From positions 1 through 43,886 of the forward strand of contig JBDRVU010000001.1 of assembly GCA_039802085.1 (NCBI GenBank): 43,886 nucleotides of DNA. Direction: 5' to 3'. Within the stretch, counting starts at the first letter, position 1. Each line of letters begins with the position of its first letter. Below are positions 1 through 43,886 of the stretch, piece by piece. A program made the position numbers and the translations under genes. This DNA is from a candidate division WOR-3 bacterium. GTDB lineage: Bacteria > Hydrothermota > Tepidihabitantia > Tepidihabitantales > JBDRVQ01. The notes beneath the pieces were generated by a model, which had not been told where the DNA came from, did not search any database, and was given only the letters and a program-made list of their open reading frames with translations.

Positions 1-2
1 TT

Positions 3-557
3 AAGGAAGGTGGCTCTCTCATCTATGCCGATGTTGACCGAAAACTCTATGCCATCAAGGGTGGCAATACCTATGAGTTCTGGCAGTATAAACCAACAAA
101 TGATTCCTGGTATCAAAAGGAAGATGTCGGACAACCGACCGGCACCCCAATGAAAAAGATAAAGGGTGGCGGCTCTTTAACCTATTCTTCCTATGTTGAC
201 TTCATCTATTGCACCATCGGCAATAACACCAATGAGTTCTGGCTCTACGGTGGACCATTTGCCGGAATAACCTCCACACCAAAGGTCTCCATAATGAGTT
301 CTGAGTCAAAAGAAACACCTTCTCTCGCAATTAACTCCAATCCAATGAAGGGTCCAATTAGCATCTTCTATACTCTACCAAAAAACGAGATGGCAGTTCT
401 CAAAATCTACAATGTCTTGGGTGAAATGGTCTACTCGGCAAAAGGTAATAATGGTCTCTTTACCGTCGGCAAACTCCCAACTGGTATCTACCTCTTAACC
501 TTTGAGTCCACCTCCGGCAGATACAAAGAAGAGAGGAAGCTAATCGTCGTGAGATAA
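3..557 (+). CDS. 3' part of a secreted beta-propeller/Kelch-like repeat protein ending in a T9SS (Por) C-terminal sorting domain; the 5' end lies outside the window
   Basis: Frame 3 is open from nt 3, with no stop before the ATG at 150 used by the ORF track. The translation shows repeated strands (KLYAIKGGNTYEFWQYKP; TIGNNTNEFWLYGG). A ~70-aa tail (ISIFYTLPKNEMAVLKIYNVLGEMVY...LPTGIYLLTFESTSG...KLIVVR) fits the T9SS type-A CTD pattern. Confidence 0.75.
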   Translation, partial: KEGGSLIYADVDRKLYAIKGGNTYEFWQYKPTNDSWYQKEDVGQPTGTPMKKIKGGGSLTYSSYVDFIYCTIGNNTNEFWLYGGPFAGITSTPKVSIMSSESKETPSLAINSNPMKGPISIFYTLPKNEMAVLKIYNVLGEMVYSAKGNNGLFTVGKLPTGIYLLTFESTSGRYKEERKLIVVR

Positions 558-574
558 ACATTCCCTAAAAGGAG

Positions 575-608
575 ACGCCCCGGAATCCCTCCGGGGCGTT
601 TTTATTTT
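575..608 (+). terminator. Rho-independent terminator after the T9SS-CTD gene
   Basis: ACGCCCCGG (575-583), loop AATCCCT, CCGGGGCGT (591-599), then TTTTTATTTT. It lies 18 nt after the stop at 557. The opposite strand has a short T-run (CTCCTTTT), so it may work in both directions. Confidence 0.85.
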
Positions 609-646
609 AACCACTCACTTTTTGTTTTTGTAAAAACCTTACACCT

Positions 647-992
647 TAAATCAAAAAACCGAATACTTCGCCCCCATCCCTTTTATTCTCAAAATTGGAC
701 TCTGAATTAGAAATGGGATTGGACATTTTCTTAGGCTTTTTTTTAGACAAGAAATTGGTGATAAAATTAGACCTTTTTTCCCGAGAGAAATTGGGGGAAA
801 AATTAGACCTTTAACTTGGGGGAAAACTACCCATTAAAGTAGAGAAGGGAACTAAGGAAAAAGGTGGGAGGGGAGGTAATAGAAGAGGCGGTGGTAGGGC
901 TCACCTTAAGTTCAATCCAAAGATAAGTAAGTTATTGAAAATAAAAAACTTAAAAATAAATACCTCTTTTTAATAGGCGACTTTTATGTCGC
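647..992 (-). repeat. Copy 1 of a ~345-bp intergenic element with a phased 12-nt C(T/C)AAT array (core on the minus strand), a purine/pyrimidine-skewed block and a terminal hairpin
   Basis: ATT(A/G)G occurs at 694, 706, 718, 730(cttag), 742(tttag), 754, 766, 790, 802 and 814(acttg), all exactly 12 nt apart. The reverse complement aligns by eye over its whole length with 26339-26686. Hairpin: GCGAC(977-981)-TTTTAT-GTCGC(988-992). Confidence 0.8.
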
Positions 993-1094
993 ATTTCTTA
1001 TTAAAAGCACTAAAATTATACGATTTTTATCAAAAATATCTTATGATAGAAAAACCTACACTCCCTACTAGAAACTAATGGAGAGCCTAAATAG

Positions 1095-1107
1095 TTATAA
1101 TGATATC
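1095..1107. promoter_or_regulatory. Possible Fur-box half site upstream of fur-feoAB
   Basis: TTATAATGATATC contains ATAATGATA, which matches 9 consecutive positions of the classical Fur box GATAATGATAATCATTATC. The second half does not match. It lies ~45 nt upstream of the -35. Confidence 0.25.
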
Positions 1108-1149
1108 TAAAGAAACAGAAAAGGTCTTCGTCTCTCAACCTTTTTCCAC

Positions 1150-1177
1150 TTGACTTTTGTTAAATATCTTTTAATAT
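1150..1177 (+). promoter_or_regulatory. Sigma70-type promoter of fur-feoAB (probably a leaderless transcript)
   Basis: TTGACT (1150-1155), 16-nt spacer, TAATAT (1172-1177). The ATG at 1183 lies 5 nt after the -10, with no SD in between. Confidence 0.55.
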
Positions 1178-1182
1178 TTATT

Positions 1183-1632
1183 ATGAAAATGAAATGCAAT
1201 TTCAAAATAAGAGATAAAACCTCCTTAGATAATTTCTTAAAAAAGGAGGGGCGGAAGAATTCCGCGAAGCGAAATCTTATCATCAACTCCTTCTTGCTTG
1301 ATGACCGTCACTATTCGATTGAGGAACTTTACCAGCGGGTAAAAAAATTAAACCCCGAAATTAGTTTCTCCACCGTCTATCGCACCCTAAAATTACTCAC
1401 CGCCTGGGGCTTGGCTTACGAAAGACGCTTTGACGAGAAAAATATCCGTTTTGAACCCGCACACCAAGCAGAACATCACGACCATTTCGTCTGTTTGAAA
1501 TGCGGAGAGATTTTGGAGTTTAATGACCCGCGGATTGAAAAACTTCAGGAAAAAGTAGCCAAAAAATATGACTTTGCTGTGCTGCGTCATAAATTGGAAC
1601 TTTACGGTTATTGCCGGAGGTGCCAAAAATGA
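1183..1632 (+). CDS. fur: Fur-family metal-responsive transcriptional regulator
   Basis: Winged-helix segment STVYRTLKLL, HHDHFVCLKCG and CRRC metal-site motifs, ~150 aa. The track ORF starts at TTG 1150, but that TTG is the -35 hexamer. The in-frame ATG at 1183 is preferred. Confidence 0.88.
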   Translation: MKMKCNFKIRDKTSLDNFLKKEGRKNSAKRNLIINSFLLDDRHYSIEELYQRVKKLNPEISFSTVYRTLKLLTAWGLAYERRFDEKNIRFEPAHQAEHHDHFVCLKCGEILEFNDPRIEKLQEKVAKKYDFAVLRHKLELYGYCRRCQK

Positions 1633-1880
1633 GAAAGATAGATTTAACGCAAATGAAAGAGAACGAAAAAGGGATAATTGTGGAACTTCTCGGTGGGTGT
1701 GGCTTTTTAAGGCGGTTAGAAGTCTTAGGCATAAGAAAAGGGAAGGAAGTGAAAAAAATTTCCAAACAGTTGCTGGGTGGACCGGTAATCATTCAGGTTG
1801 GCAACACCCAAGTTGCCCTCGGTTGTGGTATGGCAAAGAAAATTATTGTAGAAATAAAAAATAAGGAAAAGAAAGATTAA
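1629..1880 (+). CDS. feoA: FeoA-family small SH3-like iron transport protein
   Basis: Matches the FeoA pattern (GIIVELLGG..FLRRLEVLGIRKGKEV...VIIQVGNTQVALGCGMAKKIIVE). ATG 1629 overlaps the fur stop (ATGA), and feoB lies immediately downstream. Confidence 0.85.
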   Translation: MRKIDLTQMKENEKGIIVELLGGCGFLRRLEVLGIRKGKEVKKISKQLLGGPVIIQVGNTQVALGCGMAKKIIVEIKNKEKKD

Positions 1881-1924
1881 GGATTTCCGAAAATGAGATG
1901 AAACACATCTACACTTAATCGTTA

Positions 1925-3631
1925 ATGAGAAAGATACTTTTAATGGGTAATCCCAATGTGGGGAAAAGTGTCATCTTCTCCCGTCTGACCGGCACTTATG
2001 TCGTTACTTCTAACTATCCCGGAACGACTGTGGGATTTACCAAAGGTTATACCAAAATCAATGGCGAAAAGGTAGAAGTGATTGATGTGCCCGGAGCCTA
2101 CACCTTAGAACCAACGAACACCGCGGAGGAGGTAGCAGTAAAGATGTTAGAGACCGCCAGCCAAGAAAAGGAGAATGTTGTTATTCAGGTGATTGATGCC
2201 ACCAATTTGGAAAGAAATCTCATCCTCACCTTACAACTTTTGAGTCGGAACCTTCCTCTCCTTATCGCCTTAAACCTTTGGGATGAGGCAAAGCATTTAG
2301 GGATTCAAATTGACTTTCAAAAATTAGAAGCAATCCTCGGCGTCCCGGTAGTGCCAACCGTCGCCATCACCGGCGAAGGGATTAAAGAACTGAAAGAGAA
2401 AATCCCAAAAGCGAAAAAAGGGAGATGCCTAACGGGCGAGAAATGGCAAGAGATTGGGAAGATTATTGATGAAGTCCAAAGGGTTAGCCATCGGCACCAT
2501 ACCTTCTCCGAGAAATTGAACGACTTAACCATCAGACCAGCGACCGGTTTGCCCCTTGCTTTGATTATTCTCTATCTCATTTTTCTTCTTGTCCGCTTGG
2601 GTGGAGAAAATTTAACTACCTATCTCTTAGACCCAATATTTAATAAACTCTATCTCCCACTTATAACCAAAATCATTACCCAAATCTCCCCTCCGAAATT
2701 CTTTCTTGAAATCCTACTCGGTAAAACTTTGGAACCCTTAAGTAGTTTTGGTCTTTTAACAACTGGACCTTATATCCCCTTCGTGATTGTTTTGCCCTAC
2801 CTTTTTATCTTTTATTTACTCTTAAGCCTTTTAGAAGATATTGGCTACCTGCCCCGTTTAGCCACCCTTCTTGATACATTTCTTCATCGTCTTGGTGTGC
2901 ACGGTTATTCCTCCGTACCGATTATTTTAGGTTTTGGTTGTAAAGTCCCCGCGCTTCTTGCCACTCGCATCTTAGAAACAAAAAGGGAAAAGGTAATTAC
3001 CACCGCTTTAATTATGATGATGGCACCCTGCCTTCCCCAAAGTGCGATGATTGTCAGTTTAATTGCCCCTTATGGCACAAAATATCTCTTCCTAATCTTC
3101 AGCCTTTTATTCTTTCTCTCCCTTTTCGTTAGTTTCCTTTTAAGTAAAGTTTTATCCGGCGAAACCTTAGAACTATTCTTAGAAATCCCCCCCTATCGCC
3201 GACCGATATTTTCCCTTCTTGGCAAAAAGACCTGGCTCCGACTGAAAGCCTTCTTAAAGGAAGCGGTCCCTTTAATCTTCGGTGGCGTTTTTCTAATCAG
3301 CATCTTAGAACTTTTTGGGATAATAGATTTTATCGCAAAATTTTTGGGAAAACCTCTCCTCTACCTCCTGGGATTACCAGAAAGGACAATCGGTGTTATC
3401 GTCACGGGATTTCTCAGAAAGGATGTGAGTATTGCTCTTCTCTCCCTTCTTAATTTAACCCCAAAACAACTTATTATCGCCTCCCTCTTTCTCACTCTTT
3501 ACCTCCCCTGCCTTTCCACCTTTTTTGTGATGGGTAAGGAATTGCGTCTAAAGAATTTATTTCAGGTAGTCGTAATCCAATTTTTCTCGGGACTTTTTGT
3601 CGGATTTCTTCTTAACCACATACTAAATTGA
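1925..3631 (+). CDS. feoB: Ferrous iron transporter FeoB (G-domain plus polytopic membrane domain)
   Basis: N-terminal GNPNVGKS P-loop and DVPG, followed by a long hydrophobic permease region. Sits in feoA-feoB context. Confidence 0.95.
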   Translation: MRKILLMGNPNVGKSVIFSRLTGTYVVTSNYPGTTVGFTKGYTKINGEKVEVIDVPGAYTLEPTNTAEEVAVKMLETASQEKENVVIQVIDATNLERNLILTLQLLSRNLPLLIALNLWDEAKHLGIQIDFQKLEAILGVPVVPTVAITGEGIKELKEKIPKAKKGRCLTGEKWQEIGKIIDEVQRVSHRHHTFSEKLNDLTIRPATGLPLALIILYLIFLLVRLGGENLTTYLLDPIFNKLYLPLITKIITQISPPKFFLEILLGKTLEPLSSFGLLTTGPYIPFVIVLPYLFIFYLLLSLLEDIGYLPRLATLLDTFLHRLGVHGYSSVPIILGFGCKVPALLATRILETKREKVITTALIMMMAPCLPQSAMIVSLIAPYGTKYLFLIFSLLFFLSLFVSFLLSKVLSGETLELFLEIPPYRRPIFSLLGKKTWLRLKAFLKEAVPLIFGGVFLISILELFGIIDFIAKFLGKPLLYLLGLPERTIGVIVTGFLRKDVSIALLSLLNLTPKQLIIASLFLTLYLPCLSTFFVMGKELRLKNLFQVVVIQFFSGLFVGFLLNHILN

Positions 3632-3655
3632 CAGGATAAAAATATCTTTTATAAT
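3628..3655 (+). promoter_or_regulatory. Consensus sigma70-type promoter for tRNA-Leu (and probably tig)
   Basis: TTGACA (3628-3633, overlapping the feoB stop TGA 3629-3631), 16 nt, TATAAT (3650-3655). The tRNA 5' end lies 8 nt downstream. Confidence 0.7.
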
Positions 3656-3663
3656 AATAAGTG

Positions 3664-3745
3664 GCGAGGATGGCGGAATTGGCAGACGCACTGGATTTAG
3701 GATCCAGTGAGGCAACTCGTGGGGGTTCAAGTCCCCCTCCTCGCA
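3664..3745 (+). tRNA. tRNA-Leu, anticodon TAG (reads CUA/CUN), class II with long variable arm
   Basis: Acceptor GCGAGGA/TCCTCGC, anticodon stem CTGGA/TCCAG with loop TTTAGGA (anticodon 3698-3700), long variable arm TGAGGCAACTCGTG, T arm GGGGG-TTCAAGT-CCCCC, discriminator A. No encoded CCA. Confidence 0.93.
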
Positions 3746-3764
3746 TAATTTACTAATCTTCTTT

Positions 3765-4994
3765 ATGGAATTGACGATTAATCAAAGAAAAGAATACCTA
3801 AAGGAAATTTCCGTAGACATTGAGTCCGGCGAATTAGATAAAAAGATTGATGAAGTATTGAAGGAATATAAGGATAAAATTTTCTTGCAGGGTTTTCGGA
3901 GAGGTAAAGTTCCCCTAAAAATTATTTTAAGAAAATTAGGGAAGGAATTGGAGGCGATTGCCGCTCAAGAGGTAATTGACGAAACCCTTAGAAAAATTGT
4001 GCAAGAAAAGAACCTGCGTCTGGTGCAGGAAGCAAGGATTACGGACTTTGAAATTAAACCCGATAAATCCCTTCACTTTACCGCCCTCTTAGAGGTCTTC
4101 CCGGAATTTGACCTGAAAGAATATAAAGGGATTCCTCTTATTCAACCGGAAATTACCGGATTCGATGAGGAATTTGAAAGAAGAGTCCGCTCCCTTCAAG
4201 AGAAATGCGCCATCTACCACAGCACGGATAAACCTGCGGAAAATGGTAATATCCTATTTTTAGATTACAAGACCTTTTGGGGGGAAGAAGAATTACAAAA
4301 TATCTCCGCTCATCGCTTCCGCTTGGGTGATGAGCATAACTTTCCTGAACTGAACGAAGGACTCCTGGGTGTCAAACGCGGGGAGAAGAAAGAAATTCTG
4401 GTCAAAATACCCGAAACCTTCCCTAACGAAAAAATTGCTGGGAAAGAGGTTCGTTTTGAAATTTTTGTCCGAGATATAAAAGAAGAGGAACTACCGGAGT
4501 TGAATGAAGAATTCGCCCAAAGTTTAGGTTATAATAGCCTAACTCAGTTGGGAGACGAGATAAAACGTTCCATACTTGATGAATGGGAAGAGATCCGCCT
4601 TTCTCTTTTGAAAAAGGAAATAGAAAAATACCTCTTAAACGATTACGATTTTGAACCCCCCGAATCCTTAGTGGAAAGAGAAATTAGCCTTCTTCTTGTA
4701 GAAAATAAACTCCCGGACGATGAAGAAACAAGGAAAAAGATATACCCAACAGCAAAAAATCGGATAAAATTATGGCTGATCCTCTCACGCATCGCGGAAA
4801 AAGAAAATTTAATGCCCACCAAGGAGGATACCGAAGAGTTTCTCAATCAACTTTCCCTTTCCCAAGAAGAAAAAGAGAAATTGGCGGAGAGCCAATTTAT
4901 TAAAGAAAAAATTTTGGTAGAAAAGGTGATGAATTTTCTCATCAAAGAAGCCCAAATAGGAGGAGAAGATGTATTACATACCAATCGTGATTGA
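3765..4994 (+). CDS. tig: Trigger factor
   Basis: N-terminal ribosome-binding signature GFRRGKVP, ~410 aa acidic protein, conserved tig-clpP-clpX order. Confidence 0.9.
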
Positions 4995-5589
4995 ACAGAC
5001 CGGCCGTGGCGAAAGGGCTTATGACATCTACTCCCGCCTTTTAAAAGAAAGGATTATCTTTTTAGGTTCCCCGATTGATGACACCGTGGCAAATTTAGTA
5101 ATCGCCCAACTCCTCTTCTTACAAGCCGAAGACTCGGAGAAAGATATCTATCTCTATATTAACTCCCCGGGTGGTTATATCTCATCCGCTCTGGCAATTT
5201 ATGATACAATGCAATTTGTCCGTCCTAAAATTTCGACAATCTGTATGGGTATGGCAGCAAGTGCCGCAGCGGTTCTTTTAGCCGCCGGCACACCAAAAAA
5301 GAGACTGGCTTTACCCAATTCCCGAATTATGATTCACCAACCAGAAATCCACGGTCTCTCCGGACAGGCAACCGATATTCAAATCCATGCCCGGGAAATT
5401 GCCCGACTGAAAGACCGGTTGAACGAAATTTTGGCTAAACACACCAATCAAACAAAAGAAAAGATTGAACACGATTCCGACCGGAACTTCTTTATGTCTG
5501 CCGAAGAAGCCAAAGAATACGGCATCATTGATGAAATTATTACGAGAGAAGATGAATCAAAAAGAACCGTCTCGGAAGAAAAAAGATAA
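4969..5589 (+). CDS. clpP: ATP-dependent Clp protease proteolytic subunit
   Basis: [30 protein letters not shown], catalytic-Ser context MGMAAS, IHQP. SD GGAGGAG lies 4 nt before the ATG. Overlaps the tig end by 26 nt. Confidence 0.97.
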
Positions 5590-6802
5590 AATCCGCTGCT
5601 CCTTCTGCGGTAGAACCGAAGAAGCCTGCCGGCGTCTCATCTCAGGAAGAACCGGCTATATCTGCGATGATTGTGTCCGCATCTGCCATAATTTCTTAAA
5701 GGACGAAGAGAAATACCGCCCTCTTTCTCAAACCCAGCGATTAGCCTCTCCCCCAGAGATAAAAAGATTTTTAGATGAATACATCATTGGCCAGGAAAAG
5801 GCAAAAAGGGTCATATCGGTAGCGGTTTATAATCACTACAAAAGAGTCTTCTCGCCCCCGACCGATGTGGAAATGGAAAAAAGTAATATCTTACTCATTG
5901 GTCCCACCGGTGTCGGCAAGACCTTATTGGCGGAGACCTTAGCCAAACACCTCAATGTCCCCTTTTCCATCTCCGATGCCACTCCTTTAACCGAAGCCGG
6001 CTATGTCGGTGAAGATGTGGAAAATATCCTCCTTCGGCTTATCCAAGCCGCAAATTTTGATATCTCCTTAGCGGAAATTGGTATTATCTATATTGACGAA
6101 ATTGATAAAATAAGCCGAAAATCGGACTCTCCTTCTATCACCCGCGATGTCTCCGGAGAAGGAGTCCAGCAGGCACTCTTAAAAATCCTGGAAGGGACAA
6201 CTGCGCACTGTCCACCCCAAGGCGGTCGTAAACATCCCGAAGCACCTTTCATTCCCATTAATACCAAAAATATCCTCTTCATTGCTGGGGGCACATTTGA
6301 AGGATTAGAAAAAATTATAGAAAGAAGGCTTCGCCAGACAAGTTTGGGATTTCATGCCCCAGAAGTAAAGAAAACCACAACCGAAGAGATACTATCCCAA
6401 GTTGAGCCAGAAGATTTACTCCAATACGGATTTATCCCAGAATTTATTGGTCGCTTTCCGGTTATCGCCACTTTGCAACCCCTATCAAAGGAGGCGCTCG
6501 TTGAAATATTAACCAAGCCCCGCAATGCCTTAATCAAACAGTTCCAGCGCTATTTTGAAATGGAAGGTGTTAAACTTACCTTCACCATGGAAGCGCTGAA
6601 TAAAATTGCTGAATTAGCCATAAAAAAAGGAACTGGTGCCCGTGCCTTAAAAACGATTTTGGAAAATGCGATGCTTGAGATAATGTTTGCATTACCCACC
6701 TTGGCTTCTGAAATTAGTGAGTGTATCATCACCCCGGAGGTAATTACCGGCGAAAGCCAACCCACTTACATTGAGAAATCAAAAAGAAAAAGGGCGGAAT
6801 AA
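5552..6802 (+). CDS. clpX: ATP-dependent Clp protease ATP-binding subunit ClpX
   Basis: N-terminal zinc finger CSFCGR...CDDC, Walker [17 protein letters not shown]. The track ORF starts at 5465 inside clpP. The in-frame ATG at 5552 ([20 protein letters not shown]) is preferred. Confidence 0.96.
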
Positions 6803-6816
6803 TTAATTTTAACCTA

Positions 6817-8109
6817 ATGGTCAATATCCCCAAAATCATATTACTTTTCCTTATTAGCCTCTTACCCGCCTTTGCCCAAAAGGGAAGTCTTGAGGTCTGG
6901 GCGAAGATTACCTCGCGGGCTACCAAAAAGCAATTGCCCATCGTTATCGCTGAGTTCAATCAACCAAAAGAAGTCTCCCCTTCATTACTGGAAATGACAA
7001 AAAATTTAAGAAAGGTGATTGAAGATGACCTTGACTTCTCTTTATATTTCCGCATCGTTTCTTCGGAAAAAAATTACAATACTGAAGAAGGAAAGATTGA
7101 ATTTACTAAATGGGGTCAAAGCGGAGCCAAAGTTTTAATTTGCCCGGATTTATTTACGAAGCGCGGTGTGGTAAATATCAAAATTCGGGTTTACGATATT
7201 GAGATGCACAAGAAGTTAAAGGAATTCAATTATGGCTATTTTGGTGATTGGCGCTGGCTCGCCCATACCATTGCCGATGATTTAATTAAACTACTGACCG
7301 GAGAAGAAGGAATCTGCCGGACAAAAATTGCCTTCTCTCATAAAAAAGGCAAAACTAAGGAACTGGCTATTATTGACTACGATGGAGCAAATTTTATCCC
7401 TCTAACCAATGATGGCGGATTAAAACTCTATCCGGAATGGTCACCCAATAATGATGAGATTGCCTATTCCGCTTATTCCGGAACAAACTTAAACCTTTAC
7501 GCCTATAACCTAAAGATGCGCCGCTCCCGACTCATCTCTGCTTCCCCAGGATTAAATACTACTCCGGCTTATTCGCCAGATGGTAAATATATCGCTTGTG
7601 CTATCACTGCGGAACGTTCCTTAGACCTTTACCTTGTAAGTGGCGATAAGAAAAATCGGCTCACCTATGGTCACTCCATAGATATCTCCCCTTCCTTCTC
7701 CCCTTCCTCCCGACAGATTGCTTTCTGTTCCGACCGGGCCGGTAGCCCCCAGATTTATCTAATTGACATTGATGGCACAAATCTTTATCGACTCACAACC
7801 TCCGGTTCTTACAACACATCCCCTTGTTGGTCGCCAAAAGGCGATTTGATTGCCTATACCAGTAGGACAAGTGATGGCCGGAACCAGATCTTTATCACTG
7901 ATGTCAGCGGTAGTTTTTATCGGCAACTCACATTTGAAGGAAACAACGAAGAACCATCATTTTCACCAGACGGTTTACATATCACCTTCTCTTCCAATCG
8001 GAGTGGCTCTTGGGAAATTTGGGTGATGCACTGGGATGGCTCCGGGCAAAAGAAACTCACCAACCTCGGTGGCGCCTTTTCCCCTTCCTGGTCAAAGAGG
8101 TTCCAATAA
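6817..8109 (+). CDS. TolB-like periplasmic beta-propeller protein (PD40 repeats) with signal peptide
   Basis: Signal peptide IILLFLISLLPAFAQ. Repeated (W/Y/F)SP(D/N/K)G..IA(Y/F) blades (EWSPNNDEIAYSAY, YSPDGKYIACA, FSPSSRQIAFCSDR, WSPKGDLIAYTS, FSPDGLHITFSSNR). Confidence 0.8.
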   Translation: MVNIPKIILLFLISLLPAFAQKGSLEVWAKITSRATKKQLPIVIAEFNQPKEVSPSLLEMTKNLRKVIEDDLDFSLYFRIVSSEKNYNTEEGKIEFTKWGQSGAKVLICPDLFTKRGVVNIKIRVYDIEMHKKLKEFNYGYFGDWRWLAHTIADDLIKLLTGEEGICRTKIAFSHKKGKTKELAIIDYDGANFIPLTNDGGLKLYPEWSPNNDEIAYSAYSGTNLNLYAYNLKMRRSRLISASPGLNTTPAYSPDGKYIACAITAERSLDLYLVSGDKKNRLTYGHSIDISPSFSPSSRQIAFCSDRAGSPQIYLIDIDGTNLYRLTTSGSYNTSPCWSPKGDLIAYTSRTSDGRNQIFITDVSGSFYRQLTFEGNNEEPSFSPDGLHITFSSNRSGSWEIWVMHWDGSGQKKLTNLGGAFSPSWSKRFQ

Positions 8110-8129
8110 GAAGAACTCCATATTTTCTC

Positions 8130-8157
8130 TTGAAGATTAAGAATTTTCCATTATGAT
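8130..8157 (+). promoter_or_regulatory. Putative promoter of lepB (very short or absent leader)
   Basis: TTGAAG (8130-8135), 16 nt, TATGAT (8152-8157). ATG 8165 lies 7 nt after the -10, with no SD. Confidence 0.45.
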
Positions 8158-8164
8158 ATAACCT

Positions 8165-8947
8165 ATGAAAGGGTTTATTAAATCCTGGGGTCCGGTTCTT
8201 ATCTTTGTGGCGGTGATTAGGTCCTTCGTGGTTGAAGCATTTATGGTACCGACCGGCTCTATGGAAGATACAATTCTCATTGGCGACTTTATGCTCGTAA
8301 CTAAGTTTAACTACGGTATAAAATTACCATTTACCACTAAAACTATCATCCCCACTGCCGAACCAAAAAAGGGGGACATTGTCGTCTTCCGCTATCCCTT
8401 AGACCCAGATTCTCCCGAGCCCGAAGAGCGATATATAAGAATCTTCCCAAAATTTTTGCCCTTACTACCAATCTACTGGTCAAAGGATAAAAAGTTTTTC
8501 CACTGGTATGCCCCAAGGAACTTTGTCAAACGCTGTGTGGCGGTTGAAGGAGAGACCGTGGAGGTAAAAAATAAGATACTGTATGTTAACGGCAAGAGCC
8601 AATACGAACCTTATGCCCTTCATAAGGATAACTGGCTCTCTTCTGGCTCTTCGGAAGCAGAGAAAATAAATTTTCAAGAATTGTGGGAAAAAGGACTTTT
8701 CTTAGAAAAAATCAGTATCCGAGACAATTTTGGACCAGTCGTTGTCCCAAAGGGTTGTATCTTTGCTATGGGCGATAATCGGGACAACTCCGCGGATTCC
8801 CGCTTCTTTGGACCCCTTGATAAAAAATACCTAAAAGGAAAACCCTTGGTCATCTATTTCTCCTCCGATGCTGCCCCAAACCTTTTGCGAATTCTTCTTT
8901 CCCCTCGTAGTATCCGGTGGGAAAGGGTTGGTCGGCTGGTCCGCTAA
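8165..8947 (+). CDS. lepB: Signal peptidase I
   Basis: N-terminal TM segment, catalytic Ser box PTGSMEDT, Lys box VKRCVAVEGE, GDNRDNSADSRFFGP. Confidence 0.92.
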   Translation: MKGFIKSWGPVLIFVAVIRSFVVEAFMVPTGSMEDTILIGDFMLVTKFNYGIKLPFTTKTIIPTAEPKKGDIVVFRYPLDPDSPEPEERYIRIFPKFLPLLPIYWSKDKKFFHWYAPRNFVKRCVAVEGETVEVKNKILYVNGKSQYEPYALHKDNWLSSGSSEAEKINFQELWEKGLFLEKISIRDNFGPVVVPKGCIFAMGDNRDNSADSRFFGPLDKKYLKGKPLVIYFSSDAAPNLLRILLSPRSIRWERVGRLVR

Positions 8948-9055
8948 TGACAAATTTCTTCTTAAGCCACTTCCTCAACGAATTTCTGGATACATTTTCT
9001 TTCTCCTCTCTTCCCTATCTCCTTCCTATTCCCAAAAGTCTTAATGCCTAAATGA

Positions 9056-9083
9056 TTGACTTTTCTCTTTTTTTAGGTAAGAT
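9056..9083 (+). promoter_or_regulatory. Putative promoter upstream of the inositol-phosphate synthase gene
   Basis: TTGACT (9056-9061), 16 nt, TAAGAT (9078-9083). ATG ATG follows at 9087/9090. Confidence 0.45.
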
Positions 9084-9086
9084 AAG

Positions 9087-9152
9087 ATGATGAGCCAAAA
9101 GGGAAGAAGTTGGTTGAAATTAAAATTAACCATTATCTTTTTCGGAGGATAA
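9087..9152 (+). CDS. Candidate 21-aa leaderless upstream ORF ([21 protein letters not shown])
   Basis: It starts 3-6 nt after the putative -10. Its last codons GGA GGA TAA form the SD of the downstream gene, and the stop ends 1 nt before ATG 9154. There is no other support. Confidence 0.25.
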
Positions 9153-9153
9153 T

Positions 9154-10233
9154 ATGGGAAAAAAGATAAGAGTGGGAATTATCGGCATTGGCAATTGTGC
9201 TTCAAGTTTAGTCCAGGGCGTTTACTATTACCGAAATGCCAAAGGAGAAGAGTTTATTCCCGGGATAATGCATACCATTCTCGGTGGTTATCACATCGGT
9301 GATATTGAGTTTACCGCCGCGATTGACATTGATAAAAGAAAAGTTGGCAAAGACCTCGCCGAAGCAATTTTCACCTATCCGAACAATACTTATAAGTTTC
9401 ACAATGTGCCAAAAACCGGGGTGGAAGTAGTTAGAGGAATGACCCACGATGGTTTGGGTTATTATCTGTCCCAAATCATTGAGAAGGCACCCGGACCAAC
9501 CGCGGACATTGTTGGCATTCTAAGAGATACGAAAACCGAGATTGTTATCAATTTCTTACCGGTGGGGAGTGAAGAGGCAACGAAGTGGTATGTAGAACAA
9601 GTGATAGAAGCCCGATGCGCCTTTATCAACTGCATCCCGGTTTTCATCGCCTCAGAAAAGTATTGGCAGAAAAGATTTGCCGAAGCGAAACTACCGGTAA
9701 TCGGTGATGATATAAAATCCCAGGTTGGTGCCACAATTCTCCATCGGGTATTAGTCACCCTTTTTAACGACCGAGGAGTGAAATTGGAAAGGACTTCTCA
9801 ATTAAATGTTGGTGGCAATACCGATTTCTTAAATATGCTGGAAAGGAGCCGGCTCGCATCCAAAAAGAAATCCAAGACCGGCGCGGTCACATCCCTTCTC
9901 AAATGGAAACTTCCCGAGGAAGATATCTATATCGGACCTTCGGATTATGTCGCCTGGTTAAAAGATAGAAAATGGGCTTACATCCGACTGGAAGGAAGGA
10001 CTTTTGGGGATGTGCCGTTAAACATTGAATTAAAATTAGAAGTTTGGGATTCCCCAAACTCCGCCGGGGTGGTAATTGACGCTATACGATGTGCCAAATT
10101 GGCTCTGGACAATAAACTTTCCGGTGCCATTATTGAACCATCATCCTATTTTATGAAAACACCCCCCGTTCAATATCCTGACCACATCTGCCGGGAAAAA
10201 GTGGAAAAGTTCATTAAGAAATATGGCAAATAA
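9154..10233 (+). CDS. ino1: myo-Inositol-1-phosphate (inositol-3-phosphate) synthase, short archaeal/bacterial type
   Basis: N-terminal Rossmann segment [23 protein letters not shown], ~360 aa, internal [19 protein letters not shown] lies 5 nt upstream. Confidence 0.85.
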
Positions 10234-10861
10234 GGGAGTAATCATCGCCTTTGAAGGTATTGAAGGTTCGGGAAAGACAACGCAGGCAAATCTCCTTTAT
10301 CAATACCTTAAGGAGAAAGGGTTTCCTTGCCTCTTTTTTCGGGAACCCGGTTCCACCACGATTGGGGAAAGAATAAGAGAAATCCTTTTGGACCCGGAAT
10401 TTAAGGGGATGGAGGCAAAAACTGAACTCTTTCTCTATTTAGCCAGTCGCACCCAATTAATTGCCGAAAAGATTATACCTGCCTTAAAAGAAGGTAAAAT
10501 TATCATTACCGACCGGTTTTCGGATTCTTCTCTCGCCTATCAGGGAGGGGGAAGAAAATTGGGATTGGCGGTGGTCAGTCGACTGAATAAATTTGCCACC
10601 AACAAAATAAAACCCGACCTGGTCATTCTTCTTGACCTACCAGTTGCCATTGGGTTAAATCGCATAAAAAAAGAGAGACCCGACCGATTGGAAAGCGAAG
10701 AAGAAAAGTTTCACGAAGAGATAAGAAAAACTTATCGCCAAATAGCGAAAAGACGCGGAAGGCGAATAAAAGTATTTGATGGCACAAAAGAAAAAGAAGA
10801 ACTTCATCTGGCGATAAGAACCAAAGTGATAGAATTTTTAACTCAAAAAGGACTGATTTAA
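10223..10861 (+). CDS. tmk: Thymidylate kinase
   Basis: [15 protein letters not shown]-loop, DRF..SSLAYQG, ~210 aa. Overlaps the preceding gene by 11 nt. Confidence 0.95.
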
Positions 10862-10877
10862 AAATGGAGAACCTAAA

Positions 10878-12383
10878 ATGAAAAAAACATTAACCTTACT
10901 ATTACTTATTCTGCTTTTAATCGCTGCTGTTTGGTTTTCGGCCCGGCTCTGGGCACAACGGGAAAATGTCTTTCAATCCCTCCGCCTTTTTTCTGATATC
11001 TTAAACATTGTCTCTCGCCATTATGTGGAAGAGGTGAAAACCGATGATTTGGTCAAATCCGCCATCAATGGGATGTTGAACGAATTAGACCCTTATTCTC
11101 AGTATCTGGATGCGAGTGAATATCGGGAATTGCAGGTAAAGACCCAGGCAAAATTCGGAGGCATCGGCATTCAAATCGGAACCCGCGAGAATATCTTAAC
11201 CGTCATCTCGCCGATTGAAGGCACCCCCGCCTATCGCGCCGGTTTGCAAGCAGGTGACCAGATAATTGAAATTGATGGTGAACCGACCGAAGGCTGGAGT
11301 GTTTCCGAAGCGGTAAAAAGAATAAGAGGGACACCCGGCACAAAAATTAAAATCAAAATTAGGCGGGAGGCAATAAAAGATGATTTTGAAGTCACCCTGG
11401 TGAGAGAAATAATCAATATCAAATCGGTTCCCTATGCCGGAATGGTAAAAGACGATGTCGGCTATGTGCGCTTAGCTGACTTTTCTCAGGTGGCGAGGAC
11501 TGAATTGGAAAATGCCTTGGATTCCTTAGTAAAAGAAGGGGCAAAGAAATTTATCTTTGACCTGCGCGGCAATTCCGGCGGTCTATTGCAAGAAGGTTTT
11601 GAAGTCTCTAATCTCTTTATTCCCGCCAACAGAACTGTTGTTACCGTCCGGGGAAGAGACCCGCGAGGTAATCGGGATTTTGTTACTACCGAAGAAGGAA
11701 AATATCTCTCCGAGCCATTAGTTCTTTTAGTCGACCGGGGAAGTGCTTCCGCCTCTGAGATTGTGGCTGGTTGTCTTCAAGACTGGGAAAGGGCTTTGGT
11801 TATTGGTGAAACAACTTTTGGCAAGGGCTCAGTGCAAACTATCCACCCCTTAGAAGAATCAACCGCCCTAAAATTAACCACCGCCTACTGGTATACACCT
11901 TCTGGTCGGAGTATCCACCGCCCCACCAAAAAAGATACCATAAAAGAAAAAGTATCTAAAACCTATCGCACCCTGGGTCCTCTAAAAAGAGAAATTTATG
12001 GCAAAGGCGGCATTGCTCCGGATTTATATCTCACCTATTCCATCCTTCCCAAATTCATCATTAAAGCCGGCCGTGATGTATTCTTTGATTTTACGGTTAA
12101 ATACAAAGCACATCATAAAGAACTTAAAAAACCAATAAAGGTTAATTCTGAGATACTCCAAGAGTTCAAGAATTTCCTGACCGAAAAGAAGATAGATTTC
12201 ACACCCGCGGAGTTTGATTCCGCTCAGGAGATAATCTCCCAGGAGATTGAAAGGGAGGTTGCGGCAAAGATAGAAGGGACAAAAGGAGATTACGAGGTCC
12301 GGCTTGCCTATGACCCTCATGTGAGAAAGGCGGTAGAACTTTTAAGCCGCGCCCGAAGGCAAGAGGATTTATTTGAGAAGTAG
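10878..12383 (+). CDS. ctpA: S41 carboxyl-terminal processing protease with PDZ domain
   Basis: N-terminal TM/signal segment, PDZ segment GGIGIQIG...GTPAYRAGLQAGDQIIEIDG, DLRGNSGGLL, GSASASEI, TFGKGSVQ. Confidence 0.9.
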   Translation: MKKTLTLLLLILLLIAAVWFSARLWAQRENVFQSLRLFSDILNIVSRHYVEEVKTDDLVKSAINGMLNELDPYSQYLDASEYRELQVKTQAKFGGIGIQIGTRENILTVISPIEGTPAYRAGLQAGDQIIEIDGEPTEGWSVSEAVKRIRGTPGTKIKIKIRREAIKDDFEVTLVREIINIKSVPYAGMVKDDVGYVRLADFSQVARTELENALDSLVKEGAKKFIFDLRGNSGGLLQEGFEVSNLFIPANRTVVTVRGRDPRGNRDFVTTEEGKYLSEPLVLLVDRGSASASEIVAGCLQDWERALVIGETTFGKGSVQTIHPLEESTALKLTTAYWYTPSGRSIHRPTKKDTIKEKVSKTYRTLGPLKREIYGKGGIAPDLYLTYSILPKFIIKAGRDVFFDFTVKYKAHHKELKKPIKVNSEILQEFKNFLTEKKIDFTPAEFDSAQEIISQEIEREVAAKIEGTKGDYEVRLAYDPHVRKAVELLSRARRQEDLFEK

Positions 12384-14462
12384 TTATCTCTTTTTTCTAA
12401 ACTTACACTTTGGATAATTCCCACACGCAATAAAATTGCCGAAGCGACTTTTTCTCTCTACCAAATTCGCGCCGCACTCCGGACACTTTTCCTCCAAAAC
12501 CTTTTTCTCTTTCTTAACAAACTTACATTTCGGATAAGCGGAGCAAGCAATAAACTCCTCCCCTCTCTTACTCCTTCTCCTTACTAAGGGACTACCGCAA
12601 TCGGGACATTTTTCCGCTAAAAGTTCCTTCTCTTCCTTTTTGATAAACTTACACTCCGGATAACCAGAACAGGAGATGAATTTTCCAAATCTCCCCCATT
12701 TATAAATCAAATTCCGGCCGCAGATTGGACATTTCTCGCTGATTTCTTCCTTTAATCCTTCCTTAATCTTTGGGAGATTTTCCTCACTTTTCTTTAAGTC
12801 CTTAACAAAGGGTAAATAGAAATCCCGAACCACCTCCTGCCATTCCTTTCTCTTTTCTTCAATCAAATCTAACTCCTCTTCCATCCGGCGGGTGAAATGA
12901 ACCTCAAAGATATCTGAAAAGTTATTCACCAAAATCTCTTCTGTTAGTCTCCCTAATTCCGTGGGATGAAGTTTCCCATCGCGTTTTTCTACGTACCTCC
13001 TCTCCAAAAGGGTGGAGATAATTCCGGCATAAGTGGAGGGACGACCGATACCATTCACCTCCAACTTCTTAATCAAACTCGCCTCGGTATATCGGGGTGG
13101 TGGCTGGGTCAATTTCTCCTCCGCAAACACATCAACCAATCGGACCTTCTCCCCTTCTTTCAGTTCGGGCAAAATAACTTCTTTTTCTTCGGAAGGAAAA
13201 ACCTTTTCAAATCCATCAAAAATTCTTCTCCGGGCATAGGCGCTAAAAAGAAAATCAATTAAGTGGGAAACGAAAATCTCAATCCTCTTTTCCTCGTATT
13301 GGGCATCTGCCATCTGGGAGGCAACCGCCCGGCGGAAGATTAAATCGTATAACTTATAACTGTCTTTATCTAAATAATCTTTTATTAACTCCGGTCTTTT
13401 CATTAAATCCGTTGGTCTTATCGCCTCGTGCGCCCCTTGGGTCTCCTTTCGATCCCTATAGGAGCGAATCTTTTCCGGAAGATACTTCTCACCAAATTCT
13501 TTTTGAATAAAATCCCTCTCTTTTTCCAAAAACTCTTCCGCTACCCTTTTGGAATCGGTCCGGGGATAGGTAATAAGACCAACTATCTCCTCCTTCAACT
13601 CAACACCTTCAAACAACCTCTGGGCTAAAAACATCGTCTTCTTACTTGATAGAAATAACTTTCTTGCCGCTTCTTGTTGTAAGGAGGCAGTAATAAAAGG
13701 TGGTGGTGGACTTTTATATTTTATCTCTCTTTTAATTCGGTCAATTTGCGCTTCTTTCATTTCCTTAATTTTCTTTACCAGTTCTTCTGCCAAACTTTTA
13801 TCCTTTATCCTCTCTCCCTCTTTTCTATGTTCTAAAAAAACCTTAAACTCTTCACCATTTTCTTTGGCAAAAATAGCGGAGATAACCCAATATTTTTCGG
13901 GGATAAAATTTTCAATCTCCTCTTCCCGCTCCACAATGAACCGAAGGGCAACCGTCTGTACCCTTCCTGCAGAAAGGTTCCGGTTCTTAAAGACCTGCCA
14001 GAGGATTGGACTAACCAGATAGCCAACCAATCGATCCAAAACCCTTCGCGCCTTGTGCGAATTAACCTTAGGCAAATCAATCTCCTCGGGAACCTGCAGC
14101 GCCCTCTCTATTCCATTTTTGGTTATCTCATAAAAAAGAACCCTTTTCATCTCTTTATTATTATTAATCTCTTCGGCGATATGAAAAGCGATTGCCTCCC
14201 CTTCCCGGTCTGGGTCACAACCCAAATAAACCCTTTCTACCTTCTTCGCTTCACTTTTAATCTCTCGCACTATCTTCCCTTTCCCTTTAATTAAAATATA
14301 TGTTGGTTCAAAGTTATTCTCAATATCAACCCCCAATTTCGTCTTGGGCAAATCCTTAATATGTCCTTTGGTAGATAAAACCTTCATCTTCCCTTTTAGT
14401 ATATTAGAAATAGTCTTCGCCTTGGTTGGCGACTCAACAATTAAAATTGCCCTGTCCTTCAT
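12384..14462 (-). CDS. topA: DNA topoisomerase I with three C-terminal zinc ribbons
   Basis: TOPRIM start ILIVESPTKAKTI, DPDREGEAI, active-site region GLITYPRTDS. Three tandem CPxCG...C..YP(E/K)CKF modules are visible as DNA repeats at 12384-12730. Its stop abuts the ctpA stop with no spacer. Confidence 0.97.
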   Translation of the reverse strand: MKDRAILIVESPTKAKTISNILKGKMKVLSTKGHIKDLPKTKLGVDIENNFEPTYILIKGKGKIVREIKSEAKKVERVYLGCDPDREGEAIAFHIAEEINNNKEMKRVLFYEITKNGIERALQVPEEIDLPKVNSHKARRVLDRLVGYLVSPILWQVFKNRNLSAGRVQTVALRFIVEREEEIENFIPEKYWVISAIFAKENGEEFKVFLEHRKEGERIKDKSLAEELVKKIKEMKEAQIDRIKREIKYKSPPPPFITASLQQEAARKLFLSSKKTMFLAQRLFEGVELKEEIVGLITYPRTDSKRVAEEFLEKERDFIQKEFGEKYLPEKIRSYRDRKETQGAHEAIRPTDLMKRPELIKDYLDKDSYKLYDLIFRRAVASQMADAQYEEKRIEIFVSHLIDFLFSAYARRRIFDGFEKVFPSEEKEVILPELKEGEKVRLVDVFAEEKLTQPPPRYTEASLIKKLEVNGIGRPSTYAGIISTLLERRYVEKRDGKLHPTELGRLTEEILVNNFSDIFEVHFTRRMEEELDLIEEKRKEWQEVVRDFYLPFVKDLKKSEENLPKIKEGLKEEISEKCPICGRNLIYKWGRFGKFISCSGYPECKFIKKEEKELLAEKCPDCGSPLVRRRSKRGEEFIACSAYPKCKFVKKEKKVLEEKCPECGANLVERKSRFGNFIACGNYPKCKFRKKR

Positions 14463-14488
14463 TTTTTATCTTGTGAAAATTTGTGGTT

Positions 14489-15451
14489 TCATTCCGCGGA
14501 TAATAAACGGAGGAGATTTTTCATATCCTCGGGAAGGGGTGCAGTGAACTCTACATATTCCTTGGTCTTGGGATGGATAAAACCCAACTTGGCAGAGTGG
14601 AGGGCTTGCCGATCAATTAGGGAGAGCATCTTTTTGGCAAAAGAATATTCCTCCTTTGATTTTATCAATTTGGTAAAGGCACGTCCGTATTCTCTATCCC
14701 CAACTACCGGATGACCAAAATGGGACATATGAACCCGAATCTGGTGAGTTCTCCCGGTTAATAGTTTAAGCCGGGCATAGGTAGCGATTCCGTATCTTTT
14801 TATCACGGAAAATTCCGTGATTGCCTTCTTAGAGGCAAATGGGGTAACCGCCATCTTTTTCCGGTCTAAGGAATCCCGGCCGATAGGTGCTTCAACTATC
14901 CCTTTCTCCAAAGGTAAATTACCCCAGAGAATTGCCAGATATTCTCGATTTATCCGCCGATTTTCTAATTCTTTTCCTAAAAAGGAAAGGGCGGTATCGG
15001 TCTTAGCAAAAACCAAAAGACCGGTTGTATCTTTATCAAGCCGATGGATTACCCCGGGTCGGTATTTTTCTTGACCCACTGCGAGATTTTGACAATGAAA
15101 TAAAAGGGCGTTGACCAAAGTTTTTGATTTATGCCCCCTTGCCGGATGGACCACTATCCCTTTCGGCTTATCAATTACAATCACATCCTCATCTTCATAG
15201 ATGATATTTAAGGGAATATTCTCGGGTATAATATCCAATTCCTTTTCTGGCTCAAACCGGGCATAAATCTTATCTCCGGCCTTTACCCGATAAGAAGGTT
15301 TTACCGTTTTCTCATTAACTAACACCTTTCCCTCCTTTATCAACTTATTCACCTTATTCCGGGAAAGTCCAATCCCGGAAACAATAAGATAATGGTCCAA
15401 TCTTGTTCCGCGCATCTTCTCCGCCGCAATCCGCAAAAATTCCTTCTCCAT
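14489..15451 (-). CDS. rluD: RluA-family 23S rRNA pseudouridine synthase (RluD-like) with S4 domain
   Basis: S4-like N-terminus (RLDHYLI...SRNKVNKLIKEGKVLVN), catalytic motif HRLDKDTTGLL, GRTHQIRVH. Confidence 0.9.
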   Translation of the reverse strand: MEKEFLRIAAEKMRGTRLDHYLIVSGIGLSRNKVNKLIKEGKVLVNEKTVKPSYRVKAGDKIYARFEPEKELDIIPENIPLNIIYEDEDVIVIDKPKGIVVHPARGHKSKTLVNALLFHCQNLAVGQEKYRPGVIHRLDKDTTGLLVFAKTDTALSFLGKELENRRINREYLAILWGNLPLEKGIVEAPIGRDSLDRKKMAVTPFASKKAITEFSVIKRYGIATYARLKLLTGRTHQIRVHMSHFGHPVVGDREYGRAFTKLIKSKEEYSFAKKMLSLIDRQALHSAKLGFIHPKTKEYVEFTAPLPEDMKNLLRLLSAE

Positions 15452-15459
15452 ATTTCATT

Positions 15460-15487
15460 AAATTACCGAAAGAAAGCCAAAAGTCAA
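15460..15487 (-). promoter_or_regulatory. Putative promoter of rluD-topA
   Basis: On the minus strand: TTGACT (15487-15482), 16 nt, TAATTT (15465-15460). ATG 15451 lies 8 nt after the -10, with no SD. Confidence 0.45.
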
Positions 15488-15518
15488 CTTAAAAACTGTC
15501 TGATTTCTAATCCGAAGG

Positions 15519-15546
15519 TTGACATTTTCTAAGATTACTTTATAAT
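15519..15546 (+). promoter_or_regulatory. Perfect-consensus sigma70-type promoter firing into the 12-nt array
   Basis: TTGACA (15519-15524), 16-nt spacer, TATAAT (15541-15546). No ORF follows within about 370 nt. Confidence 0.65.
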
Positions 15547-15568
15547 ATAATAAATTGAATAATTAGTT

Positions 15569-15599
15569 AAACCCATCCCTTCCTTAAAGGGAGGGGTTT
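15569..15599 (+). other. Strong stem-loop (possible attenuator or terminator) about 15 nt downstream of the predicted TSS
   Basis: AAACCCATCCC / loop TTCCTTAAA / GGGAGGGGTTT gives 10 bp with one A.G mismatch, followed by TATCTTTAT. The left arm CCATCCC can alternatively pair with GGGATGG at 15629-15635. Confidence 0.45.
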
Positions 15600-15642
15600 A
15601 TCTTTATAAAAAGGGGTGAAGCATACAGGGGATGGTATCGGG

Positions 15643-15870
15643 GGTCTAAATAAAGGTTTAATAGAAGGCGTAATAGAAAATCTAATTAAGGGAATGATAG
15701 AAACTCTAAGAAAAGGGTTAATAAAAATAGTAATCGGAGCAATAATTAGAATGGTAATTGTGAGTCTAATTTGATGCGTAATAATAAATCTAATCGGGAG
15801 AATAACCAAAGGTCTAATTGAGAGACTAATTGGAGAAACAATTAAGGGCTTAATCAGGAGAGGCATTGAT
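15643..15870 (+). repeat. Nineteen contiguous, exactly phased 12-nt units with a TAAT core (copy 3 of the array family)
   Basis: Units ggtCTAAAtaaa, ggtTTAATagaa, ggcGTAATagaa, aatCTAATtaag ... ggcTTAATcagg. TAAT occupies unit positions 5-8 in 13 of 19 units, and 5 more are one mismatch away. No indel breaks the phase over 228 nt. Confidence 0.9.
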
Positions 15871-15892
15871 AAACACGGTTGTATTAAATTGA

Positions 15893-15921
15893 TTGACTTC
15901 TCCCTTAAGGTAGGTTATAAT
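15893..15921 (+). promoter_or_regulatory. Promoter of the 929-aa gene (leaderless geometry)
   Basis: TTGACT (15893-15898), 17 nt, TATAAT (15916-15921). ATG 15927 lies 5 nt after the -10. Confidence 0.6.
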
Positions 15922-15926
15922 GCCAG

Positions 15927-18716
15927 ATGCTTTTTATCCTTTTCTTCTTTTCTCTTTCTTCTCTGGATTCCTCCGAGATTGGTCTCATTGAAAAATGCCT
16001 CAATTCCTATCTCATCACCCAAAAAGAGTTATCCTTTGAAAAAAAGTGGGCAATTGATTCTACCTTTATCTTAAAAAAAGTGGCTAAATCCCTTGACCAA
16101 CCCCTTTGGCTTCCCTTTTACTTAGATTCCACCATCCACCGCTCAGATAGTTTAATTGACCTCCTGCCAAAATCACAGGAGATTAGCCTCTCTTCTCTAC
16201 CCGAGATAATTAAGTGCCTCATCAACATTATCCATAATTACCGTAAGGAATTGGTACCCCTCTATCGACAAGAGAAAGGACAAGTTTTATCTCCTGAGGA
16301 ATTGGACTACTTATTATATCTCTCACCCTATCTCTTCTCTGATGAGGAGGATACAACGGACGATTACCTAAAAGGCTTCCTCCATAAAGAGTTTAACCAA
16401 TCAATAAAATTTGATTCCCTAAAATTGCCTTCAGATAGTTTCTTTGTTGTGGTAAAGAAGTTAGATTACGAAGAGATTATCTCCCAATCTATTTCCCATC
16501 TGATGCGCTTTTCCCATTACCTAAAAGGATTAAAAGTCCCCAAGGAGAAGATTGATTGTCCCGGGGTCAAAGGAAAAGTCCATTATTATGAAGAAAATGA
16601 ATTCGGTAAGGTAGTGATTGGTTCAGAAGAAAATAATACTTATTATGAGGAGTTTTCTATCATTATTGACCTGGGCGGAAATGATATCTATCACTCTCCC
16701 AATGGCGCAATTGGCTTTTTCTCCCACCCCTTTTCCGCGATTATTGATTTTTCCGGTAACGACTTCTACCAAACAAAAAGACCTTTTGCCTTTGGGGGCA
16801 GTATCTTTGGCACAAGTATCCTCCTTGACTACCAAGGGAATGATGTCTATCGTGCCTCCGAGTATTCCTTAGGGAGTACCCTTTTTGGTTTAGGGATTCT
16901 CCTTGATTACGAAGGGGACGATTTTTATGAAGGAAAGACCTTCACCCAGGGGGCGGGTTTTTATGGTTTAGGTTTCCTTTTTGATTTTGGGGGTAATGAT
17001 ACCTACCGGGCTTATAACTTTGCCCAAGGCTTTGGTTCTACCTTTGGTTATGGTGCCCTGCTCGACCAATCAGGAAATGACATTTACTATGGGGGTGGCA
17101 AATTCTACCACGAACCACTTCTACCCAAAGACTTTCGCAGTTTTGCCCAGGGCTTTGCGATGGGCTTCCGACCGGATGCCGGCGGAGGCATTGGACTTCT
17201 TTATGATAAGAAAGGTAATGACTTTTATAACGGTGATGTCTTCTCTCAGGGAACGAGTTACTGGTATTCCTTAGGAATGCTCTTTGATAACGAAGGAAAC
17301 GACCAATATCTGGCGACCGAATACGCCCAAGGGGCCGGGATTCATTTAGCTTCTGGCATCCTGGTTGACCGTAATGGCAATGATAACTACTACTCCCGAC
17401 TCGGACCAGCCCAAGGCGAAGGACACGATTTTTCGGTTGGCATCTTAATTGATAGAGATGGTGATGACCACTATTATACCTCCGGTGGTCAGGGAATTGG
17501 TTTGACCAATTCCTTTGGTTTATTTTTAGATGCCAAAGGCGATGATACCTATTTAACCCGGGAGAAGGAGTTTGGTCAGGGCTGGGCAAATCCCTCCCGG
17601 GGATTTGGTGGGATAGGTATCTTCTTAGACCTGGGAGGCGAGGATTTATATCCCAAAGACTTAAAACCAGAAGAAATAACTTATTTCTTCAAAGGCTTTT
17701 ATGGTGCAGGAATTGATCAAAAGGGAAAAAAGGAAGAAAAGGAGGAAGAAGAAGAGCCAGTTGGCGATTTAGCAAACAAAAAAATTGAAGAGGTATTTAA
17801 GGGGGCAAGCGAATGGGAGGTTGGTAGTGCCAAAAAGAGGGTGAGGGAATATCGAAAGGAATTGATAAAAAGAGATACCCTCTCCCTCAAATATATCTTT
17901 TCTGAAAAGATTGCCACGAGGAATAGTTTAGAGTTAAGGGCGATTGAAGAATTTTGCGAATCCCTGCCGGAAAAGGTAATACCTTATTTATTAAAATACC
18001 TCTGGGATGAGAGGAAGGAAGCCCGGGCGAATGTCATCTATCTCTTAGGGAAATTGAAGGTGAAGTTCGCAGTTGATTCCTTAATTTCTGCTCTTAAAGG
18101 CCGGCGGTTGCCGAACGGTAAGATAATCCACAACCGACCCCGATGGATTATCTCCGCCCTCGGGGATATCTTTAAGATTGATTCTGTACCACCCAAAGAG
18201 GATTCCCTTCTGCGGGAAAAAGTTTTATCAGTAATCTTAAAATACCTAAACGATAAATACGAACCAACCCGCATTACCGCCACGGTTGCCTTAGGGAAGA
18301 TAAAAGAAAAAAAGACTCTCCCCTATCTCATAAAAACACTCTCGGACCCAATTTTCACCTGCCGCCAGGCCGCAGAGAATGCCATTAACGATTTTGGGAA
18401 GGGGGCAATTACCGAACTCCTCTTTTTCTTAAAACCATCCGCTAACCATCTTCTTCTCCGTAGTCTTATCTCTTGTCTGGGAAGACAAATTACAACCTTA
18501 AAGGAAGAAGAGGAAAACGAGAAGAAAAAGATTAGAAAAGCCCTCATCCCCTTTCTCTCTTTTCCGAAATCAGAGATTCGCCTGGCTACCATCTCCGCTT
18601 TATCTAACTTTAAGGACGAATACACAAAAAATATCTTAAAGAACCAATTGGCAGAAGAGACCGACCCGATTGTCTTAGATAAATTAAAAGTTATCCTTTA
18701 TGGAATTAATCCGTAA
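15927..18716 (+). CDS. Large uncharacterised protein: hydrophobic N-terminus, twelve ~26-aa 'hhD-x-x-G-(N/D)-D-x-Y' repeats, acidic/Lys linker, C-terminal HEAT/PBS-lyase-like repeats
   Basis: Repeats DLGGNDIY, DFSGNDFY, DYQGNDVY, DYEGDDFY, DFGGNDTY, DQSGNDIY, DKKGNDFY, DNEGNDQY, DRNGNDNY, DRDGDDHY, DAKGDDTY, DLGGEDLY (nt ~16660-17655). KEEKEEEEE linker. The C-terminus has HEAT-like helices (ARANVIYLLGKLK..AVDSLISAL; TRITATVALGKIKEKKTLPYLIKTLSD; IRLATISALSNFKD). Confidence 0.8.
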   Translation: MLFILFFFSLSSLDSSEIGLIEKCLNSYLITQKELSFEKKWAIDSTFILKKVAKSLDQPLWLPFYLDSTIHRSDSLIDLLPKSQEISLSSLPEIIKCLINIIHNYRKELVPLYRQEKGQVLSPEELDYLLYLSPYLFSDEEDTTDDYLKGFLHKEFNQSIKFDSLKLPSDSFFVVVKKLDYEEIISQSISHLMRFSHYLKGLKVPKEKIDCPGVKGKVHYYEENEFGKVVIGSEENNTYYEEFSIIIDLGGNDIYHSPNGAIGFFSHPFSAIIDFSGNDFYQTKRPFAFGGSIFGTSILLDYQGNDVYRASEYSLGSTLFGLGILLDYEGDDFYEGKTFTQGAGFYGLGFLFDFGGNDTYRAYNFAQGFGSTFGYGALLDQSGNDIYYGGGKFYHEPLLPKDFRSFAQGFAMGFRPDAGGGIGLLYDKKGNDFYNGDVFSQGTSYWYSLGMLFDNEGNDQYLATEYAQGAGIHLASGILVDRNGNDNYYSRLGPAQGEGHDFSVGILIDRDGDDHYYTSGGQGIGLTNSFGLFLDAKGDDTYLTREKEFGQGWANPSRGFGGIGIFLDLGGEDLYPKDLKPEEITYFFKGFYGAGIDQKGKKEEKEEEEEPVGDLANKKIEEVFKGASEWEVGSAKKRVREYRKELIKRDTLSLKYIFSEKIATRNSLELRAIEEFCESLPEKVIPYLLKYLWDERKEARANVIYLLGKLKVKFAVDSLISALKGRRLPNGKIIHNRPRWIISALGDIFKIDSVPPKEDSLLREKVLSVILKYLNDKYEPTRITATVALGKIKEKKTLPYLIKTLSDPIFTCRQAAENAINDFGKGAITELLFFLKPSANHLLLRSLISCLGRQITTLKEEEENEKKKIRKALIPFLSFPKSEIRLATISALSNFKDEYTKNILKNQLAEETDPIVLDKLKVILYGINP

Positions 18717-18770
18717 GGATTTTATAAAAGGCTTGCGCCTTAAATCCAATGAACCAGAGAAGGAGGGAAG

Positions 18771-19709
18771 ATGAAATTCGTCTATTCCCCTAAGTATCAG
18801 ATTGATATTGGACCTCATGTCTTCCCTACAGAAAAGTATAAATTGATAAAAGAGAAACTCCTAAGTGAAGGGTTAGCAAAAGAGGAAGAATTTTTGGAAC
18901 CACCCGAGGTTAACTTAGATGATATCCGGCTTGTCCATACCGAAGAATATATACAAGATATGCTCAACCTCCGCTGGACCTCCCGGACGATTCGTTCCGA
19001 ACTACCATTAACCTGGGAGATTATCCAAGCCTATTTTCTTGCTGCCTCCGGCACCATCCTCACCTGTTCTCTCGCCTTGGAAGAAAAAATTGGCTTCCAT
19101 CTCGGTGGCGGTTTCCATCATGCCTTTCCCAATCACGGTGAGGGCTTCTGTTATGTTAACGACATCGCGGTTGCCATCCGAAAGATGCAGAAAGAAAAAA
19201 AGGTGAAAAGGGTGGCAGTGATTGATTGCGATTTACATCAGGGTAACGGCACAGCCCGAATCTTTCAGGATGACCCGGATGTTTTCACCTTCTCTATCCA
19301 TCAGGAAAATCTCTACCCTATCAAAGAAAGAAGTGATTGGGATATTGGACTACCTGATTTTGCCGGCGATGAAATCTATCTTAAACATTTGCGGCCGGCG
19401 GTGCTTAAAATTTACGATTCTCATAAACCGGAATTGATTGTTTATGCCGCCGGTTCTGACCCCTATTATGACGACCAGTTGGGTCTCCTCCAATTAACCA
19501 AAGAAGGCTTAAAAACCAGAGATGAAATTGTCATTCAAGAAGGAGAAAAAAGAGGTATCCCAATTGCTATCGTTTTGGCTGGGGGTTATGCCCGAAAGGT
19601 TGAAGATACCGTGGAAATTCACACCAATACCGCCAAAGTCTGTCTAAAAGTTCTAAATCAATTACCAAAAGAGGAAGCCTCAGAAGAAACACCGGAGGAA
19701 AAAGAGTAA
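18771..19709 (+). CDS. Histone-deacetylase-family (arginase/deacetylase fold) zinc amidohydrolase
   Basis: GGGFHHAFPNHGEGFCYVNDIAVA, DCDLHQGNGT (Zn ligands), LAGGYA (catalytic Tyr). Strong SD GAAGGAGGG lies 4 nt before the ATG. Confidence 0.85.
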   Translation: MKFVYSPKYQIDIGPHVFPTEKYKLIKEKLLSEGLAKEEEFLEPPEVNLDDIRLVHTEEYIQDMLNLRWTSRTIRSELPLTWEIIQAYFLAASGTILTCSLALEEKIGFHLGGGFHHAFPNHGEGFCYVNDIAVAIRKMQKEKKVKRVAVIDCDLHQGNGTARIFQDDPDVFTFSIHQENLYPIKERSDWDIGLPDFAGDEIYLKHLRPAVLKIYDSHKPELIVYAAGSDPYYDDQLGLLQLTKEGLKTRDEIVIQEGEKRGIPIAIVLAGGYARKVEDTVEIHTNTAKVCLKVLNQLPKEEASEETPEEKE

Positions 19710-19712
19710 AAA

Positions 19713-20837
19713 TTGATGGTCATCGCCCTTAGGGAACTAAAAGGCAATTGCCTTCATGATTTTCCCTATAAGAAAGGGAAGAGAAAATGTCCCCATTCCA
19801 TTTTGCTCTCCGCCACCGAATCCGGCTGTTGTCTCTACCGTTGTCCAATCTGTTATGCCCGGGCTTATCCCTGGTCAAAAGAGAACGAAATAGTAATTTA
19901 TAAAAACCTCGTTGAAAAATTGAGAGAGGAAATCAAAAACGCCTACCGCCTGTTTCCAATTTATCTCAGTCAAGTAACCGACCCCTTACAGCCGATAAAG
20001 GAGATAAAAAATCTCACCAAAGGTATTATCTCCCTCCTGATGGAATACAATTTAAGTTTTGGGATTGTGACCAAGAGTGCGGATGGTCCTTTATCTCTCT
20101 TAAAGGAATTACCAGTTCTTCAAGAATATCCTTATTGGTTTCTCACTATCACCATTGAGGCGCCACCAGAAAAACAGATAATTACCAGCCCCTTTGCCAG
20201 TAAAATTCTGGACCGGTTTCGTACCATCTATTATTTTAATAAAATAAAAATCCCCGCTGTTGTTCGGATTGACCCAACTATTTTAGGAATTATGGAGAAG
20301 AGAGATATTATCTACCTAATAGATAGGGCCCAAGAAGCCGGTTCACCTCATATTATCGGCTCCACTGGGTATTTCAATAAAACCTCAATTCTCCGGGTGG
20401 CGGAAAGGATAAAAAAATCTAAATTCTCATCCCGATTAAAAACCTTCTTCTCTTATTATCAGTTTGACCCAGAAAGGATTGCTGACTATCCCGAAAAGAA
20501 GCGTTTCACGGTTCCCTTTTCTTTAAGGGTGCGTTTCCATACCTGGTTGAAGAAAGAAGTAGAAAAAAGGGGGATGACCTATGCGGTCTGCCAGGAATTG
20601 CCCAAGGGATATGATTCAAAAAATATCCCTTCCTGTGAAGGGGCGAAAAATATCTTTGTTCACATTAAGAGTTTACAAGGTAAATTCCAACCCATCCCCT
20701 GCCACGGTGATTGCCTCCGATTTTGCCCTAACAGAGAAAACCCACCCTGCGGTTATCCCAACTTTGCTGATGAATACCCGTTCAAATACAAATCCCTTTT
20801 TTTGCCACCCGTCCAAAAACTTTTTAATATAAATTGA
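19713..20837 (+). CDS. Radical SAM protein of the SplB/'DNA repair photolyase'-like (COG1533-type) class with a Cys-rich C-terminus
   Basis: CLYRCPICYARAY is a CxxxCxxC motif followed by YAR, typical of that class. The C-terminal region is PSCEG...PCHGDCLRFCPNRENPPCG. The start may be ATG 19716 instead of TTG 19713. Confidence 0.7.
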   Translation: MMVIALRELKGNCLHDFPYKKGKRKCPHSILLSATESGCCLYRCPICYARAYPWSKENEIVIYKNLVEKLREEIKNAYRLFPIYLSQVTDPLQPIKEIKNLTKGIISLLMEYNLSFGIVTKSADGPLSLLKELPVLQEYPYWFLTITIEAPPEKQIITSPFASKILDRFRTIYYFNKIKIPAVVRIDPTILGIMEKRDIIYLIDRAQEAGSPHIIGSTGYFNKTSILRVAERIKKSKFSSRLKTFFSYYQFDPERIADYPEKKRFTVPFSLRVRFHTWLKKEVEKRGMTYAVCQELPKGYDSKNIPSCEGAKNIFVHIKSLQGKFQPIPCHGDCLRFCPNRENPPCGYPNFADEYPFKYKSLFLPPVQKLFNIN

Positions 20838-21946
20838 AAGAGATCCTTCATCTCCGGCACCATTTCCTCCCCCTCTCCGAGACATTTACCTATAAAGACA
20901 TAACCGAATTGAAAAACTTCAAAAGCACTGTCTTTTGCCTAAAGAGATTAAATCCAAAGGTCTTCCCCTTCCCAGAAATTTATCAACCAGGCTTTTGGGA
21001 ATCCCTCTCCTACCGTCTCTCCTTTCATTCCCAAACTCTCTCCGACCTCATCGTCCGAAAGGGAATTGCTTTAATCCACTGCCATTTAGGGGTGGAAGGG
21101 ATTTATGGCTTATTCCACAAAAGAAAATTTTCTCTACCACTCGTTGTCTCCTTTCACGGCTTTGAATTCTTTGTCCCCTTTCACAAAAGGTATAAGAACC
21201 CAACTTTCTTTAACTACTGCCGACATTACCGAGAATTAGCTCAGGAAGGAGACATCTTCCTCTGCGTCAGTTCTGCGACCCGCCAGGATTTAATCAGTCT
21301 TGGTTATCCCCCAGAAAAGGTCATCACCCTTTACTTAGGAATTGACCTATCCTCTTTACCCAAAAAAGAAGCATATTTTAATAAGACCCCAAAAATTATC
21401 TTTGTCGGTCGCTTAACCGAAAAGAAGGGGATTTTAATACTCCTTTCCGCCTATAAAAATATCCTCCAGAAATATCCCAATGTCTCCCTCACAATCATTG
21501 GCGATGGCGAATTAAGAAAAAAGGTGGGAAAGAAAATTCGGGAAAACCGATTAGGCGATAGGGTCCTCTGGAAGGGTGCAATTCCTAATCAAGAAGTCTT
21601 AAAAGAGATTGCCGGAAGTGATATCTTTATCCTCCCCAGTTATAAGACAAAAGATGGTAACCAGGAAGGAACACCCTACACCCTTTTTGAAGCCCAAGGG
21701 ATTGGCCTCCCAGTAATCTCCACCTATCACTCGGGAATCCCAGAGATTGTGAAGGATGGCGAAACCGGGTTTTTGGTTAAGGAGCGAGATAGCAAAGAAT
21801 TGGAAGAGAAGTTATCTATCCTTATTGAAAATCCATCATTAAGGAAGGAGATGGGGGAGGCAGGAAGGGAATTTATCAAAAACTTCTCCCGGAAGAAACG
21901 ATTAGAGAAATTAGAAGAAATTTATTCAAAACTCCTCAATGAATAA
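20834..21946 (+). CDS. GT4-family (GT-B) glycosyltransferase
   Basis: C-terminal signature EGTPYTLFEAQGIGLPVISTYHSGIPEIVKDGETGFLV (E-x7-E region). TTG start overlaps the preceding stop (TTGA). Confidence 0.85.
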   Translation: MKEILHLRHHFLPLSETFTYKDITELKNFKSTVFCLKRLNPKVFPFPEIYQPGFWESLSYRLSFHSQTLSDLIVRKGIALIHCHLGVEGIYGLFHKRKFSLPLVVSFHGFEFFVPFHKRYKNPTFFNYCRHYRELAQEGDIFLCVSSATRQDLISLGYPPEKVITLYLGIDLSSLPKKEAYFNKTPKIIFVGRLTEKKGILILLSAYKNILQKYPNVSLTIIGDGELRKKVGKKIRENRLGDRVLWKGAIPNQEVLKEIAGSDIFILPSYKTKDGNQEGTPYTLFEAQGIGLPVISTYHSGIPEIVKDGETGFLVKERDSKELEEKLSILIENPSLRKEMGEAGREFIKNFSRKKRLEKLEEIYSKLLNE

Positions 21947-23228
21947 AATTAGTCCGCTTAAAAATGTCATCTACCTCTTTGGTGGTAGAGGATTCGCTTC
22001 TCTCTTCGGTTTTCTCGCTACCATCTATTGCGCCCAAAAGGTTGGGGTTACTAATTTTGGCTGGCTTTCTTTTGCCCTTTCCCTTGTTTCCTATGCCTTA
22101 ATTTTAACCGATTTCGGGCTTCTCACCTTGGGTGTGAGGAAACTAACCCAATCTCCCACCGAAGAAAAATTCCCTTCTCATTTATTGAGTCTCCGTCTTT
22201 TTTTGGCAACCTTATTTTTTCTTTTCTTACTTCTCCTCACTCATTTATTAAATAAACCGTTACCCGTGAAAAAACTGACACTTGTCTACTCCCTATTTTT
22301 ATTCATCAACTCTTTCTCCTTAGAATGGTTCTTTCAAGCCAAAGAAAGAATGAACTATGTAGGAATAAATCGCATTCTTATCTCCTCCGGCTATCTCTTC
22401 CTCCTTCTCTTGTTAGTAAAAAAAGAACCGGATTATCAGAAAGTTCCGGTTGCCTTTCTTTTTAGTCAGGCGATTGGCACCCTTTTTCTCCTTCTTTCGT
22501 ATAAAAGAGAAGGCAAACCTCTCTCTCTCACCTTTAATCTCCCAACTTTTAAAAACCTTTTCTTGACTGCCCTTCCCTTAGGCATAACCAACATTCTCCA
22601 AATCCTTTATACTTATTTTGGCATCATCCTATTGGGATTTATTGGTCAACCCGAAGAGTTAGGTATTTATAGTGCCATGCACCGAATCCTATTTTCCACC
22701 CTGGTGATTGATTTTGTTGCCAGTTTTCTCTTCCTACCAATAATCTCATCCTTCTACCAAACCCAATTCAATAAACTGCCAAAACTTTTTACCATCCTTA
22801 ACCGACTCCTTCTCTTTTTCACCCTTCTCGTCGTTCTTATCGTTCTCATCTTTGCTCCTTCCCTCATCGGCTTTTTCCTTGGTCGGAATTATCTTCCTGG
22901 AACAAATATCCTCCGCATCCTAATCTTTTTTCTCCCCTTCACCACCCTTTCTACCCTCTACGCCACTGGTCTCATTGCCGGGAAAAGAGAAAAAAAACTT
23001 CTCTTTAATACCCTCGTTGGCACATTGACTAATATCGCCCTGAGTCCCCTTTTCTACTTCCAATTAAATGGTTTGGGAATTGCCTTAGCGTTCGTCTTGG
23101 GTGAATTTGTCATTTTAACCCTCAATCTCATCTCGGTACGAAAGGAGATAAAATTCTCCCTAAGAAAAGGACTAATCCCTATCATCACTAACCAAGAAAT
23201 AAAATTCCTTACTCAAAGGGAGTTATGA
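21939..23228 (+). CDS. Polysaccharide/oligosaccharide flippase (MOP/Wzx-like), polytopic membrane protein
   Basis: 429 aa, roughly 12-14 hydrophobic segments. Wzx-like N-terminus (NVIYLFGGRGFASLFGFLATIY). Embedded between glycosyltransferases and overlaps both neighbours. Confidence 0.78.
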   Translation: MNKISPLKNVIYLFGGRGFASLFGFLATIYCAQKVGVTNFGWLSFALSLVSYALILTDFGLLTLGVRKLTQSPTEEKFPSHLLSLRLFLATLFFLFLLLLTHLLNKPLPVKKLTLVYSLFLFINSFSLEWFFQAKERMNYVGINRILISSGYLFLLLLLVKKEPDYQKVPVAFLFSQAIGTLFLLLSYKREGKPLSLTFNLPTFKNLFLTALPLGITNILQILYTYFGIILLGFIGQPEELGIYSAMHRILFSTLVIDFVASFLFLPIISSFYQTQFNKLPKLFTILNRLLLFFTLLVVLIVLIFAPSLIGFFLGRNYLPGTNILRILIFFLPFTTLSTLYATGLIAGKREKKLLFNTLVGTLTNIALSPLFYFQLNGLGIALAFVLGEFVILTLNLISVRKEIKFSLRKGLIPIITNQEIKFLTQREL

Positions 23229-24562
23229 ATCAAATCCTCTCTGATTTACTAAAAACCGAAGGACTCTTAAAACCTCTCCCGATTGAAAATCATCTTTTTG
23301 ATTTTGACGCCCATTTTCCCATTAAAGCAAAAAAGGGGAAAATAAAATTCCTCTTCCCCCAAAGGAAAGAAATCTTCTCCGGAGTTGGGATAATTGACTT
23401 AGAAAAAAAAGGATTTTTATTTAAGGAAGGAGTTTACGAAAAGGAAGAAGAGGTTAAGATTATTCTCCCCTTCTCTCTAAAGGAAAGCCTCTTAGACACA
23501 AAAGTGAAACCGAGATTTTTCTACTTTCATCCCCGAAAATTCCCTTACGAATTTGTCTCGGCGGTGAGCAAAGGAGAAATTAAAAAGTTATTATTTAATG
23601 CCCTGAGGCAGATTTGCCTCTGGCAGGATATTGAATACCAACACCTCTGGTATTACCCGAAAAATTTTCTTTCGGTTTTCATCTTTCGCCTGGATACCGA
23701 TTTTGCCCGAGAAAGGGAGATAAAAATTACCCACCAGATATTAAGGGAGGTCGGGATTAATGCTACCTGGTTTATCAATAGCAAAGAGCATAAAAGACTT
23801 ATTCCTTTCTTTGCCCATCTCAAAAAAGAAGGGGAAGATATCCAACTCCATTGCTATGCCCATAATCTTTTTCCCGATTACCAAAGAAATTATTTTAATA
23901 TCAAAAAGGGAAAAGAACTCCTTGAAGAAAAAGGTATAGAAGTAAAGGGCTTTGCCAGTCCCTTTGGCCTCTTTAACCAATTTCTCTACGAGGTCCTTTC
24001 CGATTTGGGATTTTCCTTCTCTTCAGAATTTGGCCTCTCTTATGACGACCTTCCATTTTATCCCCGAATTGAAGACAAGAAATTTCCTATCCTCCAGATT
24101 CCGATTCATCCGATGTGTGTCGGAAGACTCTTAGAAGCGGGTTTTAACGAAAAAACAATGATTACCTACTATAAGAACTACATTGATTGGCGCTACGGAA
24201 ACCGTCTGCCGATAATCATTTACGACCATCCCCACCGGCTTGCCCAATTCCCTAATCTGTTCAAAGAACTAATAAATTATGCCAAGAGCAAAGAGAGAAT
24301 TTGGCTGACAACAATGGCAAGGTTTTATCAGTGGTGGAAAGAGAGGGAGCAAGGAGAAGGCCAAATCCATATTATAAACAGAGAAGGGGAATACTTAAAA
24401 GATAGGGAAAAAGAAGAACCAATCAAAAGATTATCTCTTTACTTCCCTTCCAATCTGAGTAAGATTAAAGGAATAAGAAATGGGATAATTCCCAATTTGC
24501 GCCTAAAGGCGAAAAGTATGCTTTGGAAAGTGAATCGCTATCTGAAAGGAAGGACGCAATAA
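23225..24562 (+). CDS. Polysaccharide deacetylase-like (NodB/CE4-type motifs) protein with an unknown ~150-aa N-terminal region
   Basis: Ordered motifs FRLDTD, HCYAH and ASPFG resemble NodB motifs 1-3 (TFDD, H-S/T-x-x-H, R-x-P-Y). The assignment is motif-level only. Confidence 0.55.
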   Translation: MNQILSDLLKTEGLLKPLPIENHLFDFDAHFPIKAKKGKIKFLFPQRKEIFSGVGIIDLEKKGFLFKEGVYEKEEEVKIILPFSLKESLLDTKVKPRFFYFHPRKFPYEFVSAVSKGEIKKLLFNALRQICLWQDIEYQHLWYYPKNFLSVFIFRLDTDFAREREIKITHQILREVGINATWFINSKEHKRLIPFFAHLKKEGEDIQLHCYAHNLFPDYQRNYFNIKKGKELLEEKGIEVKGFASPFGLFNQFLYEVLSDLGFSFSSEFGLSYDDLPFYPRIEDKKFPILQIPIHPMCVGRLLEAGFNEKTMITYYKNYIDWRYGNRLPIIIYDHPHRLAQFPNLFKELINYAKSKERIWLTTMARFYQWWKEREQGEGQIHIINREGEYLKDREKEEPIKRLSLYFPSNLSKIKGIRNGIIPNLRLKAKSMLWKVNRYLKGRTQ

Positions 24563-24564
24563 CC

Positions 24565-25593
24565 ATGCGTATCCTTTTTGGTTCATTACAGGCACTCAAC
24601 CTTATGGAAGGGGGAGCAAAAACCCAGGTTCTGATGCTAAAAAAGTATCTGGAAAGTCTGGGGGTTGAGGTTTCTCTTTTTAGGGACTTTCAAGACTATT
24701 CACCCAAGGACTTTTCCTTATTCCATCTCTTCGCCGCCGAAGGTGGGACCTATCACCTCGGCCGAGTAATTAAAGGTTTGGAAATGAAAATCATCATCTC
24801 CCCCATATTTTATTCCCGCCAATCTCCCCTTAAATTGAAACTGATCAATTCTTCTTTCTCCCTTCTCCGAAGATTCTCTGGCATCTGGACCGAACACCTC
24901 TATGTCAAAGACCTCTGCACGATGGCGGATTGGGTTGCCCCTAATACCCAAAAAGAGAAAGAACTTTTAATTAAAGGCTTAGGAATCAAAAAAGATAAAA
25001 TTACCGTCATACCCAATGGCGTAGAAGAAAGATTCTATTACGCCCAGCCTGATTTATTCTCCGAGACCTATAAATTAAAAGATTTTATCCTCTATACTGG
25101 TCATATCGGTTGGGGCAGGAAAAATGTCCTTCGTCTTTTAAGAGTCTTAGAAAGATTAAAACATCCGGCGGTTTTAATCGGAAAGGTTTTTGATACCGAA
25201 TATACCAAAAAATGCCTAACAATTGTAAAAAGGTGCCCCTGGATAAAAATCATTGACCACCTCCCCCATTCTTCGCCTCTATTAGAATCTGCCTATTCCG
25301 CCTGTTCAGTCTTTGTACTCCCTTCTTTATACGAAACCCCGGGTCTTTCCGCTTTAGAAGCAGGCCTGGCCGGAGCAAATGTTGTCATCACCAAATACGG
25401 AGGAACCGAAGAATATTATAAAGAATTTGCCACTTATATCAACCCTTATTCTGAAAAGAGTATAGAAAAAGGGATTAGGGAAGCATTGGTAAAGAAGAAG
25501 AGTGAGGATTTAAGAGAACATATAAGAAAAAATTTCCTCTGGCAATTCGCCGCCGAAAAACTCCTCTCTCTATACCAAAAATTAATCCAGTAA
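24565..25593 (+). CDS. GT4-family glycosyltransferase
   Basis: VLPSLYETPGLSALEAGLAGANVVITKYGGTEEY. ATG 24565 (MRILFGS) lies 2 nt after the preceding stop. The track start at 24523 is an upstream extension. Confidence 0.85.
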   Translation: MRILFGSLQALNLMEGGAKTQVLMLKKYLESLGVEVSLFRDFQDYSPKDFSLFHLFAAEGGTYHLGRVIKGLEMKIIISPIFYSRQSPLKLKLINSSFSLLRRFSGIWTEHLYVKDLCTMADWVAPNTQKEKELLIKGLGIKKDKITVIPNGVEERFYYAQPDLFSETYKLKDFILYTGHIGWGRKNVLRLLRVLERLKHPAVLIGKVFDTEYTKKCLTIVKRCPWIKIIDHLPHSSPLLESAYSACSVFVLPSLYETPGLSALEAGLAGANVVITKYGGTEEYYKEFATYINPYSEKSIEKGIREALVKKKSEDLREHIRKNFLWQFAAEKLLSLYQKLIQ

Positions 25594-25824
25594 AATAAGC
25601 CAGGTAAGTCAAAAGGTTAAATAAAGAATAGTAGTAATTTGGAGAAGGTTTTTCCACATTTATTATATTGGGAGAAAATTATGAAAATGAGAAATACCTT
25701 TTACTTACCCCTTTTTAACCATTCTCCTATACTCCCATCTTTTTCATCTCTTTGAGAGATTGAATCTTTTTCTTGATCAAAAAGCCAATTGCCCCAGAGT
25801 TTACGCCGCAAACAAGAAAATCCT

Positions 25825-26166
25825 TTACCTCCGCATACATTGGCAGAAACTATGGTAGTTGGCACAGACACCCCCAAGGATTGAGAAAAGACCCCAGAAA
25901 AGAGGACGGGTAAAAATATGGAAAAGGGTCGGCTTAGAATAGGGTAAAAGATATATCCCTAAGGTAACGAGAAAACAGCCAACAACGATAACGGTGTGAC
26001 CGAAGATAGCAAGTGCTTGTCTTCCCCCGCGCCAACCTAAATAGACCAGTGAAATACCGATTGCTAAGGGAACTATTCCGATAAAATCACTACAAACCAG
26101 TCCGTAAACTCCGAAGATAAAAACGGCGCCTCCTAAAATAAAAGTAATTAAACTCTTTGGTCTCAT
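25825..26166 (-). CDS. Small (113-aa) four-TM membrane protein of unknown function with a Cys-rich tail (CANYHSFCQC)
   Basis: The start at 26166 (MRPKSLITF) is preceded by GGAGGAAAAGTT. The track start at 26229 lacks an SD. Four hydrophobic helices. Confidence 0.6.
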   Translation of the reverse strand: MRPKSLITFILGGAVFIFGVYGLVCSDFIGIVPLAIGISLVYLGWRGGRQALAIFGHTVIVVGCFLVTLGIYLLPYSKPTLFHIFTRPLFWGLFSILGGVCANYHSFCQCMRR

Positions 26167-26197
26167 AACTTTTCCTCCGATTGCGAATCTTTTAGAA

Positions 26198-26225
26198 ATG
26201 ATACCCAATTTCTCAACCCTGTCAA
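26198..26225 (-). promoter_or_regulatory. Putative promoter of the small membrane protein gene (normal leader with SD)
   Basis: On the minus strand: TTGACA (26225-26220), 16 nt, TATCAT (26203-26198). About 31 nt separate the -10 from the ATG and include GGAGG. Confidence 0.5.
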
Positions 26226-26338
26226 ACAACCACCTAAGATGAATAGATACCTAAAGGTCTTCTTAAGTTATTAATCTTAGTAGCTGATTTAGTTCATCGT
26301 CTTTAATCCCTGTTTCAAAAACTCATATTCTCATGTTA

Positions 26339-26686
26339 GGAGACTTTTATGTCGCCTATCAAAAAAGGGTATTTCTTTCTAAGTTTTTTATCTTCAATAA
26401 TTTACTTGTTTTTAGGATAAATTTAGAGTGAGCCCTACCACCACCTCCCCTACGACCCCCTTTCCCACCTCTTATCCCGGTTCCCTTCCCTACTTTCCCG
26501 ACCAATTCTTCCCCTAATTAAAGGTCTAATCTTCTCTCTAATTTTTCTTCTCAAAAAAGGTTTAATCTCTTTCCTAATCTATTCTCTAAGAAATGGCCTA
26601 AGAAAAGGTCTCATTCCTTGGCTAATCCCTATTCTAATTTTAGGAATAGAGGGATGGGTAGTTAGGCATTCGGTTTTTTAATTTGA
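26339..26686 (+). repeat. Copy 2 of the ~345-bp element (hairpin, conserved A/T block, C-rich block, phased 12-nt CTAAT array, GGGATGGG box, T-run)
   Basis: Units from 26511: cccCTAATtaaa, ggtCTAATcttc, tctCTAATtttt, cttCTCAAaaaa, ggtTTAATctct, ttcCTAATctat, tctCTAAGaaat, ggcCTAAGaaaa, ggtCTCATtcct, tggCTAATccct, attCTAATttta. The whole segment aligns by eye with the reverse complement of 647-992. Confidence 0.85.
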
Positions 26687-26732
26687 AACATTATTTAAAG
26701 GATATTAACAGGGGATGTCCGGAGGTCAGATA

Positions 26733-26760
26733 TTGACTTATCCTTTCCTTCCTTTATGCT
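26733..26760 (+). promoter_or_regulatory. Putative promoter of rsmD-coaD-obg-dprA (leaderless geometry)
   Basis: TTGACT (26733-26738), 16 nt, TATGCT (26755-26760). ATG ATG follows at 26763/26766, 2 or 5 nt after the -10. Confidence 0.5.
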
Positions 26761-26765
26761 ATATG

Positions 26766-27329
26766 ATGTTTATCACCGGTGGCGAATTAAAAGGGAAGAG
26801 GTTAAAATATCCAAAAGGGAAAATTCGTCCCACCGAAAGAATGGTAAAGTTAGCCATCTTCTCCGTTCTCGGAGAAAAGATAAAAGAGAGCAAGGTATTA
26901 GACCTTTTCTCCGGCCCGGGAGCGATGGGCATTGAGGCTTTATCCCGAGAGGCAAAAGAGGTCTATTTTGTGGAAAGTGATAAAAGAAATTTCTCTTACC
27001 TCTTAGAAAATATTAAAGGGTTAAAATCCTGCTACCCGATTAGAAAGGATGCCTTCAAGACCATTCCTACCCTAAAAGGAGAAAAATTTGACTTAATCTT
27101 CTTAGACCCTCCCTATCTCAAAGGGATGGTGGGAAAGATAATTGAAGAGATTGTTCGGTTTGACCTCCTAAAAGAAGAAGGGATAATCGTCGCCGAACAT
27201 CATAAAAAAGAAGAGATATTTTTACCCAGAGAGTTAAAAATAATAAAGCACAAGGTCTACGGTGAAACCAAAATCACCTTTTTGCAAAGGAGCGAAGATG
27301 AAAAGAGTAGTCTACCCGGGAAGTTTTGA
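26766..27329 (+). CDS. rsmD: 16S rRNA (guanine966-N2)-methyltransferase RsmD
   Basis: ITGGELKGKRL..P....RPT..MVK.AIFS, SAM motif LDLFSGPGAMGIEALS, FLDPPY. The start could be 26763 or 26766. The track start at 26715 runs through the promoter. Confidence 0.85.
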   Translation: MFITGGELKGKRLKYPKGKIRPTERMVKLAIFSVLGEKIKESKVLDLFSGPGAMGIEALSREAKEVYFVESDKRNFSYLLENIKGLKSCYPIRKDAFKTIPTLKGEKFDLIFLDPPYLKGMVGKIIEEIVRFDLLKEEGIIVAEHHKKEEIFLPRELKIIKHKVYGETKITFLQRSEDEKSSLPGKF

Positions 27330-27783
27330 CCCAATCACTAACGGGCATCTTGATATTATAAAAAGAGCCCGCCAGTTATTTGATGCCGTAATCATCGGCG
27401 TTGCGAAAAGGGAAGAAAAGAAATTACTCTTCTCCTTAGAAGAAAGGGTTGCTTTAGTAAAAGAAGTGACGAAGGATTGGCATAATGTAGAAGTCCACCC
27501 TTTTACTTGTCTGCTGGTTGACTTTGTTAGAGAGAAAGGGGCAAACGCGATAATCCGGGGCATACGAGCGGTGGCTGATTTTGATTATGAGTTCCAGATG
27601 GCTCTAACCAATCGGAAAATTGCCCCGGATATTGAAACGATATTTTTACTTCCTTCCCAGGAGTATATTTTTCTCTCCGCCAGTTTAGTCAAAGAGATTA
27701 CTTCAATGGGCGGGTGTGTAAAGAATTTCGTCCCAAAACCGGTAGAAGAGGCGCTTCGGAAAAAATTGGGCAAGGATAAGTGA
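27298..27783 (+). CDS. coaD: Phosphopantetheine adenylyltransferase
   Basis: MKRVVYPGSFDPITNGHLDIIKRA, SD AGGAG 6 nt upstream, ~160 aa. Confidence 0.95.
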   Translation: MKRVVYPGSFDPITNGHLDIIKRARQLFDAVIIGVAKREEKKLLFSLEERVALVKEVTKDWHNVEVHPFTCLLVDFVREKGANAIIRGIRAVADFDYEFQMALTNRKIAPDIETIFLLPSQEYIFLSASLVKEITSMGGCVKNFVPKPVEEALRKKLGKDK

Positions 27784-28754
27784 AGTTTGTTGACGAAGCA
27801 ATAATTTCGGTAAAAGGAGGGCAAGGAGGCGATGGTTGTATCTCCTTCCGAAGAGAAAGATTTATCCCCAAAGGGGGACCAAACGGCGGCGATGGTGGTG
27901 ACGGTGGTTCTTGCTATCTAATCGGAAAGGCAAACTTACAAACCCTTGCCGATTTAACTTACCATAAGGAATACAAAGCGGAAAAGGGAGAACACGGTAA
28001 GGGTAAAAATCGCTCAGGCAAAAGAGGACAAGATCTTTATATTCCTGTTCCCTTAGGTACTGATGTCTATGATGCCTTAACTAATGAATATCTTGGTTCA
28101 ATTCTAAAAGATAAGGAAGTTCTTCTTGTGGCTAAAGGAGGGCGAGGCGGTCGAGGAAATACTCACTTCAAAAGCCCAACCAATCAATCGCCCAGGATAA
28201 GAGAAAAAGGGAAAGAAGGAGAAGAGAGACAATTAAAGATTATCCTTCGGCTCATTGCTGATATTGGAATTGTTGGACTTCCCAATGCCGGAAAATCAAC
28301 CCTCCTCTCTCAACTGACCAAAGCGGAACCAAAGGTTGCCCCTTATCCTTTCACTACCCTCACCCCCAATTTAGGAGTATTAAAAAGTGAAGATTTAATT
28401 ATCACCGTCGCTGATATGCCCGGGATAGTTAAAGATGCCCATAAAGGCAAAGGACTGGGACTTCTTTTCTTGCGCCACATTGAAAGGACAAAAATTCTCC
28501 TTTATCTAATTGACATTACCTCCCCCGAGCCTCTTAAAGACTTCAAGACATTGCAAGAAGAAATTAGAAGTTATAAGCCAGAGATCTTAAATAAAAAACA
28601 ATTAGTAGCCTTTAATAAAATTGACCTGCGCTCTCCCCAGTGTGTGCCAATTCCTAATTTTCCTTTTCCCATCTTTTTCATCTCCGCCTTAAAAGGAGAC
28701 GGCATTGAGGAACTACGGAAAAAGTTAATGACCTTAATCAAAAATGGCTTTTGA
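27780..28754 (+). CDS. obg: GTPase ObgE/CgtA
   Basis: MKFVDEAIISVKGGQGGDGCISFRRE...GGPNGGDGGDGG glycine-rich Obg fold, G domain GLPNAGKST, DMPG, NKID. GTG start overlaps the coaD stop (GTGA). Confidence 0.95.
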   Translation: MKFVDEAIISVKGGQGGDGCISFRRERFIPKGGPNGGDGGDGGSCYLIGKANLQTLADLTYHKEYKAEKGEHGKGKNRSGKRGQDLYIPVPLGTDVYDALTNEYLGSILKDKEVLLVAKGGRGGRGNTHFKSPTNQSPRIREKGKEGEERQLKIILRLIADIGIVGLPNAGKSTLLSQLTKAEPKVAPYPFTTLTPNLGVLKSEDLIITVADMPGIVKDAHKGKGLGLLFLRHIERTKILLYLIDITSPEPLKDFKTLQEEIRSYKPEILNKKQLVAFNKIDLRSPQCVPIPNFPFPIFFISALKGDGIEELRKKLMTLIKNGF

Positions 28755-29826
28755 CTTTAACCCATTTTATATCTACCTTCTTGATGTACCAAAAATCACA
28801 CCCCGGAAGATAAAAAATCTTCTTAACCATTTTCACGACCCGGAAAAAATCTTTAAAGCAAAAAGGGAGGAATTATTAACGATTGAAGGAATGGATGAAG
28901 AAACTGTTTCTAATATAAAAAAATTTGATTTTACAAGTTGCCAGGAGAAGATAAAAAAGGCTTCTCAACTAAAAGTAAAAATTATCTCCTTTTTAGACAA
29001 AGATTATCCTAAACCCTTAAAGGAAATAAAGTTTTTCCCACCAATTCTTTTTATTCAAGGCGAGATAAAGAAGGAAGACGAAAGAAGTATCTCTATTGTT
29101 GGTACAAGAAACCCTTCCCCTTATGGCCGAGAGATTGGTGAAAGATTTGCCTTTGAATTAGCAAAAAATGGACTAACCATTATCAGTGGCTTAGCCCGGG
29201 GAATTGATACCATAGCTCATAAGAACGCTTTAGCAGCTGATAGTCGGACAATTGCGGTGCTCGGTTGTGGGATTGATATTTCCTACCCACCAGAAAACCA
29301 GAACCTCCGGGAGCAAATTAAGGAAAATGGTGCTGTCATTTCCGAATTTAACATCTCAACCCCTCCGGACCGATTTAATTTTCCTCGGCGCAACCGGTTA
29401 ATCTCCGGCCTTGCCCTCGGCATCCTTACGGTTGAAGCCCCGGAAAAAAGTGGTGTTTTAATTACCGCCTGGTGGGCGGCGGAACAAGGAAAACCCGTCT
29501 TTGTCATACCCGGACTTATCACTTTTCCCAAATGCGCTGGGACCAATCGTCTCTTAAAAGAAGGCGCTATCCCAATAACTTCGGTTGAAGATATTTTAGA
29601 AAATCTAAAAATCACCCCCAAGAAAAAAGAAGTACAAGCAATTGAACTTTCCGAGGAAGAAAAGAAATTAATTGCACTCATCGCCGAGGCACCACTCTAT
29701 GTTGATGAAATTGTGGAAAAATTAGAAAAACCTGTTCAGGAGATTTTAACTCAACTTTTTACCTTGGAGATACGGGGAATTGTGAAGCAATTACCTGGCA
29801 ATAGGTATATTAAAATTTCTTCCTAA
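28744..29826 (+). CDS. dprA: DNA processing protein DprA (Smf)
   Basis: IVGTRNPSPYG, SGLARGIDTIAHKNAL, VLGCGIDISYPPEN, FPRRNRLISGL, plus a C-terminal winged-helix-like tail. Confidence 0.9.
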   Translation: MAFDFNPFYIYLLDVPKITPRKIKNLLNHFHDPEKIFKAKREELLTIEGMDEETVSNIKKFDFTSCQEKIKKASQLKVKIISFLDKDYPKPLKEIKFFPPILFIQGEIKKEDERSISIVGTRNPSPYGREIGERFAFELAKNGLTIISGLARGIDTIAHKNALAADSRTIAVLGCGIDISYPPENQNLREQIKENGAVISEFNISTPPDRFNFPRRNRLISGLALGILTVEAPEKSGVLITAWWAAEQGKPVFVIPGLITFPKCAGTNRLLKEGAIPITSVEDILENLKITPKKKEVQAIELSEEEKKLIALIAEAPLYVDEIVEKLEKPVQEILTQLFTLEIRGIVKQLPGNRYIKISS

Positions 29827-30905
29827 TCCACCCTCTGCCGGAGACGTAAAAACGCCGGGATTTCTATATTATTCCGGTCAATCTTACCATCTCGCCGCAC
29901 CGGAATTACATTCTCCAAATCTTTTATTATCCCACCAAAATCAAGGTAATTCTCCAATCGCTCTTCCATCCCACTAGCGACAATCGTCGCCTTCATCTTT
30001 TCTTTCAAACCTTTATCCCTTCCATAACCACAACGAATGAGTGTATGAGGAGAAACCCGATCCGTAATTGTCTGACAAGCAATCTGGACCTCATTCATCG
30101 TCATCCTTTCATCCCCGGTAATATTTATCAATATCTTCTTACAGTCGCGTAAATTGCCGGAATCTAAAAAGGGTGATTTTAAAACTTCCTCTGCGGCTTC
30201 TTTTGCCCGATTTTCCCCGAAGCCAATTCCTACCCCCATAACACTTAAACCTTTTTCTGTCATCACCGAGCGGAAGTCGGCAAAATCAATATTAACAACC
30301 TGTGGGGTATTTATCATATCAATTACTCCCTTTACCGCTTCCGTAATTAAGTTATCAATACTGCGGAAGGCATCAGCAAAAAACTTATTACCATAGTGCT
30401 CAATAATGCTGTCATTAGCCAAAACCATCCGAGCATCAATATGAGTGCGAAGTTCAGCCAAAGCCTTTAACGCTCGGCGCATGCGAAATTCTCCTTCGTG
30501 CTGAAATGGTTTCGTGACAATCGCCGCCACCAGAGCACCAGATTGTTTCAAAATTTTAGCCAATAAGGGAGAAGCCCCCGCACCGGTTCCACCACCTAAA
30601 CAGGCAACAACGAAAGCTAAGTCAATCCCCGTCGCAATCTCCTTCAATTCCTCTTGAGATTCTTCACAAGCCCGATGCCCTATTTCCGGATCGTCACCAG
30701 AGCCCAAACCGTTAGTAAGGGAAAGACCGATTAAAATTTTATTCGGTGCTAAAGAAAGGTTCAACATCTGGCGGTGAGTATTTATCGCGTAAAATTCGCA
30801 ACCTCTTATTCCGCCCTCAATCATATTGTTTATTATATTACCGCCCCCACTCCCTACGCCAAAAATACCAATCTTTATATCCTGTTTTTTTGACTCTATA
30901 CTCAT
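29823..30905 (-). CDS. ftsZ: Cell division protein FtsZ
   Basis: IKIGIFGVGSGGGNIIN, tubulin signature GGGTGAGASP, TKPFQHEG, C-terminal peptide IPAFLR. SD GGAGGG. Its stop overlaps the dprA stop (convergent). Confidence 0.97.
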   Translation of the reverse strand: MSIESKKQDIKIGIFGVGSGGGNIINNMIEGGIRGCEFYAINTHRQMLNLSLAPNKILIGLSLTNGLGSGDDPEIGHRACEESQEELKEIATGIDLAFVVACLGGGTGAGASPLLAKILKQSGALVAAIVTKPFQHEGEFRMRRALKALAELRTHIDARMVLANDSIIEHYGNKFFADAFRSIDNLITEAVKGVIDMINTPQVVNIDFADFRSVMTEKGLSVMGVGIGFGENRAKEAAEEVLKSPFLDSGNLRDCKKILINITGDERMTMNEVQIACQTITDRVSPHTLIRCGYGRDKGLKEKMKATIVASGMEERLENYLDFGGIIKDLENVIPVRRDGKIDRNNIEIPAFLRLRQRVD

Positions 30906-30923
30906 TTTCCCTCCATTCTATTT

Positions 30924-32153
30924 TTATTCTTCATCCGCAATACGAAAAACCCTCTTAAAAAATTGCTTAAATTTTGTTAACAAATCCTCCTCTTCAATTA
31001 AAGCATATCTCTTACTGAGGTTAGACAAAGCAAATTTTACTAACCCCAAGGTGGTAACAAAATCTGGCTGCTTAAACTCTTCACCCATCATCTCTGTAAT
31101 TCCCACCCGGGTGGGAACACCTAAAAAATGAGCAGCAAAATTCTCAATCCCCGGAATTTTTGCTCCCCCGCCGATAAGAATAGCTCCAGAGATTAAACTA
31201 TGAGAATAACCCGCATCATCAATCGCTTGCCGACAGGCGAGAAGTATCTCTTCTAAGCGAGCTTCCATTATCTCAGCTACTACCCGACGGAAGCAATATT
31301 TTTCATCTAAAGAACTTGTTGGTAAGGGAATTGTTTCGTCTGTATCTCCAATGTGAAACTTCGTCGCCCCAAATTTTTCTTTAATTTCCTCCGCCACATC
31401 CTTTTTTACCCGCAAACCAAGACTGAGGTCATTGGTCAACTGTTCTCCTCCAATTTCAATAATGGTAAAATGCTGTAGTTCCCCATCCTTATAAATACTC
31501 ACCGCGGTCCAACCGCCCAGGTCAATTAGGACAAAACCTAAATCTTTATCTTCTGTTTCCGCAACTATTGTTCCTGCTGCCAGGGGTTGAAAGACAAATT
31601 GCCAATTCCTAATCTCTAACTTGTCCAATAACTGTTCTAAATTGGATAGAACTAATGACTTACATTGAATGAGAAGCCCTTCCACCTCTAAACGATGACA
31701 TTCGCGAAAATCCCTAGGGTCTTGAATTCCCTTCATCCCGTCTAAAGAATAAGAAAGAGAAATTAAATGGAGAAAACGCTCATCCGGAGGTGGTTTCATA
31801 CTATGGGCTTCTTTCTTCACTTGCTTTATCTCTTTTTCCGAAACCGTATCTCGAGGATTCTTCCTTCGGATATCAGCATGGGTTCGGGTATATCTTATAT
31901 AATTCCCTTGGATTCCAACATAAACTGGAAGTTTTTTAAACCTAATTCCTTCCTTTTCGGTTTTTTCAATACAAGAACGGAGGGTTTTAAGTGCTTTATC
32001 CAAATTAATGATTACTCCGTTCTTAAACCCATCTGCTTTTTCTATTGCCAATCCATTAATTCGAATCTTGCCGGGCACTTCTTCCTCAGCGATAAGAGTT
32101 CTGATCTTCGTAAATCCAATATCAATCACTCCGATCCGATTTACCTTTGCCAT
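30924..32153 (-). CDS. ftsA: Cell division protein FtsA (actin-like ATPase)
   Basis: VIDIGFTKIRTLIAE, LIDLGGWTAVSIY, LIGGGAKIPGI. SD AGGAGG. Position is immediately upstream of ftsZ. Confidence 0.9.
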   Translation of the reverse strand: MAKVNRIGVIDIGFTKIRTLIAEEEVPGKIRINGLAIEKADGFKNGVIINLDKALKTLRSCIEKTEKEGIRFKKLPVYVGIQGNYIRYTRTHADIRRKNPRDTVSEKEIKQVKKEAHSMKPPPDERFLHLISLSYSLDGMKGIQDPRDFRECHRLEVEGLLIQCKSLVLSNLEQLLDKLEIRNWQFVFQPLAAGTIVAETEDKDLGFVLIDLGGWTAVSIYKDGELQHFTIIEIGGEQLTNDLSLGLRVKKDVAEEIKEKFGATKFHIGDTDETIPLPTSSLDEKYCFRRVVAEIMEARLEEILLACRQAIDDAGYSHSLISGAILIGGGAKIPGIENFAAHFLGVPTRVGITEMMGEEFKQPDFVTTLGLVKFALSNLSKRYALIEEEDLLTKFKQFFKRVFRIADEE

Positions 32154-32171
32154 AAATCCTCCTTTTTACCT

Positions 32172-33116
32172 CTAATAAACAATTCTAACCTCCTCTTCCA
32201 GAATAATGCCGCTACTTTTTTCCACATAAAATTTAACCAATTCTATCAATTGGTAAAAATCGGCAAAATTTGCTGAACCATCATTCAGTAAAAAATTGGC
32301 GTGCTTTTGGGACACATAGGCCCCTCCCGCGCGCAGTCCCTTAAGACCAACTCTATCAATTAACATGCCAGCAGAAAAACCCGAGGGATTCTTAAAACAA
32401 CAACCAAAAGAAAATCCAACAGGTTGCGTCTTCCGACGATAAGCAGTGAAGTTTTTTATTTTCTTCCTAATTAAATTCCTATTCCCTTTCCTCAGTTTTA
32501 TCGTTACCGAAGTTATTACCCCGGTAATTATTTTTTGAGAAAAAGAAGAAGGAAACGGCGGATTAATTTGGCACTCTCGGTAACCAAAATGAATTTTCTC
32601 CTTTTGCCGTTCTTCTATTTGTCCATCATCTTTAATAATTCGCACTTTATCTAAGATTTCGGAAAAGGATATTCCAAATGCCCCGGCATTATTAATTACT
32701 GCCCCGCCAACTGTCCCGGGGATACCCCAAAGAAATTCCGCCCCGGTTAACTCCTTTGCGAGACAATAATTAACAACCTCCCCCAAAGGAGTCGCCGCTC
32801 CAATTTCTAAAGAAGTTCCCTCTTCGCCAAAACTTCTTATATAAGAAAATTTCCGACCCAATTTAATCACTAACCCATTAAAGGTATTATCAGAAAAAAG
32901 AACCTTTGAGCCGTTTCCAATAATAAAATATCGGAACTCTCTTTCCTTTAATTCCTTTAATAACATCCCCAAGTTAGTCTCATCATCAACATCCGCCAAC
33001 AGACGAGCAGCACCACCGATTCGGACAGTTGTCATTTTTTTTAAAGGGTAAAACTCCCGCACCTTTACTGACAACCTTTCTACAATCGCCCTAAAATCTC
33101 TACTCCCACCTGCCAT
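32172..33116 (-). CDS. murB: UDP-N-acetylenolpyruvoylglucosamine reductase
   Basis: TTVRIGGAARLLADV, IIGNGSKVLF, GIPGTVGGAVINNAGAFG, SGFSAGMLID, FLLNDG. Confidence 0.9.
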   Translation of the reverse strand: MAGGSRDFRAIVERLSVKVREFYPLKKMTTVRIGGAARLLADVDDETNLGMLLKELKEREFRYFIIGNGSKVLFSDNTFNGLVIKLGRKFSYIRSFGEEGTSLEIGAATPLGEVVNYCLAKELTGAEFLWGIPGTVGGAVINNAGAFGISFSEILDKVRIIKDDGQIEERQKEKIHFGYRECQINPPFPSSFSQKIITGVITSVTIKLRKGNRNLIRKKIKNFTAYRRKTQPVGFSFGCCFKNPSGFSAGMLIDRVGLKGLRAGGAYVSQKHANFLLNDGSANFADFYQLIELVKFYVEKSSGIILEEEVRIVY

Positions 33117-34495
33117 ATATCCCCCGCTCCTAAGGTAATCACCACATCCCCCTCTTTCAAAAAAGGAATAAGAAAAGAAGCCACCCTTTTTTTATCGGCA
33201 ATAAAAACTACATTATCGGCTTTCTCTTTCTTCGCCACTTGATAAATCAATTCCGCTGAAATCCCTGGTATCGGCTTTTCGGATGCTGGGTAAATTTCTG
33301 TGAGAATCAAAAAATCAGCCAAGGAAAAAGCTCGGCCGAAATCCTCATAGAGGTAAGATGTTCTTGTATAGCGGTGAGGTTGAAATATCACAATTATTCT
33401 CCTGTCGGGGTAAATATTTCTTAAAGCAGAGAGGGTTGCTTTAATCTCTGTTGGATGATGCGCATAGTCATCATAAATTTTAATTGCTTTTTTCTCACCC
33501 TTGAACTCCAAACGCCTTTCCACACCCGAAAAGGCTTTTAAACCCTCTTGGATAACACTAAATGGTACATTCAAAAGTAAAGCAACGGCGCAGGCAGCTA
33601 GCGAATTTAAAATATTATGAACTCCCGGAATTGAAATTTCCACTTTACCGATGGTCTCATTATCCTTCACCAATTCGTATTCTGCTCCAAATGGTAAAAT
33701 CTTTGTATTCTTCGCCAGAAGGAAACTTTCTCTCTCCTCGCTCCCTATTCGTTTCCCTTTTTTTGTTCTCTCAAACCCATACATTAAAACCGGCCTCTTC
33801 ACAACCTTCCCCAGTGCCCTTGCTACCGGATCTTCGTTGCATAAAATACAAACCCCTTCAATGAGGGGTACGGAAGAAAGAAAAGAAAGAAAACTATTTC
33901 GCAAGGCGCGAAAAGAATACTTATAAAAATCAAGATGCTCCCGGTCAATATTCGTAACGCAAGCGATAGTTGGCGTTAAAAAAAGGAAGGATTTATCCGA
34001 TTCATCCGCCTCACAAACCAATAGATTGGACTTTCCTAATCTTCCCCCACTCTCCCATCCTTTTATCCGGCCACCGATAATTACAGTTGGATCAAGGCCC
34101 CCTTTTTCCAAAAGGTCGGCAACTAAAGAAGTAACTGTTGTCTTCCCATGACTTCCGGCAATGACAATGGAAAATCGCATCCGAACGAATTCCTGAAGCA
34201 TTTCCGCTCTTTTTAACACAATTCGCCCTAATCGCCGAGCAGCAACGATTTCTGGATTATCTAAAGAACAGGCTGACGAATAAACCAAAACTTGACTGTT
34301 TCCGATATTTTCTTCTTTGTGATCATAGAAAATTTTTACTCCTTCTTTTTCCAACCGGTTTGTTATTTCACTTCGATGCAAATCGGAACCGGTCACCTCA
34401 AATCCGGAATTTTTAAGAATGAAGGCTAACCCGGACATTCCAACCCCACCAATACCAGTGAAATGAAACCTCTCTATTCGGAAAGGCATTTGCAT
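33080..34495 (-). CDS. murC: UDP-N-acetylmuramate--L-alanine ligase
   Basis: HFTGIGGVGMSGLA, Mur ligase P-loop AGSHGKTTVTS, DDYAHHPTEI. The start may be ATG 34489 instead of 34495. Confidence 0.94.
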   Translation of the reverse strand: MQMPFRIERFHFTGIGGVGMSGLAFILKNSGFEVTGSDLHRSEITNRLEKEGVKIFYDHKEENIGNSQVLVYSSACSLDNPEIVAARRLGRIVLKRAEMLQEFVRMRFSIVIAGSHGKTTVTSLVADLLEKGGLDPTVIIGGRIKGWESGGRLGKSNLLVCEADESDKSFLFLTPTIACVTNIDREHLDFYKYSFRALRNSFLSFLSSVPLIEGVCILCNEDPVARALGKVVKRPVLMYGFERTKKGKRIGSEERESFLLAKNTKILPFGAEYELVKDNETIGKVEISIPGVHNILNSLAACAVALLLNVPFSVIQEGLKAFSGVERRLEFKGEKKAIKIYDDYAHHPTEIKATLSALRNIYPDRRIIVIFQPHRYTRTSYLYEDFGRAFSLADFLILTEIYPASEKPIPGISAELIYQVAKKEKADNVVFIADKKRVASFLIPFLKEGDVVITLGAGDIWQVGVEILGRL

Positions 34496-34692
34496 GACTC
34501 GCTTTTCTTTTTCTTTGTAATTTTTTTAATTACGATACCAATAAAACCACCGTTATTTTTTACGCTCAGGTTAAACTCCCGCGCTGCCATTTCAATATCT
34601 GGCCATAAGAATTCTGGGGAGTACTTAAAATAATCACCCGGCTGTAACTTTTTCCAAATAACCTTGATATTTTTACTGGTAACTTCTTTCAT
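34474..34692 (-). CDS. 72-aa Lys-rich hypothetical protein filling the murG-murC gap
   Basis: ATG 34692 is preceded by GGGAGGGAAC (strong SD). The ORF spans the only long (177-nt) gap in the dcw cluster, overlapping the murG end by 20 nt and the murC start by ~20 nt. Sequence MKEVTSKNIKVIWKKLQPGDYFKYSPEFLWPDIEMAAREFNLSVKNNGGFIGIVIKKITKKKKSESCKCLSE. No family recognised. Confidence 0.45.
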   Translation of the reverse strand: MKEVTSKNIKVIWKKLQPGDYFKYSPEFLWPDIEMAAREFNLSVKNNGGFIGIVIKKITKKKKSESCKCLSE

Positions 34693-35734
34693 GTTCCCTC
34701 CCAATCCCTAGTATATCTAAAATTATTTTCGTTCCGTCCTTTTTTATCTTTTCTGCTTTCCTTCTCATTTCCTCTCTTCTTTCTTTATCAAGAATAAATG
34801 ATTTAATAACCCTTTTGACTCTCTCTTGATTTTTAACGAAATCATCCTCCTTTATCATTATCGCACAACCTCTTTCTACACAAAAACGGGCGTTCCACTC
34901 TTGATGATTTTGTGCGGCATAGGGGTACGGGATTAGTATTACCGGCAAACCAAGATAGAGAATCTCCGAAATAGTGGAAGCGCCTGCGCGACTGACCACT
35001 AGTTTTGTTTTGGCAAGAATTTCTGCTATGTTTGGAGTAAAAACGAAAAAGGAACAATTTTGGTAGGTATCATCTCTTATCTTCTCAAAATCCTCTTCTC
35101 TCACCTGAATTAGAAATTTTTCTTCGGGAAATTCTTGAGCCAAATCCTTAAAAAAAAGAGAAAGAAATCGCGCTCCCTGACTTCCGCCCAAAATCAAAAT
35201 ATTCTCTTCTTTTATTTCCTTAATCATCCTTATTGCCTTACGAATTGGATTGCCACTCCAAATTTCTTTATTTTTGATTTTTCTTGGTGGTGGAAAACCC
35301 AAAAAAACCAACCGCGCGAATGAGGCAAAAACTTTTGTCATCTTCCCTGGCATCCGATTCTGCTCTAATAGATAAATAGGAAGGCATAACGCGATACCGG
35401 CTAAAATCGGTGGTAAAGATGCGTAACTACCACAAGCGATTACCACCTTCGGTTTGTTACGCCAGAAATAACAAAAACACTGGACCACTCCATAAACCAA
35501 ATTAATAGAAAACAATCTCTTAAAGAAAGCGTAACCCCAAAAATCAAAGCCACTTTCTTTTGCTATCTTCTCTTCCATTCCCCCTCGCCTCCCTAGAAGA
35601 AGAACTTTTTCCCCTCTCTCTTTAACTCCTTCTGCCAAAGCAATACCGGGGAAAATATGTCCCCCCGTTCCAGCAATTACGATAAAAATTAGCCTACGTT
35701 TTTCCGTATTTAATTTCTTCTTCAAACAATTCAT
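34673..35734 (-). CDS. murG: Lipid II-forming UDP-GlcNAc transferase MurG
   Basis: AGTGGHIFPGIALAE, GGSQGA, SRAGASTISE. Start overlaps the ftsW stop (ATGA). Confidence 0.92.
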   Translation of the reverse strand: MNCLKKKLNTEKRRLIFIVIAGTGGHIFPGIALAEGVKERGEKVLLLGRRGGMEEKIAKESGFDFWGYAFFKRLFSINLVYGVVQCFCYFWRNKPKVVIACGSYASLPPILAGIALCLPIYLLEQNRMPGKMTKVFASFARLVFLGFPPPRKIKNKEIWSGNPIRKAIRMIKEIKEENILILGGSQGARFLSLFFKDLAQEFPEEKFLIQVREEDFEKIRDDTYQNCSFFVFTPNIAEILAKTKLVVSRAGASTISEILYLGLPVILIPYPYAAQNHQEWNARFCVERGCAIMIKEDDFVKNQERVKRVIKSFILDKERREEMRRKAEKIKKDGTKIILDILGIGREHERSYQ

Positions 35735-36852
35735 CTCTTCTGACTATGAGAAATATTTAGAACCGTTCCTACCGCCCAAAGATTCGAAATGAGAGCAGCG
35801 CCACCATAGGAAATAAAAGGAAGGGGCTGGCCGGTACAAGGAATTAGATCCAATCCAACGAGAATATGGATAAAAAGATAAAGGGAAAGGATAACCGATA
35901 CTCCCGCCGCTACCATATATTCAAAACCAAAATGAAAAGCACTGGCAATTAAGAGACCGCGCCAAAAAAGAATAAAAAATAAAAAAAGAATAATAATTGC
36001 CCCCACAAAACCCATCTCCTCACAAATATTGGCGAAAATAAAATCTGTATGAACCAAAACTAAAAATCCAAATTTCTGTAAACCTCTTCCCAATCCTCTT
36101 CCAAACCATCCTCCAGAAGCAATCGCGATTCGGGCATTTTCCTGGTGAGTCAATTTTCTCCAATCTATTTGTGCTAAATCAATTTTTTCTCTCTTTCGAT
36201 TCCAAAAATTACCAAATCTCTCTTTGGCATAAGGAATTTTCCAAATCCCAATAATAATAACAAAAACGACCAAAAGAAAATAAGTGATGCTACAAAAAGG
36301 TTTTAATCTTATAACAAAGAAAAAGAAAATGGTACAAAACAAAAAGAAAATGAATGCAGTTCCTACCGCTCTTTGGAAAAGCAGTGCAAATGTACCAACA
36401 AGAGAGAAAACAACTATCCACCAGTCATTTACCTTTTTTTCAACAAGATGAGCTAAAAGGAAAAGATGGGCATACTTAAAAAATTCCTGTGGCTGAAATA
36501 TCCCGCCAAACGATCTCTCCACGCCTGCCTTAAAAAATAAAGCCCTTATCACATTATATAAAATACCAATAAAAAAGAAACACCATAGAAAAACGCTCCC
36601 GGTAACAGGCAACCGAATAATGCCAAAGAGTTTTGGTTTAGAGTAGTAAACAGAAAAGTCTATTCCGACAGATAAAAATAAAATTACTAAACCAATTCCG
36701 ACCCATTTTAAGGTTTTAGTAAAACAATTAGTTTGTAATTCTTTTGGAAAAAATAATTTTTCGTAAAAAGTTGTGGAATAAATTGATAGAATGCCAATAA
36801 CTAAAAGAAAAATAATTGCTTGAAAATAAATTAAATCTATTTTTGGTTTCAT
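35731..36852 (-). CDS. ftsW: SEDS-family lipid II flippase/glycosyltransferase FtsW
   Basis: ~10 TM segments, HTDFIFA, PCTGQPLPFISYGGAALISN. Sits between murD and murG. Confidence 0.9.
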   Translation of the reverse strand: MKPKIDLIYFQAIIFLLVIGILSIYSTTFYEKLFFPKELQTNCFTKTLKWVGIGLVILFLSVGIDFSVYYSKPKLFGIIRLPVTGSVFLWCFFFIGILYNVIRALFFKAGVERSFGGIFQPQEFFKYAHLFLLAHLVEKKVNDWWIVVFSLVGTFALLFQRAVGTAFIFFLFCTIFFFFVIRLKPFCSITYFLLVVFVIIIGIWKIPYAKERFGNFWNRKREKIDLAQIDWRKLTHQENARIAIASGGWFGRGLGRGLQKFGFLVLVHTDFIFANICEEMGFVGAIIILFLFFILFWRGLLIASAFHFGFEYMVAAGVSVILSLYLFIHILVGLDLIPCTGQPLPFISYGGAALISNLWAVGTVLNISHSQKR

Positions 36853-38201
36853 AAAGAACGCACAATCCTCCTAAAAGAATTTCCGCGGTCAATAAAATCC
36901 TTAAACATATCAAAACTAGAAAAACCCGGAGAAAAAAGAATAATATCATTTTTTCGAGCCATAACAAACGCTTTCTCCACCGCTTTTTTTAACGAAGGTG
37001 CTAAGTATGTTCTTTGTCGCACCGAAGGGGGTAAAAGTTTAAAAAGTTCATTCTTCACTTCTCCAATTAAAACCAAAAATTTAACATACCTTTCTATCGG
37101 TTTCACATATTCGGTAAAGGAAAACCCTTTATTTTTCCCACCAGCGATAAGGATTACCGGTTGAAAAAATGCTGAAAGAGAGTAAACAAATGCGGAAGGG
37201 TTCGTCGCCATAGAATTATTCACAAATGAAACCCCCTTGACTTTCCTAATAAACTCCATCCGATGCGGGAGACCAGGAAAATTTTTTATTCCCTCTATTA
37301 TCTCCTCTTTTGTAACTCCCAGAAGGTAAGCAGCTAAACTGGCAGCTAAAATATTTTCCAAATTGAATTTTCCCCTAAGAGGAATGTCAGAATCCTGAAA
37401 AAGTTTTATCTCTTTCTTCCCAGGAAATTTAATATAACTTCTCCCTTCTTTCCAATAAATTCCGTTAACCTCTTGCCGTAAAGAAAACCAAAAAGTATTT
37501 GATTTTATCTTCTTTGCAATTCTTCGAATTTGAGGGTCATCATAATTAAGCACCGCGATATCCGTTTCTTTTTGGTTCATAAATATATTCGCCTTTGCCA
37601 TTACATACTTCCGCCAACATTGGTATCTATCCAAATGATCTTTATTCACATTAAGGAGGACAGCAATATTAGGTCTAAACTTTTTAATCTTTTCTAATTG
37701 GAAAGAGGAAACCTCAAAAATGAAAGTATCCTTTTTTTCAAAAAGGGCGGCACCGGCTGGCTTTCCCGGTGCAATATTACCTCCAACGAAAACTCCCCTC
37801 TTCTCTCTTTTTAAAATCGTCCCTAAAAGCGCAGTTGTCGTTGATTTTCCATTGGTACCAGTAATCGCCACAATTTTAATTTCTCTATGCCCTAACAGTA
37901 TCTGATAAACAAATTCCACATCCGAAATCATCCTTCCTTTTTCTTTTACCAAAAGGGCTATCTCACTATCCTCGGAAATTCCCGGACTAATGATTATCGT
38001 AAGTGGCTCTGGTAAATTAGTAATTTCATCTTCGGAAACAAAAATAAAGTTTCTATCGCCAACAAAAGGTCGCCTTTTGTTTTTCAGTAAATCATAACCG
38101 AAAACCCGTTTTTTTTTCTTCAATAGAAATTTAATAATTGGTGTGGTTGCTCTTCCTAATCCTAAGATTAAAAAATTTTCTACGATTTCTTTTCCTGTCA
38201 T
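36849..38201 (-). CDS. murD: UDP-N-acetylmuramoylalanine--D-glutamate ligase
   Basis: ILGLGRAT N-terminus, GITGTNGKSTT P-loop, LNVNKDHLDRY. ATG 38201 overlaps the mraY stop (ATGA). The 28 upstream codons in the track ORF overlap mraY. Confidence 0.9.
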   Translation of the reverse strand: MTGKEIVENFLILGLGRATTPIIKFLLKKKKRVFGYDLLKNKRRPFVGDRNFIFVSEDEITNLPEPLTIIISPGISEDSEIALLVKEKGRMISDVEFVYQILLGHREIKIVAITGTNGKSTTTALLGTILKREKRGVFVGGNIAPGKPAGAALFEKKDTFIFEVSSFQLEKIKKFRPNIAVLLNVNKDHLDRYQCWRKYVMAKANIFMNQKETDIAVLNYDDPQIRRIAKKIKSNTFWFSLRQEVNGIYWKEGRSYIKFPGKKEIKLFQDSDIPLRGKFNLENILAASLAAYLLGVTKEEIIEGIKNFPGLPHRMEFIRKVKGVSFVNNSMATNPSAFVYSLSAFFQPVILIAGGKNKGFSFTEYVKPIERYVKFLVLIGEVKNELFKLLPPSVRQRTYLAPSLKKAVEKAFVMARKNDIILFSPGFSSFDMFKDFIDRGNSFRRIVRSL

Positions 38202-39286
38202 CTTATTTTTAAAGTCGCTAATGCCAAAAATCCGCCTAAGATGGCAATTATATAAAACCTTTGCACAATCTTTGGCTCCGGCCAATTTTTCTTTTCAAAA
38301 TGGTGATGTAAAGGGGTCATTAAAAAAATCCTTTTTCCTTTCGTTAAACGGAAATAACCCACCTGTAAGACAACACTACCTACCTCCAAAATAAACCCTC
38401 CCCCAGCAAAAATGAAAAGTATTTCTTGTTTCGCCACAATCGCCAAGAACGCCAAAAGACCCCCTAATGGTAGACTCCCTGTGTCACCCATAAAAACTTC
38501 CGCCGGATATGAATTAAACCAAAGAAACCCCAAAGCCGCACCCGTTATACTCACCCCTAAAACCGCCGCTTCTCCTGCATCCCAGAGATGAAGAAGGTTA
38601 AGATAATTAGCAATCTTTCCGTGACCGGTTATATAAGATAAAACCGCATAAATCCCTGCGGTTATTCCACAAAGTCCACAGGACAATCCGTCAAGCCCAT
38701 CTGAAAAATTTACCGCGTTTGTAATTCCAACTAAAAATAAAATTACAAAGGGAATATAAAAAATACCAAAATCAATCACAATATTTTTGAAAAGAAGAAA
38801 ATTTGTTTTTGTCCGAAGGGCTGGAATAGTAGGGAAAAAATAAAGGACTGAAACAACTATTAGACCCAAAAGAACTTGAAATAGAAACTTTGTCCTTTTT
38901 CGTAACCCATTTGGTTTTCCTTTTTTCACTTTGATAAAATCATCAATAAACCCTAAGACTCCTAACCAAAAAAGAATAAGGATTGAAAGTTGAATATAGC
39001 GATTAGATAAATCGCCAAAAAGGAAGAGGGAAAAGAAAACGGAGAGGTTTATCAAAATTCCTCCCATTGTTGGAACTCCACTCTTATTTCGATGATGAGG
39101 TAAAACGTCCTCTCTAACTCTTTGGCCAATTCCAAATCTTTTTAAAAAACCAGCAAAAAGGCGATAAAAGGCTAAAATGAAAATTATGGAAAATGCTCCC
39201 GCCAAAAAGGCGCGAAGGGTGATATAACGAAAAAGATTAAAGATTATCCAATTTTCTCTTAATGGCGCAAGGAGCAAATAAAGCAT
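38198..39286 (-). CDS. mraY: Phospho-N-acetylmuramoyl-pentapeptide transferase
   Basis: K.GVPTMGG, FIDDFIKV, NAVNFSDGLDGL, GDTGSLPLGG, PLHHHFE. Confidence 0.97.
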   Translation of the reverse strand: MLYLLLAPLRENWIIFNLFRYITLRAFLAGAFSIIFILAFYRLFAGFLKRFGIGQRVREDVLPHHRNKSGVPTMGGILINLSVFFSLFLFGDLSNRYIQLSILILFWLGVLGFIDDFIKVKKGKPNGLRKRTKFLFQVLLGLIVVSVLYFFPTIPALRTKTNFLLFKNIVIDFGIFYIPFVILFLVGITNAVNFSDGLDGLSCGLCGITAGIYAVLSYITGHGKIANYLNLLHLWDAGEAAVLGVSITGAALGFLWFNSYPAEVFMGDTGSLPLGGLLAFLAIVAKQEILFIFAGGGFILEVGSVVLQVGYFRLTKGKRIFLMTPLHHHFEKKNWPEPKIVQRFYIIAILGGFLALATLKIR

Positions 39287-39287
39287 A

Positions 39288-40736
39288 TTACGTTAATTTC
39301 AAAGTGCGTTCCACTTCTTCTCGATCCGAAAATCTAACTCTCTGATCGCCGATTATCTGATACTCTTCGTGTCCTTTACCAGCGATAATTACCGCATCAC
39401 CCCTCTTCGCTAATTGAAAGGCTTTTTTTATCGCTTCTCTCCGATTTAAAACCTTCTCATAGTTATTCTTACTTATTCCTTTGATTATATCTGCCATTAT
39501 TTTTTCTGGATCTTCAAAACGTGGATTATCAGAAGTTATTATCACCCAATCAGCCAGTTCGGTGGCAACCCTTCCCATCATCGGCCGTTTCGTCTTATCT
39601 CGGTCGCCGCCGCAACCAAAGACTAATATAATTTTTTTTGCTAAAGGCTTAATGGTACTAAGGACACCTTCCAAAGCCTTAGGAGTATGAGCATAATCAA
39701 TAAATATTTCAAATCCTTTTTCATTTTCCACCCTTTCCAATCGTCCCTTTACCCCGCGAAAGGTTTCAATTCCCGCCAGAATTATTTCTTCTTTTATCCC
39801 CAACCCCCAAGCTAAACCAAAAGCACAAAGCATATTATATAAATTCATTTCCCCAAAAAGAAAAGACCGCCTTCTTTTTTCCCAATCACCAATTTGAATA
39901 GAGAAATCCATCCCAGATAACCTTAGTTTTTTTACTTTACCATTAATCATTGCTTTTTCTTTTATCCCATAAGAAATTTTTTTGGCTTTTGTCAATTTAC
40001 CAATTTCTTTGCCGACTGCATCATCCAAATTATAAACGGCAAAACTATCTACCGTAAGATTTTGAAAAAGCCTCAGTTTTGCTTCTTTATACTCTTCTAA
40101 TGTCTCATGAAAATCAAGGTGTTCGGGAGACAAATTAGTAAAACCTGCTCCCTTAAACTTCAGACCGAATACCCGATCTAAGGAGAGGGCGTGAGAAGAA
40201 ACTTCCATCACGCAGAATCTAATTCCTTTTTCGTACAATGTGGCAAGAATTGAAAAAATTTTGTAAATCTCAGGAGTAGTATTTTCCGCAACTCTCCACT
40301 CTCGCCCATCATAATATTTAATTGTTGAAATTAGTCCGCAATCGTAACCTGCAGTCAATAGGATGTACCTCAATAAATAAGCAACCGTTGTTTTCCCTTG
40401 AGTCCCAGTTATGCCCACGACTGCCATCTTTTCGTCAATATTATTGTAAAACCTCTTAGTGAAAAGCCCAAGTGTTTTTTTTACCTCAGGAACAACACAA
40501 TAAGTAATATTTGGAGGTAACCTCTCTGGAGGATAATCAGTCACTATCACCCTTGCTCCATTTTTGATTGCCTCGGGGATAAAATTCCGTCCGTCAACCC
40601 TCTGGCCAGGATAGGCAAAAAATATATAACTCCCCCGCACTTCTTTAGAATTAGCAGTTATCCCTTTAATAAAAACATCAGCTGGTCCAAACAACCTAAG
40701 ATTCTTTTCTCCCTTAATTAAATCGGATAATTTCAT
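39288..40736 (-). CDS. murE: UDP-MurNAc-L-Ala-D-Glu--2,6-diaminopimelate ligase (DNPR motif, hence meso-DAP type)
   Basis: GITGTQGKTTVA P-loop, DYAHTP, ITSDNPRFEDP. ATG 40736 (MKLSDLIKG) lies 1 nt after the ftsI stop. The track start at 40847 lies inside ftsI. Confidence 0.93.
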   Translation of the reverse strand: MKLSDLIKGEKNLRLFGPADVFIKGITANSKEVRGSYIFFAYPGQRVDGRNFIPEAIKNGARVIVTDYPPERLPPNITYCVVPEVKKTLGLFTKRFYNNIDEKMAVVGITGTQGKTTVAYLLRYILLTAGYDCGLISTIKYYDGREWRVAENTTPEIYKIFSILATLYEKGIRFCVMEVSSHALSLDRVFGLKFKGAGFTNLSPEHLDFHETLEEYKEAKLRLFQNLTVDSFAVYNLDDAVGKEIGKLTKAKKISYGIKEKAMINGKVKKLRLSGMDFSIQIGDWEKRRRSFLFGEMNLYNMLCAFGLAWGLGIKEEIILAGIETFRGVKGRLERVENEKGFEIFIDYAHTPKALEGVLSTIKPLAKKIILVFGCGGDRDKTKRPMMGRVATELADWVIITSDNPRFEDPEKIMADIIKGISKNNYEKVLNRREAIKKAFQLAKRGDAVIIAGKGHEEYQIIGDQRVRFSDREEVERTLKLT

Positions 40737-40737
40737 C

Positions 40738-42435
40738 TTAAAATTCCGCAAACTGAGAAAGAAACCAAATTTTTTCACCAATCCGCTTAAAAATAACAGC
40801 CGCATTTTCCGCCGCTGGTCCTCTTGGTTCATCAAGCATAACAGCAATTAAGTATTTGGGATTTGTTTTTGGAAAAAATCCAATAAAAGTCGTAACTGTT
40901 TTTTCGGAATAGCCGCCACCTCCCGGATACGGCTTCTCGCCAGTTCCTGTTTTTCCACACACTTGTAAACCAAAAATCTGAGCATTTTTTCCGGTTCCCT
41001 TTTCACAAACCGAGCTGAGAATTTCTTTCAGGTTTTCTGCTGTCTTTTCAGAAATCACTCGTCGCACCACGAGTCTTTTACCAGAAAAGACTGTCTCGGT
41101 TCCCTTTTTTATCTCCTTGATTATGTAAGGTCGGAGTAAAAGACCGTTATTGGCAATTCCCAAATAAGCACAGGCAAGTTGAATTAGAGTTACCCTCAAC
41201 CCTTGACCAAAAGAATTACAAGCATAAAGATGAGATGGACATTTCTTTCCTGTTCTTAGAAGTCCTAAAGCTGGAATGTAACCTCTTCTTTCCTCTAATT
41301 CAATCCCTGTGAGGCTACCGAATCCAAAATCAACTAAAAGGGAATAATAATCCTGAGGAGATAATTGAGAAGTAAGCAAGGCAACCCCACAATTGGAAGA
41401 AAAAGTAAAAATGTCAAAAAAGGTTATCACCCCCAATTTTTTATTATGATACTCCCTAATTATTTTCTTATCAACTTTTACCTCCCCGGAAGAGACATCA
41501 TACTTTTTCGTTAGAAAACTCTCACTGTTTTTCGATTCCAATGCTGAAGCCGCAATAAGAAATTTAAAAACTGAACCCGGCTCAAATTCCCAAAGAAGAG
41601 CGTAGGGACGCAAGAATCGGGCATCTTCATCAAAAAAAGGATAATCCGCCATTGCTAAAACCTCACCGGTTTCACAATTTAAAACCAAAACCGAACCTTT
41701 TTTCGCTCTAAACTCTTCTACTCCTTTTCGCAACTCCTCAAAGCAAATTTCCATCACATCCTTATCTAAAGTAAGATAAATATCACATCCCCTTTCCGGC
41801 TCTTCCCGAGGATAAGATGGATAAGGAAATGTCCTACCCCAGGCATTTTTTTGGTAAATAATAAAACCATCTTTCCCTCTCAGAAATTTCTCCACCACCG
41901 CCTCCAAACCCCATAATCCTTTTCCCTCACTCTCAGAAAAACTACCAAGTATATTATTAAAATAGGGAAGAGGATAATGACGGTGAAAAACATTCTTTAC
42001 CCCAACGAGATGGGATAAGCCCTCCTTTCGCAAAATCCGATTAAATTCTTTCCCATCCTCATATCTTATTCCTCGCAAAAGCTGATTATTAATTTTACTC
42101 CCTTTTTGTTTGAGACTTTCACCAATCTGAGGAAAATAACTATTGATAAGGTTTATAATTTTATTTACTGTATCACCCTTCACCCGATGCCAATCAATCT
42201 TAAGGAAACCAGTAATTTCAGAAAATGCCAAAAGGGTCCCCTTCCTATCCCAAATTGAACCCCTTTCCGCTAATAATTTTTCTTGTCGGTGATGATATAC
42301 CTTATCCACTAACTCCCGATATCTTTTTCCTTGAATAACCTGTAAGTAAAAAAGATAAAGAATTATAAAGAGAAATCCCCCAAAATATATATAAAAAATC
42401 GAAATAAGTTTCCCTTTAATCATTGGAGTACCCAT
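40738..42435 (-). CDS. ftsI: Class B penicillin-binding protein / septal transpeptidase FtsI
   Basis: N-terminal TM anchor, SxxK (PGSVFK), SxN (FSSNCG), KTG (CGKTGTGE). Sits between ftsL and murE. Confidence 0.9.
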   Translation of the reverse strand: MGTPMIKGKLISIFYIYFGGFLFIILYLFYLQVIQGKRYRELVDKVYHHRQEKLLAERGSIWDRKGTLLAFSEITGFLKIDWHRVKGDTVNKIINLINSYFPQIGESLKQKGSKINNQLLRGIRYEDGKEFNRILRKEGLSHLVGVKNVFHRHYPLPYFNNILGSFSESEGKGLWGLEAVVEKFLRGKDGFIIYQKNAWGRTFPYPSYPREEPERGCDIYLTLDKDVMEICFEELRKGVEEFRAKKGSVLVLNCETGEVLAMADYPFFDEDARFLRPYALLWEFEPGSVFKFLIAASALESKNSESFLTKKYDVSSGEVKVDKKIIREYHNKKLGVITFFDIFTFSSNCGVALLTSQLSPQDYYSLLVDFGFGSLTGIELEERRGYIPALGLLRTGKKCPSHLYACNSFGQGLRVTLIQLACAYLGIANNGLLLRPYIIKEIKKGTETVFSGKRLVVRRVISEKTAENLKEILSSVCEKGTGKNAQIFGLQVCGKTGTGEKPYPGGGGYSEKTVTTFIGFFPKTNPKYLIAVMLDEPRGPAAENAAVIFKRIGEKIWFLSQFAEF

Positions 42436-42812
42436 CAGCGATTTCGCTGAGAAACAGAAAAAAAAGGCACAATTTCGTTTCCTATTAAACTTTCTTTTGT
42501 CTTTTTCCCTCTTTCTTTTTGTGAGACCTCTAATCCATCCGACAATTTTCTTGGGAGTTGAGCATCATTAAGAAACGAAAATTCCGTCAATGCCCCTGGT
42601 GAATTAAAATTAGTATTATATACCTCTGTAAGATTTTTAACCGAGGAAACTTGGGAAATCTCTAAAATTATCAGTTTTCTATCTCTTTCTAAAATTAGCC
42701 TTTTTTCCCTCAGTCCGCTATTTTCTAATTCTAACCGCAGGTTGAGAAACGCTAAAAATAAATATAGAAAACCTCCCGCTAATATCACAAAAAAGATAAA
42801 AAAACGTTTCAT
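42435..42812 (-). CDS. ftsL: FtsL-like bitopic cell division protein
   Basis: 125 aa, N-terminal TM (FFIFFVILAGGFLYLFLAFL) followed by a coiled-coil-like LRLELENSGLREKRLILERDRK. Canonical slot between rsmH and ftsI. SD GAGGGA. Confidence 0.6.
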   Translation of the reverse strand: MKRFFIFFVILAGGFLYLFLAFLNLRLELENSGLREKRLILERDRKLIILEISQVSSVKNLTEVYNTNFNSPGALTEFSFLNDAQLPRKLSDGLEVSQKERGKKTKESLIGNEIVPFFSVSQRNR

Positions 42813-42827
42813 ATTTCCCTCACTAAA

Positions 42828-43775
42828 TCATATTATTTCTCCCGCGCGCAATTTCGCGCTGCGAGAAGAAGGGTTTTTTTCAACTTCCGCCCTTGTTGGT
42901 CTTATTGGCTTTTTCGTAAGAATAGAAATTTTCCCTTGCTTTTCTTTCTCCTTTAAAATTCTTTTTACAATTCTATCCTCTAAAGAGTGGTAGCTAATAG
43001 TTACAATCCTTCCTCCTTCCGTCAAAAGAGGAAGCGCTCTTTCTATTCCTCTTTCCACATTTTCCAACTCAGAATTAACAGCTAGACGTAATGCTTGAAA
43101 AACTCGAGCTAACTTCCTTTTATCATTTCTTTTTACTACCCGAGTGATAAGATTTCTTAAATCAAAGGTTGTTTTGATTTTTCCCCTTTCTCGAATTATC
43201 GCCTGGGCAATCCTTTTATAATCACTTTCTTCACCATAATTCAAGAGAATCCTTTCTAATTCTTGGCAGTTGGCTTTGCTAATCAAATCTAACGCAGTTC
43301 TCCCCTCTTGAGAGAAACGCATATCAAGCGGACCTTCTCTTTGAAAAGAAAATCCTCTTTTGGGTGATTCTAATTGGAACTTAGAAACTCCAAAATCAAA
43401 TAAAACACCAATAACTGAATAGAGATTCAACTCTTTAACAATCTCAGCAAGATTGATATAATTCCCGCGGCGGATGATAACATTTCTAAATCCTTGAAAT
43501 AAATTCTGAGAGAACTTAATCGCATCCGGGTCAATATCAATTCCCAAAAAAGTAATGTCTGGCGAAGAATTTTTCAAAAAATAAAAAAGATGTCCACCGG
43601 TTCCCACAGTACTATCAATGATTACCCCTTTTTTAATCTTTGACTCGGCGATTAAAATAGAAAATGCCTCTTTCACCATTACGGGAATGTGAACCCCTTT
43701 TTCCTCTTTATCGGGAACTAAATTACTATTCTGAAGGGTCAGCCAAAAGTGGTTTTTCTCCGCCACCAGACACAT
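42828..43775 (-). CDS. rsmH: 16S rRNA (cytosine1402-N4)-methyltransferase RsmH (MraW)
   Basis: HIPVMVKE, DSTVGTGGH, DFGVSKFQLE, ISYHSLEDRIVK. ATG 43775 (MCLVAEKN) is preceded by AAAGGAGGAACGAG. The track start at 43799 lacks an SD. Confidence 0.93.
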   Translation of the reverse strand: MCLVAEKNHFWLTLQNSNLVPDKEEKGVHIPVMVKEAFSILIAESKIKKGVIIDSTVGTGGHLFYFLKNSSPDITFLGIDIDPDAIKFSQNLFQGFRNVIIRRGNYINLAEIVKELNLYSVIGVLFDFGVSKFQLESPKRGFSFQREGPLDMRFSQEGRTALDLISKANCQELERILLNYGEESDYKRIAQAIIRERGKIKTTFDLRNLITRVVKRNDKRKLARVFQALRLAVNSELENVERGIERALPLLTEGGRIVTISYHSLEDRIVKRILKEKEKQGKISILTKKPIRPTRAEVEKNPSSRSAKLRAGEII

Positions 43776-43886
43776 CTCGTTCCTCCTTTGTTGATTCAAG
43801 GCCTAAACCTAAATCCCGCCAGACTTCCCTTAAACTAAACTTCCCCATAATTTCATCATAAACTTTTCGTGTAGCGATTCCGAAAT
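43726..43886 (-). CDS. mraZ: 3' end of mraZ (start outside the window)
   Basis: The minus-strand frame from 43884 reads FGIATRKVYDEIMGKFSLREVWRDLGLGLESTKEE...PSE*. The segment IMGKFSLREVWRD resembles the MraZ C-terminal 'VG.(F)N.(F)E(L/I)W(D)' block. It sits upstream of rsmH and overlaps the rsmH start by ~50 nt. Confidence 0.5.
   Translation of the reverse strand, partial: FGIATRKVYDEIMGKFSLREVWRDLGLGLESTKEERDVSGGGEKPLLADPSE

Follow-up and report, generated by a model that had tools for sequence, protein, structure and literature searches.

Phased 12-nt TAAT arrays form a family of non-coding intergenic elements in uncultured WOR-3 bacteria

Described systems and their resemblance to the arrays

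Bacterial elements built from many copies of a short motif include sponge RNAs, iteron arrays, dispersed intergenic repeats and guide arrays. The sponge RNAs CsrB, RsmY, RsmZ and CrcZ are approximately 250-400 nt long, have their own promoter and carry 10-20 copies of a short motif, GGA or AAnAAnAA. The iterons of ParR-parC (11 bp) and TubR-tubC (12 bp), omega heptads and MetJ boxes comprise at least about 10 short direct repeats in exact phase, an arrangement that suits cooperative binding in the manner of a filament. The BOX elements of Streptococcus pneumoniae, like REP/BIME, ERIC and Correia repeats, are dispersed, intergenic, non-coding and modular, with a tandem inner unit; they vary in presence between strains and may exhibit promoter activity. 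TIGR arrays are composed of units of about 36 nt with two alternating 8-12-nt repeats and two variable spacers of about 9 nt, and they depend on box C/D motifs, on spacers that are unique and about 9 nt long, and on a Tas gene with a Nop domain (PMC12045711). They are transcribed and end in a terminator. ToxI, of type III toxin-antitoxin systems, is a tandem-repeat non-coding RNA with a 36-nt unit.

In this study, we analysed a stretch of 43,886 nt from a candidate division WOR-3 bacterium (the complete contig JBDRVU010000001.1), hereafter the window, in which three arrays of 12-nt units were found. With regard to function, these arrays appear nearest to the CsrB/CrcZ decoys or to iteron arrays, and in their distribution they resemble BOX/REP repeats, although the defining features of each class were not found. 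The length, the number of motif copies and, in the subtype referred to below as type A, the presence of an own promoter are those of sponge RNAs. In contrast to the known sponges, the motif is UAAU, the sites are phased at 12 nt in unstructured sequence rather than displayed in hairpin loops, and the arrays occur in many dispersed copies per genome. No Rfam match to the CsrB/RsmX/Y/Z group was obtained (for copy 2 not even at E<=5), GGA occupies no conserved position of the unit, and no array of hairpins is present.

The earlier note on this DNA had likened the element to ParR/TubR-type centromeres. The phasing bears this out, as the arrays comprise 10-19 units at an exact 12-bp pitch, whereas the context does not: such centromeres lie beside their partition operon on a mobile replicon, with one or two sites per replicon, but the present arrays are chromosomal and multi-copy, with three of them in a 44-kb contig of housekeeping genes, and neither a partition gene nor a regulator gene is adjacent. 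Furthermore, unlike in iterons, the type A array has a promoter directed into it, and the composition of the two strands is strongly different. The gene content of the window is that of a core chromosome (feoAB, tig, clpPX, tolB, topA and the dcw cluster). Compared with BOX-type repeats, the inner unit is 12 nt instead of the 45 nt of boxB, there is no sequence similarity, terminal inverted modules and a stable stem-loop are missing, and the motif core is under selection.

Like TIGR arrays, the arrays are built of short units, and two of them, copies 1 and 2, show a 36-nt super-unit with alternating blocks, AAAGGTCTAAT and CYAATTTCT. However, this super-unit persists for only 2-3 units, with low-complexity 'spacers' of 7-9 nt, and type A has a pure 12-nt period in which 3 bases of each unit vary; overall, the 'spacers' measure 3-9 nt and are not unique. 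No Nop domain was detected with Pfam among the array neighbours or in the 33-44 kb cluster, and box C/D motifs are absent, no UGAUGA/CUGA periodicity being seen in the sequences. The 36-nt super-period also recalls ToxI, but the units are too short and unstructured for a pseudoknot, and no ToxN/AbiEii-type toxin or other endoribonuclease gene lies downstream of the arrays; instead, this place is taken by rsmD, by a gene with HEAT repeats or by the 3' end of a gene in convergent orientation. CRISPR repeats are at least 23 nt long and are separated by unique spacers of about equal length, whereas the whole unit here measures 12 nt. Context and unit size thus exclude ToxI-type and CRISPR arrays.

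Phasing and modular anatomy of the two subtypes

Copy 1 occupies positions 647-992 on the minus strand, the sense strand being the one that bears CYAAT. The earlier note had described it as the inverted homologue of 26339-26686, about three quarters identical, and this was confirmed: copy 1 (648-990, minus strand) and copy 2 (26342-26684, plus strand) align without gaps over 343 nt at a recounted identity of 72.3%, and MAFFT likewise introduced no gap inside the element. An nhmmer search with copy 1 recovered copy 2 (E=1e-44), the ortholog of copy 2 at locus L050 (E=3.5e-41) and locus L015 of a second MAG (E=2e-7), all in the same orientation.

The period of 12 nt stood out clearly against 500 dinucleotide shuffles, as the earlier note had anticipated. 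The lag-12 autocorrelation gave z = 4.2 for the array of copy 1 and 5.0 for that of copy 2 (4.3 for the whole of copy 1), and at most 1 of the 500 shuffles attained the observed lag values. At lag 24, z was 3.6 and 4.6, respectively, and at lag 36 it was 6.1 and 6.5. Since lag 36 gives the highest z, the super-period of copies 1 and 2 is 36 nt rather than the 24 nt originally proposed; TRF reported a period of 36 at 736-812. Phased matches to ATTRG, CTTAG or TTTAG number nine in copy 1, against a maximum of three in 5000 shuffles. Twelve motif positions had been claimed, nine of which hold (694-766, 790 and 802), whereas those at 814, 826 and 838 read ACTTG, ACTAC and AGTAG and are without the motif. 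The motif series of copy 1 has a gap at position 778. The conserved motif, previously given as CTAAT, is better described as TAAT/YYAAT. When the whole window was scanned at lag 12, a strong signal was found solely at copy 1, at copy 2 and at a third array at approximately 15600-15870.

Two other relationships were considered and rejected. Copies 1 and 2 do not form the template/variable repeat pair of a DGR, the mismatches being not adenine-specific (63 transitions vs 32 transversions), and a 26-nt pairing between copy 2 and rsmD (85% complementarity) is not kept in the ortholog.

All family members share the unit nnnGGTCTAATT, common to both subtypes, and the family consensus unit is GGTCTAATT, with the highest information content at TAAT. 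The first subtype, type B, comprises copy 1, copy 2, L050, L015, L029, L037 and L035, and is characterized by a hairpin at the edge, a 5' part rich in A and T, and spacers that are pyrimidine-rich or mixed. The 5' edge of copy 1 is formed by the hairpin GCGAC-TTTTAT-GTCGC (977-992), whose stem is perfect (GGCGAC/GTCGCC) in the L050 ortholog and whose loop is inverted between the copies on the sense strand (ATAAAA in copy 1, TTTTAT in copy 2). It is followed on the minus strand by an AT-rich 5' module (905-976), the best-conserved part of the element, with 77-86% identity between copies. Comparison of copy 1, copy 2 and L050 points to a candidate weak promoter in this module, TTACTT-16-TA(A/G/T)(G/A)GT, located just upstream of the conserved GAGCCCTACCACC; the sigma-70 consensus scan called no promoter in type B. 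The next module is a leader (834-904, minus strand) that is C-rich and G-poor on the sense strand, purine-rich on the plus strand and weakly 12-periodic. Its plus-strand blocks, GGTGGGAGGGGAGGT at 863 and GGTGGTAGGGCTCAC at 890, were found where the earlier note had placed them, as was the hairpin.

The array of copy 1 (678-833, minus strand) comprises about 13 phased 12-nt units with the core CYAAT/CTAAR, and its 36-nt super-unit can be written as AAAGGTCTAAT-N7-CCAATTTCT-N9. The 3' module (648-677, minus strand) contains the GGGATGGG box, a small hairpin CGAA-GTA-TTCG and ATTCGGTTTTTT; the last of these shows no variation among the 3' ends of copy 1, copy 2 and L050. A small hairpin followed by a T-run closes the array in copy 1, L015 and L035; this terminator hairpin is not kept in copy 2 or L050. 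Copy 2 (26339-26686, plus strand) shows the same order of modules; it is flanked on one side by the promoter of a minus-strand gene for a 113-aa membrane protein and on the other by rsmD on the plus strand.

The second subtype, type A, comprises the third array, r3 (15516-15880, plus strand), and its homologues L022, L025, L031 and L047. In r3, a sigma-70 promoter, TTGACA-16-TATAAT, matches the consensus at 12 of 12 positions (15519-15546) and is followed by a leader with a hairpin (15575-15597) and ACAGGGGAUGG, and by 19 units of nnnGGTCTAATn (15640-15867, plus strand). The next gene's own promoter lies directly 3' of r3. With the exception of L047, which has no such promoter, type A elements start about 10 nt upstream of the invariant TTGACA/TATAAT, and their body comprises a leader with GGAGGGG...ACAGGGG and 15-19 units separated by purine-rich spacers. 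In four copies, all 12 positions of the -35 and -10 hexamers are identical (L031 additionally has a TG), whereas the arrays behind this promoter diverge by up to 41% (r3 vs L022, 95 of 231 positions). The latter two align without gaps over 231 nt, unit for unit. A hairpin with GGA in its loop, AUAC-AGGGGAUG-GUAU, is found in the leaders of r3 and L047, and a CsrA reading was considered for it; it was discarded, as the hairpin is not kept in the MAG SIS170217_bin_116.

The array neighbours in the window encode a T9SS-tail protein, Fur, RluA, a HEAT protein, the 113-aa membrane protein and RsmD. In a DNA-level explanation, head-to-tail TAAT sites would be bound over approximately 150-230 bp by a polymerising RHH, HTH or nucleoid-associated protein, the filament modulating or insulating a neighbouring promoter. 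TAAT is a typical minor-groove/HTH core, the 12-bp phasing is exact across 10-19 units, and the number of units is kept between genomes, as in r3 and L022. In addition, r3, L022, L025 and L047 lie directly upstream of a co-oriented gene with its own promoter-like site, and in type B copy 2 and L037 likewise directly precede a gene of this kind. Nevertheless, we consider this explanation somewhat unlikely. The 12-bp pitch does not match the 10.5 bp of a helical turn, the motif lacks palindromic symmetry, the genes that copy 1 and L015 face are convergent, no gene for a candidate DNA-binding protein was found in linkage with the arrays, and neither the skew in strand composition nor a promoter directed into the type A array has an obvious role for a double-stranded site. 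Readings of the unit as a Fur box, as a sigma-54 (-24/-12) promoter or as a -10-like element were set aside, since key bases of the consensus sequences are missing.

Coding potential, folding and constraint

As the earlier note had stated, copy 1 is explained by neither an ORF, a tRNA nor a known ncRNA: within 647-992 no ORF is longer than 40 aa, no tRNA was found, and no Rfam family matched at gathering score or at E<=5. The element is non-coding. The opposite explanation is that the arrays are small-protein genes specifying a tetrapeptide-repeat amphipathic or hydrophobic peptide, (K/E)-G-(L/V)-I, with most copies, including copies 1 and 2, being pseudogenes or using unusual initiation. This peptide would be read from the CTA-ATN frame, which is open across the arrays. 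L047 contains an intact 81-aa ORF with a GTG start (P0014) and r3 a 52-aa GTG ORF, the N-terminus M(K/E)HTGDGI is shared by these two ORFs, hydrophobic pairs (GTC TTA, GTC ATG) are often retained in deviant units, and the changes between r3 and L022 are highest at the third codon position (31/24/40).

However, most features of the sequence make a small-protein gene improbable. The CTA-ATN frame is open because, in each unit, the TAA of the motif puts a stop into one of the other two frames, and by a rough estimate the open frame has no fewer stops than expected from the composition of the spacers. The start codon is missing in copy 1, copy 2, L022, L025 and L031, and in-frame stops are present in copy 1, r3, L031, L015 and L029; in total, seven of the nine distinct copies are without a start or have in-frame stops, and the ORF is intact in one (L047). 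No Shine-Dalgarno sequence lies at a working distance, and the products would range in length from 21 to 97 aa. The orthologs of copy 2 are separated by a 1-nt indel that shifts the frame and leaves the sole ATG out of frame; this indel, together with relatives that have no intact gene at this position, speaks against the decayed coding repeat that the earlier note had named as its alternative.

Codon usage and substitution patterns point in the same direction. CTA is the dominant 'Leu' codon of the arrays, yet it is the rarest Leu codon in the window's genes (7%), and the codon-usage score of the arrays is about 0, against about 0.4 for real genes. Values of pN/pS ranged from 0.5 to 1.3 across the six frames (Nei-Gojobori) and singled out no frame. 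In the comparison of r3 with L022, the first A of TAAT, at the third position of the 'Leu' codon, is changed in 4 of 19 units, whereas freely synonymous neighbours differ in 11-12 of 19; as the former is conserved while the latter vary, it is the nucleotides TAAT that are constrained and not the amino acids. Over their first eight codons, r3 and L047 are identical at 23 of 24 DNA positions, with zero synonymous change. By comparison, an unrelated and genuine tetrapeptide-repeat ORF (P0013, L048) has free third positions (GTC, GTT, CTC, GTA). Thus, the conserved start, uninterrupted frame, host codon usage and synonymous excess of a tetrapeptide-repeat gene were not found. Pfam gave no real match, word-index protein searches returned only the self-match, and a full HMMER search of 1.84 billion representatives returned a single ORF of the family, P0014. 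Spurious 'hypothetical protein' calls on the arrays were noted for a 99-aa ORF (14848-15147 of locus L010), the 66-aa P0012 and the 81-aa P0014.

With regard to RNA structure, the MFE z-scores of seven sense and antisense strands ranged from -1.4 to +1.8, none being significant, and the arrays matched no Rfam family at gathering score or at E<=5; a structured ncRNA was rejected on these grounds for both strands. The sense strands stay unpaired because each is depleted in one of G or C. In type B (copies 1 and 2), C accounts for 72-83 and G for 44-49 of the 343 nt of the sense strand, whereas the type A arrays are G-rich.

The composition of type B recalls Rho utilization sites. The primary sites of Rho recognize YC dimers, and a rut site, approximately 70-80 nt long, extends over the six subunits. 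A type B transcript, C-rich, G-poor and without a stable fold, with TC or CC before the AAT core at a 12-nt pitch, could act as an extreme rut site that terminates transcription or titrates Rho. Composition and fold fit this role in type B but not in type A, in which L047 is mostly without the C of the dimer, and the feature conserved across the family is TAAT rather than YC. We regard Rho loading as highly improbable. A decoy for the anticodon loop of tRNA-Leu(UAG) was also considered and dropped, as only part of the loop UUUAGGA can pair with the unit.

The motif core evolves more slowly than the rest of the array. Between r3 and L022, the positions T, A, A and T differ in 2, 4, 1 and 4 of 19 units, against 8-13 of 19 for each of the other eight positions, which amounts to 11/76 differences in the core and 84/152 elsewhere. 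The orthologs of copy 2 show the same tendency (core 4/56, rest 24/112, p=0.027). These comparisons indicate that the TAAT core is under purifying selection relative to the spacers, and the unchanged hexamers show that the type A promoter is also selected. Most of the element is near neutral, because the overall divergence between copy 2 and its L050 ortholog (16%) is about that at the third codon positions of the adjacent gene (13%). An initial argument that the absence of indels reveals a strong length constraint was abandoned: the orthologous pair has only 1 indel per 56 substitutions, so the ungapped alignment of copies 1 and 2 is not special.

Distribution and possible role of the arrays

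The finding proved real and could be reproduced, and no catalogued RNA or repeat family accounts for it. The element belongs, as the earlier note had suspected, to a family of non-coding elements, which has at least 12 members in four assemblies, plus one strain ortholog. A scan of 185,579 species genomes (one per GTDB species) for the unit pattern gave 35 loci, and clean phased arrays were present at all seven loci of the WOR-3 MAG SIS170217_bin_116 and were missing from the other 28. With the 52-aa ORF of r3 as query, an exhaustive HMMER search added L047, in GCA_965648995.1. All members are connected by nhmmer in a single orientation, and related genomes contain the further copies that the earlier note had envisaged: seven in bin_116, L047 and the ortholog of copy 2. 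Pattern scans of viral contigs gave no matches, the plasmid and phage search found no match to the arrays, and the leader-box pattern GTGAGCCCTACCACCNCCTC had seven matches in JGI metagenomes, all GC-rich and attributable to chance. The family has so far been found only in a few uncultured WOR-3 genomes, a narrow lineage.

Closely related genomes differ in their arrays. A second assembly, GCA_965648925.1, is identical in this region, and its contig begins inside the array of copy 1. SRR27730043 (L049) has an identical copy 2, and in SRR32459165 (L050) this copy occupies the same locus with 84% identity and a single 1-nt indel; in L050, the 106 nt between the hairpin and the promoter of the neighbouring gene cannot be aligned. 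In contrast, the relative SRR8371833 (L009/L011) is syntenic over 25.6 kb and has no array. With flanks about 93% identical, both r3 and copy 1 are absent from their syntenic sites: the spacer between the RluA and HEAT genes measures 113 nt instead of the 475 nt of the window, and the region upstream of fur is unrelated to that of the window.

Such turnover would be expected of a selfish or neutral dispersed repeat, BOX- or MITE-like with an internal minisatellite, that renders no service to the host and whose effects, such as an outward-reading promoter, are incidental. Near-identical copies at unrelated loci, such as L022 and L025 (96% over 350 nt), and insertion polymorphism, as in the absence of r3 and copy 1 from L009/L011, are features of MITEs. 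The contigs of two MAGs begin or stop inside arrays, three of the seven arrays of bin_116 (L029, L035 and L037) being at contig ends, and both the restriction to few genomes and the near-neutral divergence of copy 2 fit this explanation. On the other hand, the ends of copy 1, copy 2, r3 and L022 share no terminal inverted repeat, the filled/empty comparison of r3 with L009 revealed no unambiguous target-site duplication, and neither a transposase nor an integrase or reverse transcriptase was found in the window. At one locus, copy 2 is vertically inherited, and conservation of the TAAT core and of the type A promoter hexamers clearly exceeds that of the remainder. On balance, a selfish or neutral repeat is unlikely, though, like the DNA-level array, it is a serious competitor of the preferred reading. 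Explanations by inverted flanks or by terminal inverted repeats were rejected after a search of the element ends and flanks.

The reading that we tentatively favour, as possible rather than probable, is that each element is transcribed as a small unit of its own, yielding an unstructured RNA in which many phased UAAU sites are available to a binding protein. The module is directional and comprises a 5' control part, a leader of skewed composition and 10-19 strictly phased 12-nt units in which TAAT alone is strongly conserved, with a short hairpin and a U-tract at the end in type B. In type B, transcription would start from the weak TTACTT-16 promoter, followed by a GC-rich discriminator, and this combination could explain the conserved GTGAGCCCTACCACC block. 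The RNA would be kept unstructured, thereby displaying many UAAU sites at a fixed 12-nt pitch, and may serve as a multivalent sponge or scaffold for a single-strand-specific RNA-binding protein, which would probably oligomerise along it. We infer that activity resides in the RNA and not in the DNA, that the CYAAT strand is the one transcribed in type B, and that there is a protein partner. The invariant promoter of the type A relatives lends support to this RNA reading, as does the unvarying ATTCGGTTTTTT of three type B copies.

Several observations count against an RNA platform. The type B promoter candidate is weak and was not called as sigma-70, L047 is without the type A promoter, the terminator hairpin is not shared by copy 2 and L050, and no candidate binding protein emerged. 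Strict phasing would equally suit a DNA-bound protein filament, or may merely reflect tandem duplication in a lineage with few indels, and overall divergence is close to that of third codon positions. Moreover, GGTCTAAT is not enriched outside the arrays (3 sites vs 1.7 expected), so there is no sign of a target-site regulon.

In a bolder version, a lineage-specific protein with a 12-nt footprint would polymerise on the phased UAAU/TAAT sites to form a filament or ring of 10-19 protomers, the modules being dedicated multi-copy genes or loading sites. We regard this version as unlikely; if true, such a ribonucleoprotein or nucleoprotein assembly would be a class of its own among bacteria, unlike the known sponge RNAs, iterons and guide arrays.

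Regardless of its role, the family accounts for some of the contig breaks in WOR-3 MAGs and gives rise to spurious 'hypothetical protein' calls on either array strand. If it is merely a selfish repeat, it would still be a useful strain marker, albeit of modest interest. If the arrays are functional RNAs or binding arrays, they would bring a new motif and a new architecture, strictly phased, unstructured and with an own promoter per module, to the bacterial multivalent decoys and scaffolds, and they would be the first regulatory element described for the uncultured WOR-3 phylum.

The third array and its reading frames

A third 12-nt array, r3, is of type A, is promoter-driven and occupies window 15516-15880 on the plus strand, between rluA and a HEAT-repeat gene. 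Two ORFs can be read through it, one of 99 aa on the minus strand and one of 52 aa with a GTG start on the plus strand, and both are artefacts of the repeat. The numbering of protein accessions suggests that an extra NCBI CDS (MEO0102086) is annotated at r3.

With regard to the genes that follow the arrays, HEAT-repeat protein genes lie immediately 3' of two of them, namely r3 (gene at window 15927-18716) and the type B array L037 (gene from ~7590 downward). At the remaining type A arrays, the product of the next gene begins with a signal-peptide-like segment.

All three type A arrays of bin_116 carry AAAAATGGGGGGAC in their leaders, at ~2172-2182 in L022 and at the equivalent positions of L025 and L031. 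The ATG there, which is followed by a run of six G, is offset by one base from the frame of the array; with a run of five G the two would be fused. This arrangement could be a slippage site or a coincidence.

The repeat of an ENA contig of 31% GC (L048, 5260-5540) is unrelated to the arrays. It has a period of 48 nt and codes for (E/K)G-V-I-E tetrads, and its HMMER match arose through repeat composition only. The product called there requires a TGA to be read non-standardly.

Copy 2 and its surroundings

The edge hairpin of the type B copies (window 977-992 in copy 1, 26339-26356 in copy 2, and the copy 2 ortholog L050 of a related strain) keeps its stem, while its 6-nt loop is inverted, reading ATAAAA on the sense strand of copy 1 and TTTTAT in copy 2 and L050. 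In copy 2, the flipped loop provides the sole ATG of the element.

On the minus strand next to copy 2, the true gene encodes a 113-aa protein (NCBI MEO0102094) and starts at 26166 (GGAGGAAAAGTT-ATG). The mechanically called 134-aa ORF (window 25825-26229, minus strand) is overlong, and the promoter of the gene, TTGACA-16-TATCAT, sits within it. Between this promoter and the copy 2 hairpin, 106 nt (window 26235-26338) cannot be aligned with L050 (38% identity), and both neighbours of this segment are 84-93% identical. The segment is not inverted, and it does not recur elsewhere.

Within the array, 26595-26620 is complementary to rsmD coding sequence at 26891-26916 (26 nt, 85%, 270 nt downstream), a stretch which encodes the SAM-binding motif VLDLFSGPG. 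This pairing is probably due to chance, because complementarity is down to ~65% in the L050 ortholog.

The copy 1 site and contig ends

The relative without copy 1 (L011, 1-1060) has unrelated short ORFs upstream of fur in place of the T9SS-tail gene, and the break in synteny therefore coincides exactly with the position of copy 1. Several MAG contigs begin or end within arrays (L008 and L010 at position 1; L029, L035 and L037 at contig ends), which is the behaviour expected of a repeat whose multiple copies disrupt short-read assembly.

Follow-up and report, generated by a model that had tools for sequence, protein, structure and literature searches.

Phased 12-nt TAAT arrays form a lineage-restricted repeat family under nucleotide-level constraint in candidate division WOR-3

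The DNA upstream of a 929-aa HEAT-repeat gene of a candidate division WOR-3 bacterium carries nineteen 12-nt units in a single phase. This TAAT array was confirmed and represents one member of a small family of repeat elements, which is restricted to one subclade of WOR-3 and present in several copies there. In each element, a conserved leader precedes 12-19 units of 12 nt in strict phase, and the family consensus per unit is (A/G)GTCTAATH plus three variable bases. Codon-level comparisons argue that selection maintains the nucleotide motif (G)TCTAAT(T/C/A) at exact 12-nt spacing, and not the encoded amino acids. We tentatively read the element, with a probability of about 40%, as a multivalent array of YUAAU sites that would be transcribed, would act at the RNA level and might also be translated. 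All coordinates (Table 1) refer to the window, that is, the whole 43,886-nt stretch of DNA analysed.

Table 1. Features of the target element, its open reading frames and the two paralogous elements in the window
Feature	Position	Strand	Description
Promoter-like P1	15519..15546	+	TTGACA 15519-15524, 16 nt, TATAAT 15541-15546; points into the element
Minus-strand ORF, 99 aa	15567..15866	-	x-I-x-P read-out; gene call in the NCBI record; judged spurious
Hairpin and T-rich tract, TTTATCTTTAT	15569..15607	+	Stem 15569-15599; alternative register 15575-15597
Conserved 'type-2' leader, GGAGGGGTTTATCTTTATAAAAAGGGGT....CATACAGGGGATGGTATC	15589..15642	+	Contains a 28-nt and an 18-nt block identical to L006
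x-L-I-x ORF, 52 codons	15616..15774	+	GTG start; TGA stop 15772-15774
Target array	15643..15870	+	19 phased 12-nt units; plus strand 66% purine, 8% C
Promoter P2	15893..15929	+	TTGACT-17-TATAAT 15893-15921, 5 nt, then ATG of the 929-aa HEAT-repeat gene
locA, 'type-1' paralogue	648..990	-	Conserved upstream block, C-rich leader, 12-unit array, ATTCGGTTTTTT end
locB, 'type-1' paralogue	26342..26684	+	31 nt upstream of rsmD

Architecture of the target element

A sequence-only reading of this DNA had described nineteen in-phase 12-mers, and a sequence check bore out its counts: TAAT is exact in 13 units and one mismatch off in five, and the last unit is two off. Column 7 is an A in 19/19 units. 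The comparison with shuffled controls that had been proposed places the array far beyond chance, with 13 in-phase TAAT, where 5000 dinucleotide shuffles averaged 1.35 and never exceeded 4, and a period-12 power of z = 10.6. Beyond the TGA at 15772 the motif persists, five of units 12-19 being exact and two one-off. The related string AAAGGTYTAAT occurs seven times in the window against 0.22 expected, and six of these occurrences lie inside arrays.

Both promoters noted earlier are present, and they are predicted to be of the sigma-70 type, the -35 and -10 hexamers of each being separated by a distance within the usual 16-18 nt. P1 matches the consensus at 12 of 12 positions and is the top match of the scanned region, in line with the claim made for the window; from base frequencies we estimate ~0.06 perfect matches per window. 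P2 matches at 11 of 12 positions in the same scan and has a leaderless geometry; this TATAAT-N5-ATG arrangement recurs in the related loci L004, L006, L008 and L009 and is near-identical in L003. The TTGAC at 15519-15523 in P1 and the TTGAC at 15893-15897 in P2 are the left and right copies of a 5-bp direct repeat, which bounds a 374-nt block missing from the closest relative, L003. The 'orphan' label does not hold for P1, whose -35 box is one of these two flanking copies. As the repeat coincides with the -35 boxes of P1 and P2, an insertion in the target is no more likely than a deletion between the two boxes in L003.

The hairpin downstream of P1, also recognized in the sequence-only reading, was recovered by both scan and fold. 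It was flagged as terminator-like at 15569-15599 (10 pairs plus TTATCTTTAT), with a folding energy of -18.5 kcal/mol (z = -2.45), and resembles an intrinsic terminator, an attenuator or a 5' stem-loop. A predicted terminator or attenuator is consistent with the G+C-rich stem, the T-tract and the pairing kept in the variant L002, where C15577-G15595 is replaced by T-A and A15575-T15597 by G-T, and the T-tract is improved and longer; it does not extend to L006, in which the 5' arm is missing and the stem is not conserved. The alternative pairing of CCATCCC with GGGATGG stands insofar as both segments are present (15573-15579 and 15629-15635), but half of it is missing in L006. Moreover, the GGGATGG partner lies downstream of the terminator, which would make antitermination impossible. 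The type-2 leader contains a 28-nt and an 18-nt block identical to L006, inverted there; the spacer on either side cannot be aligned, and identity in the neighbouring protein is just 73%.

Paralogues and distribution of the family

The same unit architecture had been noticed at 690-845 (inverted) and 26487-26642, and both arrays belong to 343-nt paralogues, locA and locB. The element is thus not the orphan that it was first taken for, having two paralogues in the window and homologues in related WOR-3 genomes (L006, L009, L113, L126 and the P0122 protein cluster). The sequence-only reading had made its proposal depend on phased arrays occurring elsewhere, and further ones were found in the window as well as in relatives. 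Seven arrays were read as DNA (three in the window, L006, L009, L113 and L126), which comprise 112 units in total; the P0122 cluster is an eighth member, known as protein only.

Alignment of locA and locB is gapless over 343 nt at 72% identity; 28% of the positions differ with zero indels, which points to selection on geometry. Both have a 36-nt super-period, and the only super-periods reported by TRF are weak ones of 24 and 36 nt. The locB element is identical in a second strain, in which the flanks carry 8 SNPs in 6.6 kb, and its leader is alignable to those of L009, L113 and L126. The type-1 copies yielded no promoter close to the sigma-70 consensus, nor any clear terminator. The orientation of the motif relative to the conserved leader is the same in all seven arrays read as DNA, whereas the position and orientation of the whole element vary among relatives; in L006, for instance, it is inverted and lies ~270 nt from the HEAT promoter. 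The neighbouring genes differ at every locus. A Pfam scan of the genes flanking the three window arrays returned housekeeping families only, and a 134-aa ORF (25825..26229) had no Pfam match.

The family was also sought more widely. There were no arrays in 10 HEAT loci of more distant WOR-3 (~140 kb in total, several being near-duplicates), and a search of genome contigs with the 929-aa protein found no related loci. A genome-wide pattern of four CTAAT-N7 units matched mostly unrelated tandem repeats, with two useful WOR-3 loci among the matches listed. Metagenome scans gave no match with the type-2 leader and only chance or unrelated matches with the type-1 leader. Two candidate arrays at L008 were set aside, the upstream one aligning weakly and the downstream one being a false positive.

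Nucleotide-level constraint on the repeat unit

Over the 112 units, the information content peaks at columns 6 and 7 (1.48 and 1.50 bits, respectively). In the x-L-I-x frame, column 6 holds the synonymous third position within 'codon 2' (Leu/Val), and it is an A in 90 of 97 NTN codons compared to 21.6% genome-wide (P = 3e-51). The rare codon CTA makes up 58 of the 73 Leu codons in arrays against 6.9% genome-wide (P = 2e-53), and GTA 14 of the 15 Val codons. By contrast, column 9, the third base of the Ile 'codon 3', shows ATT/ATC/ATA counts of 49/25/8 that do not differ from genome usage (P = 0.06), which indicates that the units are old enough for a free synonymous site to equilibrate. Column 9 is a G, which would create an AUG, in only 6 of 112 units.

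The replacements do not look like those of a protein either. 'Ile' is replaced by K, N, R or T 18 times and by V, M or F 10 times, 'Leu' is replaced by P seven times, and column 7, a first codon base, is better conserved than column 8, the second base. Substitutions by codon position number 31/34/33 per 74 sites between the target and L006, and 8/17/21 per 48 sites between locA and locB; there is no 3-periodicity in either pair. The signature of a coding gene, namely changes clustered at third codon bases, free synonymous sites and conservative replacements, was thus not observed, and these statistics support the earlier idea that a nucleic-acid motif is conserved rather than a protein.

Coding potential of the arrays

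The x-L-I-x frame, whose predicted peptides include GLIEGVIENLIK, had been said to lack a start codon, which is wrong: GTG 15616 opens a 52-aa ORF. The in-frame TGA at 15772 was correctly identified. It is identical in a second independent assembly (L001), and a sequencing error was rejected on this ground; past it, the frame remains open up to 16074. Global TGA recoding (code 4 or 25) was likewise rejected, because TGA ends 14 of 37 window genes and the table-11 ORFs are dense and full length. On reading the sequence that follows this TGA, we saw no hairpin of the kind expected for selenocysteine. A selA gene is present on the contig of a relative.

Across the family, an in-frame TGA interrupts three of seven arrays (target, L113 and L126), and locA and locB have no ATG, GTG or TTG start in this frame. 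The frame is intact in L006 (93 aa), L009 (91 aa) and the P0122 cluster (81 aa), the last being an NCBI 'hypothetical protein' of sister MAGs with four sequence variants in several MAGs. Genes of the sister MAGs include ABIK99_03165 and ABIK84_00295, with the accessions MEO0098721.1 and MEO0100825.1. Intact frames in relatives had been named in advance as an argument against a non-coding reading, and by that measure they should have counted as such. The start codon position is occupied by GTG in the target, ATG in P0122, GTA in L006 and GGG in L002; the ATG of the L006 ORF lies 4 nt after a Shine-Dalgarno-like CAGGGA. The P0122 protein begins with MEHTGDGI, and its target counterpart reads xKHTGDGI, while the C-termini and the overall amino-acid character differ completely among copies. 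AlphaFold models the predicted product of the 52-codon ORF as a single long helix (pLDDT 87.6), and the hydrophobic moment of the x-L-I-x read-out peaks at 90 degrees (1.75), compared to 0.32 at the alpha-helical 100 degrees.

Homology searches revealed little else. No Pfam or NCBIfam profile matches the x-L-I-x product, searches with both frames found no homologue among 5.8 billion clustered proteins, and 1.84 billion representative proteins contained one true relative, from sister WOR-3 MAGs. The 99-aa minus-strand ORF was rejected as a gene, since it has no homologues and is not conserved, shrinking to 53 aa in L006 and being absent in L009; the view that it is a read-out of the repeat is thereby supported. 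Within the arrays, in-frame TAA and TAG number zero against 6.7 expected at columns 10-12 from column shuffles, and TGA is not depleted. We discounted this depletion as proof of coding because T10-A11 is rare for any triplet (one TAT was seen), owing to the two flavours of the spacers, AAAGGT-like or pyrimidine runs. The frame would be open largely because the grammar of the motif seldom yields stops. Altogether, the claim that no gene explains the array is overstated given the GTG 15616 frame and the intact frames of relatives; the codon statistics favour a nucleotide motif.

Alternative explanations

A family of small-protein genes is possible, though we consider it rather unlikely. Its x-(L/V/I)-I-x tetrapeptide repeats would fold into one long helix that might be active at membranes or associate with itself; the target copy would be cut to 52 aa by TGA 15772 or be a pseudogene, and the TAAT bias would be a by-product, for example of unit ancestry or of selection for a UAA 'hidden stop' in the +1 frame. 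The period equals four codons, x-L-I-x is the sole open frame, and the predicted helix, the missing TAA and TAG, and the intact ORFs, of which that of L006 has its Shine-Dalgarno-like element and that of P0122 is annotated, would all be expected of such genes; so would the TATAAA-N5-GTG at GTG 15616, whose geometry seems to resemble that of the leaderless HEAT promoter, and there are (GLIx)n repeats inside long cyanobacterial ORFs. These points are outweighed, in our judgement, by a synonymous column 6 that is frozen next to an equilibrated column 9, by non-conservative replacements and substitutions that ignore codon position, and by the lack of significant homologues past the sister-MAG cluster. 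Premature TGA codons, start codons that are not conserved, completely different C-termini and the indel-free yet startless locA and locB speak in the same direction, and a hydrophobic period of 4.0 residues misfits an amphipathic alpha-helix.

The indel-free 12-bp phasing, with its 5-bp core and free spacers, also suits a DNA iteron array, which we hold to be unlikely. Here, a protein would bind GTCTAAT head-to-tail every 12 bp and wrap or coat the DNA, as TubR, ParR or phi29 p6 do, acting as a roadblock or as an upstream regulator of the promoter right after the array. Iterons of 5 bp at fixed spacing have a precedent in tubC of the Clostridium botulinum c-st prophage, with TTGAC repeats 6 bp apart (PMC6009700). 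In addition, 22-37 nt separate the end of the array from the -35 box of the leaderless-type promoter downstream of it in the target, in L113 and probably in locB, and the type-1 copies have no obvious promoters or terminators of their own. However, no candidate binding protein is encoded beside any copy, the neighbours being differing housekeeping genes, and the motif keeps its orientation to the leader; in the target this also applies to a perfect promoter reading inward. The strong purine asymmetry of the target strand, the inverted L006 element ~270 nt away from the HEAT promoter and the background-level frequency of the single motif outside arrays are further difficulties. A neutral minisatellite, which the sequence-only reading had listed, or a decaying remnant of inserted mobile sequence with no present function seems very improbable. 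Its absence from the closest relative as a block bounded by TTGAC repeats, and its variable position and orientation, would fit such an origin; however, the core is conserved while the spacers are saturated, the 343-nt paralogues are free of indels at 72% identity, genomes with a protein identity of 73% share an almost unchanged leader, locB does not vary between strains, and there is neither a terminal inverted repeat nor a transposase. A mobile element or MITE was rejected on the same inverted-repeat evidence and because the apparent TTGAC target-site duplication corresponds to the -35 boxes of P1 and P2. A Fur box, a Rho rut site, a DnaA-trio, a DGR template and a G-quadruplex were considered and dropped as the motif, strand or neighbouring genes misfit.

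A proposed transcribed array acting at the RNA level

We therefore return to the RNA-level array. Transcription is plausible in view of the 12/12 promoter P1 pointing into the array and the fixed orientation of the motif to the leader. P1 would transcribe the plus strand of the target copy, across the hairpin, which may serve as an attenuator or a 5' stabiliser, and then across the conserved leader. The product would be an unstructured, purine-rich RNA that presents ~19 YUAAU sites at even intervals and acts as a multivalent platform. The factor recognizing it would read single-stranded RNA and could be a ribonuclease, the 30S subunit or an RNA-binding protein. Predicted array RNAs are indeed unstructured (fold z between -0.1 and -0.7); conserved structure was not found, the fold z-scores being ~0 and the sequences too few for covariation. 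The unit consensus AAAGGUCUAAUY resembles a Shine-Dalgarno sequence with AUY 4 nt later, and G is avoided where AUG would arise. Some copies may be translated and so represent dual-function RNAs, in which the peptide is not the conserved feature. A scan of the window against Rfam 15, of the type called for earlier, gave tRNA only at the gathering threshold; at E <= 10, the sub-threshold matches (12.6-21.2 bits, gathering 44-102) all overlap 15462-15685, and none falls on the array proper. No known RNA or protein family is thus matched.

Several observations count against the RNA-level array. Known sponge RNAs do not usually have a strict 12-nt phasing, which is more often seen in DNA iterons or coding repeats, and the period is divisible by 3. 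The type-1 copies show neither a strong sigma-70 consensus promoter nor a clear terminator, the frames of L006, L009 and P0122 are intact with a start codon, and translation could be the cause of the zero in-frame TAA/TAG, although T10-A11 is generally rare. Moreover, the closest relative lives without the element at the target site.

A more specific version is speculative, and we think it improbable: the arrays would constitute an undescribed class of WOR-3 chromosomal riboregulators, abundant and possibly dual-function RNAs in which phased YUAAU sites, each after a Shine-Dalgarno-like AAAGG, cooperatively load or titrate a single-strand-reading machine at a 12-nt register. Candidates for this machine are the 30S subunit with S1, a UAA/UAAU-specific endoribonuclease and a filament-forming RNA-binding protein. 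A bolder variant, with one weak complementarity in its favour, would treat the 7-nt variable segments between the constant cores as mini-guides. Antisense or guide pairing of the arrays with downstream genes was rejected, as it showed no general pattern; locB against rsmD alone was slightly above shuffles.

Comparison with known systems

The partition centromeres parC/ParR (R1) and tubC/TubR resemble the WOR-3 arrays in having many short direct repeats at a fixed spacing near one helical turn, a short core that is conserved between free spacers, and a location beside or overlapping a promoter; the target, with 19 units at exactly 12 bp, has the short, evenly spaced direct repeats of an iteron array. 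The centromeres have a period of 11 bp compared to 12 bp, and lie on plasmids or phages just upstream of an operon for the binding protein and motor, whereas the WOR-3 arrays occur at scattered chromosomal sites in front of unrelated housekeeping genes, the target array being preceded by a promoter that reads inward. No RHH/wHTH centromere-binding, ParR, TubR, ParM, ParA or TubZ-type gene was found next to any copy, and the tubulin family is represented solely by ftsZ, within the dcw cluster.

On the RNA side, the sponges CsrB/RsmZ (for CsrA) and CrcZ (for Hfq/Crc) are promoter-driven non-coding transcripts with many short single-stranded motifs, in which the motif alone is conserved. They differ in their irregular spacing and in their GGA or A-rich motifs, usually in hairpin loops, compared to the exact 12-nt spacing of YUAAU in the WOR-3 arrays, which have no conserved structure and no Rfam match. 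TIGR arrays alternate two different 8-12-nt repeats (edge and loop) with 9-nt spacers in a 36-nt unit, carry UG...CCA box motifs and adjoin a Nop-domain Tas gene (PMC12045711). They share very short conserved repeats and short variable spacers with the WOR-3 family, are made as one precursor transcript, and their unit length recalls the 36-nt super-period of locA and locB. The WOR-3 units, however, have one 5-8-nt core with 4-7 variable bases and no box C/D motif, and a TIGR-Tas array was rejected in view of this single core, the 12-nt unit and the absence of a Nop-domain gene by Pfam at the three window arrays.

Antitoxins of type III toxin-antitoxin systems (ToxI-like) are built from 2-6 tandem repeats, near-identical and ~34-45 nt long, that immediately precede the gene for a ToxN/AbiQ-type toxin. 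The WOR-3 arrays do not belong here, with diverged 12-nt units and the HEAT-repeat gene or rsmD downstream. Small repeat or hydrophobic ORFs, such as the cyanobacterial glycine-zipper-like (GLIx)n repeats, type I toxins and Leu/Ile/Val-rich leader peptides, share the x-L-I-x tetrapeptide, a length of 50-90 aa and multi-copy intergenic loci. The enterobacterial leu leader uses the rare Leu codon CUA, as the WOR-3 frame does. On the other hand, the (GLIx)n repeats lie inside long ORFs as recent, near-identical units, whereas the WOR-3 copies show frozen synonymous sites, premature TGA and missing starts, and lack both a partner resembling an antitoxin and any link to branched-chain amino-acid genes.

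Implications

WOR-3 is an uncultured phylum from which we know of no regulatory RNAs or DNA-binding arrays. The family now has a sequence rule, GTCTAATH once per 12 nt behind a conserved leader without indels, and the frozen synonymous site beside an equilibrated one is an unusually clean sign of nucleotide selection within an apparent ORF. Current annotation is wrong either way: the target has a gene call on the wrong strand, sister MAGs have a 'hypothetical protein', and L009 has no call at all. If the arrays are small-protein genes, codon identity itself would be under strong selection; if they are RNA or DNA platforms, they imply a new binder and a new regulatory layer. Should the phased riboregulator prove true, strict helical or oligomeric phasing would be seen for the first time in a sponge or scaffold RNA.

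Layout of the element in the rluD/HEAT spacer

The window is a chromosomal contig from a MAG of candidate division WOR-3. On it lie housekeeping genes (feoB, tig, clpPX, tolB, lepB, tmk, ctpA, topA, rluD, rsmD, coaD, obg and dprA), a polysaccharide cluster and the ftsZ/ftsA end of the cell-division gene cluster. The target element sits inside the 475-nt divergent spacer between rluD and the gene for a 929-aa HEAT-repeat protein, and consists of a promoter-like site P1, a hairpin followed by a T-tract, an array of 12-nt units and a second promoter-like site, P2. Each coordinate assigned to these parts by an earlier sequence-only reading was rechecked, and all hold. The array has 13 in-phase TAAT cores, whereas 5000 dinucleotide shuffles average 1.35 and never exceed 4; its period-12 power against such shuffles (z = 10.6) likewise places the phasing, as that reading had described it, far above chance. 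Its composition is 66% purine and 8% C, and it is unstructured as RNA. A second assembly (L001) has the identical target sequence, which excludes an assembly error as the source of the TGA at 15772 within the array.

Coordinates of the elements and associated features (window, forward strand, unless a related locus is named)
Feature	Position	Strand	Remark
rluD	14489-15451	minus	
P1, TTGACA-16-TATAAT	15519-15546	plus, into element	12/12 consensus match
Hairpin, then T-tract	15569-15599	plus	
Array, 19 units x 12 nt	15643-15870	plus	TAAT exact 13/19, one base off 5/19
P2, TTGACT-17-TATAAT	15893-15921	plus	then 5 nt, then ATG of HEAT-repeat gene
929-aa HEAT-repeat gene	15927-18716	plus	
locA	648-990	minus	343 nt
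locB	26342-26684	plus	343 nt
Short GTG ORF opened by GTGAGCCCTACCACC block, type-1 leader	827-904	minus	
Short GTG ORF opened by GTGAGCCCTACCACC block, type-1 leader	26428-26517	plus	
Palindrome GGCGAC-TTTTAT-GTCGCC	972-992 (locA); 26339-26356 (locB)		one mismatch in locB
GGGATGG inside elements	674-680; 15573-15579; 15629-15635; 26651-26657		
TATAAT-N5-ATG	15916-15929; L003 ~4990-5003; L004 ~2392-2408; L006 ~4991-5003; L008 ~3853-3867; L009 ~4990-5003		HEAT-repeat gene
TATAAA-N5-GTG	15605-15618		type-2 leader
tRNA-Leu, anticodon TAG	3664-3745		
374-aa ORF	19713-20837	plus	HEAT/polysaccharide cluster
134-aa ORF	25825-26229	minus	divergent from locB

The leaderless geometry of the HEAT-repeat gene (TATAAT, 5 nt, ATG) is conserved in relatives, and the gene downstream of the array at the related locus L113 has TAGAAT-N5-ATG. 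The tRNA-Leu gene of the window reads CUA, the Leu codon that is rare in general and predominant in the arrays. Neither the 134-aa nor the 374-aa ORF has a Pfam match; orthologues of the latter in L006 and L009 give weak radical-SAM hits.

A lineage-specific family of phased arrays

The target array is a real and statistically solid member of a lineage-specific family, with three copies in the 44-kb window. The paralogues locA and locB align without gaps at 72% identity (96 substitutions and no indels in 343 nt), and each bears a 12-unit array in the same register. Relatives were examined as loci around homologues of the HEAT-repeat protein. The closest, L003 (86% identity), shares the topA-rluD/HEAT synteny, yet its rluD/HEAT spacer is only 113 nt and has no array; the 374 nt that it lacks are flanked in the window by two copies of TTGAC, the -35 boxes of P1 and P2. 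In L006 (73%), the element is inverted and its array has 17 units, and two leader blocks of 28 and 18 nt are identical to window 15589-15640. In L009 (65%), 17 units lie upstream of the gene, 14 of them with an exact CTAAT; L004, L007 and L008 lack an array or show at most a doubtful remnant. Scanning GTDB genomes for the pattern yielded at least two further copies, L113 and L126, both from the MAG that yielded L008. No arrays occur in ten more distant WOR-3 HEAT loci (~140 kb in total, several near-duplicates), which leaves a multi-copy, intergenic family confined to one subclade. In L007, the rluD/HEAT spacer (3680-4971) holds restriction-modification fragments (a ThaI-like ORF and two N6_N4 methyltransferase pieces), so this spacer seems to be a recurrent insertion site.

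Two leader types and a conserved geometry

The leaders of L113 and L126 can be aligned with those of locA, locB and L009 (type 1), and the target and L006 share another leader (type 2). The type-2 leader is nearly identical between genomes in which the adjacent protein is 73% identical and the flanking spacer is unalignable. In a second strain, locB is invariant, with 8 SNPs in 6.6 kb of its flanks. L002, a contig of a different sample, is identical to the window over 1.7 kb apart from seven substitutions within 44 nt (15574-15617), compared with a divergence of ~0.1% elsewhere in that sample. This cluster suggests a second allele, a paralogue or copy of the leader, or a gene-conversion tract. 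The changes preserve the hairpin (T-A in place of C15577-G15595, G-T in place of an A-T pair), extend the T-tract and make GTG 15616 a GGG; the variant supports a real hairpin and speaks against conservation of the start codon.

A GTGAGCCCTACCACC block conserved in both type-1 leaders opens short GTG ORFs (MSPTTASS..., 25 aa; MSPTTTSP..., 29 aa) that run through a C-rich stretch and end right before the array, one frame off the x-L-I-x frame described below. A palindrome marks the promoter-side edge of locA and locB, and its TTTTAT loop has the same plus-strand orientation at both despite the mutual inversion of the elements; L113, L126 and L009 carry other palindromes in the corresponding place. 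GGGATGG occurs 12 times in the window, four of them within the ~1 kb spanned by the three elements, 3' of the array in type 1 and 5' of it in type 2, with an inverted copy in the hairpin. Within the locB array, 26 nt (26595-26620) are 85% complementary to 26891-26916 inside rsmD, 270 nt downstream on the same strand, where the SAM-binding motif KVLDLFSG is encoded; the match scores slightly higher than any of 60 shuffles, and the other six arrays show nothing comparable.

Conservation at the nucleotide level

The annotation of the target region is wrong, with a gene called on the wrong strand. This 99-aa minus-strand ORF of the NCBI record is discarded as an x-I-x-P read-out of the repeat, as had been supposed; it is not kept in relatives and has no homologues. 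On the plus strand, the frame with CTA as a codon reads x-L-I-x (GLIE GVIE NLIK etc.). It had been said to lack a start codon, but GTG 15616 opens a 52-codon ORF in it, closed by TGA 15772, after which the frame stays open until 16074. TGA serves as a genuine stop in the genome: it ends 14 of the 37 genes of the window. With this start, and with the intact frames of L006 and L009, the assertion that the element is no gene was too strong; the emphasis of the sequence-only reading on a nucleic-acid motif is supported.

The period equals four codons, x-L-I-x is the sole open frame, and both L006 (93 aa) and L009 (91 aa) keep it uninterrupted and with a start codon. When 1.84 billion proteins were scanned in full with HMMER, a single true relative emerged, the 81-aa protein P0122, whose N-terminus (MEHTGDGI) resembles the target's xKHTGDGI and whose cluster comprises four variants annotated as hypothetical proteins in sister WOR-3 MAGs; AlphaFold predicts a single helix for the 52-aa target peptide (pLDDT 87.6). 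These features would suit a small repeat-protein gene, a rival reading somewhat less likely than the RNA platform proposed below. The unit statistics (112 units in seven arrays) speak against coding as what is conserved. Information is highest at columns 6 (1.48 bits) and 7 (1.50 bits) of the unit. Column 6, the synonymous third base of codon 2 (Leu/Val), is A in 90 of 97 NTN codons versus 21.6% in window genes (P = 3e-51); CTA accounts for 58 of 73 Leu codons versus 6.9% genome-wide (P = 2e-53), and GTA for 14 of 15 Val codons. Since CTA, TTA, GTA and ATA are read by different tRNAs, the bias goes beyond any single tRNA. At column 9, the synonymous third base of Ile, ATT/ATC/ATA (49/25/8) follow genome usage (P = 0.06); an unconstrained synonymous site has thus had time to equilibrate in these units, and column 6 is held by selection. 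That the array is merely a neutral repeat is highly improbable.

K, N, R or T stand in for Ile 18 times, V, M or F do so 10 times, and Pro stands in for Leu 7 times; column 7, a first codon base, is more conserved than column 8, a second, and substitutions between orthologous and paralogous arrays lack a 3-base rhythm. In-frame TGA interrupts three of the seven arrays, and in the target the motif continues past it. An ATG, GTG or TTG start is absent from locA and locB, and the type-2 start triplet varies (GTG, ATG, GTA or GGG). The hydrophobic moment is greatest at 90 degrees and low at 100 degrees, a 4.0-residue period that does not match an amphipathic alpha-helix, and C-termini and amino-acid character differ wholly among copies. 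In-frame TAA/TAG at columns 10-12 is missing (0 versus 6.7 expected from column-preserving shuffles; TGA is undepleted), which carries little weight because the two spacer flavours, AAAGGT-like or pyrimidine runs, make T10-A11 rare in any triplet. Judged from these base-level patterns, what is conserved is a nucleotide motif, (A/G)GTCTAATH, spaced at exactly 12 nt; some copies may also be translated, which would be secondary.

Comparison with known systems

The Rfam scan proposed in the sequence-only reading returned no match, nor did Pfam or NCBIfam. TIGR arrays, which combine two alternating 8-12-nt repeats, 9-nt spacers and a Nop-domain Tas gene (PMC12045711), likewise have short repeats and short variable spacers, but the alternation, the 9-nt spacers and the Tas gene are all absent here. 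ToxI-type antitoxin repeats, CRISPR and Csr-type sponges do not fit either, given their unit size, repeat identity, motif or partner gene. Among the listed matches of the pattern scan, cyanobacterial (GLIx)n runs differ in lying within long ORFs and in being young, near-identical repeats (L095, L034 and L123, built from GGGCTAATTNNN units); the same tetrapeptide read-out thus exists as a real protein repeat elsewhere.

A putative RNA platform

We tentatively propose, at a probability of about 40%, that the element is a transcribed RNA-level platform. P1, a perfect consensus, would transcribe into the element, the hairpin may serve as an attenuator or 5' stem-loop, and the array RNA would present evenly spaced YUAAU sites as a multivalent platform. 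This reading is favoured because P1 reads into the element, the motif has an identical orientation relative to the leader in every copy, and the target array is purine-rich and unstructured; the failure to find clear consensus promoters and terminators in type-1 copies counts against it. Strict phasing also weighs against it, being more typical of DNA iterons, with a precedent in tubC of prophage c-st (5-bp TTGAC iterons at 6-bp spacing; PMC6009700). A leaderless-type promoter follows the array of the target, of L113 and probably of locB, its -35 box lying 22-37 nt past the array end. A DNA iteron array with a role in promoter control therefore stays among the readings, as an unlikely one; the family matches centromere iteron arrays in architecture but not in gene context.

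Read as RNA, the consensus unit AAAGGUCUAAUY looks like a Shine-Dalgarno sequence with AUY 4 nt behind it, 4 nt being the SD-to-start spacing of this genome's genes, and G occupies the AUG-making position in only 6 of 112 units. The motif reader could thus be the 30S subunit, and could equally be an RNA-binding protein or a UAA-specific ribonuclease.

Follow-up and report, generated by a model that had tools for sequence, protein, structure and literature searches.

The window analyzed here is a stretch of 43,886 nucleotides from an organism that its RsmD and ClpX homologues assign to candidate division WOR-3. It contains two related intergenic elements of about 345 bp that lie in opposite orientations some 25 kb apart, and the question raised by this pair is what the elements are and whether any part of them still works. 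A first-pass annotation of the same DNA had treated them as inverted homologues (647-992 and 26339-26686) made of co-linear modules, with a block resembling the 3' end of 16S rRNA, a flipped hairpin loop, and a possible capacity to invert the DNA between them. The chromosomal context is ordinary (fur-feoB, tRNA-Leu, tig-clpP-clpX, topA, rsmD-coaD-obg-dprA, and ftsZ), and the rsmD promoter (26733-26760, plus strand), which is conserved in relatives, lies outside the element. GC skew between the two copies tracks the gene strand, and a replication origin or terminus in this interval was rejected because the skew is a gene-strand effect alone.

Formal alignment bore out the inverted homology. Copy 1 (648-990, minus strand) and copy 2 (26342-26684, plus strand), both read on the C-rich strand of the element body, form inverted-repeat arms of 343 nt that are 72% complementary and free of gaps; the next-longest inverted repeats in the window reach only 25-35 nt. 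Comparison of the copies by blastn gave an E value of 7e-54, and the MAFFT alignment had zero gaps inside the element; the modules are indeed co-linear. The copies are identical at 248 of 343 positions, and the 95 substitutions comprise 63 transitions and 32 transversions, copy 1 being the more decayed copy. Their longest identical runs measure 15, 13, 12, 12, and 11 nt; at a uniform identity of 72%, 1.4 runs of at least 13 nt would be expected, and the identical "conserved modules" are about what such uniform identity would yield. All features named in the first-pass annotation were found in place, among them the motifs GGGATGGG (26651-26658) and ATTCGGTTTTTT (26668-26679) of copy 2. The annotation had also considered an assembly artefact; this was excluded for copy 2, because two independent assemblies (NCBI GCA_965648925.1 and the Logan assembly of SRR27730043) carry it unchanged. 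Alignable intergenic DNA of the same lineage carries small and large indels, and the occurrence of 95 substitutions without a single indel in seemingly dead sequence is a small remaining puzzle.

Each copy ends in a hairpin. In copy 2 it reads GGAGAC-TTTTAT-GTCGCC (26339-26356; five pairs and one A.G mismatch) and in copy 1 GCGAC-TTTTAT-GTCGC (976-993), the latter flagged as terminator-like on the plus strand. The loops match at two of six positions in the orientation of the element and at all six as reverse complements, which upholds the view that the loop is inverted relative to the body. From the per-site identity of 72%, a chance origin of this match is estimated at below about one in 1000. 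Inversion of a hairpin loop mediated by its stem is known from organelle DNA, and the flipped loop is compatible with such an event.

The block proposed to resemble the 16S rRNA end lies in a C-rich, G-poor spacer that starts at GTGAGCCC in copy 2 (26428-26512, plus strand), where no reading frame is conserved, and has a C-rich counterpart in copy 1 (820-904, minus strand). The 80-nt segment 26433-26512 contains 43 C and 4 G, the top value for the plus strand, and copy 1 has 33 C and 6 G per 80 nt; each spacer ranks first or joint first for excess of C over G on its strand of the window, and stretches of comparable strength are common antisense to genes. CACCTCC is present in copy 2 (26442-26448); the homologous site in copy 1 is CGCCTCT, and copy 1 holds its own CCTCC 12 nt away from that site. 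One or two CCTCC motifs are expected by chance in an 85-nt stretch with about 54% C. The anti-Shine-Dalgarno proposal was therefore abandoned, its motif being unconserved between the copies and its core expected from composition. The idea of an expressed, structured RNA fared no better. Fold z-scores against dinucleotide shuffles were positive for both strands of both copies (+2.07, +0.88, +1.93, and +1.05), Rfam gave no match for the element at the gathering threshold or at E<=5, and RNAalifold, run on both strands, returned for the C strand one long-range 13-pair helix with three double changes in an alignment of two sequences only. A structured RNA was thus rejected after two Rfam thresholds, four folds, and RNAalifold had given no support. 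A G-quadruplex on the G strand was also discarded, since the canonical form occurs in copy 2 alone and is hence unconserved.

What does organize most of the element is a 12-nt period. The in-phase 12-mers reported for copy 2 (CTAAT at 26514, 26526, 26538, and onwards) were confirmed, lag-12 self-identity being 0.51 against 0.26 at control lags. What had been overlooked is that they are decayed coding sequence for a tetrapeptide repeat, and that the same window holds a third array. The CTAAT phasing corresponds to Leu-Ile codons (CTA ATx) at every fourth codon, that is, to a repeat x-Leu-Ile-x. A CRISPR array was rejected, as the units are contiguous, degenerate, and 12 nt long and not identical repeats of 24-48 nt with unique spacers. 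The third array (15639-15870, plus strand) belongs to the same repeat-protein family and is of a fuller type, with 19 contiguous 12-nt units ending in TAAT, preceded by a promoter (TTGACA-N17-TATAAT) and a conserved head (15521-15645, plus strand). In this array all four bases occur before TA (C and T for Leu, G for Val, and A for Ile); TAAT never precedes G, so the codon after TA is always Ile and never Met; and KGLI is encoded by four different codon sets. This variation is a codon-level signature in the frame xTA-ATx, and the phased units of copies 1 and 2 likewise place a hydrophobic residue and Ile at every fourth codon.

Relatives of this array define a provisional family of small, putatively translated open reading frames whose repeat has four residues, x-Leu/Ile/Val-Ile-x, with a 12-residue super-repeat LIKGLIxxLIxx. 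The family head is TTTATCTTTATAAAA..GTG.AGCATACAGGGGATGG and the N-terminus is M-x-HTGDGI. Two relatives, L015 and L016, carry a homologue of the third array at a different genomic site: the head is identical at 55 of 59 positions and the same 19 units align ungapped, with arrays only about 50% identical, so that essentially TAAT and the register alone survive. The main ATG in L015 is preceded by a frame of five codons, and the stop of that frame overlaps it (TAATG). When the third-array ORF of the window served as query, an exhaustive HMMER search retrieved P0242 (81 aa, E 7.8e-4), the cluster mates of which are annotated as hypothetical proteins in several WOR-3 MAGs; its AlphaFold model is a single long helix (residues 11-70) of moderate confidence, with a mean pLDDT of 63.5. 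No Pfam, NCBIfam, or PDB relatives were found for P0242 or the array peptides. Between near-identical strains there are 5-7 differences in the 246-nt ORF against 2-8 in 590 nt of flanks, those in the ORF being spread over mixed codon positions, and in two genomes the GTG start of the family ORF is followed by TAG. The 12-nt period is also present in purine-rich arrays. DNA-level searches among the arrays gave no significant similarity, and a protein search with concatenated six-frame peptides gave no matches, probably because it was swamped by low-complexity words.

All six frames of the arrays of copies 1 and 2 were then compared with the small ORFs, and similarity was limited to the Leu-Ile frame of the C strand. 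In copy 2 (array and tail at 26511-26681, plus strand) this frame reads PLIKGLIFSLIF...GIEGWVVRHSVF and then a stop; it resembled the L015 ORF (57% identity over 35 aa, E 2e-7), P0242 (E 1.4e-4), and the third array of the window (E 7e-4). In copy 1 (651-821, minus strand) it reads PQVKGLIFPPISLGKKGLILSPIS...KYSVF and then a stop, and matched small ORFs with E values of 0.003-0.03. None of the remaining ten frames gave anything better than E 0.7 against the small ORFs. The alignments of the copies to the family ORFs are ungapped and the position of the stop is shared; this single-frame similarity and common stop indicate that the element body is the C-terminal two-thirds of a family ORF. The protein alignments behind this link are short and repeat-rich.

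Neither copy contains an intact ORF. Both copies lack ATG, GTG, and TTG codons in the Leu-Ile frame, as well as a purine-rich ribosome-binding site, and the box described below and the C-rich spacer take the place of the family head and its M-x-HTGDGI. Because both copies lack a start codon and a ribosome-binding site, the fragment is most likely untranslated now. Its decay is uneven. In copy 2 the frame is open over 86 codons and 11 of the 12 phased positions still encode Leu, some of them by the synonymous CTC and TTA, whereas copy 1 keeps 5, has lost six of the twelve, four of these by CTA>CCA (Leu>Pro), and has two stops within the C-rich part of the frame. This asymmetry hints that copy 2 is now, or was until recently, under coding constraint. 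With a pN/pS between the copies of 0.5-0.6 for four frames and about 1 for the other two, no frame stands out; values were 0.64 for the Leu-Ile frame, with 51% amino acid identity, and about 1 for a GTG frame in the C-rich spacer. The apparent excess of amino acid identity in a 48-codon ORF on the G strand is equalled by other frames and reflects clustered substitutions. Array motif positions are about 77% conserved between the copies against about 67% elsewhere. Coding in any of the six frames was thus rejected, as ORF lists, pN/pS, and a permutation test gave no frame-specific constraint, and so was a programmed -1 frameshift that would lead from the GTG frame to that of the array, for which no shared slippery heptamer lies in the right phase. 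A remnant of a small-ORF head just 3' of copy 2 was considered as well; it came down to a 10-nt identity (ACAGGGGATG), and formal alignment supported nothing further.

The part that replaces the gene head contains the conserved A/T block of the first-pass annotation, which missed its identity as a widely recurring promoter-proximal box. It forms an imperfect palindrome of 25 nt, TAAGT-N15-ACTTA, represented by TAAGTTTTTTATCTTCAATAATTTA (TAAGT-N15-AyTTA) in copy 2 (26380-26404, plus strand) and by a box at 928-952 (minus strand) in copy 1, which holds the exact 14-mer TTTTCAATAACTTA also found twice in relative L018. In both copies the layout is hairpin, 23 nt, box, and the box lies 150-200 bp upstream of divergent promoters that belong to fur at copy 1 and to a small membrane-protein gene at copy 2. 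In metagenomes, the exact 28-nt A/T block had no match. A degenerate box pattern, fitted to six instances and searched in metagenomes, occurred at more than 120 loci in 107 distinct contexts, of which a few dozen may be chance matches in AT-rich DNA. In five of these contexts, ahead of unrelated genes such as clpB, a strict sigma-54 promoter (TGGCAC-N5-TTGC) follows on the same strand 5-15 nt downstream, where about 0.05 would be expected by chance, and in 11 a strict sigma-70 promoter lies downstream or divergent upstream of the box. No sigma-54 promoter follows the box in copy 1 or copy 2, both of which read GG-N10-AG and not GG-N10-GC, and no sigma-54 or sigma-70 promoter was found inside the element. 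A separate repeat family, of which hot-spring-type metagenome contigs contain at least 13 copies, repeats the order terminator hairpin, 23 nt, box, followed by a pyrimidine-rich, 12-nt-periodic tail. No frame of this family is consistently open, and the two best matches of its HMM in the window were copies 1 and 2, by the box only (E 0.013).

The 14-mer TTTTCAATAACTTA agrees at 8 of 9 specified positions with WATCAANNNNTTR, the core consensus of Escherichia coli IHF; this is a resemblance of motifs only. At sigma-54 promoters, IHF bends the DNA just upstream of the promoter, where the box sits. From its position at promoters and the agreement with the consensus we infer an IHF-like bending site, and the sequence suggests that the box is a candidate site for such a bending or architectural protein.

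The element sits in intergenic DNA with fast turnover. Among close relatives (RsmD 64-83% identical or ClpX 81-93% identical) it is missing upstream of both rsmD and fur, so that no orthologous copies were found there, and relative L014 has an empty 113-nt site at the position of the third array. Other arrays or repeats occupy the same spots in L018 (20160-20400), L020 (7920-8051), and L012 (3266-3560), the last with a GATAY unit that reads as an acidic ORF of 125 aa. Intergenic DNA of the lineage is rich in replacements and indels, and phased arrays occur at promoter-proximal hot spots of related WOR-3 genomes, upstream of rsmD, of the HEAT-repeat gene, and of tRNA-Leu, and downstream of tolB. 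The copies share no terminal inverted repeats, weak AT-rich matches in their flanks differing between the two, and neither is flanked by a target-site duplication; a MITE was rejected for these reasons. The copy number of two refers to the 44-kb window, and neither a set of about 150 retrieved loci nor plasmid and phage collections yielded another. A scan of genomes with the GTGAGCCCTACCACCNCCTC pattern (the species itself not being among them) gave three chance matches, all in high-GC organisms. The relatives are co-linear and in the same orientation from fur to the HEAT-repeat gene. An identical run of 15 nt falls below the length usually required for RecA recombination, and with 72% overall identity and co-linear relatives, inversion of the intervening 25 kb, as once envisaged, is unlikely.

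The explanation that we favour, at somewhat under an even chance, is that the pair is an old duplicate of a chimeric gene remnant in which the hairpin-plus-box module is the sole plausibly active part. Both would derive from one two-part sequence: its 3' two-thirds (array and tail) would be the C-terminal part of a lineage-specific small repeat ORF, and the head of the gene (promoter, ribosome site, start, and N-terminus) would have been swapped for the hairpin, the 25-nt box, and the C-rich spacer. The fragment would most likely no longer be translated and would have no role as a folded RNA; the hairpin-plus-box module would be the part most likely still functional, through a putative bending site of the IHF kind. 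What the comparisons establish is the homology, the single-frame protein similarity, the want of an intact ORF and of an RNA structure signal, and the recurrence of the box beside promoters; IHF-like binding, the body's loss of function, and the order of these events are presumed. Dead sequence should hold several indels, and their complete lack counts against this explanation. Behind the missing indels and the asymmetric decay may lie recent constraint on copy 2, the copying of both at different times from an intact master elsewhere in the genome, or selection on the register itself.

A broader reading, possible though doubtful, would make the phased 12-nt arrays movable micro-gene cassettes of an undescribed kind that encode single-helix tetrapeptide-repeat proteins, copies 1 and 2 being a hydrophobic, box-capped variant still in use, whether as a non-canonically translated peptide or as an RNA or DNA scaffold locked in phase. 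Such continued use would account for the zero indels, and in the cassettes only the hydrophobic dyad and the register would stay constant among otherwise hypervariable positions. In another reading, which we consider unlikely, copy 2, and perhaps once copy 1, would encode a hydrophobic single-helix repeat protein of 56-86 residues through translation coupled to the short upstream GTG frame or a non-canonical start, for example an ATT overlapping the TAA of that frame. The 86 open codons of copy 2, the retention of Leu in 11 of 12 units, partly by synonymous codons, the best family similarity (E 2e-7) in just this frame, the same overlap geometry in L015 (TAATG), and again the absence of indels all speak for a peptide. 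It would have to be made, however, from a frame without ATG, GTG, or TTG and with CCCC in place of the GGGG of relatives, no conserved slippery site offers a -1 shift, copy 1 is untranslatable because of its stops and prolines, and pN/pS (0.64) and amino acid identity (51%) between the copies also count against it. The register could instead be selected at the DNA level, for helical phase, in an array of 12-bp units for a cooperatively binding protein, comparable to the iteron or centromere arrays of plasmids. The 343 nt without an indel, the position of arrays next to promoters, and the third-array family, which keeps only TAAT and phase at saturation over 19 units in two genomes, fit this; yet a 12-bp unit does not keep step with the DNA helix, conservation at motif positions hardly exceeds that of the rest (about 77% against about 67%), and the codon-level signature (Leu/Leu/Val/Ile before TA, with G avoided after TAAT) and the frame-specific protein similarity likewise count against it. 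We regard it as very unlikely.

Other readings look to the C-rich strand or to mobility. If transcribed by read-through, that strand might act as a very strong Rho loading site, an insulator that ends transcription ahead of rsmD (copy 2) or of the convergent gene (copy 1), a proposal that we find distinctly unlikely. In most array units a YC dimer recurs at intervals of 12 nt, and the resulting 10-nt linkers fall inside the [(YC)N9-13]n spacing of the Rho descriptor (PMC6144790); the spacers are the top or joint-top C>G stretches, and the RNA is predicted to be unusually unstructured. The coding repeat already accounts for the 12-nt period, however, which recurs in arrays whose purine-rich sequence rules them out as rut sites, and similar C>G regions are common antisense to genes. 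That the element is a MITE- or REP-like, non-autonomous unit still able to move is hardly probable: it has two dispersed copies and a terminal hairpin and is missing from the same sites in relatives, whose contigs often break just upstream of rsmD, but it lacks shared terminal inverted repeats, target duplications, and further copies among about 150 loci, plasmids, and phages, and the 28% divergence between the copies implies that there has been no recent movement. Least credible of all is the original proposal of an expressed regulatory RNA in which CACCUCC would imitate the 3' end of 16S rRNA, of repeats that flip 25 kb, or of both. It can draw on the CCTCC motifs in both copies and on the C-strand helix with its three compensatory changes (two sequences), and is already largely refuted by the non-homologous positions of motifs that composition predicts, the positive z-scores and the blank Rfam result, the 15-nt limit on identical runs, and the co-linear relatives.

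Should the chimeric-remnant explanation be right, the locus is neither an anti-ribosome RNA nor an inversion switch, and mostly an ordinary duplicate in a fast-turnover intergenic region of an uncultured phylum. Two by-products go beyond it: an unannotated WOR-3 family of tetrapeptide-repeat micro-ORFs with arrays about 50% identical and heads more than 90% identical, and a recurrent 25-nt palindromic box near sigma-70 and sigma-54 promoters of many metagenomic genomes, which could help to trace a global architectural regulator among bacteria not yet cultured.

Several known systems resemble parts of the element. The tubC plasmid partition sites are arrays of 12-bp iterons, and like them the element has head-to-tail 12-bp units; its units, however, are 50-70% alike, chromosomal, and marked by a codon-level signature. 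With the IHF sites of sigma-54 promoters the box shares its location, since in five unrelated contexts it precedes TGGCAC-N5-TTGC by 5-15 nt, although in copies 1 and 2 it has no sigma-54 promoter, and it is an imperfect palindrome, which classical IHF sites are not. In E. coli, RIP and BIME elements are clusters of REP sequences that carry IHF sites. Here, too, a palindromic unit adjoins a sequence matching the IHF consensus, and the element resembles RIP/BIME and the Correia/NEMIS repeats of Neisseria in being a short, promoter-near intergenic repeat with a palindromic unit beside a (here putative) IHF-type site. The function of the IHF site in Correia/NEMIS elements is still unclear (PMC2229807); those elements differ by terminal inverted repeats, duplication of TA, and a copy number in the hundreds, features not seen here. 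The likeness to rut sites lies in a C>G stretch of about 80 nt with little structure and regular YC dimers at linkers of 9-13 nt (PMC6144790); the periodicity of the element is of coding origin. A further parallel is with gene remnants or duplicated pseudogene fragments, with which the element shares frame-specific similarity to an ORF, the loss of a start, stops, disruptive substitutions, and presence or absence among relatives, and from which it differs in having no indels at 28% divergence and in being fused to a hairpin-plus-box module that is common to other repeat families.

The third 12-nt phased array of the window (15521-15870 including its promoter and head) contains 19 units with TAAT, is preceded by a consensus promoter of its own and has a head that is kept in relatives. 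Its Leu-Ile tetrapeptide-repeat frame is interrupted by one TGA and has GTG as sole start, and its antisense strand holds a complete ORF of 99 aa (15567..15866, -), which is probably spurious. Promoters of the form TTGACT-N16/17-TATxxT were found for the HEAT-repeat gene (15886-15929) and for rsmD (26733-26768). Since the ATG of both genes lies just 5-6 nt past the -10 box, these results suggested that their mRNAs are leaderless. RsmD is 178-187 aa long in relatives versus 204 aa when read from 26715, and this start is therefore probably 16-17 codons too early.

In copy 1 of the two inverted homologues (648-990, -), a clear 36-nt super-period of three units, with 80% identity, was observed at 736-812. 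The Leu-to-Pro changes of this copy fall mainly at every third unit, which suggests unit-to-unit exchange inside its array. The left flank of copy 2 (26304-26341) echoes the end of its own array (26623-26645; TAATCCCTrTT ... TATTCTnATkTTAGGA), and this likeness may have been left by a former copy, either a tandem one or one since deleted. Within the same array, 26 nt (26595-26620) are 85% complementary to rsmD coding sequence (26891-26916), probably by chance; the 12-mer ATTAGACCTTTT, common to the array and rsmD, encodes LDLF of the methyltransferase motif.

Among three near-identical strains (loci L021, L154 and L155), the small Leu-Ile tetrapeptide-repeat ORF (3001-3246) showed 5-7 differences per 246 nt and the flanking non-coding DNA 2-8 per 590 nt, non-synonymous changes in the ORF being as frequent as synonymous ones.

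Upstream of rsmD, five independent contigs from relatives (L007, L008, L010, L011, and L013) stop at 190-740 nt from the gene, as would be expected if local repeated sequence breaks assemblies. Another repeat, common to two loci of one relative, occurs at L009 3600-3790 and L018 7700-7870 (75% over 159 nt, including CCCTAATCACCTCC and GGGATATCCCCTAT), with one copy upstream of rsmD and the other upstream of tRNA-Leu. L012, a locus of a less closely related WOR-3 genome, has upstream of rsmD a different 12-nt phased array (3264-3641) of about 23 GAYGATAYY units, called as an acidic 125-aa ORF with x-Asp-Ile/Thr-x repeats; thus, tetrapeptide-repeat ORFs of other compositions occur at the same hot spot.

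The 25-nt box also occurs in a family of dispersed repeats that numbers 13 or more distinct copies (loci L043, L055, L057, L064-L069, L085-L088, L099, L100, L111, L117, L119, and L125-L133) and has no consistently open frame. Its members consist of an A/T-rich palindromic terminator followed, after 23 nt, by the box, GAGCCTTTTTCTTAATTTTATCCCCCTTTGCTCCC and a variable, pyrimidine-rich, 12-nt-periodic tail. Perfect sigma-54 -24/-12 promoters were located 5-15 nt downstream of the box in L022, L047, L074, L110, L133, and L134, and the genes behind them are mutually unrelated, one being clpB-like.
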